Shown piece by piece: positions 1 through 64,000 of a stretch of DNA of 64,000 nucleotides. The position numbers were made by a program, and so were the translations under genes. A model generated the notes under the pieces. That model was not told the DNA's origin and made no database searches. It saw nothing but the letters and a program-made list of their open reading frames with translations. Source of the stretch: Eledone cirrhosa (lineage: Eukaryota); the NCBI GenBank assembly GCA_964016885.1, contig OZ024740.1, forward strand, positions 395,126,001 to 395,190,000, read 5' to 3'. Numbering within the stretch: position 1 is the first letter of the stretch; each line of letters opens with the position of its first letter.

Positions 1-272
1 ACGTTCGCTGGCAAAGAACGGGAAAAAAATAATGTAATACGTCATTAATAGGTGCGGTGAAAAACAATTATGCGCAAAGACAGAACCACGTTTATGGTAT
101 AAAAGAAGTCGTAGACTAATGTTCTCTTAGGTGGTTCATAGAGACGTTGTCTGGCAATGAACGGAAAAAACGAAGATAATACGTCATATGTGGAGCGTGG
201 AGAACAATTGCATGCAAAGACAAACTCACGTAAATGGTATAGCTGAAGTCGTAGACTAAAATTCTCACTAGG
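1..272. repeat. Two diverged tandem units of ~140-143 bp, running off the left edge of the window
   Basis: ACGTT..CTGGCAA.GAACGG starts at 1 and 144; GAAGTCGTAGACTAA at 105 and 245; TAATACGTCAT and GCAAAGACA occur in both units. Confidence 0.75.
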
Positions 273-324
273 AAACCGAATGAATCTCTGCTTCAGAGTT
301 AAGAATAAAGTAAATATAATACAA

Positions 325-371
325 ATCGAGCCCTCTTTGGATTTTAGTCTTCAAATTTATTATTATTACTA
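325..371. repeat. Conserved element terminus abutting (TA)n
   Basis: ATCGAGCCCTCTTTGGATTTTAGTCTTCAAATTTATTATTATTACTA is identical at 19433-19479; 33 bp of it is inverted at 1842-1874; each copy touches a (TA)n tract. Confidence 0.85.
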
Positions 372-462
372 TATATGTATATATATATGTATATATATAT
401 GTATATATATATGTATATATATATGTATATATATATGTATATATATATATGTATATATATAT
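372..462. repeat. (TA)n microsatellite with periodic TG interruptions
   Basis: Direct reading. Confidence 0.95.
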
Positions 463-648
463 ATAATAGGATATGTGTTCCTTCACGCATAAGGCGCTAA
501 GGGACGCATGTATTGTCCAACCAAATGCCAATGTGGTTCAATGGCAGGTTAATAAATTAACGAGCCAGAACATATATAAACAAGGTTTAGCAAATAATGA
601 AAAAGTTTCAAAATAAATTTTAAAAAATTGACTTTACCTACTATAGTT

Positions 649-731
649 ACCTTTACCGATCGGTTTCGAATCCCAAAAATAAACGGAGACCATACGGCCT
701 TCGTTGCAAAGAAAGATTCTCGTCAGAAGGT
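649..731 (-). ncRNA. Type I hammerhead ribozyme, copy 1
   Basis: Minus strand: ACCTT-CTGACGA-GAATCTT...GGGATTC-GAAA-CCGATCGG-TA-AAGGT. Core CUGANGA/GAAA/UH is intact; stem I ACCTT/AAGGT; stem II GAATCTT/GGGATTC; palindromic stem III ACCGATCGGT; GUA cleavage predicted between 654 and 653. Confidence 0.85.
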
Positions 732-1133
732 TCTTTTCATTCGAAGAATATAAAATTCTTGAATTTAAATTACGAACTAGCGCTATCCAAAACTGTTCCT
801 GAGATGAGAGTGAATGAAGTGGAATCAATTTTTTCAAGGGCCGAAGTAAAGATAGAGGCAGAGGGAGGTAGGTCAAACCGGCCGCAACTATCACTAGCAG
901 CAGTCGGAACAACCCAATTTGTCTCTCAACAATAGCGGAGAGTAGTAATAATAGGATATGTGTTCCTTCACGCATAAGGCGCTAAGGGACGCATGTATTG
1001 TCCAACCAAATGCCAATGTGGTTCAATGGCAGGTTAATAAATTAACGAGCCAGAACATATATAAACAAGGTTTAGCAAATAATGAAAAAGTTTCAAAATA
1101 AATTTTAAAAAATTGACTTTACCTACTATAGTT

Positions 1134-1216
1134 ACCTTTACCGATCGGTTTCGAATCCCAAAAATAAACGGAGACCATACGGCCTTCGTTGCAAAGAAAG
1201 ATTCTCGTCAGAAGGT
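1134..1216 (-). ncRNA. Type I hammerhead ribozyme, copy 2
   Basis: Same sequence as copy 1, offset +485. Confidence 0.85.
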
Positions 1217-1622
1217 TCTTTTCATTCGAAGAATATAAAATTCTTGAATTTAAATTACGAACTAGCGCTATCCAAAACTGTTCCTGAGATGAGAGTGAAT
1301 GAAGTGGAATCAATTTTTTCAAGGGCCGAAGTAAAGATAGAGGCAGAGGGAGGTAGGTCAAACCGGCCGCAACTATCACTAGCAGCAGTCGGAACAACCC
1401 AATTTGTCTCTCAACAATAGCGGAGAGTAGTAATAATAGGATATGTGTTCCTTCACGCATAAGGCGCTAAGGGACGCATGTATTGTCCAACCAAATGCCA
1501 ATGTGGTTCAATGGCAGGTTAATAAATTAACGAGCCAGAACATATATAAACAAGGTTTAGCAAATAATGAAAAAGTTTCAAAATAAATTTTAAAAAATTG
1601 ACTTTACCTACTATAGTTACCT

Positions 1623-1775
1623 ATATATATATGTATATATATATGTGTATATATATATGTATATATATGTGTATATATATATGTATATATATATATATAT
1701 GTATATATATATTTATATATATATATATGTATATATATATGTATATATATATGTATATATATATATATGTATATA

Positions 1776-1807
<32 letters not shown>

Positions 1808-1841
1808 CATATATATATACATATATATATATATACATATA
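1623..1841. repeat. Compound (TA)n microsatellite
   Basis: Direct reading. Confidence 0.95.
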
Positions 1842-1929
1842 TAGTAATAATAATAAATTTGAAGACTAAAATCCTGGATCCTCAGAACCGTCCAGTCGAG
1901 AGATTCCCACACCATTATTCTTCTCTTCT

Positions 1930-2543
1930 CTACTTTTGCCCGACCACACCTTCAATACTGTTGTCCACTGTGGTCTCCTTACACGAAACAAAGTATCATG
2001 AAACTTGAAGCTCCTCAAAGGGCAATCACGAAAAAGATAGATGGCATGTCAGACCTTGACTACTGGGGTCGACTAGAAAACCTGAAACTTTACTCACTCC
2101 AACGTCATCGTGAGCGTTATATTATCTGCATGATGTGGAAAATGTTCCATCATCACTGCCCAAATGATGTTGGCATCGCCTTCAAGATACACCCAAGGCT
2201 TGGGCCCCGTGCTATCCGTCCCATTCAAAAATCTAAATCGCAACTCATAACAACAATACGGCACAATTATTTCACCTCAATCGGCCCTGCTCTCTTCAAC
2301 ATCACACCAGGACACGTCAAAACAGAAACTGACCACACAAAATTCAAGAAGTCTTTGGACAAATTCCTCCAAGTAATCCCGGACAAACCACCCACACCCG
2401 GATATGTCTCCGCAAACAGTAATTCTCTTCTCGAATGGGCCATGGTGCCCAAATCCTGAATTGAAAGACTTCGCCAGGTGGTGCTATTAAGTTAGATATG
2501 GCCTGGGCCAATACTGGCCAAAACATTTCAAAGTTATTCAAAG
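1930..2543 (+). mobile_element. 3' fragment of a CR1/L2-group LINE (RT C-terminus and 3' UTR)
   Basis: In-frame [59 protein letters not shown]...[10 protein letters not shown] (ORF 1998-2459), typical of the CR1-group ORF2 C-terminus. Confidence 0.85.
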
Positions 2544-2571
2544 TATATATATATATATGTATATATGTATA

Positions 2572-2646
<75 letters not shown>

Positions 2647-2685
2647 ATGTATGTGTGTATCTGGATGTATGTGTATGTATATATA

Positions 2686-2738
<53 letters not shown>

Positions 2739-2888
2739 ATGTGTATATATATATATGTGTGTGTGTGTATGTGTGTATGTATATGTATGTGTGTGTGTAT
2801 GTATGTGTGTATATGTATATATATATATATATATATATGTATATGTATATGTATGTATGTGTGGATGAAGGTATGTGTGTATATATAG
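2544..2888. repeat. Compound (TA)n/(TG)n microsatellite
   Basis: Direct reading. Confidence 0.95.
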
Positions 2889-3194
2889 GTGTAAGTGCAC
2901 TAAATCCCTTTCTATCACGCTCCACTCTCCTACCCATCACAGGAAGATATATGTGTATGTATATTGCTTCCACCTCCTCACTGACCAGCAGCTGGCGATT
3001 GCTAAATCTGACCTTTATAAAATAACCCACACCCCAAATAACTTCTCATTCACTACCAGAAAGGGACACAGCAGTCAACCTGTTGTTGCTACCAAGATGA
3101 AAACTGCTATGAAATCCCACAATGAATTTTATACTTGAATTTTCAAGTCTCAAATTTTAACTCTTCGTATTATTAATTTTTCTTAATATTAATC

Positions 3195-3242
3195 AACATT
3201 TGAAAAGATGGCTTTTGCAGACCCATCGAAACCGGTCATTTT
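3195..3242 (+). ncRNA. Decayed minimal hammerhead-like motif
   Basis: TTGAAAA-GATGG...CCATC-GAAA-CCGG-TC: stem II, GAAA and palindromic stem III are present, but the CUGANGA core has two mismatches. Confidence 0.4.
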
Positions 3243-3378
3243 TTATACCCTTTATTATTTCCTTACCTTATAAAATGATGTTTTTTCACAAAAAAGTATT
3301 CTGTCTCTTATATATTCCATGTGCCATTACCAACCTCAATTTTCTCTATAACCTTCGCTTTGTGTAGAAAATTACACT

Positions 3379-3382
<4 letters not shown>

Positions 3383-3468
<86 letters not shown>

Positions 3469-3497
3469 GTATATATATATATATGTATATATATATG

Positions 3498-3528
<31 letters not shown>

Positions 3529-3557
3529 GTATATATATATATGTATATATATATATG

Positions 3558-3589
<32 letters not shown>

Positions 3590-3591
3590 GA

Positions 3592-3655
<64 letters not shown>

Positions 3656-3657
3656 GA

Positions 3658-3740
<83 letters not shown>

Positions 3741-3755
3741 GTATATATATATATG

Positions 3756-3786
<31 letters not shown>

Positions 3787-4012
3787 GTATATATATATAT
3801 GTATATATATATATATGTATATGTATATATGTTTATATATATATATGTATATGTATATATGTTTATATATATATATGTATATATGTTTATATATATATAT
3901 GTATATGTATATATGTTTATATATATATATATATATGTTTATATATATATATATATATGCGTATATATGTTTATATATATGTTTATATATATATATATAT
4001 ATGTGTATATAT

Positions 4013-4059
<47 letters not shown>

Positions 4060-4100
4060 TATATATATGTTTATATATATATATATATATGTGTATATAT

Positions 4101-4192
<92 letters not shown>
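3383..4192. repeat. ~810-bp (TA)n microsatellite with TG/TT interruptions
   Basis: Direct reading. Confidence 0.95.
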
Positions 4193-4194
<2 letters not shown>

Positions 4195-4432
4195 CGAAGG
4201 AAATGTGGTAAGGAACCAGGTGGACCATAACGCAGCAAAGTACTCAATACTTGAGGTAGTAGAGTGGGTAATAGGAACCAGTAAGACCCCGACAGCTGAG
4301 CTCAAGCCGTTTCGACGGCTAATTCTGGACTAAAAAAAAAAATTTAAAAAAATAATTTTTTTTTTTTTTTTAGTCCAGAATTAGCCGTCGAAACGGCTTG
4401 AGCTCAGCTGTCGGGGTCTTACTGGTTCCTAT
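4193..4432. mobile_element. Asymmetric inverted-repeat insertion in (TA)n
   Basis: Arms 4271-4342 and 4361-4432 are reverse complements; the unpaired extension 4193-4270 matches the reverse complement of ~17355-17437. Confidence 0.8.
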
Positions 4433-5034
4433 ATATATATATATATATATAATCACCATCAACGTTTTTATGTCCTCTTCTCCATACATGCATGAGTTGG
4501 ACAGGTCCTTTTCAGCACAGCATCTCTCCATACACATATGTATATATATATTGATTTGCAATATATATAGAAGGGCATCCAACTCATGCCAGTATAGGAA
4601 ATGGACATATGATGATGGTGATGATGATGATGATGTGGAGGAGTAGGTGGGGGAGGAGAATACAGTGGAACCTGAAATAATCAACAGAATTTATCCCAGA
4701 ACCTCATTCATTACCAGAAAAATTCATATTAGAATATATGTATTTACAAACAATTTGTTCCGAAACTTCAATTAAGATCAATACATCAATTTAAACATTA
4801 GTAAAACACAACAAATCAATAAAAATCAAAAGTAGCACATATAAATGAAGATAAGCAAAACAAAAATTAAGAAATAAAACAATCCACACATTATTCCAAA
4901 AATCTTTAACAGATAATATGATAAATCATTAACATGTTATTGCATAATAAATAACATACATGATTGGTAAAATGGAAGAATTACTAGTTAAATCTCTATA
5001 TAAATTTGAGCGACTTCCATCTGTCTGTCACAGA

Positions 5035-5310
5035 ATGTGTGTGTGTGTGTGTATGTGTCTGTGTGTGTGTCTGTGTGTGTGAGTGTGTGCGTGTGTGTGT
5101 GTGTGTGTTTGTGTGAATGTATGTGTGTGTGAAAGGAAGGAAGAGGATAGTGAAAAAAACTATAGCAAAACAGCAGCCAGCGTTCCATTTGCTACACTGT
5201 GAGTGTATGTATATGTTTGTGTAAATGTATGTGTGTGTTTGTGTGAATATATGTGTATTTGTGTGAATGCATGTCTGTGAGTGTGTACATTTATAAGTGT
5301 GTCTGTGTTT
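5035..5310. repeat. Degenerate (TG)n tracts
   Basis: Direct reading. Confidence 0.85.
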
Positions 5311-5779
5311 GAGCATTTATATTTATATACTCATACATATTAAAAATTAAATTAAAGGTTGACTGACATATATAAAATAAACATATCAAACATTGACAGG
5401 GGATAATTTGTAAAGAGTGTAAGCACACATAGTTATGGAGTTAACATATTAAAATTTAACGAGAACTTTCAATATAAATACCTTGCAATAATGATTAATT
5501 TCCTCCTATGTATATATTCCATTAAAGAAATATATTTCACCATTAATAGATGAATCATAGATGTTAAATCCTGGATCGTCTTTAATGGAATATATTCAAA
5601 GAAGATTAATCATTATTGCAAGGTATCTATATCTATATTCAAAGTTCTCGTTAACTTTTAATATATTACCTCCATAACTATGTGTGCTTACACTCTTTAC
5701 AAGTTATCTGCTGTCAATGTTTGATATGTTTATTTTATATATGTCAGTCGACCTTTAATTTAATTTTTAATAAATGCTC
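5311..5779. repeat. Imperfect ~190-bp-arm inverted repeat (fold-back)
   Basis: 5339-5528 is reverse-complementary to 5579-5771 with scattered mismatches and indels; GAGCATTTA/TAAATGCTC at the outer ends; 50-bp spacer. Confidence 0.85.
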
Positions 5780-5884
5780 GGATTTATTCCTTAGAATCTT
5801 TGAGCTTCTACAGGTGGTATGGTGGATGTTTCTGATATTCTCAAACATGACATCTTTCATTTTGTTAATATACTCACACATATG

Positions 5885-6057
5885 AATGAGGTTGGTGTTA
5901 GGAAGGGCATCCTGCTGTAGAAATCAAGCTAGAATCAGTTCTGTATGAGCAAGACATGGTCAACTGACCTGGCATTTCCCACAACAGGACAACCCGTCTA
6001 ACCCATGATAGTGTGGAAGAATGGACGTAAAACGGTGGTGATGATGATGATGATGAT
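5885..6057 (+). mobile_element. RTE-type 3' UTR / SINE tail ending in (GAT)n
   Basis: GGTTGGTGTTAGGAAGGGCATCC...CCCGTCTAACCCATG...GGACGTAAAAC(GAT)n, shared with 16705-16870, 18330-18485, 23100-23310 and 63130-63300. Confidence 0.8.
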
Positions 6058-6159
6058 CAGTATGTTAAAAAATCCTAATTTTTATAAAAAGCAAATTTAA
6101 AAGAAAAAAGAAAGAATTAAAAATATGATAAATTAACAATTGAAAACACAATTTCTCAC

Positions 6160-6294
6160 CTGTGTTTGGCAGGCTGTTCAGTGAAATTGAAAGGCAGTGT
6201 GGGAGAAGGAAATTATTGATGAGAAGAAAAGTCATCTGTTTTAAGTCTCTATGGAGACCTTTCTTCTGCAAGAGGAACATCAGGTTTTGTCTTA
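6160..6294 (-). other. Candidate 135-nt internal exon of an unidentified transcript
   Basis: Minus strand has a polypyrimidine acceptor TTTTTCCTTTAG and donor CAG|GTGAGA; open phase 1-1 frame RQNLMFLLQKKGLHRDLKQMTF...; no recognisable protein homology. Confidence 0.25.
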
Positions 6295-7519
6295 CTAAAG
6301 GAAAAACAACAGAAGTAAAAGATACTTGGGTCACTTCTTAAAAGGAATTATCATTTGGTTTATTCATAGACAATTTGATCTTTTTTATGGAAAGTAGGTC
6401 CTCCTAGGAATTATTTCCCCTGAAAAGCCAGTTTCTATGCAATTAAAATTACTGATGAGGGCAATTACCTTATTCCACAAGTTCATAAAACACAGCAGTG
6501 ACTTTGAGCTGGCAGCCTCATTATGCCACCACAGCACTATCAGTAACTAAGTGAAAAAATGTTTTTGGAAAATGTTATTTGGAAAGAAGTTTCTAAATAT
6601 CAAATTGCATTTATTGAAGTGAAAGTATGATATAAGAGTCACAATGGCATGGTGTACCGAGAAGAAATAGTATTGGAGAGAGCAATGGTAGGTACCTGTT
6701 TGTTGCTGATAGAGAAAAAAAGTATTTGGATGATAGATGCCATTAGGAAGTTGCTTTCAGGAAAGAAAGTGATAGCTGGCTACACTGGTAGCATGCATGA
6801 AGTATAAAGATATATAACTGACTTCTATATCACTGTGGTGGGGGAAGCATTAGATATATATTGGACTAAAAGCATCTCTATTTATGTGGGAAGCATTGTG
6901 CATTAAATATAGGAATGGGTAGATGAGCATCTAAGGAAGCTGTGTATGTAGGAGCTCTGATAGATCCCAAATCATCCCAAATTGTGTGGCAGTGTAGCAC
7001 AGTGAGTATGAGAGAGTTTGTGGGGAGATTGATAGATATGAGAAGGAAATAAATCAAAGAGCTGGGGACAGCTGATGGAAATTTAATAGTGATATATTGA
7101 GCAAGGAACTCAAATATTGATATATCTCTCAAACTCTACGCTACCATTCTGTTAACATTTGTCCTGTTTGTATGAAAGTTCTTTTGTCCACTCTGATCTC
7201 TTCAAACGAAATAAAGTATTATGAAAGTTGAAATGCCATAGAGGTTAATTACAAAAAGGATTGACGGCATGACAGACCTACATGTTCATTTTTCTTTTGA
7301 GCCATTTCAGTTTCATATTTGAAAAGAGTGTAATAGCCCTGAAATATACTGGGTAAAACATTACTTTGTTTCATTTTATTTGTCAGCATTTGCCCATTGT
7401 ATATTTCTACTGCATTGTAACAGTCATTTATTACATATCTCACAATGCTTTGTATTAACTATACCAATATGTGTGTGATGTATGTATGGCAGAAACTCCT
7501 TTGCTAGAGGAAGTCTAAA

Positions 7520-9510
7520 TTGCTGTAAAGAGGCTGAATAGTAGTAAGTCACCTGGGACAGATGGTCTCTGTGCTGAAATCTTCAAATGTGGAAGTGAAA
7601 ATCTACTTCATTGTCTCACTACCTTATTACAAAAGGTTTGGTTTGAGGACAGTGTCCCATATGACTGGAAAGATGCACTAATGGTGGTTAATGATAAAGG
7701 CAAAGGTGGAAGGGACAAGTGTAGCAATCACCATGGGATATCCATTATGTCTGTTGTAGGTAAGGTATTATGTAGGATCATACTGAACAGACTCCTTGAC
7801 AACATCACTAGTGAAATCCTTCCTGAATCTCATTATGGCTTTAGAAATGGTAGGGGGAAAACAGACATGGTGTTTACAGTGAGACAGCTGCAAGAGAAAT
7901 GCATTGAGCAGAAGATGGACATGCATCAGGTGTTTATCGATCTCACAAAGGCTTTTGATACAGTCAATAAATAGACTTAGATTTGCCCTGTGGAATATTG
8001 TCAGGCAACTTGGGTGTCCTGATAAATTTGTCTCTGTGTTGAGATGTTCCTATGATGGAACAAAGGCATGTATCAATGTGGGTGGTAAGCTCTCTGATCC
8101 CATTGTGGTTGAAAATGGTGTTAAGTGCAATGCAAACAGAGTCAGGGCTGGCCCTGACTCTGTTTGCATTGCACTTTTCTATAGTTTTCTTGATGGCTTT
8201 TGAAGGTTGCTCATGTGGGAGGTCTACATTAGATATCAGACAACAGGTAAACTGTTCAACGTCAGAAGATTTGCTGACAGAAAGAAGATATTTACATAAC
8301 TGATATGTGAATTCCTGTATGCTTATGACTGTGATCTTGTCACTCATTCCAAGAGTGACATGCGACATGTTATGGATTCTTTTTCGAAAGCATGTAGTGC
8401 ATTAGGCCTAACAATCAATCTGAAAAAGACAGTGGTGTTGTACTAACCTGCACCAAGCAATGATTACTCTATGCAAACATATATGTCTTTGGCCAGAGAT
8501 TGAAAGTCATGGATAAGTTTGTATATCTAGAGAGCACTGTGAGTATGATAATACTCTGGATGAAGAAACCTCCCTCCGAATCCAAAAGGCAACTTATGCA
8601 TTTGAAAAACTGGATGGACATCTATGGTCTCAGCATGATATTTCCATTGAGACAAAGTTAAAAGTGTATAATGCTTGTGTTTTGTCCTCTTTGTTGTATG
8701 TATCTGAGACTTGGGTCATTACCGAAGGCATCTCAAAAGGTTGGTGCACTTTCATCAATAGTGTCTTCGACATATACAGGGCATCCTCTGGAAGATGTAC
8801 ATGAGTGGCACTGAAGCCCTCAAATGCAGTCAGTTTATCAGGATAGACTCTCTCATATTTTAACATCGATTAAGATGGAGTGGTCATGTAGTGAGAATGG
8901 ATGATGATTGCATCCTTGGCAGTTCCTGTATGGTGAGCTGGTCGAAGGTAAAGAACCGGCACGCAAACCAAAGTTAAGGTACGGTACAAGGATTGCATTA
9001 AAACACACACTGAGGGAGATGAAAATATCAGAGAATGACTTGGAAAACCTTGCTCTAGATTGACTTTCATGGAGGAAGGCAGTGCATGATGGGACAGGAG
9101 AATTTGAAAGAAACTGTATTGAGCATGACCAGCTCAAGCAGTTTGCCTGAGTATCTTGGCATGCAGGTTGATTTAACCTGTCAAGAATGTGGCCAGTTAT
9201 GTCTAAGTGGGGCGGCCCTTGGAAGTCATTAGAGAAGCCACGTACATGGGGACACTGTCAACTGTGTATTGTATGGCATTTCTATTTGCGGGTAGGGAGA
9301 AAAAGTGTATGCCTCAGTTGGTGGACTGAAATGTCATTTAAAAGTGCACCAAAACATCAACATAACACCTACTGCAAGAGGCCCCCATTGTTGCAATGCC
9401 TGTGCTTGAGTTTTCAAGTCTCTAGAAGGACTAAAAAGCAAAGTCCATGCTGCTCATGATTAAGTATCAAGAGAAGGCTTTACTTGAAATCGAGTTACAG
9501 CCATCATGTA
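7520..9510 (+). pseudogene. Decayed RTE-clade (BovB-like) LINE ORF: RT domain and C-terminus
   Basis: SPGTDGLCAEIFK...WKDA...GISIMSVVGKVLCRIILNRL...LPESHYGFRNGRGKTDMVFTVRQLQEKCIEQ...FIDLTKAFDTVN; later YAYDCDL (YADD-like), KVYNACVLSSLLYVSETW and QFLYGELVEG; multiple stops and frameshifts. Confidence 0.9.
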
Positions 9511-10089
9511 TGTATATATAAATATATGTACACAAACACACACACAAACACACATATATATATAATACATTAGTATCGTAAAGTAAAATATAGGTGAACA
9601 TAACACTACATATGTTGGTTTTTAATGCCTATCATCTACAATGTAATCATTTCTACTTCAACACACAATCTCTGATCAAGTCATTTGCCAAACAAGAACA
9701 TCTCAGAAATTATATTTGGCTGTCAACCAATGAAAGAAGTCCATAAATACAAGCTGAAAGAGAGAAAGAGAAGGTTCTGCAATCAAAGTGGCTATGTTTT
9801 TAGTCTGTCTTCTAGAACACTTCTGCTATGAAACATAGATAAATAAATATAAATATAAGTTGAATAGATGAAAGTAACATTAAGAAGCTGAATATATTAA
9901 AATGGGATAATAAACAAAATAACAAAATAAAAAAAAAAAAAAAATATTCTTAAATATATATATATATATGTGTATATGTATGTATGTGTATGTGTGTGAG
10001 TGTGTATGTATGAGTGTGCAGAGATAGACAATGTTTTTTGTTTTTTTTTACTATCGACCATGATAGAAGAGCTGAAAGGAAATTAAATG

Positions 10090-10325
10090 TTGTTGTTTAA
10101 CCCCAGGTTACTTGTGACTGTACAGAGATATGATAAAGAACTCTTATGATAGGATATGCAGTCATATAATCAAGTGTTTAAGTCTCATGATCATCCTATT
10201 TAAAGCTATATTATCCAATACGTATTTCTGTTCTTCAAGATGGTTGGATGTAATTTGCAAAAGATATTTGACTGTTATTACTAGCAATTCAAGTGACCAC
10301 ACAGTGGGTCCCCTTAATTGGCTAG
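10090..10325 (+). repeat. Dispersed SINE-like repeat
   Basis: GTTGTTTAACCC...ATGAT.AAAG...TTATCCAAT...GATGTAATTTG...GCTGTTATT.CTAG; related copies at ~19735-19890 (-), 23840-24010 (+), 24110-24250 (-) and fragments near 16235 and 20855. Confidence 0.6.
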
Positions 10326-11721
10326 GAAGGGAGAGTTGTACGATCAAAGTGGCAATGTTGTTTGTCTAAGCTCTCTTCCAGAACATTCCTGCTATAAAAG
10401 AAAGATGAAAAATAATTTTAATAAAGAAGATTAACAAAAAGCAGATGCTAATAAAACAATGTAAAAAACAAAATTTATAAAATTTTAATATAAGTATGAT
10501 ATATACATTTTTGAATTTATAACATTATTTTGCTATGGTCTATGGAACAAAATCGTTTATATAATCTATTATATGCAATATATATATACTGTATATATAT
10601 ATTATTTATAAAACAATCATCTGATAAATCATAAAATGAAATCTATTGTAGGTGCAGGATATATGCTATCTACATAAGTAAACCATTGGCTGTTAGATAA
10701 ATATTTTAAATTAAGTATGATATAAATGTATTACTGATATACTGTATGGTTTACTTTCTAGAATCTACAGCTCAGCCAGGACTCTACTGTATTTATTTAC
10801 TGGGACTGTCAGTTCTAATTCAGCCATAAGTACTTCTGATGTGAAAATAAGGATATAGTAAAGCACATAAAGAGTTTGTCATGATTGCCAGCATAGTTGA
10901 AGAAAGCAGAATAATATAATTAAAAGATTGTTTCAATTTTACTGCATGGTTAAGATTGTTTTCTTGATATAAATAATAATTAGCAGTTCGCCATCTAATG
11001 GACCTGACAAGTATTTAACAAATAATATAGTTTTCAGAATAAGTGGTATTGCTAATACAAATTATTTACACTTATACATATATATATAACCATGAGAAAA
11101 ATGAAGAAAAAAAAGGAGGGTAGAGGAACCTTCAGTCATGTCAAGGTTATGATAGCCTCTCTTGTACACAGTAGAATATGATGTACATAAACGAGATGCA
11201 GATCCCTGGCCTGTCTTGGAAATCAGTAGCCCTGCTACACTACTTGGTCTATGTAGACTCATCCAACCTTGCTAGCTTGGAAAGCAGACATCAAAGCAAT
11301 GATAATGATGGTACCTTTTATCATGGTATCAGCACTAGAAAGTTTGTTATGTCTTGAGCAAGATTAATGGGTCCTCTTGACCCTATGTTTTTTGTTGTTG
11401 TTGTTTTTTGCTTATTCAACAACAATTTTACACCATGTATTGATTTATTATGGTGCTAACACCACTGACATTACCTTACAGCCCACCAGACTACAGTGTC
11501 CTCACTACTCTACATTGTTGCTATTGTTTCAAGGCTACATGACAAAGTGAGTAAATAGAAGTTGAACTAGGCTAAGAAGGTAAAAGGAGTGAGAGAATGG
11601 TGGGAGAAATAGAGTTGATTGGATGGTAGAGGAGAAACTAATGGAAGAAAGTCAGTGATGGCTATGTGTATTACTGGTAAAAGTGAGAGTAAGTGATAGA
11701 TAGTAGTAGAGCTGGGGAGAT

Positions 11722-11754
<33 letters not shown>

Positions 11755-12090
11755 TTGGTTCTCAATAATGGGTGACATAGAGGAGAGGGAACATTGGCTA
11801 GCAGCACTGAAAAATGACAGTGGAGTGTATAGGATAGAAACATATCTGATACCGTCCCTGTTACATAGGCATCATGATGGAACAGAGATGTTAGATTGAT
11901 AAGGACTGTATTAGGGGGACATTGAATACAGACAATGTCATCCCTCACAAATAACGAAAGAAAAAAAAGGGAGGGAAAGGGAAAGACGGAGAGCAAAAGA
12001 AAAAAGAGTGAAAAAAATAACTAAAGCAGGAAAAAAGAGAAGTGAAAAGGTAACAAGGAAGAATAATGAATTAAAGATAAAACAAAGACA

Positions 12091-12579
12091 GAAGTAAAAA
12101 TAATTGTTTCTACTTTTAGCACAAGGCCAGCAATTATCTCAGTGCATTACTGGTACTTTATTTTATTGACCCCTTAAGGAAGAAAGGCAAAGTTAACCTC
12201 GACGGGATTTGAACTCAGACCGTAAAGGGACGTAACTCTGCTGGAAAGCATGGTGTCCGACCCTCTACCGATACTGACAATTCACTGCGAAGTAAAAATA
12301 ATTGTTTCTACTTTCGGCACAAGGCCAGCAATTACCCAGTACATTACTGGTACTTTATTTTATCGACCCCATAAGGATGAAAGGCAAAGTTAACCTCGGC
12401 GGGATTTGAACTCAGACCATAAAGGGACGTAACTGTTTGCTGCAAAGCATGGCGTCCGACCCTCTACCAATACTGCCAATCCACCAAAAATAATTGTTTC
12501 TACTTTTGGCACAAGGCCAGCGCCAGTGCATTACTGGTACTTTATTTTATGACTCCGTAAGGATGAAAGGCAAAGTTAA
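12091..12579 (-). mobile_element. Three tandem copies (third truncated) of a tRNA-derived SINE with a Meta-domain-like core
   Basis: ~198-bp period; minus strand has A-box-like TGGCAGTATTGG, B-box GAGTTCAAATCC, then GCCTTTCATCCTTA.GGGGTCGATAAAATAAAGTACCAG. Confidence 0.8.
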
Positions 12580-13892
12580 AGAACGAAAAGCAAGAGTGAA
12601 AGACAAAAAGAAAAATTCTAAAAAGAAGAAAAGATTTGAAGAAAAAATCGACACAGTTTGAGCCTTTCTCCATTTAAATCTTTATATATTAAAAAAAAAT
12701 CAATATTTTCTGTAGTATTTGCCACAAGAGCCACATTAATAAACAAACATTACAATTCACCAACAAATCAATAAAAGTAGGTTGAGAAGCAGAATACTTT
12801 CCAACAACATTTTCTTGGTTAACATTTATTTTATGTACTTTTTATCTACTTATTTTGAATTTGACCATTTGACATATTTCTTGCCTGTCAGTCCTTACCT
12901 CCACCACCGCTACAATCCAAACCCACCCTTTGTGGAATTCTCAACAATGGTACAACAACCATTACCAACTCTCTCTCTCCCTTCTTTCCTACCTCACTCC
13001 CTCTTTCAACTTTACTCACACATCTTTTCATTCACCTTTATTATATATAACAAGTACACACACATTCAAATATATATATATATATAGTTGAATGGAGAGT
13101 TATTAAATACATATATCTTTTGTTCTTCACTCAATGTCTTACTGGCCCACTTTCTCCCTCTCCACCACTACTTTTCTGTCCAATCATTGATTCCTTTCCT
13201 TCTCCTCAATCTTTCCCACCCAACCTATTAGTTTCCCTATCTACAGTTTCTCCATTCCTCTTTTCTTTTATTGTCTTTATAACTGTTCAGCATTATTTTT
13301 GCTATCACTACAGACTGCTTACTACGAACAAATTTTTTTTATAATTTCAACCTTTCCTTTTTCATTTTTATTTTACATCTTTTTTAATACTTTTTTAATA
13401 CATATTTTTCATTTATAACCCTTTCAAAATTTTCCCTTTTTTCATTGAAATTTATTCTTTTAACCAATTTCTTCACCTGGAAATATTCCAAGACTAATAT
13501 TATTTACCATTATATTATCATCTGTAGCCATGTCACAAATTTGTTTGCTTGTTCTTTAATGAAGAAATGATTATTTTGTGTATTTCAAACTTCTTCAGTG
13601 ATATATAATATTCAATAATCTTGTATTGGGAGTAGGGTCATTTTGCCAATTAAAATCACATCCATTAGTCAACAGTTTTATTGAATGATTTCTAGTCTAA
13701 ATTTTAGTGTTATGAGATTTCTTCCTTTGTCAGCCTTTCTTTTCCTGGTGACAACCATTTATGAATGTCCTTCTGATTCCTAACATTAGCTATTTAGTAT
13801 TTTCCTTGCAAAGGAGATCATTTTTTGTTTTGTTTGTTTGTTTTTTTCAAGCAATTCAAAATACCTTCATTATAAAACCAAATTTAACTTAA

Positions 13893-14110
13893 CCCTTTAG
13901 CATTTACATTACTCTACTATTGTATTTTTGCAGTAAAGGCTTTATCTCACATAATTATCTCACATAATATCGAATCTACAAGATTTTGATGATATTATTT
14001 ATTTTGAGAACACTATATTAACGTTGGTACAAGCAGCTGGTTATGGCTGGTTTGAACAGAAAGAGGTGAGGGAATTCTGGCCAGATGCGGCCAGTTTAAA
14101 TGTTAAATGA
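13893..14110. mobile_element. piggyBac-type MITE
   Basis: TTAA|CCCTTTAGCATTT at the left end and decayed AAATGTTAAATGA|TTAA at the right end; a second copy is inverted at ~23401-23600. Confidence 0.7.
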
Positions 14111-14134
14111 TTAATTTGATTTATTTCATATCCT

Positions 14135-14140
<6 letters not shown>

Positions 14141-14218
<78 letters not shown>
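14141..14218. repeat. (CT)n microsatellite
   Basis: Direct reading. Confidence 0.97.
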
Positions 14219-14219
<1 letters not shown>

Positions 14220-15029
14220 ACAAAGGACTTAAATGTAGAGAAAAAAATCTATGTTTTATTCATTTACACTGATAATGCATAATGATGCTGAAACAATGTC
14301 ATCTCTAAATTCAGACTACAAAGTAAATTAGATTTAATTTGGTTTTATAAACAAGGCACAGTGAATTGCTTAAAAATAACAAAAAACAAGTGCCAAGAAG
14401 ACCAGATAGCCAATCTGTGAACAACTGTGCTATTTTGAAAGTAATTTCTTAATCACTTTGTCAGAAATTATTCATCAAACTATTATCAATGATCTCTTAA
14501 TCTCAAAACATTTTTAATTGGCAAAATATCCCTCCATAAAATTTTTTTTGTGATAAAATACTTCATATAGAGTGCTTATTAGCATCTCTAATCAAAGTAA
14601 TATCTTTATTGACACCAAGAACACGGCCTATGAGAGGGAAGTCCAGTCGGTACTTTGTTCCGGGGCCCAGGAGGTAAGAAGACTCCACAGCTACTATGCA
14701 ACTTCCATTTTGATAAAAAATCTTTGCCTTCTTGCAAAATTTCTCTTGGAGGCCCTGACCAAGAATATACACAACAGGATTCTCAGCAAGAACATATTTT
14801 AAAATTACTACATGCTACCTGTTGAATATTTGCCAAAATTATTTCTGAAGTATATAACAGACCTAAATACGAATTAAACAATCCTATAAAGGATTGGTTA
14901 ATATTGATGGTAGCTATTAGATGATGGATAAACATTTAATATTTCCTAGACAAAATGTCAATCTAGAGAAACACCTTCCTATGAATTAGAATATCTTTAA
15001 AAAAATTGTTGGATCACAAAGACTTTTGA

Positions 15030-15190
15030 TGGATTAATGAAAAAAACAAACTAAAATTGAATCTTACAGTGGAAGTATTATAGAAACCTTGTTTGCTTGG
15101 AACAACTAGGATAATACAAAAAATATTGGATATAAACTGAAAAGAAGGAAACAATGTCATGATACCTGAGACCACTGGATGTGATCTGAT
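15030..15190 (+). pseudogene. C-terminal remnant of an R4/Dong-like RLE non-LTR retrotransposon
   Basis: VEVL*KPCLLGTTRIIQKILDIN* matches the ..QK..LLGTARI.RK.L end of R4-clade ORFs; (TAA)n at ~15377-15400 lies beyond an inserted SINE. Confidence 0.6.
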
Positions 15191-15194
15191 AGCA

Positions 15195-15327
15195 TAGTTA
15201 CGTCCCTTTACAGTCTGAGTTCAAATCCCGCCGAGGTTAACTTTGCCTTTCATCCTTACGGGGTCGATAAAATAAAGTACCAGTAATGTACTGGGTAATT
15301 GCTGGCCTTGTGCCTAAAGTAGAAACA
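15195..15327 (+). mobile_element. 5'-truncated SINE of the same family as 12091-12579
   Basis: AGTTACGTCCCTTTAC.GTCTGAGTTCAAATCCCGCCGAGGTTAACTTTGCCTTTCATCC...TGCCTAAAGTAGAAACA. Confidence 0.85.
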
Positions 15328-16602
15328 GATATCTATAATAAACCAGGAATTAAGTTCAATCCAGAGGAAGGACATGATAATAATAATGATAATAATAATA
15401 TGTAATTAAAATGAAATAGAGCAAAAGAAGGCTTAGTCATTACTGAAAAGATTACAGGAGTAATATCATAAAAAAGTATTTTAAAACGACCAAACTGTTG
15501 TCCACAACAACAACAAAAATAATATTCTATATTGGAAAATTATAAGAAAATGAATGATGCCATTACTGATAAAGAGAATCCTTTCAGAATTCTTAAAGAA
15601 TATATTCATTAGTAGTTTTAGAAACATCATCATCATCATCATCATCACCGTTTAACGTCTATCTTCCATGCTAGCATGGGTTTAGACAGATATCTTAATC
15701 AAATAACCAAAACAAAAGAAAGAATATGGCTTCCTGTTTTTTTTTTAATTCATTTTCATTTTTGTATGGTTATATTTTTAGAATGCAAATCCCCTGCTAC
15801 TAGTTTTATTGTTAATTATTTTTTTAGTGAGAGGAACAATACACAACTTCAATCAGTATTTGAAGACAATTTTTCACATTCTAATATTTTTTCATCAATG
15901 CAAAATATCTTGGAGTGGGAGCTAATAGTTGACAACTAATTCAAGTATGTAGTATTAAGTCCTTCTGCATTATAACATTCCAGGTCTGCTATCATTGCCT
16001 TTTCAGCTTTTCATCCTTCTAAATGTCAATAAATTAAATACCAGTCATCCAATGAGATCGATTTCATCAATTAAATCCCACTACCATGCACACTTTCTTT
16101 TACCAATTCCATGTGCCAATTACCCATTTCTTGTGTAAATTTCAGAAATCAATATTTTCCATCAATGATGGAGCTGAAGTGATTGGCAAAAAAGCATTAT
16201 AATAATACATTGTTCTTGTTACTGTTGTTATTGTAAAGTCCCCAGGATTGCTTTCATTAAAGAAATAATGTTCAAAGGTGTTCCAGCCACCTATGAGTAT
16301 CTTCAATCTTAGCTGAACTGCAAAGTCTCCTACATTCTCCAGGTCTTTGTCCTATAGCTGTTAATAAACCAGGAGTCTGGTTTTCTACAACCCTCTATCA
16401 TTTTTGGTTTGGATGTCCTTGTTACCTATTTACTCTTTAACCATTACAGTATTGTCATTTTTTAGCTTCTTCAGTAGATCCTCTAAGTCCCAATTTTTAA
16501 TTTAGAAAGCTCAGGTGTTTAGATTCAGCCTGAAATTGAATTCTATTTCATAAAGCATTTTCAGAATATATACATGTATTTTTGTGTGTGTCAATATATG
16601 TA

Positions 16603-16641
<39 letters not shown>

Positions 16642-16704
16642 ATATTAAACAAGCCAGAAGAATGGCCTATTCAGGCAAACACAAAACATAAGTTATATAT
16701 ATAT

Positions 16705-17345
16705 ATCATCATCATCATCACCGTTTTACATCCGTTCTTCCACGCTAGCATGGGTTAGACGGTTGTCCTGTTGTGAGCAATGTCCAGTTGGCTGACCTTG
16801 TCTTGCTCATGCAGGACTGATTCTGGCTTGATTTCTACAGCTGGATGCCCTTCCTAACACCAACCTCATTTACAGTGAGTGCTGGCTGCTTTTTTCCGTG
16901 GTGCCTACACATCCACTTTACAGTGTGGGCTGGGTGCTTTTTTGCCATGGCACCTCCACGACCATTTTGCAGTGGGAGGGTGTGGGTGCATATTGTCTAT
17001 ATGCTTCAGCTTCGGCTTGTACCCATGGGGGGTCGGGTCTTCTGTATTACTGCATGATGCCAGAGGTCATGGTCGTGTGTCATCACCTTTGAGAGGTGTA
17101 ATTGAGTAAGGTCGGCTTTTATCACCTCATCCCAGGTCTTCTTGGGTCTCCCCACTCTGTGGTTTCCATCGACTTCTAGTGCTCTGCACCTTTTTATGCA
17201 GCTGTCATCCTTCATAGGCATCACATGTCCATACCAATGCAACCTCCCCTCCTGCACACAGCATTTGATTCCTCTTATGCTCAGTCTTTCTCTTAATTCA
17301 TTTATGTTTACCATTCGCGTATATTACTATTACACATCCATCGGC
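16705..17345 (-). mobile_element. 5'-truncated RTE LINE with tandem-repeat tail ((CAT)n on the plus strand)
   Basis: ORF 17006-17314 ELRERLSIRGIKCCVQEGRLHWYGHVMPMKDDSCIKRCRALEVDG...GRPKKTWDEVIKADL, followed by 3' UTR and tail. Confidence 0.9.
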
Positions 17346-17611
17346 TGACTCTTTTCCTATTACCCACTCTACTACCCATAGTATCGAGTTCCCTGGTGCG
17401 TTATGGTCCACCTGGTTCCTCACCACACTTTCTTCATACATACATACATATATATATATACAAACCTGCCAGAGACATTTCTGTGCAAGCGAGACATGGT
17501 CTCCGCACCATTCCCGTATCAAATGGAACAAAACGTCTAACCCATGCTAGTGTAGAAGATGGACGTTAAACAATGATGATGATGATGATGGATGATATAT
17601 ATATATATATA

Positions 17612-18053
17612 TATACGGGATAACAAGTTATCATTGTAGGTAATCCACCTAGAGGAAGTCCAGTTAGAGTACTCCGTGTTGTGGATGGTTTTAACGTATG
17701 GCTTAGTTTGACTCAACAAGACGCTTCCATAGTGATGCAGCGAGTTCGCGGTGAATTCTATGTAGGTTATACTTGGAGTAATAATAATTCAAGAGATAAG
17801 AGTAACATGGTTGGCTGTAGAATAAGGGCTTTATTCACAGTGCTGACAATTGTTTCGTTGATCTGGTAGGTCTAGAGCTCGCTAATCGCTTGATGTTGCA
17901 TCAATTGATCTCCAATACTTTGTTTACAAAGAGATCGATTGACGCAACATCAAGCGATTAGCGAGCTCTAGACCTACCAGATCAACGAAACAATTGTCAG
18001 CACTGTGAATAAAGCTCTTATTCTACAGCCAACCATGTTACCCTTCTTTCTTG

Positions 18054-18059
<6 letters not shown>
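17612..18059. mobile_element. Asymmetric inverted-repeat insertion in (TA)n containing the 3' half of a hammerhead-like motif
   Basis: Arms ~17784-17912 and ~17931-18059 with few mismatches; ~170-bp one-sided extension; arms contain CGAAACAATTGTC. Confidence 0.8.
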
Positions 18060-18100
<41 letters not shown>

Positions 18101-18102
18101 TA

Positions 18103-18135
<33 letters not shown>

Positions 18136-18139
18136 AAAA

Positions 18140-18485
18140 TACACCCCTGTCCCACTATCCCCACCCTATCCACACCACCCCTTTCAATGTAAAGTTATGT
18201 TGGTACCACAACATCCAGTCTAAAATAAATGAGGTCATGTAGGTGTCACGACAAAAAAAACACACAGTCCACGCTGTAATGTGACCGTGTAGGTAACACG
18301 GTAAAAATCTCCCAGTCCACACTGTAAACGTGGTTGGTGTTAGGAAGGGCATCCAGCCGTAGAAAACCTGCCAGATAGTCCTATATGAGCAAGACAACCA
18401 CTCTTGCCTCAAGTAGGAAAACTCCCGTCCAAACCCATGCAAGCGTGGAAGATGGACGTTAAACGATGATGATGATGATGATGAT
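18140..18485 (+). mobile_element. RTE 3' UTR with (GAT)n tail
   Basis: Closely matches the reverse complement of 63132-63470. Confidence 0.85.
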
Positions 18486-18627
18486 ATATATATCAGAATA
18501 AAATTCAAGTGTGAGAAACTAACATTTTTGTAAGCTACATTCTAGTCTTATAAATATCCCAAGGATATGAAACTTTAAGTAACTGAAAGCTGTAAGTTGA
18601 AATATAACAAACACATTTTTTATATAA

Positions 18628-18985
18628 CATCATCATTTAATGTTCATTTATCCATGCTTGCATTGGTCAGATGAGTTATCACATTATAAGACAAGTCAAA
18701 TCCAGAGACTAACAGGCTCATACAGATCTGTATTTAGGGTTGGTTTCTATGGCTGGATGACATTCCTAACACCAACTGTGTTACAGTGTGACTGGGTACT
18801 TTTTATTGTATCACCAGCATGATCACCTTACAGGGTGGATTGGGCCCTTTTTGTCATGTCGCCTGCACAAGCATCTTATAGTATGGACTGGATGCTTTTA
18901 TTCATGTCACCAACATGATCACCTTACCAGACAGACTGATTGCTTTTGTTGTTGTGGCACCAGATCAGTATACAGGGTGGATGTT
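18628..18985 (-). mobile_element. Decayed RTE 3' UTR with internal ~45-bp subrepeats
   Basis: CATCATCATTTAATGTTCATTTATCCATGCTTGCA...GGCTGGATGACATTCCTAACACCAAC, then repeated TTACAG.G.G.ACTGG units. Confidence 0.65.
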
Positions 18986-19084
18986 GTGCTTCTAAGAATT
19001 TGATAGAGCTTGTTTCTATGAGTGCTTGCTGTTCCTGTGCATTGAGCACACATAAAACCTACTTTATATATATATATATAATAT

Positions 19085-19292
19085 AATATAAAAAATAAAA
19101 ACGAACACAGACATATACATATATGTGTTCAAATCGTAAGGTCCCTTACGATTTGAACACATATATGTATATGTCTGTGTTCGTTTTTCTTTTTTATATT
19201 CTATTATAATATACGGCTGAGAAATATCTCTTTCTTAGAGCTATTTTATTGTAAGAGACTATTTTGAGTTCCTAACTCAATATATACCTTTG
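19085..19292. mobile_element. Near-perfect 57-bp-arm palindrome with one-sided extension, in (TA)n
   Basis: 19085-19141 pairs with 19144-19200, one mismatch, 2-nt centre (AAATCGTAAGG-TC-CCTTACGATTT). Confidence 0.85.
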
Positions 19293-19432
19293 ATATATAT
19301 ATATATTTATTAAAATAACAGATTAAAGTTTAAGCAAAGAATCGCTGCTTCACCCTTAACGGGATCTTCTGAAACTAAAAAATCAATCTGTGAATGCAGA
19401 AGTAAATATTTCGAAAAACGTTATTTATCCTT

Positions 19433-19474
19433 ATCGAGCCCTCTTTGGATTTTAGTCTTCAAATTTATTATTAT

Positions 19475-19530
<56 letters not shown>
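19433..19530. repeat. Second copy of the 47-bp terminus followed by (TA)n
   Basis: Identical to 325-371. Confidence 0.85.
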
Positions 19531-19533
<3 letters not shown>

Positions 19534-22374
19534 AATGAATATTCAGGAAATTATAAACTAGAAAATTGCTTGGTATATAATGTTATTCTCCACTTAAATT
19601 TGAAACAACTCCATATTTTAATATAAATCCAGAATAATATATAATACATATGCAAACATTAATAAATGCCTATACATGAATGGAGACTGAATTTTCAGTA
19701 TGATATAAAACATCAATGATATAATGCTCTCACCAGAAATAGCTGCTAAATCTCCTTCAAATCACACCTTACTGTCTTAGAAAAGAACTCATTGGATAAC
19801 ATGGTATATATGCACTGTGGGAGAGTATAGTCATGGCTGAAATGCCTTTGATTATATGTTTGCTTGTTCAGTAAACCTTGTGTAGATAACAATAATAACA
19901 TAATTCATGAAATCCCAAATGCAGAAAATCTTTCAAATTATTCCCACCAAAAGCAATGTTACAAAAAAAGCCCAGCTAGATAAAACACATGGTAATCAAT
20001 GAAAAATATTCAAATAGTAGAGTGAATCTTATAACAATACAAAAACAAAGTCAACACAATGAATACAACTGATACAATACACAAGCAATGCAAACAAATT
20101 CCACATAAAGTGTATTACATGAACTAATTCCCCCATGGTTATTGAATAGATGAGCATGTTATTAAAAATTTCATGAAATAAAACACAATTTGTATTGCAC
20201 CTAATCATAAAATAGCATTAATAATAATATAGTATAAAACGAAAATTAAAAATCAACTCATCAACAACAAGCTATTGAAAATATTTCAGGTAATTAATAT
20301 AATTAGTCATCTGAAGATTATAGTTGCAGCATAGCTGAATGGTTCAAACCTTTACAATCATTAGGTCCTGAATTCGATCTCTGTGTGTGACATTTTGGGA
20401 AAGTGTCATTTACCACCACCCATATTCATCCTGACATTTTAAGAGTGTATCTAGGGTTTACACTAATCATTGTATCTTTAAGATGATTGAGTGTGATTCG
20501 GCTGTAATTTCTAGCAACTTCAGTTATGTTTGAAAACCAAAAATGAAAGAGATGAGGAGTTGGACACAGAAAATTTTCCCCAAATTATATATCATCATCA
20601 TCACCACCACCACCACCATTTTCTATGTCCATTTTTCCACAATTGCATGGGCTATATATCTATTATTTAAATTATTGATAAAAACAATATCTTTTTTATT
20701 TCATTTAAAATACCAAAAATGCAATAACATTCACAGAAATGTAATATTCCAGATGGATATTTTAAGTTATATCAGACTTGTGCATCACAGTTTTGATACA
20801 GTTTAATAAATTCATAAAAAAATATCTTTTGTCAACACCAACTCATTTTGTTGTTAGTTCAGGTTAAGCGGATATCTTACTAAAGTTATTCCAGCCAACA
20901 TTATACCATCTGTTTGCATATAGAATATTGAGACATTTAGGTTAATGTGTAGGATTTTTTGTGATTAAAATTAAATAATGGGAATTCATGGAATCTGGTT
21001 GTTATTTTGAGCAAGTCAACCAAATAAATCGAGGTTCTATGGTTGCCTTGCCATTGTCTCTTAAATATTTCTGTGTGTATCTGCACACATCTACTGTAAC
21101 GTGTCTGTGTGTTTTTGAACTTATATGTTTGTAAATACATCATATTTGTAGTAATAGCTGAAAATAACGTTCCCCTATTGGTTCATATAAGAAGATATTC
21201 TTTGGTTTTCAAGAGTGTAGTCAAGAGAATTTACTGGAAGTTATTGGCAACAACATTTTGCCTTTTATCCTTTCGGAGTTAATAAATATAGTACCAGTCT
21301 AGAGTGGAGGATTGGCAGATTTACTAGAATGTCAGCTGGGACACTTTCCATTATCTCTTCAAACTCTGTGAATTCTTAGTTCAAATCCAACCTCCTGTCA
21401 ACAGAAAATTGATGACATGATTGTACTGGGCTCTATCAGCCAAACACCCAAACAACCTATGAGATGCAACTTTATAGAAGGACAACAAAGAGCAACAATA
21501 TAGCAGGATTTGAACTCAGAATGCAAAGAACCAGAATAAATTTTGCACAGTATTTCGCCCTACATTCTAACACTTCTACTAATCTAATGGAATAGGGGGA
21601 AATAAAGATTTTCCAGCATAGAACTAGTGTGGAGAGAACAGTAGCAGAAATGACATCAACCATTGATTTTAAAATATCTCTTCATTGAAGATTTTAATGA
21701 TAAATTTGTTGAAAGTAAGGTGTGTTATGTCATCACAAAAGAGGAATTTATTTCCATTTGTGATAGGAATAGCCATGTTTGTTTTACTGGGTCATAGCTT
21801 GCCGTTTCTATTTAATTCGATTGTATTATTCTTTGTTTCACAGGAATAGGATGTTATTAAATGAGAACAGCTAACTGTATGATTTGTGGCAAAAATGTTT
21901 AAAAAAATATACAATAAACAGAATGGATAAACCAAAAATAGAATATTATATGTTATGCTAGAAATACCGAAATGTATAATAAAAAAAAAAATAGAAAGAA
22001 CAAAAAGGGGAAAAAAACGAGAATATTCTAATTACACTAAGTTTGGTTGTTCTTTGGTATTCTTGGAGCAATGATGGGATGTTATGGAAATTATGGCTTT
22101 TATGACAATATATTCCCATCTGACTTTAATGTAAGTCGTGTTTTTTCTGTTTTATTTTTGCTTTTGTCTTGTCATTTATAATTAAATTACAATGCCATCG
22201 TTCTGAATATTTTTGATCGATATTTCTGAAAGAAAGATGTCATGAGCACGCTAACGTAATTTGAAGTAAATTGCTATGGAAGTACAAACAAAAACTTGGT
22301 AAATGTACACACTAGAATGATCGAGTAGGTTAAAATTATTCCAGTGACTTCATTATCGTTTTTGTTTTTGTGCA

Positions 22375-22425
22375 TATATTATATATTATATATATAATAT
22401 TATATATATAATATTATGTATTTGG

Positions 22426-22498
<73 letters not shown>

Positions 22499-22562
22499 TT
22501 CGATTGTATTATTCTTTGTTTCACAGGAATAGGATGTTATTAAATTTTTATCAAATTTTTCC

Positions 22563-22628
<66 letters not shown>
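22375..22628. repeat. (TA)n tracts and (GA)n, with an embedded ~50-bp local copy
   Basis: Direct reading; 22495-22545 duplicates 21812-21862. Confidence 0.85.
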
Positions 22629-23051
22629 GGTGTCCTAAATTTTTTATTTTTTATTTTGACATAATTCTATTTTCAGTCAAATAGAATTAAACAAAATAAT
22701 GGAACTAATGGTAAAATTAAGTTTTTGAGATTAGTGGAATGTTAGATAACTTTTTTTAAAAGGAGCAAATAAATGTAAGCAATTTGCTTAAAGCAACTGG
22801 CAGGAACAATTCTTTGAAGAATTTGTTCATTTTCAAATGATAGAGAGAAAATGTTAAATTACATCATATGTAATCTAAATTTCCCCTCATATTTTTATCT
22901 ATGTACCTTTCTTACATATCTATTTATGTATTGATTTAACTATTAGCCTAACTACTTATATATTTATGTCACTATTTATTTATCTATTTATTAATATCTA
23001 ACCACCTACACATTTTCTATATATCTAATTATATAATCACCAACTCTGTAA

Positions 23052-23277
23052 AGAGGTCATGTAGGTGTCATGGCAAAAGGAATGCAGTCCACACAGTAAA
23101 TGAGGTTGGTGCTAGGAATGACATCCAGCTAGGAATGACAACCAGGTTGGTGCTAGGAATGACAACCAAGCCAAAATAGGTTCTGTATGAGCAAGACATG
23201 GTCCCCAAACCTAGCATTGATCACAACAGGATAACTCATCTAACCCATGCCAGCATGGAAACATGGACGTTAAACAG

Positions 23278-23311
<34 letters not shown>
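23052..23311 (+). mobile_element. RTE 3' UTR fragment with (GAT)n tail
   Basis: GAGGTCATGTAGGTGTCA...TAACCCATGCCAGCATGGAAACATGGACGTTAAAC(GAT)n. Confidence 0.8.
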
Positions 23312-23400
23312 CTCTATCTACCTGATTGTCTTTTTTTAGTTTTAGTTGTGTTTGGTTATCTAACTAGCCATTTGTCTAACTATTATAATGTGCGTATGTA

Positions 23401-23600
23401 TTTAACCGGTCAGAACTCTCTCACCGCTTTCTGTTCAAACTGGCCATAACTGGCTGCTCATACCTACATTAAGGTATTGTTCTCAAAATAAATTTTAAAA
23501 AAATCTCGTGGATTCAATATTATGTGAGATAATTATGTAAGATAAAGCCTTTACTGTGAAAATACAGTTGTTAATATAGAGTAATGCAAATGCTAAAGCA
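23401..23600. mobile_element. Second, inverted copy of the piggyBac-type MITE
   Basis: Reverse complement of 13893-14090 (TTCTGTTCAAAC..GCCATAAC; TTATGTGAGATAATTATG; AAATGCTAAAG). Confidence 0.75.
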
Positions 23601-24319
23601 TTTCTATTTCTTACTCTCTACATATAGGCATATGTATTTACTTAAATAAAGTTATTCCCAAATAAACAAATCAACCCCACCAACAATTTACAACTTTAAG
23701 AAAGAAAAGAAACTTTCCCTTGGAAATATATTTTCCCAACTGTTGTGTGATATGTAAGTTTAAAGAACAAGGAAGAATTTGTCATATAATAACAGAATGG
23801 ATATCTTAGACTAGATATTGTGTAATAAACTATGATGATGATGTTGTTTAACCCTGCTGGAGTCTTGGATGAACAGAATTATGATCAAAGGCGTTCCAAC
23901 CATGACAATTCCATCTTTATTTTTATACATAGCTAATGTAAGGTCACATGTGTCAGTGTTTGGGGAAGGTTTTGCTGTTATATTTACTAAGCTGAGAAGC
24001 CACATAGAAGCTCACTCATTCACTCATATAATAGTGTTCTGCCAAGAAACACAATAGTATGGCTACAAGTCAATGAAGAAGCCTCTAAATGGTTGTTATA
24101 TTTGCAAGAAACAGCAGCCAAATATCACATACATAACATCTTACTATCTTAGAAAAAGAAGAATATATTTGATAATGTAATTTAAGTTACACTATGCCAG
24201 AAAAGAAAATACATGATGGTTGCATCTATAATATCTTTAATTATAGATTTACTCAATCAAGACTAAAAACAACGAAAGCAACAACAACAAAATGTTTGAA
24301 GCAAAATTGAACTTATAAC

Positions 24320-24745
24320 TCTTCTTCTTTTTCTTCTTTTTCTTCTTTTTCTTCTTTTTCTTCTTTTTCTTCTTCTTCTTCTTCTTCTTCTTCTTCTTCT
24401 TCTTCTTCTTCTTCTTGTTTGCCCACTTATTCCTGAGAGGGTCTTGGAGGAAGAGTCCTGAAACACTCCTTCCAGTGGGTCCTGTCAGAAACAACTGTCT
24501 CCAGCTGATCCCGCTGGATCCCCATCCATGACGAGCCAAACTCATGGAAGTTATCCAACCATCTTGCTCAGGGTCTACCCCTGGGTCTCCTGCTGGTTGG
24601 TTTTGCCCGTAAAATCTGTCCAATGATTCTTTCCTGAGACATTCTAACCACATGCCCATAGTATCAGAACTGTGATCTCACAATTTGGAGAAGAAGTAGC
24701 TCTGCCTGGAGTGACTCTCTGATCTCCACTCTATGCACTTATATT
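24320..24745 (-). mobile_element. 3' fragment of an RTE-clade (Rex3/Expander-like) LINE with (AAG)n tail
   Basis: Minus strand GHVVRMSQERIIGQILRAKPTSRRPRGRP*ARW...VSDRTHWKECFRTLPPRPSQE*; (CTT)n at 24320-24416 on the plus strand. Confidence 0.8.
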
Positions 24746-24989
24746 CAACAGTTATCAACTTAGTCAATTTTATCCCTACTTAGTATTTAGTTTTATTTCT
24801 ATTTAAACTTTAGATTTAGGACACATTTCATGAAATTTCATTGAGGTCTTCAGTAACATCTGCATTGTTGTTGTTGTCATCATCATCATCGTCATAATCA
24901 CATATTTTCTAACGTCTCCTCAATATTCTTGCTATAACAACTGTTAAACCTGTTAGCATCTTCATCATTATCACCATTATCATCACCAC

Positions 24990-27900
24990 CATATAGTAAT
25001 CCCCCTCATCACCATATCATAGTCATCATCCTCATCATCACCATATCTAGTCATCATCATCATCATCGTCATCACTATACCATAGTCATCATCCTCATCA
25101 CCATACCATAGTCATATCATCCTCATCACCATACCATAGTCATATCATCCTCATCACCATACCATAGTCATATCATCTTCATCATCATATCAGAGCCATA
25201 TCATCCTCATCACCATAACATAGTCATATCATCCTCATCACTATACCATAGTCATATCATCCTCATCACTATACCATAGTCATATCATCCTCATCACCAT
25301 ACCATAGTCATATCATCCTCATCACCATATCAGAGTCATATCATCCTCATCACCATACCATAGTCATATCATCCTCATCACCATACCATAGTCATATCAT
25401 CCTCATCACCATATCAGAGTCATATCATCCTCATCACTATACCATAGTCATATCATCCTCATCACCATACCATAGACATATCATCCTCATCACCATATCA
25501 TAGTCATATCAGCCTCATCACCATATCAGAGTCATATCATCCTCATCAGCATATCATAGTCATATAATCCCCATCAGCATATCAGAGTCATATCATCCCC
25601 ATCACGATACCATAGTCATATCATCCTCATCACCATATCATAGTCATATCATCCTCATCACCATACCATAGTCATATCATCCTCATCACCATATCATAGT
25701 CATATCATCCTCATCACCATACCATAGTCATATCATCCTCATCACCATATCAGAGTCATATCATCCTCATCACCATATCATAGTCATATCATCCTCATCA
25801 CCATATCATAGTCATATCAGCCTCATCACCATATCAGAATCATATCATCTTCATTACCATATCAGAGTCATATCATCCTCATCACCATACCATAGTCATA
25901 TCATCCTCATCACCATATCATAGTCATATCAGCCTCATCACCATATCAGAATCATATCATCCTCATCAGCATATCAGAGTCATATCATCCTCATCAGCAT
26001 ATCAGAGTCATATCATCCTAATCACTATACCATAGTCATATCAACCTCATCACCATATCATAGTCATATCAGCCTCATCACCATATCAGAGTCATATCAT
26101 CCTCATCACCATATCAGAGTCATATTATCCTAATCACTATACCATAGTCATCATCCTCATCACCATATCATAGTCATATCATCCTCATCACTATACCATA
26201 GTCATATCATCCTCATCACCATATCATAGTTATATCAGCCTGATCACTATACCATAGTCATCATCCTCATCACCATACCATAGTCATATCATCCTCATCA
26301 CCATACCATAGTCATATCATCCACATCACCATATCATAGTCATATCATCCTCATCACCATACCATAGTCATATCATCCTCATCACTATACCATAGTCCTA
26401 TCATCCTCATCACCATACCATAGTCATATCATCCTCTTCACTATACCATAGTCCTATCATCCTCATCACCATATCAGAGTCATATCATCCTCATCACTAT
26501 ACCATAGTCCTATCATCCTCATCCCCATATCAGAGTCATATCACCCTCATCACTATGCCGTAGTCATATCATCCTCATCCCCATATCATAGTCATATCAT
26601 CCTCAACCCCATATCATAGTCATATCATCCTCATCACCATATCAGAGTCATATCATCCCCATCACCATATCATAGTCATATCATCCCCATCACCATATCA
26701 TAATCATATCATCCTCATCACCATATCACAGTCATATCAGCCTCATTACCATATCATAGTCATATCATCCTCATCACATCATAGTCATATCATCCCCATC
26801 ACCATGCCATAATCATATCATCCTCATCACCATATCAGAGTCATATCATCCTAATCACCATATCATAGTCATATCATCCTCATCACCATATCATAGTCAT
26901 ATCATCCTCATCACTATATCATAGTCATATCATCCCCATCACCATATCATAATCATATCATCCTCATCACTATACCATAGTCATATCTTCCTCATCACCA
27001 TATCAGAGTCATATCATCCTCATCACCATATCATAGTCATATCATCCTCATCAGCATATCATAGTCATATCATCCTCATCACCATATCATAGTCATATCA
27101 TACTCATCACCATATCATAGTCATATCATCCTCATCACTATACTATAGTCATATCATCCTCATCACCATATCATAGTCATATCATCCTCAACCCCATATC
27201 AGAGTCATATCATCCTCATCACCATATCATAGTCATATCATCCTCAACCCCATATCATAGTCATATCATCCTCATCACCATATCATAGTCATATCATCCT
27301 CAACCCCATATCAGAGTCATATCATCCTAATCACTATACCATAGTCATATCAGCCTCATCATCATATCAGAGTCATATCATCCTCATCACCATATCAGAG
27401 TTATATCATCCTCTTCACCATATCATAGTCATATCATCCTCATCAGCATATCAGAGTCATATCCTCCTAATCACTATACCATAGTCATATCAACCTCATC
27501 ACCATATCATAGTCATATCAGCCTAATCACCATATCAGAGTCATATCATCCTTATCACCATATCAGAGTCATATCATCCTAATCACTATACCATAGTCAT
27601 CATCCTCATCACCATATCATAGTCATATCATCCTCATCACTATACCATAGTCATATCATCCTCATCACCATATCATAGTCATATCAGCCTCATCACCATA
27701 TCAGAGTCATATCATCCTCATCAGCATATCATAGTCATATAATCCCCATCAGCATATCAGAGTCATATCATCCTCATCACCATACCATAGTCATATCATC
27801 CTCATCACCATATCATAGACATATCATCCTCATCACCATACCATAGTCATATGATCCTCATCACCATATCATAGTCATATCATCCTCATCACCATACCAT

Positions 27901-30900
27901 AGTCATATCATCCTCATCACCATATCAGAGTCATATCATCCTCATCACCATATCATAGTCATATCATCCTCATCACCATATCATAGTCATATCAGCCTCA
28001 TCACCATATCAGAATCATATCATCCTCATTACCATATCAGAGTCATATCATCCTCATCACCATACTATAGTCATATCATCCTCATCACCATATCATAGTC
28101 ATATCAGCCTCATCACCATATCAGAATCATATCATCCTCAACCCCATATCAGAGTCATATCATCCTCATCAGCATATCAGAGTCATATCATGCTAATCAC
28201 TATACCATAGTCATATCAACCTCATCACCATATCATAGTCATATCAGCCTCATCACCATATCAGAGTCATATCATCCTAATCACTATACCATAGTCATCA
28301 TCCTCATCACCATATCATAGTCATATCATCCTCATCACTATACATTAGTCATATCATCCTCATCACCATATCATAGTCATATCAGCCTGATCACCATACC
28401 ATAGTCATATCATCCTCATCACCATACCATAGTCATATCATCCACATCACCATATCATAGTCATATCATCCTCATCACCATATCATAGTCATATCATCCT
28501 CCACCGCATATCAGAGTCATATCATCCTCATCACTATACCATAGTCCTATCATCCTCATCACCATACCATAGTCATATCATCCTCATCACTATACCATAG
28601 TCCTATCATCCTCATCACCATATCAGAGTCATATCATCCTCATCACTATACCATAGTCCTATCATCCTCATCACCATATCATAGTCATATCATCCTCATC
28701 ACTATACATAAGTCATATCATCCTCATCACCATATCGTAGTCATATCAGCCTGATCACCATACCATAGTCATATCATCGTCATCACTATACCATAGTCAT
28801 ATCATCCACATCACCATATCATAGTCATATCATCCTCATCACCATATCATAGTCATATCATCCTCCACCGTATATCAGAGTCATATCATCCTCATCACTA
28901 TACCATAGTCCTATCATCCTCATCACCATACCATAGTCATATCATCCTCATCACTATACCATAGTCCTATCATCCTCATCACCATATCAGAGTCATATCA
29001 TCCTCATCACTATACCATAGTCCTATCATCCTCATCCCCATATCAGAGTCATATCATCCTCATCACTATACCGTAGTCATATCATCCTGAACCCCATATC
29101 ATAGTCATATCATCCTCATCCCCGTATCAGAGTCATATCATCCCCATCACCATATCATAGTCATATCATCCCCATCACCATATCATAATCATATCATCCT
29201 CATCACCATATCATAGTCATATCAGCCTCATTACCACATCATAGTCATATCATCCTCATCACATCATAGTCATATCATCCCCATCACCATACCATAATCA
29301 TATCATCCTCATCACCATATCAGAGTCATATCATCCTCATCACCATATCAGAGTCATATCATCCTAATCACCATATCATAGTCATATCATCCTCATCACC
29401 ATATCATAGTCATACCAGCCTCATCACCATATCAGAGTCATATCATCCTCATCAGCATATCATAGTCATATAATCCCCATCAGCATATCAGAGTCATATC
29501 ATCCTCATCACCATACCATAGTCATATCATCCTCATCACCATATCATAGACATATCATCCTCATCACCATACCATAGTCATATGATCCTCATCACCATAT
29601 CATAGTCATATCATCCTCATCACCATACCATAGTCATATCATCCTCATCACCATATCAGAGTCATATCATCCTCATCACCATATCATAGTCATATCATCC
29701 TCATCACCATATCATAGTCATATCAGCCTCATCACCATATCAGAATCATATCATCCTCATTACCATATCAGAGTCATATCATCCTCATCACCATACTATA
29801 GTCATATCATCCTCATCACCATATCATAGTCATATCAGCCTCATCACCATATCAGAATCATATCATCCTCAACCCCATATCAGAGTCATATCATCCTCAT
29901 CAGCATATCAGAGTCATATCATGCTAATCACTATACCATAGTCATATCAACCTCATCACCATATCATAGTCATATCAGCCTCATCACCATATCAGAGTCA
30001 TATCATCCTAATCACTATACCATAGTCATCATCCTCATCACCATATCATAGTCATATCATCCTCATCACTATACATTAGTCATATCATCCTCATCACCAT
30101 ATCATAGTCATATCAGCCTGATCACCATACCATAGTCATATCATCCTCATCACCATACCATAGTCATATCATCCACATCACCATATCATAGTCATATCAT
30201 CCTCATCACCATATCATAGTCATATCATCCTCCACCGCATATCAGAGTCATATCATCCTCATCACTATACCATAGTCCTATCATCCTCATCACCATACCA
30301 TAGTCATATCATCCTCATCACTATACCATAGTCCTATCATCCTCATCACCATATCAGAGTCATATCATCCTCATCACTATACCATAGTCCTATCATCCTC
30401 ATCACCATATCATAGTCATATCATCCTCATCACTATACATAAGTCATATCATCCTCATCACCATATCATAGTCATATCAGCCTGATCACCATACCATAGT
30501 CATATCATCGTCATCACTATACCATAGTCATATCATCCACATCACCATATCATAGTCATATCATCCTCATCACCATATCATAGTCATATCATCCTCCACC
30601 GTATATCAGAGTCATATCATCCTCATCACTATACCATAGTCCTATCATCCTCATCACCATACCATAGTCATATCATCCTCATCACTATACCATAGTCCTA
30701 TCATCCTCATCACCATATCAGAGTCATATCATCCTCATCACTATACCATAGTCCTATCATCCTCATCCCCATATCAGAGTCATATCATCCTCATCACTAT
30801 ACCGTAGTCATATCATCCTGAACCCCATATCATAGTCATATCATCCTCATCCCCGTATCAGAGTCATATCATCCCCATCACCATATCATAGTCATATCAT

Positions 30901-33900
30901 CCCCATCACCATATCATAATCATATCATCCTCATCACCATATCATAGTCATATCAGCCTCATTACCACATCATAGTCATATCATCCTCATCACATCATAG
31001 TCATATCATCCCCATCACCATACCATAATCATATCATCCTCATCACCATATCAGAGTCATATCATCCTCATCACCATATCAGAGTCATATCATCCTAATC
31101 ACCATATCATAGTCATATCATCCTCATCACCATATCATAGTCATATCATCCTCATCACTATATCATAGTCATATCATACCCATCACCATATCATAATCAT
31201 ATCATCCTCATCACTATACCAGAGTCATATCTTCCTCATCACCATATCAGAGTCATATCATCCTCATCACCATATCATAGTCATATCATCCTCATCAGCA
31301 TATCATAGTCATATCATCCTCATCACCATATCATAGTCATATCATCCTCATCACCATATCATAGTCATATCATCCTCATCACTATACCATAGTCATATCA
31401 TCCTCATCACCATATCATAGTCATATCATCCTCAACCCCATATCATAGTCATATCATCCTCATCACCATATCATAGTCATATCATCCTCAACCCCATATC
31501 AGCGTCATATCATCCTAATCACTATACCATAGTCATATCAGCCTCATCATCATATCAGAGTCATATCATCCTCATCACCATATCAGAGTCATATCATCCT
31601 CATCACCATATCATAGTCATATCATCCTCATCAGCATATCAGAGTCATATCCTCCTAATCACTATACCATAGTCGTATCAACCTCATCACCATATCATAG
31701 TCATATCAGCCTAATCACCATATCAGAGTCATATCATCCTTATCACTATATCAGAGTCATATCATCCTAATCACTATACCATAGTCATCATTCTCATCAC
31801 CATATCATAGTCATATCATCCTCATCACTATACCATAGTCATATCATCCTCATCACCATATCATAGCCATATCATAGTCATATCAGCCTGATCGCTATAC
31901 CATAGTCATCATCCTCATCACCATATCATAGTCATATCATCCTCATCACCATACCATAGTCATATCATCCTCAACACCATATCATAGTCATATCATAGTC
32001 ATATCATCCTCATCACCATACCATAGTCATATCATCCTCATCCCCATATCATAGTCATATCATCATCATCACGATATCATAGTCATATCATCCTCCACCC
32101 CATATCAGAGTCATATCATCCTCATCACTATACCATAGTCCTATCATCCTCATCACCATACCATAGTCATATCATCCTCATCACTATACCATAGTCATAT
32201 CATCCTCATCACTATACCATAGTCCTATCATCCTCATCACCATACCATAGTCATATCATCCTCATCACTATACCATAGTCATATCATCCTCATCACTATA
32301 CCATAGTCCTATCTTCCTCATCACCATACCATAGTCATATCATCCTCATCACTATACCATAGTCATATCATCCTCATCACTATACCATAGTCCTATCATC
32401 CTCATCACCATACCATAGTCATATCATCCTCATCACTATACCATAGTCATATCATCCTCATCACTATACCATAGTCCTATCATCCTCATCCCCATATCAG
32501 AGTCATATCATCCTCATCACTATATCATAGTCATATCATCCCCATCACCATATCATAGTCATATCATCCTCATCACCATATCATAGTCATATCATCCCCA
32601 TCACCATATCATAGTCATATCATCCTCAACCCCATATCAGAGTCATATCATCCTCATCACCATATCATAGTCATATCATCCTCAACCCCATATCAGAGTC
32701 ATATCATCCTCATCCCCATATCATAGTCATATCATCCTCATCACTATACCATAGTCATATCATCCTCTTCACCATATCATAGTCATATCATCCTCATCAG
32801 CATATCATAGTCATATCATCCCCATCACCATATCAGAGTCATATCATCCTCAACCCCATATCATAGTCATATCATCCTCATCACCATATCATAGTCATAT
32901 CATCCTCAACCCCATATCAGAGTCATATCATCCTCATCACCATACCATAGTCATATCATCCTCATCCCCATATCATAGTCATATCATCCTCAACCCCATA
33001 TCAGAGTCATATCATCCTCATCACTGTACCATAGTCATATCATACTCATCACCATATCATAGTCATATCATCCTCATCAGCATATCATAGTCATATCATC
33101 CCCATCACCATATCAGAGTCATATCATCCCCATCACCTTATCAGAGTCATATCATCCTCATCACTATACCATAGTCCTATCATCCTCATCACCATATCAT
33201 AGTCATATCATCCTCCTCACCATACCATAGTCATATCATCCTCATCACTATACCATAGTCATATCATCCTCATCACCATACCATAGTCATATCATCCTCA
33301 TCCCCATATCATAGTAATATCATCCTCAACCCCATACCATAGTCATATCATCCTCATCACTATACCATAGTCATATTATCCTCATCACTATACCATAGTC
33401 ATATCAGCCTCATCACTATACCATCATCATATCATCCTCATCACTATATGATAGTCATATCATCCTCATCAGCATATCATAGTCATATCATCCTCATCAC
33501 CATATCATAGTCATATCATCCTCATCACCATATCAGAGTCATATCAGCCTCATCACCATACCATAGTCATATCATCCTCATCACTATACCATAGTCATAT
33601 CATCCTCATCCCCATATCAGAGTCATATCATCCTCATCACCATATCAGAGTCATATCATCCTCATCACCATATCATAGTCATATCATCCTCATCACCATA
33701 TCAGAGTCATATCATCCTCATCACCATATCATAGTCATATCATCCTCATCACCATATCAGAGTCATATCATCCTCATCACCATATCAGAGTCATATCATC
33801 CCCATCACGATACCATAGTCATATCATCCTCATCACCATATCATAGTCATATCATCCTCATCACCATATCAGAGTCATATCATCCTCATCACCATATCAT

Positions 33901-36900
33901 AGTCATATCATCCTCAACCCCATATCAGAGTCATATCATCCTCATCACCATACCATAGTCATATCAGCCTCATCACTATACCATAGTCATATCATCCTCA
34001 TCACCATACCATAGTCATATCATCCTCATCACTATACCATAGTCCTATCATCCTTATCACCATACCATAGTCATATCATCCTCATCACTATACCATAGTC
34101 CTATCATCCTCATCCCCATATCAGTCATATCATCCTCATCACTATACCATAGTCATATCATCCTCATCACTATACCATAGTCCTATCATCATCATCCCCA
34201 TATCAGAGTCATATCATCCTCATCCCCATATCATAGTCCTATCATCCTCATCCCCATATCATAGTCATATCATCCTCATCACTATACCATAGTCATATCA
34301 TCCTCTTCACCATATCATAGTCATATCATCCTCAACCCCATACCATAGTCATATCATCCTCATCACCATACCATAGTCATATCATCCTCATCCCCATATC
34401 ATAGTCATATCATCCTCAACCCCATATCAGAGTCATATCATCCTCATCACTATACCATAGTCATATCATCCTCATCACCATACCATAGTCATATCATACT
34501 CATCACCCTATCATAGTCATATCATCCTCATCAGCATATCATAGTCATATCATCCCCATCACCATATCAGAGTCATATCATCCCCATCACCTTATCAGAG
34601 TCATATCATCCTCATCACTATACCATAGTCCTATCATCCTCATCACCATATCATAGTCATATCCTCCTCCTCACCATACCATAGTCATATCATCCTCATC
34701 ACTATACCATAGTCCTATCATCCTCATCACCATATCATAGTCATATCATCCTCATCACCATACCATAGTCCTATCATCCTCATCACCATACCATAGTCAT
34801 ATCATCCTCATCACTATACCATAGTCATATCATCCTCATCACCATACCATAGTCATATCATCCTCATCCCCATACCATAGTCATATCATCCTCATCACTA
34901 TACCATAGTCATATCATCCTCATCACCATACCATAGTCATATCATCCTCCTCACCATACCATAGTCATATCATCCTCATCACTATACCATAGTCCTATCA
35001 TCCTCATCACCATACCATAGTCATATCATCCCCATCACCATATCATAATCATATCATCCTCATCACCATATCACAGTCATATCAGCCTCATTACCATATC
35101 ATAATCATATCATCCTCATCACATCATAGTCATATCATCCCCATCACCATGCCATAATCATATCATCCTCATCACCATATCAGAGTCATATCATCCTAAT
35201 CACCATATCAGAGTCATATCATCCCCATCACCATATCATAGTCATATCATCCCCATCACCATATCATAATCATATCATCCTCATCACCATATCACAGTCA
35301 TATCAGCCTCATTACCATATCATAGTCATATCATCCTCATCACATCATAGTCATATCATCCCCATCACCATGCCATAATCATATCATCCTCATCACCATA
35401 TCAGAGTCATATCATCCTAATCACCATATCATAGTCATATCATCCTCATCACCATATCATAGTCATATCATCCTCATCACTATATCATAGTCATATCATC
35501 CCCATCACCATATCATAATCATATCATCCTCATCACTATACCATAGTCATATCTTCCTCATCACCATATCAGAGTCATATCATCCTCATCACCATATCAT
35601 AGTCATATCATCCTCATCAGCATATCATAGTCATATCATCCTCATCACCATATCATAGTCATATCATACTCATCACCATATCATAGTCATATCATCCTCA
35701 TCACTATACTATAGTCATATCATCCTCATCACCATATCATAGTCATATCATCCTCAACCCCATTTCAGAGTCATATCATCCTCATCACCATATCATAGTC
35801 ATATCATCCTCAACCCCATATCATAGTCATATCATCCTCATCACAATATCATAGTCATATCATCCTCAACCCCATATCAGAGTCATATCATCCTAATCAC
35901 TATACCATAGTCATATCAGCCTCATCATCATATCAGAGTCATATCATCCTCATCACCATATCAGAGTTATATCATCCTCTTCACCATATCATAGTCATAT
36001 CATCCTCATCAGCATATCAGAGTCATATCCTCCTAATCACTATACCATAGTCATATCAACCTCATCACCATATCATAGTCATATCAGCCTAATCACCATA
36101 TCAGAGTCATATCATCCTTATCACCATATCAGAGTCATATCATCCTAATCACTATACCATAGTCATCATCCTCATCACCATATCATAGTCATATCATCCT
36201 CATCACTATACCATAGTCATATCATCCTCATCACCATATCATAGTCATATCAGCCTCATCACCATATCAGAGTCATATCATCCTCATCAGCATATCATAG
36301 TCATATAATCCCCATCAGCATATCAGAGTCATATCATCCTCATCACCATACCATAGTCATATCATCCTCATCACCATATCATAGACATATCATCCTCATC
36401 ACCATACCATAGTCATATGATCCTCATCACCATATCATAGTCATATCATCCTCATCACCATACCATAGTCATATCATCCTCATCACCATATCAGAGTCAT
36501 ATCATCCTCATCACCATATCATAGTCATATCATCCTCATCAGCATATCATAGTCATATCAGCCTCATCACCATATCAGAATCATATCATCCTCATTACCA
36601 TATCAGAGTCATATCATCCTCATCACCATACTATAGTCATATCATCCTCATCACCATATCATAGTCATATCAGCCTCATCACCATATCAGAATCATATCA
36701 TCCTCAACCCCATATCAGAGTCATATCATCCTCATCAGCATATCAGAGTCATATCATGCTAATCACTATACCATAGTCATATCAACCTCATCACCATATC
36801 ATAGTCATATCAGCCTCATCACCATATCAGAGTCATATCATCCTAATCACTATACCATAGTCATCATCCTCATCACCATATCATAGTCATATCATCCTCA

Positions 36901-39900
36901 TCACTATACATTAGTCATATCATCCTCATCACCATATCATAGTCATATCAGCCTGATCACCATACCATAGTCATATCATCCTCATCACCATACCATAGTC
37001 ATATCATCCACATCACCATATCATAGTCATATCATCCTCATCACCATATCATAGTCATATCATCCTCCACCGCATATCAGAGTCATATCATCCTCATCAC
37101 TATACCATAGTCCTATCATCCTCATCACCATACCATAGTCATATCATCCTCATCACTATACCATAGTCCTATCATCCTCATCACCATATCAGAGTCATAT
37201 CATCCTCATCACTATACCATAGTCCTATCATCCTCATCACCATATCATAGTCATATCATCCTCATCACTATACATAAGTCATATCATCCTCATCACCATA
37301 TCATAGTCATATCAGCCTGATCACCATACCATAGTCATATCATCGTCATCACCATACCATAGTCATATCATCCACATCACCATATCATAGTCATATCATC
37401 CTCATCACCATATCATAGTCATATCATCCTCCACCGTATATCAGAGTCATATCATCCTCATCACTATACCATAGTCCTATCATCCTCATCACCATACCAT
37501 AGTCATATCATCCTCATCACTATACCATAGTCCTATCATCCTCATCACCATATCAGAGTCATATCATCCTCATCACTATACCATAGTCCTATCATCCTCA
37601 TCCCCATATCAGAGTCATATCATCCTCATCACTATACCGTAGTCATATCATCCTGAACCCCATATCATAGTCATATCATCCTCATCCCCGTATCAGAGTC
37701 ATATCATCCCCATCACCATATCATAGTCATATCATCCCCATCACCATATCATAATCATATCATCCTCATCACCATATCATAGTCATATCAGCCTCATTAC
37801 CACATCATAGTCATATCATCCTCATCACATCATAGTCATATCATCCCCATCACCATACCATAATCATATCATCCTCATCACCATATCAGAGTCATATCAT
37901 CCTCATCACCATATCAGAGTCATATCATCCTAATCACCATATCATAGTCATATCATCCTCATCACCATATCATAGTCATATCATCCTCATCACTATATCA
38001 TAGTCATATCATACCCATCACCATATCATAATCATATCATCCTCATCACTATACCAGAGTCATATCTTCCTCATCACCATATCAGAGTCATATCATCCTC
38101 ATCACCATATCATAGTCATATCATCCTCATCAGCATATCATAGTCATATCATCCTCATCACCATATCATAGTCATATCATCCTCATCACCATATCATAGT
38201 CATATCATCCTCATCACTATACCATAGTCATATCATCCTCATCACCATATCATAGTCATATCATCCTCAACCCCATATCATAGTCATATCATCCTCATCA
38301 CCATATCATAGTCATATCATCCTCAACCCCATATCAGCGTCATATCATCCTAATCACTATACCATAGTCATATCAGCCTCATCATCATATCAGAGTCATA
38401 TCATCCTCATCACCATATCAGAGTCATATCATCCTCATCACCATATCATAGTCATATCATCCTCATCAGCATATCAGAGTCATATCCTCCTAATCACTAT
38501 ACCATAGTCGTATCAACCTCATCACCATATCATAGTCATATCAGCCTAATCACCATATCAGAGTCATATCATCCTTATCACCATATCAGAGTCATATCAT
38601 CCTAATCACTATACCATAGTCATCATTCTCATCACCATATCATAGTCATATCATCCTCATCACTATACCATAGTCATATCATCCTCATCACCATATCATA
38701 GCCATATCATAGTCATATCAGCCTGATCGCTATACCATAGTCATCATCCTCATCACCATATCATAGTCATATCATCCTCATCACCATACCATAGTCATAT
38801 CATCCTCAACACCATATCATAGTCATATCATAGTCATATCATCCTCATCACCATACCATAGTCATATCATCCTCATCCCCATATCATAGTCATATCATCA
38901 TCATCACGATATCATAGTCATATCATCCTCCACCCCATATCAGAGTCATATCATCCTCATCACTATACCATAGTCCTATCATCCTCATCACCATACCATA
39001 GTCATATCATCCTCATCACTATACCATAGTCATATCATCCTCATCACTATACCATAGTCCTATCATCCTCATCACCATACCATAGTCATATCATCCTCAT
39101 CACTATACCATAGTCATATCATCCTCATCACTATACCATAGTCCTATCTTCCTCATCACCATACCATAGTCATATCATCCTCATCACTATACCATAGTCA
39201 TATCATCCTCATCACTATACCATAGTCCTATCATCCTCATCACCATACCATAGTCATATCATCCTCATCACTATACCATAGTCATATCATCCTCATCACT
39301 ATACCATAGTCCTATCATCCTCATCCCCATATCAGAGTCATATCATCCTCATCACTATATCATAGTCATATCATCCCCATCACCATATCATAGTCATATC
39401 ATCCTCATCACCATATCATAGTCATATCATCCCCATCACCATATCATAGTCATATCATCCTCAACCCCATATCAGAGTCATATCATCCTCATCACCATAT
39501 CATAGTCATATCATCCTCAACCCCATATCAGAGTCATATCATCCTCATCCCCATATCATAGTCATATCATCCTCATCACTATACCATAGTCATATCATCC
39601 TCTTCACCATATCATAGTCATATCATCCTCATCAGCATATCATAGTCATATCATCCCCATCACCATATCAGAGTCATATCATCCTCAACCCCATATCATA
39701 GTCATATCATCCTCATCACCATATCATAGTCATATCATCCTCAACCCCATATCAGAGTCATATCATCCTCATCACCATACCATAGTCATATCATCCTCAT
39801 CCCCATATCATAGTCATATCATCCTCAACCCCATATCAGAGTCATATCATCCTCACCACTGTACCATAGTCATATCATACTCATCACCATATCATAGTCA

Positions 39901-42900
39901 TATCATCCTCATCAGCATATCATAGTCATATCATCCCCATCACCATATCAGAGTCATATCATCCCCATCACCTTATCAGAGTCATATCATCCTCATCACT
40001 ATACCATAGTCCTATCATCCTCATCACCATATCATAGTCATATCATCCTCCTCACCATACCATAGTCATATCATCCTCATCACTATACCATAGTCATATC
40101 ATCCTCATCACCATACCATAGTCATATCATCCTCATCCCCATATCATAGTAATATCATCCTCAACCCCATACCATAGTCATATCATCCTCATCACTATAC
40201 CATAGACATATTATCCTCATCACTATACCATCATCATATCATCCTCATCACTATATGATAGTCATATCATCCTCATCAGCATATCATAGTCATATCATCC
40301 TCATCACCATATCATAGTCATATCATCCTCATCACCATATCAGAGTCATATCATCCTCATCACCATACCATAGTCATATCATCCTCATCACTATACCATA
40401 GTCATATCATCCTCATCCCCATATCAGAGTCATATCATCCTCATCACCATATCAGAGTCATATCATCCTCATCACCATATCATAGTCATATCATCCTCAT
40501 CACCATATCAGAGTCATATCATCCTCATCACCATATCATAGTCATATCATCCTCATCACCATATCAGAGTCATATCATCCTCATCACCATATCAGAGTCA
40601 TATCATCCCCATCACGATACCATAGTCATATCATCCTCATCACCATATCATAGTCATATCATCCTCATCACCATATCAGAGTCATATCATCCTCATCACC
40701 ATATCATAGTCATATCATCCTCAACCCCATATCAGAGTCATATCATCCTCATCACCATACCATAGTCATATCAGCCTCATAACTATACCATAGTCATATC
40801 ATCCTCATCACCATACCATAGTCATATCATCCTCATCACTATACCATAGTCCTATCATCCTTATCACCATACCATAGTCATATCATCCTCATCACTATAC
40901 CATAGTCCTATCATCCTCATCCCCATATCAGTCATATCATCCTCATCACTATACCATAGTCATATCATCCTCATCACTATACCATAGTCCTATCATCATC
41001 ATCCCCATATCAGAGTCATATCATCCTCATCCCCATATCATAGTCCTATCATCCTCATCCCCATATCATAGTCATATCATCCTCATCACTATACCATAGT
41101 CATATCATCCTCTTCACCATATCATAGTCATATCATCCTCAACCCCATACCATAGTCATATCATCCTCATCACCATACCATAGTCATATCATCCTCATCC
41201 CCATATCATAGTCATATCATCCTCAACCCCATATCAGAGTCATATCATCCTCATCACTATACCATAGTCATATCATCCTCATCACCATACCATAGTCATA
41301 TCATACTCATCACCCTATCATAGTCATATCATCCTCATCAGCATATCATAGTCATATCATCCCCATCACCATATCAGAGTCATATCATCCCCATCACCTT
41401 ATCAGAGTCATATCATCCTCATCACTATACCATAGTCCTATCATCCTCATCACCATATCATAGTCATATCCTCCTCCTCACCATACCATAGTCATATCAT
41501 CCTCATCACTATACCATAGTCCTATCATCCTCATCACCATATCATAGTCATATCATCCTCATCACCATACCATAGTCCTATCATCCTCATCACCATACCA
41601 TAGTCATATCATCCTCATCACTATACCATAGTCATATCATCCTCATCACCATACCATAGTCATATCATCCTCATCCCCATACCATAGTCATATCATCCTC
41701 ATCACTATACCATAGTCATATCATCCTCATCACCATACCATAGTCATATCATCCTCCTCACCATACCATAGTCATATCATCCTCATCACTATACCATAGT
41801 CCTATCATCCTCATCACCATACCATAGTCATATCATCCTCATCACTATACCATAGTCCTATCATACTCATCACCATATCAGAGTCATATCATCCTCATCA
41901 CTATACCATAGTCATATCATCCTCATCACCATATCATAGCCATATCATAGTCATATCAGCTTGATCGCTATACCATAGTCATCATCCTCATCACCATATC
42001 ATAGTCATATCATCCTCATCACCATACCATAGTCATATCATCCTCATCACCATATCATCGTCATATCATAGTCATATCATCCTCATCACCATACCATAGT
42101 CATATCATCCTCATCCCCATATCATAGTCATATCATCATCATCACGATATCATAGTCATATCATCCTCCACCCCATATCAGAGTCATATCATCCTCATCA
42201 CTATACCATAGTCCTATCATCCTCATCACCATACCATAGTCATATCATCCTCATCACTATACCATAGTCATATCATCCTCATCACTATACCATAGTCCTA
42301 TCATCCTCATCACCATACCATAGTCATATCATCCTCATCACTATACCATAGTCATATCATCCTCATCACTATACCATAGTCCTATCTTCCTCATCACCAT
42401 ACCATAGTCATATCATCCTCATCACTATACCATAGTCATATCATCCTCATCACTATACCATAGTCCTATCATCCTCATCACCATACCATAGTCATATCAT
42501 CCTCATCACTATACCATAGTCATATCATCCTCATCACTATACCATAGTCCTATCATGCTCATCCCCATATCAGAGTCATATCATCCTCATCACTATATCA
42601 TAGTCATATCATCCCCATCACCATATCATAGTCATATCATCCTCATCACCATATCATAGTCATATCATCCCCATCACCATATCAGAGTCATATCATCCTC
42701 ATCACCATATCATAGTCATATCATCCTCAACCCCATATCAGAGTCATATCATCCTCATCCCCATATCATAGTCATATCATCCTCATCACTATACCATATT
42801 CATATCTTCCTCTTCACCATATCATAGTCATATCATCCTCATCAGCATATCATAGTCATATCATCCCCATCACCATATCAGAGTCATATCATCCTCAACC

Positions 42901-45900
42901 CCATATCATAGTCATATCATCCTCATCACCATATCATAGTCATATCATCCTCAACCCCATATCAGAGTCATATCATCCTCATCACCATACCATAGTCATA
43001 TCATCCTCATCCCCATATCATAGTCATATCATCCTCAACCCCATATCAGAGTCATATCATCCTCATCACTGTACCATAGTCATATCATCCTCATCAGCAT
43101 ATCATAGTCATATCATCCCCATCACCATATCAGAGTCATATCATCCCCATCACCTTATCAGAGTCATATCATCCTCATCACTATACCATAGTCCTATCAT
43201 CCTCATCACCATATCATAGTCATATCATCATCCTCACCATACCATAGTCATATCATCCTCATCACTATACCATAGTCATATCATCCTCATCACCATACCA
43301 TAGTCATATCATCCTCATCCCCATATCATAGTCATATCATCCTCAACCCCATACCATAGTCATATCATCCTCATCACTATACCATAGTCATATTATCCTC
43401 ATCACTATACCATAGTCATATCAGCCTCATCACTATACCATCATCATATCATCCTCATCACTATATGATAGTCATATCATCCTCATCAGCATATCATAGT
43501 CATATCATCCTCATCACCATATCATAGTCATATCATCCTCATCACCATATCAGGGTCATATCATCCTCATCACCATACCATAGTCATATCATCCTCATCA
43601 CTATACCATAGTCATATCATCCTCATCCCCATATCAGAGTCATATCATCCTCATCACCATATCAGAGTCATATCATCCTCATCACCATATCATAGTCATA
43701 TCATCCTCATCACCATATCAGAGTCATATCATCCTCATCACCATATTAGAGTCATATCATCCTCATCACCATATCAGAGTCATATCATCCCCATCACGAT
43801 ACCATAGTCATATCATCCTCATCACCATATCATAGTCATATCATCCTCATCACCATATCAGAGTCATATCATCCTCATCACCATATCATAGTCATATCAT
43901 CCTCAACCCCATATCAGAGTCATATCATCCTCATCACCATACCATAGTCATATCAGCCTCATCACTATACCATAGTCATATCATCCTCATCACCATACCA
44001 TAGTCATATCATCCTCATCACTATACCATAGTCCTATCATCCTCATCACCATACCATAGTCATATCATCCTCATCACTATACCATAGTTCTATCATCCTC
44101 ATCCCCATATCAGAGTCATATCATCCTCATCACTATACCATAGTCATATCATCCTCATCACTATACCATAGTCCTATCATCATCATCCCCATATCAGAGT
44201 CATATCATCCTCATCCCCATATCATAGTCCTATCATCCTCATCCCCATATCATAGTCATATCATCCTCATCACTATACCATAGTCATATCATCCTCTTCA
44301 CCATATCATAGTCATATCATCCTCAACCCCATACCATAGTCATATCATCCTCATCACCATACCATAGTCATATCATCCTCATCCCCATATCATAGTCATA
44401 TCATCCTCAACCCCATATCAGAGTCATATCATCCTCATCACTATACCATAGTCATATCATCCTCATCACCATACCATAGTCATATCATACTCATCACCCT
44501 ATCATAGTCATATCATCCTCATCAGCATATCATAGTCATATCATCCCCATCACCATATCAGAGTCATATCATCCTCATCACCTTATCAGAGTCATATCAT
44601 CCTCATCACTATACCATAGTCCTATCATCCTCATCACCATATCATAGTCATATCATCCTCCTCACCATACCATAGTCATATCATCCTCATCACTATACCA
44701 TAGTCCTATCATCCTCATCACCATACCATAGTCATATCATCCTCATCACTATACCATAGTCATATCATCCTCATCACCATACCATAGTCATATCATCCTC
44801 ATCCCCATACCATAGTCATATCATCCTCATCACTATACCATAGTCATATCATCCTTATCACCATACCATAGTCATATCATCCTCCTCACCATACCATAGT
44901 CATATCATCCTCATCACTATACCATAGTCCTATCATCCTCATCACCATACCATAGTCATATCATCCTCATCACTATACCATAGTCCTATCATCCTCATCA
45001 CCATATCAGAGTCATATCATCCTCATCACTATACCATAGTCATATCATCCTCATCACCATACCATAGTCATATCATCCTCATCACCATACCATAGTCATA
45101 TCATCCTCAACCCCATACCATAGTCATATCATCCTCATCACTATACCATAGTCATATCAGCCTCATCACTATACCATCATCATATCATCCTCATCACTAT
45201 ATGATAGTCATATCATCCTCATCACCATATCATAGTCATATCATCCTCAACCCCATATCATAGTCATATCATCCTCATCACCATATCATAGTCATATCAT
45301 CCTCATCACCATATCAGAGTCATATCATCCTCATCACCATACCATAGTCATATCATCCTCATCACTATACCATAGTCATATCATCCTCATCCCCATATCA
45401 GAGTCATATCATCCTCATCCCCATCTCATAGTCATATCATCCTCATCACCATATCAGAGTCATATCATCCTCATCACCATATCATAGTCATATCATCCTC
45501 ATCACCATATCATAGTCATATCATCCTCATCACCATATCAGAGTCATATCATCCTCATCACCATATCATAGTCATATCATCCTCAACCCCATATCAGAGT
45601 CATATCATCCTCATCACCATACCATAGTCATATCAGCCTCATCACTATACCATAGTCATATCATCCTCATCCCCATATCATAGTCATATCATCCTCAATC
45701 CCATATCAGAGTCATATCATCCTTATCACCATATCATAGTCATATCATCCCCATCACTATACCATAGTCATATTATCCTCATCACCATACCATAGTCATA
45801 TCAGCCTCATCACTATACCATCGTCATATCATCCTCATCACTATATCATAGTCATATCATCATCATCAGCATATCATAGTCATATCATCCTCATCACCAT

Positions 45901-48900
45901 ATCATAGTCATATCATCCTCATCACTATACCATAGTCTTATCATCCTCATCCCCATATCAGAGTCATATCATCCTCATCACCCTATCATCCCCATCCCCA
46001 TATCATAGTCATATCATCCTCATCCCCATATCATAGTCATATCATCCTCATCACCATATCATAGTTATATCATCCTCATCACTATACCATAGTCCTATCA
46101 TCCTCATCCCCATATCAGAGTCATATCATCCTCATCACCATATCATCCCCATCCCCATATCATAGTCATATCATCCTCATCCCCATATCATAGTCATATC
46201 TTCCTCATCACCATATCAGAGTCATATCATCCTCATCACCATGTCATAGTCATATCATCCTCATCAGCATATCATAGTCATATCAGCCTCATCACCATAT
46301 CATAGTCATATCATCCTCATCACCATATCATAGTCATATCATCCTCATCACTATACCATAGTCATATCATCCTCATCACCATATCATAGTCATATCATCC
46401 TCATCACTATACCATAGTCATATCATCCTCATCACCATATCATAGTCATATCATCCTCAACCCCATACCATAGTCATATCATCCTCATCACTATACCATA
46501 GTCATATTATCCTCATCACTATACCATAGTCATATCAGCCTCATCACTATACCATCATCATATCATCCTCATCACTATATGATAGTCATATCATCCTCAT
46601 CAGCATATCATAGTCATATCATCCTCATCACCATATCATAGTCATATCATCCTCATCACCATATCAGAGTCATATCATCCTCATCACCATACCATAGTCA
46701 TATCATCCTCATCACTATACCATAGTCATATCATCCTCATCCCCATATCAGATTCATATCATCCTCATCACCATATCAGAGTCATATCATCCTCATCACC
46801 ATATCATAGTCATATCATCCTCATCACCATATCAGAGTCATATCATCCTCATCACCATATCATAGTCATATCATCCTCATAACCATATCAGAGTCATATC
46901 ATCCTCATCACCATATCAGAGTCATATCATCCCCATCACGATACCATAGTCATATCATCCTCATCACCATATCATAGTCATATCATCCTCATCACCATAT
47001 CAGAGTCATATCATCCTCATCACCATATCATAGTCATATCATCCTCAACCCCATATCAGAGTCATATCATCCTCATCACCATACCATAGTCATATCAGCC
47101 TCATCACTATACCATAGTCATATCATCCTCATCACCATACCATAGTCATATCATCCTCATCACTATACCATAGTCCTATCATCCTCATCACCATACCATA
47201 GTCATATCATCCTCATCACTATACCATAGTCCTATCATCCTCATCCCCATATCAGAGTCATATCATCCTCATCACTATACCATAGTCATATCATCCTCAT
47301 CACTATACCATAGTCCTATCATCATCATCCCCATATCAGAGTCATATCATCCTCATCCCCAAATCATAGTCCTATCATCCTCATCCCCATATCATAGTCA
47401 TATCATCCTCATCACTATACCATAGTCATATCTTCCTCTTCACCATATCATAGTCATATCATCCTCAACCCCATACCATAGTCATATCATCCTCATCACC
47501 ATACCATAGTCATATCATCCTCATCCCCATATCATAGTCATATCATCCTCAACCCCATATCAGAGTCATATCATCCTCATCACTATACCATAGTCATATC
47601 ATCCTCATCACCATACCATAGTCATATCATACTCATCACCCTATCATAGTCATATCATCCTCATCAGCATATCATAGTCATATCATCCCCATCACCATAT
47701 CAGAGTCATATCATCCCCATCACCTTATCAGAGTCATATCATCCTCATCACTATACCATAGTCCTATCATCCTCATCACCATATCATAGTCATATCATCC
47801 TCCTCACCATACCATAGTCATATCATCCTCATCACTATACCATAGTCCTATCATCCTCATCACCATATCATAGTCATATCATCCTCATCACCATACCATA
47901 GTCCTATCATCCTCATCACCATACCATAGTCATATCATCCTCATCACTATACCATAGTCATATCATCCTCATCCCCATACCATAGTCATATCATCCTCAT
48001 CACTATACCATAGTCATATCATCCTCATCACCATACCATAGTCATATCATCCTCCTCACCATACCATAGTCCTATCATCCTCATCACTATACCATAGTCC
48101 GATCATCCTCATCACCATACCATAGTCATATCATCCTCATCACTATACCATAGTCCTATCATCCTCATCACCATATCAGAGTCATATCATCCTCATCACT
48201 ATACCATAGTCATATCATCCTCATCACCATACCATAGTCATATCATCCTCATCACCATACCATAGTCATATCATCCTCAACCCCATACCATAGTCATATC
48301 ATCCTCATCACTATACCATAGTCATATCATCCTCATCACCATACCATAGTCATATCATCCTCCTCACCATACCATAGTCCTATCATCCTCATCACTATAC
48401 CATAGTCCGATCATCCTCATCACCATACCATAGTCATATCATCCTCATCACCATATCATAGTCATATCATCCTCAACCCCATATCATAGTCATATCATCC
48501 TCATCACCATATCATAGTCATATCATCCTCATCACCATATCAGAGTCATATCATCCTCATCACCATACCATAGTCATATCATCCTCATCACTATACCATA
48601 GTCATATCATCCTCATCCCCATATCAGAGTCATATCATCCTCATCCCCATCTCATAGTCATATCATCCTCATCACCATATCAGAGTCATATCATCCTCAT
48701 CACCATATCATAGTCATATCATCCTCATCACCATATCATAGTCATATCATCCTCATCACCATATCAGAGTCATATCATCCTCATCACCATATCATAGTCA
48801 TATCATCCTCAACCCCATATCAGAGTCATATCATCCTCATCACCATACCATAGTCATATCAGCCTCATCACTATACCATAGTCATATCATCCTCATCCCC

Positions 48901-51900
48901 ATATCATAGTCATATCATCCTCAATCCCATATCAGAGTCATATCATCCTTATCACCATATCATAGTCATATCATCCCCATCACTATACCATAGTCATATC
49001 ATCCTCATCACCATACCATAGTCATATCAGCCTCATCACTATACCATCGTCATATCATCCTCATCACTATATCATAGTCATATCATCATCATCAGCATAT
49101 CATAGTCATATCATCCTCATCACCATATCATAGTCATATCATCCTCATCACTATACCATAGTCTTATCATCCTCATCCCCATATCAGAGTCATATCATCC
49201 TCATCACCATATCATCCCCATCCCCATATCATAGTCATATCATCCTCATCCCCATATCATAGTCATATCATCCTCATCACCATATCATAGTCATATCATC
49301 CTCATCACTATACCATAGTCCTATCATCCTCATCCCCATATCAGAGTCATATCATCCTCATCACCATATCATCCTCATCACCATATCATAGTCATATCAT
49401 CCTCATCAGCATATCATAGTCATATCAGCCTCATCACCATATCATAGTCATATCATCCTCATCACCATATCATAGTCATATCATCCTCATCACCATATCA
49501 TAGTCATATCATCCTCATCACTATACCATAGTCATATCATCCTCATCACCATATCATAGTCATATCATCCTCATCACTATACCATAGTCATATCATAGTC
49601 ATATCATCCTCATCACTATACCATAGTCATATCATCCTCTTCACCATATCATAGTCATATCATCCTCAACCCCATACCATAGTCATATCATCCTCATCAC
49701 CATACCATAGTCATATCATCCTCATCCCCATATCATAGTCATATCATCCTCAACCCCATATCAGAGTCATATCATCCTCATCACTATATCATAGTCATAT
49801 CATCCTCATCACCATACCATAGTCATATCATACTCATCACCCTATCATAGTCATATCATCCTCATCAGCATATCATAGTCATATCATCCCCATCACCATA
49901 TCAGAGTCATATCATCCCCATCACCTTATCAGAGTCATATCATCCTCATCACTATACCATAGTCCTATCATCCTCATCACCATATCATAGTCATATCATC
50001 CTCCTCACCATACCATAGTCATATCATCCTCATCACTATACCATAGTCCTATCATCCTCATCACCATATCATAGTCATATCATCCTCATCACCATACCAT
50101 AGTCCTATCATCCTCATCACCATACCATAGTCATATCATCCTCATCACTATACCATAGTCATATCATCCTCATCACCATACCATAGTCATATCATCCTCA
50201 TCCCCATACCATAGTCATATCATCCTCATCACTATACCATAGTCATATCATCCTCATCACCATACCATAGTCATATCATCCTCCTCACCATACCATAGTC
50301 ATATCATCCTCATCACTATACCATAGTCCTATCATCCTCATCACCATACCATAGTCATATCATCCTCATCACTATACCATAGTCCTATCATCCTCATCAC
50401 CATATCAGAGTCATATCATCCTCATCACTATACCATAGTCATATCATCCTCATCACCATACCATAGTCATATCATCCTCATCACCATACCATAGTCATAT
50501 CATCCTCAACCCCATACCATAGTCATATCATCCTCATCACTATACCATAGTCATATCAGCCTCATCACTATACCATCATCATATCATCCTCATCACTATA
50601 TGATAGTCATATCATCCTCATCACCATATCATAGTCATATCATCCTCAACCCCATATCATAGTCATATCATCCTCATCACCATATCATAGTCATATCATC
50701 CTCATCACCATATCAGAGTCATATCATCCTCATCACCATACCATAGTCATATCATCCTCATCACTATACCATAGTCATATCATCCTCATCCCCATATCAG
50801 AGTCATATCATCCTCATCCCCATCTCATAGTCATATCATCCTCATCACCATATCAGAGTCATATCATCCTCATCACCATATCATAGTCATATCATCCTCA
50901 TCACCATATCATAGTCATATCATCCTCATCACCATATCAGAGTCATATCATCCTCATCACCATATCATAGTCATATCATCCTCAACCCCATATCAGAGTC
51001 ATATCATCCTCATCACCATACCATAGTCATATCAGCCTCATCACTATACCATAGTCATATCATCCTCATCCCCATATCATAGTCATATCATCCTCAATCC
51101 CATATCAGAGTCATATCATCCTTATCACCATATCATAGTCATATCATCCCCATCACTATACCATAGTCATATCATCCTCATCACCATACCATAGTCATAT
51201 CAGCCTCATCACTATACCATCGTCATATCATCCTCATCACTATATCATAGTCATATCATCATCATCAGCATATCATAGTCATATCATCCTCATCACCATA
51301 TCATAGTCATATCATCCTCATCACTATACCATAGTCTTATCATCCTCATCCCCATATCAGAGTCATATCATCCTCATCACCATATCATCCCCATCCCCAT
51401 ATCATAGTCATATCATCCTCATCCCCATATCATAGTCATATCATCCTCATCACCATATCATAGTCATATCATCCTCATCACTATACCATAGTCCTATCAT
51501 CCTCATCCCCATATCAGAGTCATATCATCCTCATCACCATATCATCCCCATCCCCATATCATAGTCATATCATCCTCATCCCCATATCATAGTCATATCT
51601 TCCTCATCCCCATATCAGAGTCATATCATCCTCATCACCATATCATCCCCATCCCCATATCATAGTCATATCATCCTCATCCCCATATCATAGTCATATC
51701 TTCCTTATCCCCATATCATAGTCATATCATCCTTATCACCATATCATAGTCATATCATCCCCATCACTATACCATAGTCATATCATCCTCATCACCATAC
51801 CATAGTCATATCAGCCTCATCACTATACCATCGTCATATCATCCTCATCACTATATCATAGTCATATCATCATCATCAGCATATCATAGTCATATCATCC

Positions 51901-54900
51901 TCATCACCATATCATAGTCATATCATCCTCATCACTATACCATAGTCTTATCATCCTCATCCCCATATCAGAGTCATATCATCCTCATCACCATATCATC
52001 CCCATCCCCATATCATAGTCATATCATCCTCATCACCATGTCATAGTCATATCATCCTCATCAGCATATCATAGTCATATCAGCCTCATCACCATATCAT
52101 AGTCATATCATCCTCATCACCATATCATAGTCATATCATCCTCATCACTATACCATAGTCATATCATCCTCATCACCATATCATAGTCATATCATCCTCA
52201 ACCCCATATCAGAGTCATATCATCCTCATCACCATATCATAGTCATATCATCCTTATCACTATATCGTAGTCATATCATCCCCATCACCATATCATAATC
52301 ATATCATCGTCATCACCATATCAGAGTCATATCATCCTCATCACCATACCATAGTCATATCTTCCTCATCACCATATCAGAGTCATATCATCCTCATCAC
52401 CATATCATAGTCATATCATCCTCAACCCCATATCAGAGTCATATCATCCTCATCACCATATCATAGTCATATAATCCTCAACCCCATATCATAGTCATAT
52501 CATCCTCATCACCATATCATAGTCATATCATCCTCAACCCCATATCACAGTCATATCATCCTCATCACCATATCATAGTCATATCATCCTCAACCCCATA
52601 TCAGAGTCATATCATCCTCATCCCCATATCATAGTCATATCATCCTCTTCACCATATCATAGTCATATCATCCTCATCAGCATATCATAGTCATATCATC
52701 CCCATCACCATATCAGAGTCATATCATCCTCAACCCCATATCATAGTCATATCATCCTCATCACCATATCATAGTCATATCATCCTCAACCCCATATCAG
52801 AGTCATATCATCCTCATCACCATACCATAGTCATATCATCCTCATCCCCATATCATAGTCATATCATCCTCAACCCCATATCAGAGTCATATCATCCTCA
52901 TCACTGTACCATAGTCATATCATCCTCATCACCATATCATAGTCATATCATCCTCATCAGCATATCATAGTCATATCATCCCCATCACCATATCAGTGTC
53001 ATATCATCCCCATCACCTTATCAGAGTCATATCATCCTCATCACTATACCATAGTCCTATCATCCTCATCACCATATCATAGTCATATCATCCTCCTCAC
53101 CATACCATAGTCATATCATCCTCATCACTATACCATAGTCCTATCATCCTCATCACCATACCATAGTCATATCATCCTCATCACTATACCATAGTCATAT
53201 CATCCTCATCACCATACCATATTCATATCATCCTCATCCCCATATCATAGTCATATCATCCTCAACCCCATACCATAGTCATATTATCCTCATCACTATA
53301 CCATAGTCATATCAGCCTCATCACTATACCATCGTCATATCATCCTCATCACTATACCATAGTCATATCATCCTCATCAGCATATCATAGTCATATCATC
53401 CTCATCACCATATCATAGTCATATCATCCTCATCACCATATCAGAGTCATATCATCCTCATCACCATACCATAGTCATATCATCCTCATCACTATACCAT
53501 AGTCATATCATCCTCATCCCCATATCAGAGTCATATCATCCTCATCCCCATATCATAGTCATATCATCCTCATCACCATATCAGAGTCATATCATCCTCA
53601 TCACCATATCATAGTCATATCATCCCCATCACCATATCATAGTCATATCAAGCTCAACCCCATATCATAGTCATATCATCCTCATCACTATACCATAGTC
53701 CTATCATCCTCATCACCATACCATAGTCATATCATCCTCATCACTATACCATAGTCCTATCATCCTCATCACCATATCAGAGTCATATCATCCTCATCAC
53801 TATACCATAGTCATATCATCCTCATCACCATACCATAGTCATATCATCCTCATCACCATACCATAGTCATATCATCCTCAACCCCATACCATAGTCATAT
53901 CATCCTCATCACTATACCATAGTCATATCAGCCTCATCACTATACCATCATCATATCATCCTCATCACTATATGATAGTCATATCATCCTCATCACCATA
54001 TCATAGTCATATCATCCTCAACCCCATATCATAGTCATATCATCCTCATCACCATATCATAGTCATATCATCCTCATCACCATATCAGAGTCATATCATC
54101 CTCATCACCATACCATAGTCATATCATCCTCATCACTATACCATAGTCATATCATCCTCATCCCCATATCAGAGTCATATCATCCTCATCCCCATCTCAT
54201 AGTCATATCATCCTCATCACCATATCAGAGTCATATCATCCTCATCACCATATCATAGTCATATCATCCTCATCACCATATCATAGTCATATCATCCTCA
54301 TCACCATATCAGAGTCATATCATCCTCATCACCATATCATAGTCATATCATCCTCAACCCCATATCAGAGTCATATCATCCTCATCACCATACCATAGTC
54401 ATATCAGCCTCATCACTATACCATAGTCATATCATCCTCATCCCCATATCATAGTCATATCATCCTCAATCCCATATCAGAGTCATATCATCCTTATCAC
54501 CATATCATAGTCATATCATCCCCATCACTATACCATAGTCATATCATCCTCATCACCATACCATAGTCATATCAGCCTCATCACTATACCATCGTCATAT
54601 CATCCTCATCACTATATCATAGTCATATCATCATCATCAGCATATCATAGTCATATCATCCTCATCACCATATCATAGTCATATCATCCTCATCACTATA
54701 CCATAGTCTTATCATCCTCATCCCCATATCAGAGTCATATCATCCTCATCACCATATCATCCCCATCCCCATATCATAGTCATATCATCCTCATCCCCAT
54801 ATCATAGTCATATCATCCTCATCACCATATCATAGTCATATCATCCTCATCACTATACCATAGTCCTATCATCCTCATCCCCATATCAGAGTCATATCAT

Positions 54901-57720
54901 CCTCATCACCATATCATCCCCATCCCCATATCATAGTCATATCATCCTCATCCCCATATCATAGTCATATCTTCCTCATCCCCATATCAGAGTCATATCA
55001 TCCTCATCACCATATCATCCCCATCCCCATATCATAGTCATATCATCCTCATCCCCATATCATAGTCATATCTTCCTTATCCCCATATCATAGTCATATC
55101 ATCCTTATCACCATATCATAGTCATATCATCCCCATCACTATACCATAGTCATATCATCCTCATCACCATACCATAGTCATATCAGCCTCATCACTATAC
55201 CATCGTCATATCATCCTCATCACTATATCATAGTCATATCATCATCATCAGCATATCATAGTCATATCATCCTCATCACCATATCATAGTCATATCATCC
55301 TCATCACTATACCATAGTCTTATCATCCTCATCCCCATATCAGAGTCATATCATCCTCATCACCATATCATCCCCATCCCCATATCATAGTCATATCATC
55401 CTCATCACCATGTCATAGTCATATCATCCTCATCAGCATATCATAGTCATATCAGCCTCATCACCATATCATAGTCATATCATCCTCATCACCATATCAT
55501 AGTCATATCATCCTCATCACTATACCATAGTCATATCATCCTCATCACCATATCATAGTCATATCATCCTCAACCCCATATCAGAGTCATATCATCCTCA
55601 TCACCATATCATAGTCATATCATCCTTATCACTATATCGTAGTCATATCATCCCCATCACCATATCATAATCATATCATCGTCATCACCATATCAGAGTC
55701 ATATCATCCTCATCACCATACCATAGTCATATCTTCCTCATCACCATATCAGAGTCATATCATCCTCATCACCATATCATAGTCATATCATCCTCAACCC
55801 CATATCAGAGTCATATCATCCTCATCACCATATCATAGTCATATAATCCTCAACCCCATATCATAGTCATATCATCCTCATCACCATATCATAGTCATAT
55901 CATCCTCAACCCCATATCACAGTCATATCATCCTCATCACCATATCATAGTCATATCATCCTCAACCCCATATCAGAGTCATATCATCCTCATCCCCATA
56001 TCATAGTCATATCATCCTCTTCACCATATCATAGTCATATCATCCTCATCAGCATATCATAGTCATATCATCCCCATCACCATATCAGAGTCATATCATC
56101 CTCAACCCCATATCATAGTCATATCATCCTCATCACCATATCATAGTCATATCATCCTCAACCCCATATCAGAGTCATATCATCCTCATCACCATACCAT
56201 AGTCATATCATCCTCATCCCCATATCATAGTCATATCATCCTCAACCCCATATCAGAGTCATATCATCCTCATCACTGTACCATAGTCATATCATCCTCA
56301 TCACCATATCATAGTCATATCATCCTCATCAGCATATCATAGTCATATCATCCCCATCACCATATCAGTGTCATATCATCCCCATCACCTTATCAGAGTC
56401 ATATCATCCTCATCACTATACCATAGTCCTATCATCCTCATCACCATATCATAGTCATATCATCCTCCTCACCATACCATAGTCATATCATCCTCATCAC
56501 TATACCATAGTCCTATCATCCTCATCACCATACCATAGTCATATCATCCTCATCACTATACCATAGTCATATCATCCTCATCACCATACCATATTCATAT
56601 CATCCTCATCCCCATATCATAGTCATATCATCCTCAACCCCATACCATAGTCATATTATCCTCATCACTATACCATAGTCATATCAGCCTCATCACTATA
56701 CCATCGTCATATCATCCTCATCACTATACCATAGTCATATCATCCTCATCAGCATATCATAGTCATATCATCCTCATCACCATATCATAGTCATATCATC
56801 CTCATCACCATATCAGAGTCATATCATCCTCATCACCATACCATAGTCATATCATCCTCATCACTATACCATAGTCATATCATCCTCATCCCCATATCAG
56901 AGTCATATCATCCTCATCCCCATATCATAGTCATATCATCCTCATCACCATATCAGAGTCATATCATCCTCATCACCATATCATAGTCATATCATCCCCA
57001 TCACCATATCATAGTCATATCAAGCTCAACCCCATATCATAGTCATATCATCCTCAACCCCATACCATAGTCATATCATCCTCAACCCCATACCATAGTC
57101 ATATCATCCCCTTCACTATACCATAGTCATATCATCCTCATCACCATATCAGAGTCATATCATCCTCATCACTATATCATAGTCATATCATCCTCATCAC
57201 CATATCATAGTCATATCATCCTCATCACTATACCATAGTCATATCATCCTCATCACTATACCATAGTCATATCATCCTCATCCCCATACTATAGTCATAT
57301 CATCCTCATCACTATACCATAGTCATATCAGCCTCATCACTATACCATAGTCATATCATCCTCATCACTATACCATAGTCATATCATCCTCATCACTATA
57401 CCATAGTCATATCATCCTCATCACCATATCATAGTCATATCATCTTCATCACTATACCATAGTCATATCATCTTCATCACTATACCATAGTCATATCATC
57501 CTCATCACTATACCATAGTCATATCATCCTCATCACCATATCATAGTCATATCATCCTCATCACTATACCATAGTCATATCAGCCTCATCACCATACCAT
57601 AGTCATATCATCCTCATCACTATACCATAGTCATATCATCCTCATCACTATACCATAGTCATATCATCCTCATCCCCATATCATAGTCATATCATCCTCA
57701 TCACCATATCATAGTCATCA
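24990..57720. repeat. ~32.7-kb minisatellite array, 28-bp consensus CATATCATCCTCATCACCATATCATAGT (~1,160 units)
   Basis: Continuous head-to-tail units with recurrent variants (CCATAC/CTATAC, CAGAGT, CAACCCC, CAGC), occasional 25/26-bp units, no ORFs in the track, grading into (CAT)n at both ends. Confidence 0.98.
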
Positions 57721-57945
57721 TCATTATCATCAATCACATTATCGTTATCATAGACATCTTCATTGTCATCATCATCATCATCATCATCATCAGCACCAAT
57801 ACCCCTTAACACTATCATAAGAGAGTAAGATAAAATAACTTAAAGTTCAAACAAATACAAATGCAAACAGAAATCCACCATTCCACCAACTGTACGGGGA
57901 GGAGGAGGGGGAGGGGAGGAGGAGGATGAAGGAGGAGGAGGAGGA
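57720..57945. repeat. (CAT)n and (GGA)n microsatellites
   Basis: Direct reading. Confidence 0.85.
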
Positions 57946-58322
57946 ACTATCCAGTGATGCTATTAAATCACAGCACAGGATGGTTTCTGAGCAAAATGTT
58001 CTATGGAGTGTGAGAATAATAACCAGCATGTTTCATTGAATGCCATGTTTCAGTGGTCTTTATTGAGAAAAATCCATAACCCATAACAGAACAGATATAC
58101 ACATATTTGTGTGTATATATATATATATTGTGTGTGTGTGTGTGTGTATGCCTGTCTTTATGTATATGTTGATATGTGCATGCATAGGATATTTATTGTG
58201 AATGTATGTCTCATTTGATGTATAGAAAATATGTGTCTATTAGTATGTATATGTATCCATGGGTATATGCATTTGGAAGTGTCTTTATGTGTGTGTTATT
58301 GCATGTATGTCTGTCCTCTCCT

Positions 58323-58385
<63 letters not shown>

Positions 58386-58388
58386 CTC
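58323..58388. repeat. (CT)n/(TATC)n microsatellite
   Basis: Direct reading. Confidence 0.95.
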
Positions 58389-58559
58389 ACTGAACCCCTC
58401 TCAGTTTTCGACCTTACCATATCTCTCGCTAGTTATCTTTCTCTCATTTCTTCCTTTCTCATTCTATATTCCTCTCTTTTCTTTGTGCCTTCTCTGATTA
58501 CATGTACAAATACACATATAATTACTAAGTTAGTATATATACATATACAAATGCAGATA

Positions 58560-58745
58560 TCACTGTATGGTTAAGATGTTTGCTTTGCAACTAAATGATT
58601 TGAAGTCCAGTCCCACTGTTTGGCAACTTGGACAAGTGTTTTCTAATATAGTTCTACGCTGATCAAAACCTTCTGAGTAAAATTTAGTAGATAGAAACTC
58701 TGCTGAAGCTTATCATATATAGGTATGTGAGTATATGTATGTGTG
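58560..58745 (+). mobile_element. Decayed tRNA-derived SINE with CORE-like segment
   Basis: TGGTTAAGATGTTTGCTT...AGTCCCACTG...ACTTGGACAAGTGTTTTCT...TTTAGTAGATAGAAACT, then a TA/TG tail; a weaker copy lies at ~20325-20450. Confidence 0.65.
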
Positions 58746-59499
58746 TAAAGTCACATAACTTCAGGCCTTTGCTTCACAAGACAGTACATTGTATCCGTGA
58801 GCATTCCTCCAGTCAAATCAGCAAGTAAAAATGAGTATCACTCTTTGGTTTTTCTTTGATCGACATTAGTGGCATTGAAAGAGTTTTCCCATACATAAAT
58901 TACTGTCAAAAGACTAAATGTCTTCATTTTGTTGTATATGTTTGCTATTCATTTCTAAACTGTATTCATCATATTTAAGAAAAGTCATGCATGTTAAACT
59001 GCTTAGAATTTTAGAGCCATTTAGACTCAACAAAGTCCATTGTTCTAATGGACATGGAAAATAAAGGAGCACTGATAAATCTAACTTTATTGTTGTTCTC
59101 TGGAATTTCCTTTCTTTTTTTTTAATGACACATGATGTCTGATAGTCAACAAATATACATTGAACAATTATGACATATATATATATATGTGAGTGTATAT
59201 GTATTAATTTTGTTCAACAACATATCTTTCATACACAGAGCCTTGTTAATAATGGGGTATAAGAAATACTTTCACAGGGCTCACTGCATGGAGGTGCAGT
59301 TGGTTTGGTCCCCTTAAGTGATATTTCTTACATGTAATAAAAAAAATTATTTCTCTCTATAAAAGAAAAGAATGACATACAACCTAGAAGCCAAATAGAG
59401 GCTTAAATAAAAAGAAAACAAAAAATAGAATTAAAGAAAAATAAATACTAAAATAAAACATAATTAAAAACTTCTCCATAGTCAATATCTCGCAATACT

Positions 59500-59760
59500 G
59501 GAGTGAAAGTAAGTGAACCAATATCAAAGCCAAGAATGGCTCAAAATCACTGGACTAAAAGCAGAAATGGAAAGTCTTATTTTAGATACACAAGATCAAT
59601 GGCTAACAACAAAAACAATATAGTAAGAAAAGCTATTAAACATGTGGCTAACATCATCTGAAGACAATACAATCAACATACAGAAACAATGAACCACTTC
59701 ATTTCCGACTGTTTTGCCATTTCAAAGACAAATTATAGAGACAGACATAATCTGGTAGCA
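59500..59760 (+). pseudogene. R4/Dong-like non-LTR retrotransposon fragment (zinc-knuckle region upstream of the RLE)
   Basis: WLKITGLKAEMESLILDTQDQWLTTK from 59537, then TETMNHFISDCFAISKTNYRDRHNLVA, matching ET..H..S.C......Y..RH. Confidence 0.8.
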
Positions 59761-59861
59761 CTCTCTCTCTCCATATATATATATATATATATATTGAACT
59801 CTCAATAAATTTCTACTTCTGACCAATTCTTCCTGTCTAGTTATTCTTGTTTTTCCTGGTA

Positions 59862-59906
<45 letters not shown>

Positions 59907-60052
59907 ATACTTTGGGAGGGTCATGTTGCCAATAAGAAACACACGCACCAGCTGCTTTCACTTCAATTTATTATAATAAATTTATAAATTTAGGAATTTA
60001 TAAATTTCCGGTTGGTTGGTTGGTTCCACAACCAGATGGTTGTTTATATATT

Positions 60053-60095
60053 GTCAAAGTTCTTTCGTCACACATTCTGTGACCTCTTCAGTGAC
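60053..60095 (-). ncRNA. Minimal type I hammerhead ribozyme in the 3' pseudo-LTR
   Basis: GTCA-CTGAAGA-G-GTCACA-GAATG-TGTGAC-GAAA-GAAC-TT-TGAC: stem I GTCA/TGAC, stem II GTCACA/TGTGAC, very short stem III. Confidence 0.7.
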
Positions 60096-60295
60096 TGGGG
60101 ATTCTTTTCTTTGTTTTTGTGCCTCTCCTTTGTTCTGTCCTACGCCATCTTGTTTTTGTGTGTGTGTTGTGTGCTTTAGTTTGCACATGTGTTACATCCG
60201 GGTGTCTGTGTGTTTATATTCGTTTATTTATTTGTTTATTTACATGTTACTGGTTGGTTGTTTGTTCTATGTGCGTGTGTGTTTTCATTTTGTCC

Positions 60296-62576
60296 TTAAT
60301 TGTAAGTTGTGATGTTGCTGTTCCACTCATGTTTTCTATTTAATTTTGGTTGGAGTTCATTTGTGTTTATTGCCTCTGTGATTTGTCTAAACATTGCGTC
60401 TTTTCTGTGTGTAGATTCTATTTTTATTTCTATGTTCTCTAATTTACCCTTATGTTCTATTTTAGCATGTTGGTAGAGTACAGATGATTCTTTACTATCT
60501 TGAAGGTCTCGCCAGTGTTCATTTATCCGTTCCCCTATACTACGAGCTGTCTCACCTATGTACACTATATTTTTATCTCTACATTGTCCTTCAGTACATC
60601 TTATGCTATATACTACATTTCTAGTTTTACAGTTAATATGGGGGCTTAATTTACAGGTTATACATTTCTTATCTATACAGGGGGGTCTTTGAAAAGGGTA
60701 TGTCTCTTGCTAATAAGTGTTTTTATGGAGGTACCTGGTCTTTCTACTATCTTAATATTGAGTTTATGTTTATCTAGGGCCCTTCTAAATTTGTAAGCTA
60801 ATTCACCTCTAGGGGTTGTATCGATGAACATTACACTCTGGTATTTATTGCTATAATACCATGAGTTTATTCTATTAGCCTTATTCCTAGTTCTTTCTAT
60901 TCTATTCCAAAATTTGCTCCTATACAAGGGGCAGGTCCCATTTGTGTCATTATTTACCATTTTTTCCCATTTGGTTCTGGCTCCTCTATACACTCTGATT
61001 TTATCTCTCTGATTGTAACCAGAAAACTGCATACGGTGGATGAAGTGTTGTATGTGTCTCTCTAGTTCTTCGGGGTTGCACATGTGGGACACGATTCTCA
61101 TCACCCGTACCAAATCCGCAATCAGTATGTTGATTTTCGTATGGTCCGAAACAGCTGAGTTTCGGTGGATCAGATATTTGGAAGTCATGGGTTTGGCATA
61201 ATGGGAATGGAGGATTTGTTTTTTGTTATTAATGGTATCTAACCAGAGCTCTGTTTCTAGTACAGGTAATCGATGGTTGGGGTGTTTGCTTGTGTTGTCT
61301 ATAGTAACCTAATACTCTGTTGGATGGAGTTAGCTATTTGCTGGATACTTTCCATTGTGTTTTTCTCTAATTCCTGACTGTTCTCTAGTGGGGGTGTTTT
61401 AACTACGATGTTTATATCATCAATGTAGCGGGAGTACATTATCAGGGTTAAGGGGTCTTCTAATTGTTCTTTAAGTTTAAGTTTAAGTCTACTGTCCCAC
61501 CATACCATGAATAGGTTAGCTATGTCGCCTGCAATGCTAACACCAATGGCTGCTCCCTCCTCTTGGGCATATGTTTTTCCATTAAATTTGAACATATGTT
61601 CCTTAAGGGTTAATTTTATGCTGGCCCCCACCGCATGTGCAATCATTTTCTTTAGTTCATCGTGGTTTTCGGGGGTCCGTATGGCTCTGGTTCACCCGTT
61701 CCATCTATCTGTGTGGGTTTTCTTGGCCATTGAGGTAATGGTAGGTGGTCTGCCTCTTGCTGGTCTTGTAGGGCACAGGTTGCTAAGGTCATATGTATCT
61801 AGATAATTATTACTATAGGTAAGTTTAAGTAGGAGTCCCAGCTCACTGGTATCAATCCCACGGAATTCAACATTGCTCTCACTGATCATTTCTACGCATT
61901 TCTCCACAGCAAAATCCACGTCAATAGATGGATACAGGGACACAACATCCATACTACCTATTATGCAGTTTGTTACGTCCCTAGATCGGTTACTCTCGCC
62001 GATTCTGCTGAGGAGGTCTTCCGTGCTGTCACATACATCTGGGGACATTTCAATGATGGGGCGTATGATCAGGGAGAGGAAGTAGGACAGTCTGTAGTTA
62101 CTAGCAATGTTAGCTCCACAGACTGGCTGTGTTGGTAGTCCTGTGACAGGGTCATTGCTCGTTTTATGGTCTTTTCGAAGCCCATACAACGCTGGCACAT
62201 CATTGTTCCAGGCCTGGAAGTTGTTGGCAGTCCTTTTGTTGGGCTGCATTATATTTGTCCACATCATCATATGGGCATTGAGGGCTTTTTCTCCATCCTC
62301 CTGCTCTTGTGTTGTTACTTCTCTTGTGTTAGTGATGTGGGGTTGCATTACCTGGATGTAGTTTGGCAGACTGTCAACCGACATTCTGCCAGACTTATCT
62401 GTTGGAAAGCATGCTATCTCTCCATTACGCGAGCGCTGCATGAGCTTACGCAAGCCATTTGCAGATTTTTCTCCCAGTTGCTGGGCCTCCATTCTATTAT
62501 GCTTCTTGCTATACTGTTCTATAATATTTCTAAGTTTAGATCTAGCTATACTAAATTGTGCTTCTGTTTGTTCATC
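60296..62576 (-). pseudogene. Penelope-type RT + Cys-rich linker + GIY-YIG endonuclease ORF, disrupted
   Basis: PTDKSG, ALYGLRKDHK, GSMDVVSLYPSI, YAQEEGAAIG, YSRYIDD; linker CIDKKCITCKLSPHINCKTRNVVYSIRC...C; YIGETARSIGERINEH...SVLYQHAKIEH. In-frame TGA at 61692-61694 and frameshifts near 61308 and 60705. Confidence 0.92.
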
Positions 62577-62823
62577 AATAGAAAACATGAGTGGAACAGC
62601 AACATCACAACTTACAATTAAGGACAAAATGAAAACACACACGCACATAGAACAAAAAACCAACCAGTAACATGTAAATAAATAAATAAATAAACGAATA
62701 TAAACGCACACAGACACCCGGATGTAACACATGCGCAAACTAAGCACACAACACACACACAAAAACAAGATGGCGTAGGACAGAACAAAGGAGAGGCACA
62801 AAAAACAAAGAAAAGAATCCCCA

Positions 62824-62866
62824 GTCACTGAAGAGGTCACAGAATGTGTGACGAAAGAACTTTGAC
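62824..62866 (+). ncRNA. Minimal type I hammerhead ribozyme in the inverted pseudo-LTR
   Basis: Same motif as 60053-60095 on the opposite strand. Confidence 0.7.
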
Positions 62867-63074
62867 AATATATAAACAACCATCTGGTTGTGGAACCAAC
62901 CAACCAACCGGAAATTTATAAATTCCTAAATTTATAAATTTATTATAATAAATTGAAGTGAAAGCATTTGGTGCATGTGTTTCTTATTAGCAACATGACC
63001 CTCCCAAAGTATAACAATATCGGTTTCAACACACGTTTTTAGATAAAGAATCCTGCTAAATAAATTCAGAAACG

Positions 63075-63077
<3 letters not shown>

Positions 63078-63131
<54 letters not shown>
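63078..63131. repeat. (TA)n microsatellite
   Basis: Direct reading. Confidence 0.97.
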
Positions 63132-63134
<3 letters not shown>

Positions 63135-64000
63135 TCATCATCATCATCATCATCTTCGTTTAACGTCCATTTTCCACACTAGCATGGGTTAGACGGGAGT
63201 TGTTCCACTTGAGGCAAGGCTGGTTGTGTGACCGTGTCTCGCTCATATAGGACTATCTGGCAGGTGTTCTATGGCTGGATGCCCTTCCTAACACCAACCA
63301 CATTTACAGTGTGGAACTGGGAACTTTTTACCATGTTACCTACACGGCCACATTACAGCGTGGACTGCGTGTTTTTTTTTTGTTGTGACACCTACACGAA
63401 CTCGATCTCATTTTCTCGTGCTGTTGGTGGGAATGGGAGGATAGGGTAGGGGTAGTAGATTGGGGTGCATATTTGGTTAAGAGGTGCCTACTGACTGTAG
63501 GTTTCGCTTTGTACATAGGCAAGGCGGGTCTTCTGTATTACTGCATAGCGCCAAAGATCTTGGTCCAGAGACATTGTCTTGGAGAGATGTAAGTGTGTGA
63601 GGTCGGAATTTATCAGATCATCCCAGGTTTTTCTGGGTCTACCTACTCCGTAACTACCATCAATTTTGATCGCCCTGTACTTTTTTATGCAGCTGTCGTC
63701 TTTCATGCACATCACGTGACCATACCAACGTAGTCTTCTCTCAAGTAAACAGCATCTGATCCCTCTTATTCCTAATTTCTCACTTAGTCATTTATGTTTT
63801 GCCGTTCACGTATATTACTATTACACATCCAACGGATCATGCATGCTTCGTTCCTTTCCAGTCTACGCAGGTCCTCTGCACGTAATGCCCATGTCTCACT
63901 GCCATGTAGCATTGCTGTTCGTATAGAGGCATCATACAATCTGCCTTTCATTTTTAGAGAGAAACCTTTTGTGGCCAACAGCGGTATAAGCTCTCTGAAC
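63132..64000 (-). mobile_element. RTE LINE 3' portion with (CAT)n tail, running off the right edge
   Basis: KGRLYDASIRTAMLHGSETWAL...RLERNEACMIRWMC; RLRWYGHVM; GRPRKTWDDLINSDL; internal stop present; same family as 16705-17345. Confidence 0.92.

Follow-up and report, generated by a model that had tools for sequence, protein, structure and literature searches.

We find that the 485-bp tandem repeat near the start of the window (the whole 64,000-nt stretch of DNA analysed) belongs to a family of hundreds of arrays inserted in (TA)n. The fixed ends of this family are the RNA 3' ends, opposite to the end that an earlier note on this DNA had flagged as coinciding with a predicted ribozyme cleavage site. 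Judged by its sequence features, the element can be classified as a non-LTR retrozyme with Penelope-like insertion anatomy. The array probably represents one insertion into (TA)n, likely made by the reverse transcriptase of a Penelope-like element (PLE) and likely from RNA with its cut site intact, and its 5' end could about equally be a truncation or a run-off end. Competing origins have been proposed for animal retrozyme arrays, and a young family with hundreds of readable insertions allows them to be tested from junctions only. A single boundary that happens to lie close to a cut site does not prove that the ribozyme is active; the value of the locus lies in family-wide insertion anatomy, which bears on how retrozyme arrays form.

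The array and its parts lie in the window as follows.

463..1622, minus strand: tandem array of the 485-bp hammerhead repeat (non-LTR retrozyme), 2.4 identical copies, from its period and genome matches
649..731, minus strand: type I hammerhead copy 1, predicted cut 654/653, from motif, fold and conservation, with stem I at 731-727/653-649, core CUGACGA at 726-720, a long stem II, GAAA and palindromic stem III at 664-655
1134..1216, minus strand: type I hammerhead copy 2, predicted cut 1139/1138, from motif, fold and conservation
1621..1623, minus strand: RNA 5' junction of the insertion, unit position 2-3, the feature raised in the earlier note
460..466, minus strand: RNA 3' end (unit position ~191), the other fixed end of the family besides ~82 and a putative internal priming site, from genome-wide junctions
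1542..1550, minus strand: unit position ~82, recurring at 572 and 1057; internal here, but in other copies the main fixed 3' end, from genome-wide junctions
370..465, no strand: left (TA)n target tract, from repeat content
1622..1843, no strand: right (TA)n target tract, from repeat content

The 485-bp period is exact across the array, whose RNA sense is the minus strand, and it is first broken where 1138 (T) is set against 1623 (A). We number the unit from the first base 3' of the predicted cut. The unit length, the two predicted cuts and the start of a third product at 1623, all as reported earlier, were borne out. The proposal that the 5' end lies at the self-cleavage site holds only as to proximity: the end falls at unit position 2 or 3, 1-2 nt short of the predicted third cut and not on it, the choice between the two being ambiguous because T at 1622 may be part of the (TA)n tract. 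Both flanks are (TA)n, and the right tract would conceal a target-site duplication and leaves the junction uncertain by 1 nt. The unit has stop codons in all six frames and no long ORF, and its GC content is 38%.

Other repeats surround the array. The same ~30-bp sequence stands on both outer flanks (335-369 and 1844-1880), facing the (TA)n tracts, and these are apparently the 3' ends of another (TA)n-targeting family. A 140-bp period occupies 1-266, and by eye 1900-2545 resembles a LINE 3' end with a short repeated tail. Farther along lie 2.5 tandem copies of a 197-bp unit (12091-12579), which we take to resemble an octopus SINE, and a 33-kb satellite (24957-57792) with a 28-bp unit in ~1170 copies.

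Each complete unit encodes a candidate type I hammerhead ribozyme. Its minus-strand order is CCUU-CUGACGA-stem II-GAAA-CCGAUCGG-UA^AAGG, with the triplet GUA preceding the predicted cut; all core letters are canonical, stems I-III are present, and the structure is open at stem I. The core CUGACGA starts at 726 and 1211. Stem III is the palindrome ACCGAUCGGU, which is computed to pair between two units at -16.6 kcal/mol, a dimer arrangement described for metazoan type I hammerheads in the published account (PMC4209133). The hammerhead fold is kept across subfamilies, in support of the earlier identification of a retro-inserted hammerhead repeat. Differences in the core affect 13 of 1056 cells (1.2%) over 96 distinct copies, as compared with 370 of 7584 (4.9%) outside the ribozyme. 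In 10 hand-picked copies, 3 of 16 pairs in stems I and II have changed on both sides (score 0.251 vs 0.150 shuffled), a count of pairs that 50 of 500 shuffles also reach and that comes from related rows. We regard these paired changes as supporting, not decisive. Unconstrained folding gives a minimum-energy structure other than the hammerhead (z -0.82), with the hammerhead fold 2.1 kcal/mol higher, and the Rfam hammerhead models returned no match to the unit at gathering score or E<=10, only (AT)n artefacts. The long loop II may account for the absent Rfam match. Together, conservation and covariation argue for selection on the ribozyme more than the boundary does.

A search of the 3-Gb genome with the unit gave 1874 candidate places; the 40 that were scored contained 211 matches. 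Genome-wide, position 82 of the unit has 337 exact junctions to (TA)n and position 191 has 173, each with a control of 0. For statistics on 5' ends, loci were chosen by their 3' junction alone, to avoid bias. Set A comprises 92 loci, corresponding to 93 of the first 100 listed position-82 junctions after L136 was dropped as a duplicate of L135, and set C adds 40 further loci from the first 100 listed position-191 junctions; nearly all loci of both sets come from the two largest contigs. Set B, the 28 best genome matches, was selected for carrying the full unit and was excluded from these statistics. The sampled arms number 202 (132 in inversions and 70 direct), with a median length of 349 nt, and 14 of them are longer than two units.

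The insertions are Penelope-like in having 5' truncation, an inverted partner copy, a tail at one end and a microsatellite target. In head-to-head inversions, an 82 end is paired with a 191 end in 62 of 66 cases (40/42 in set A and 22/24 in set C). The family also has the characters of metazoan non-LTR retrozymes: at least two tandem units each with a complete hammerhead, a non-coding sequence, GC below 50% and dispersed copies. A further pattern is seen at the inverted loci of sets A and B, where the 5' ends of arms starting at 191 cluster near site 82. Of the 15 such arms longer than 485 nt, seven have this end at 30-110 (P=0.007, a pattern spotted post hoc), and the first priming site may block a second enzyme.

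In R2 elements the ribozyme cut defines the 5' end. Here, the 5' ends of the 202 arms are scattered round the whole unit. Of 235 passes that reached the cut site (position 4), 228 (97%) read through it; the seven that stopped within 483..3 compare with 3.2 expected (P=0.043), a level also reached in 4.3% of all 6-nt windows. The earlier note had read the boundary, one of 485 possible positions, as independent evidence of cleavage in vivo, a reading that the scatter of ends and the 228 passes that continue do not support. The rarity was overstated as well: the prior chance is 0.6-1.0% for ±1 to ±2 nt, and 1.4% for positions 483..3 (six in all) given the observed rate of stopping. Nor is a cleaved linear RNA supported as the usual template. 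When the histogram of ends proposed there as a check was drawn, it largely displayed the scatter named as refuting, together with a small excess near the cut.

This copy could have been reverse-transcribed to the 5'-OH end of a self-cleaved RNA (a part-cleaved multimer or template-jumped monomers), so that its boundary would record cleavage. We consider this somewhat unlikely. Besides the seven stops within 483..3, it draws on the refined breakpoints, in which position 1 is covered exactly by 3 of 202 arms (local mean 0.98, P=0.08); all three (L134, L150, L277) are among the 132 inverted arms, where 0.63 is the local expectation (P=0.03), and L257 starts at position 2, whereas none of the 70 direct ends covers position 1. 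Among 2-nt TA/AT sites, the cut site takes 7 of the 15 hand-counted ends over 6 sites (P=0.007). A tolerant-anchor genome search found 17 loci (control 1, unmatched), of which 10 start at 484, 2 at 485, 1 at position 1 and 3 at position 2 (the window's array included), with 1 ambiguous; the same junction as that of the window's array occurs at two other loci in this search. The starts at positions 1 and 2 speak for a run-off end, but 12 of the 17 loci continue past the cut for 1-2 letters that match the unit on its 5' side and are absent from the cleaved 3' product. These letters (A, TA) could partly derive from the (TA)n flank. Also against a run-off end, other sites gather as many ends or more: at least 10 at the TATA of positions 9-13, 5-6 at 444-448 and 4 at 437-439. 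In strict-anchor genome junction searches, read by hand, unit positions 483-485 hold 7 loci besides the window's array, set against a background of ~0.5-0.7 direct ends per position (16 loci at 397-430 and ~22 at 437-469). The cut-site excess of 5' ends is thus probably small, about 2-fold and mostly just past the cut, and at best about 55% of the stops at 483..3, roughly half, are excess. As evidence of cutting, the boundary is thus weak, and the odds that the 5' end of the window's array is an ordinary truncation or a run-off end are about even. The observation that opened this work was accurate but is mostly uninformative.

The units within arrays say more about the template. Across 55 arrays, median unit divergence is 0.2% within arrays against 3.4% between them, and 0.6% to the nearest other array. 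Template jumps are expected to leave indels at the joins, as in R2-type elements. The repeated jumps that the earlier note had allowed for find no trace here: the 327 junction crossings show no indel excess, with indel bases at 483..3 amounting to 0.31% against 0.51% unit-wide. We conclude that the repeat was likely copied from uncut or circular RNA. In 29 loci with at least three units, the private alleles, meaning those found at no other sampled locus, comprise 4 that are fixed, 31 that are single and 8 that are partial. The four fixed alleles span all 5-11 units of their arrays, and in L041 and L056 they span both arms. The longest arm (4911 bp) has no internal substitution. No A-to-I editing signature was seen, with A>G in 6 of 61 within-array singletons. 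One array (L035:4022-6082) has a ~125-nt stretch across the cut with three alleles (460, 61, 98), all of them known as fixed alleles of other arrays. A template switch or gene conversion may have produced it, in either case not bounded by the cut.

These patterns bear on two rival accounts. In the first, the template was an uncleaved linear multimer transcribed from an existing array, cleavage plays no part, and both arms of an inversion arise by twin priming of a single long transcript. This accounts for the read-through and the clean junctions, and the clustering of the 5' ends of long 191 arms near 82 (the post hoc 7 of 15 given above) fits it too. Published observations point the same way: the account of an anole PLE describes normal in vitro insertion by ribozyme mutants and an absence of RNA-seq reads with either end at the cut (PMC11167929), and 8 of 9 Xenopus retrozyme dimers are described as uncleaved in vitro (10.64898/2026.07.22.740005). 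For new alleles to become fixed throughout an array, however, this account requires a bottleneck of a single unit, and it leaves the conservation and covariation of the hammerhead unexplained, and we think it unlikely. In the second, insertions of 1-2 units were later expanded by slippage or unequal crossover, as has been proposed for Xenopus retrozymes, such that array length would say nothing about the template. Partial private alleles, carried by only some units, occur in L140, L269, L288, L045 and L051 and point to later local duplication or mixed templates; in L140, L269 and L288 they are shared in part by neighboring units, as expansion would have it, and the shortness of the median arm and the rarity of arms above two units also agree with it. 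Set against this are the 31 single and 4 fixed private alleles to 8 partial ones, and the longest arrays being the least diverged internally. Arm length declines as within-arm divergence rises (rho -0.43, n=59; -0.30, P=0.08 in the 34 arms of sets A and C), with the limit that long arrays come mostly from the best-match sample, which favors young copies. We judge later expansion to be improbable.

The account we prefer, with somewhat better than even confidence, is rolling-circle reverse transcription of a ribozyme-made circular RNA. Core conservation, compensatory changes and, in some arrays, private mutations present in every unit support a working ribozyme and a circular template better than the boundary does. 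Tandem transcripts would self-cleave, probably as dimers via the palindromic stem III, to 485-nt monomers, and these would be ligated into circles. A PLE endonuclease would nick (TA)n, and the reverse transcriptase would prime internally at unit 82 or 191, in inversions using one site per nicked strand, as the pairing of 82 with 191 ends suggests. It would then roll round the circle up to about ten times, giving near-uniform units, and stop at random, often at TA/AT microhomology, with scattered 5' ends as the outcome. The 2-fold excess would follow from a slight pause at the junction or immediately beyond it. In a stronger version, to which we give somewhat less than even odds, the arrays would be a direct genomic record of such copying by a dimeric PLE enzyme that nicks both (TA)n strands and may also link two different retrozyme RNAs within a single insertion (L149). 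Several points weigh against rolling-circle copying. Four of the 17 tolerant-anchor loci start at positions 1-2, as run-off predicts, and the cut-site excess is real only at borderline. The uncleaved linear multimer of a uniform source array yields the same read-through, and fixed private alleles would also outlast local expansion of a short insertion. Eight private alleles are confined to some units, and no autonomous PLE with the unit's sequence was found among ~70 PLE-bearing loci. Rolling-circle copying and its rivals are not mutually exclusive.

The enzyme that would mobilize the unit was sought among the PLE-like elements in which this genome is rich (10,597 GIY-YIG candidates and 38,066 others). 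The ~70 loci searched for homology to the unit, a small part of these candidates, gave no match, and a search of 30 GIY-YIG loci with a profile of the tail gave none either. No ORF with reverse transcriptase and GIY-YIG endonuclease occurs in the unit, and no long ORF is joined to the arrays in L031-L150. One very abundant young PLE-like family, with 38,066 candidates (L171-L200; L221:1846-5496, minus strand), has a 1217-aa frame with YVDD and a GIY-YIG-like end. This frame has no Pfam match; its ORF is flanked on each side by a hammerhead-like core, and the family has a tail of 44 nt and (TA)n targets. It was rejected as a partner, having no DNA in common with the unit. Both the unit (window 720-700, minus strand) and L221:5707 have CUGACGA, 11 nt and then UGCAACGAA, a likeness that may be chance because the older unit subfamilies lack it.

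Other hammerhead-like repeats share the targets or anatomy of this family. In one case (L149:380-1080, the same as L201), a unit arm and one from a different hammerhead-like repeat meet head-to-head, and both terminate in (TA)n, which may reflect two RNAs copied in one event or neighboring insertions fused later. A second abundant non-coding family (L202-L220; 2095 candidates) has GAAA with a palindromic stem III, inversions, (TA)n targets and two 3' ends ~100 nt apart. A third hammerhead repeat (L297-L321, with its unit in L313; 2015 candidates) has a 657-bp period and two 3' ends. It is ~60% alike to unit positions 77-230 (best E 2e-6; one short alignment did no better than the best of 200 shuffles), and its sequence after the cut resembles that of the 485-bp unit. 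A hammerhead adjoining one GIY-YIG locus proved to be part of this separate 657-bp repeat and was set aside.

Circular-template reverse transcription was proposed for retrozymes in 2014 (PMC4209133) and again in 2020 (PMC7229834), and a later proposal derives retrozyme arrays from a PLE terminal repeat amplified locally (10.64898/2026.07.22.740005), as these accounts present them. We found no junction mapping of retrozyme insertion ends in the open-access main texts, whose supplements could hold end maps.

Compared with known systems, the family is like R2 elements with HDV-like ribozymes, as described in PMC6765202, in placing a self-cleaving ribozyme in a target-primed retroelement, the pattern that the earlier note had assumed; unlike in R2, the cut site does not set the usual 5' end. 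The likeness to PLEs, as far as the published accounts describe them (PMC4209133, PMC8557442, PMC11167929), extends to the type I hammerhead with its short palindromic stem III, to insertion in microsatellites with 5' truncation and head-to-head inversion, and to two internal 3' ends, the longer one on one side. Inverted PLE copies with a one-sided 30-40-bp tail are described in PMC8557442, and for the anole PLE the account gives two internal reverse transcription start sites, extension of both strands and a ribozyme activity that is dispensable for insertion in vitro (PMC11167929). Unlike the PLEs so described, the unit has no ORF, a tail of ~109 nt where theirs is 30-40 nt, as many as ten perfect copies of the unit and, across the ~70 PLE-bearing loci, no sequence link to a PLE of this genome. 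Set beside metazoan non-LTR retrozymes as reported, the unit is longer (485 bp against 200-350 nt; PMC7229834, 10.64898/2026.07.22.740005), and has a long loop II insert, (TA)n targeting and two fixed internal 3' ends. Circular monomers are shown for other animal retrozymes in the 2020 account (PMC7229834). With those elements, as these publications describe them (Cervera and de la Pena 2020, PMC7229834; Li et al. 2026, 10.64898/2026.07.22.740005), it shares a non-coding tandem repeat in which every unit has a single type I hammerhead, a GC content below 50%, the lack of a visible LTR, dispersed copies and the presence of PLEs in the same genome.
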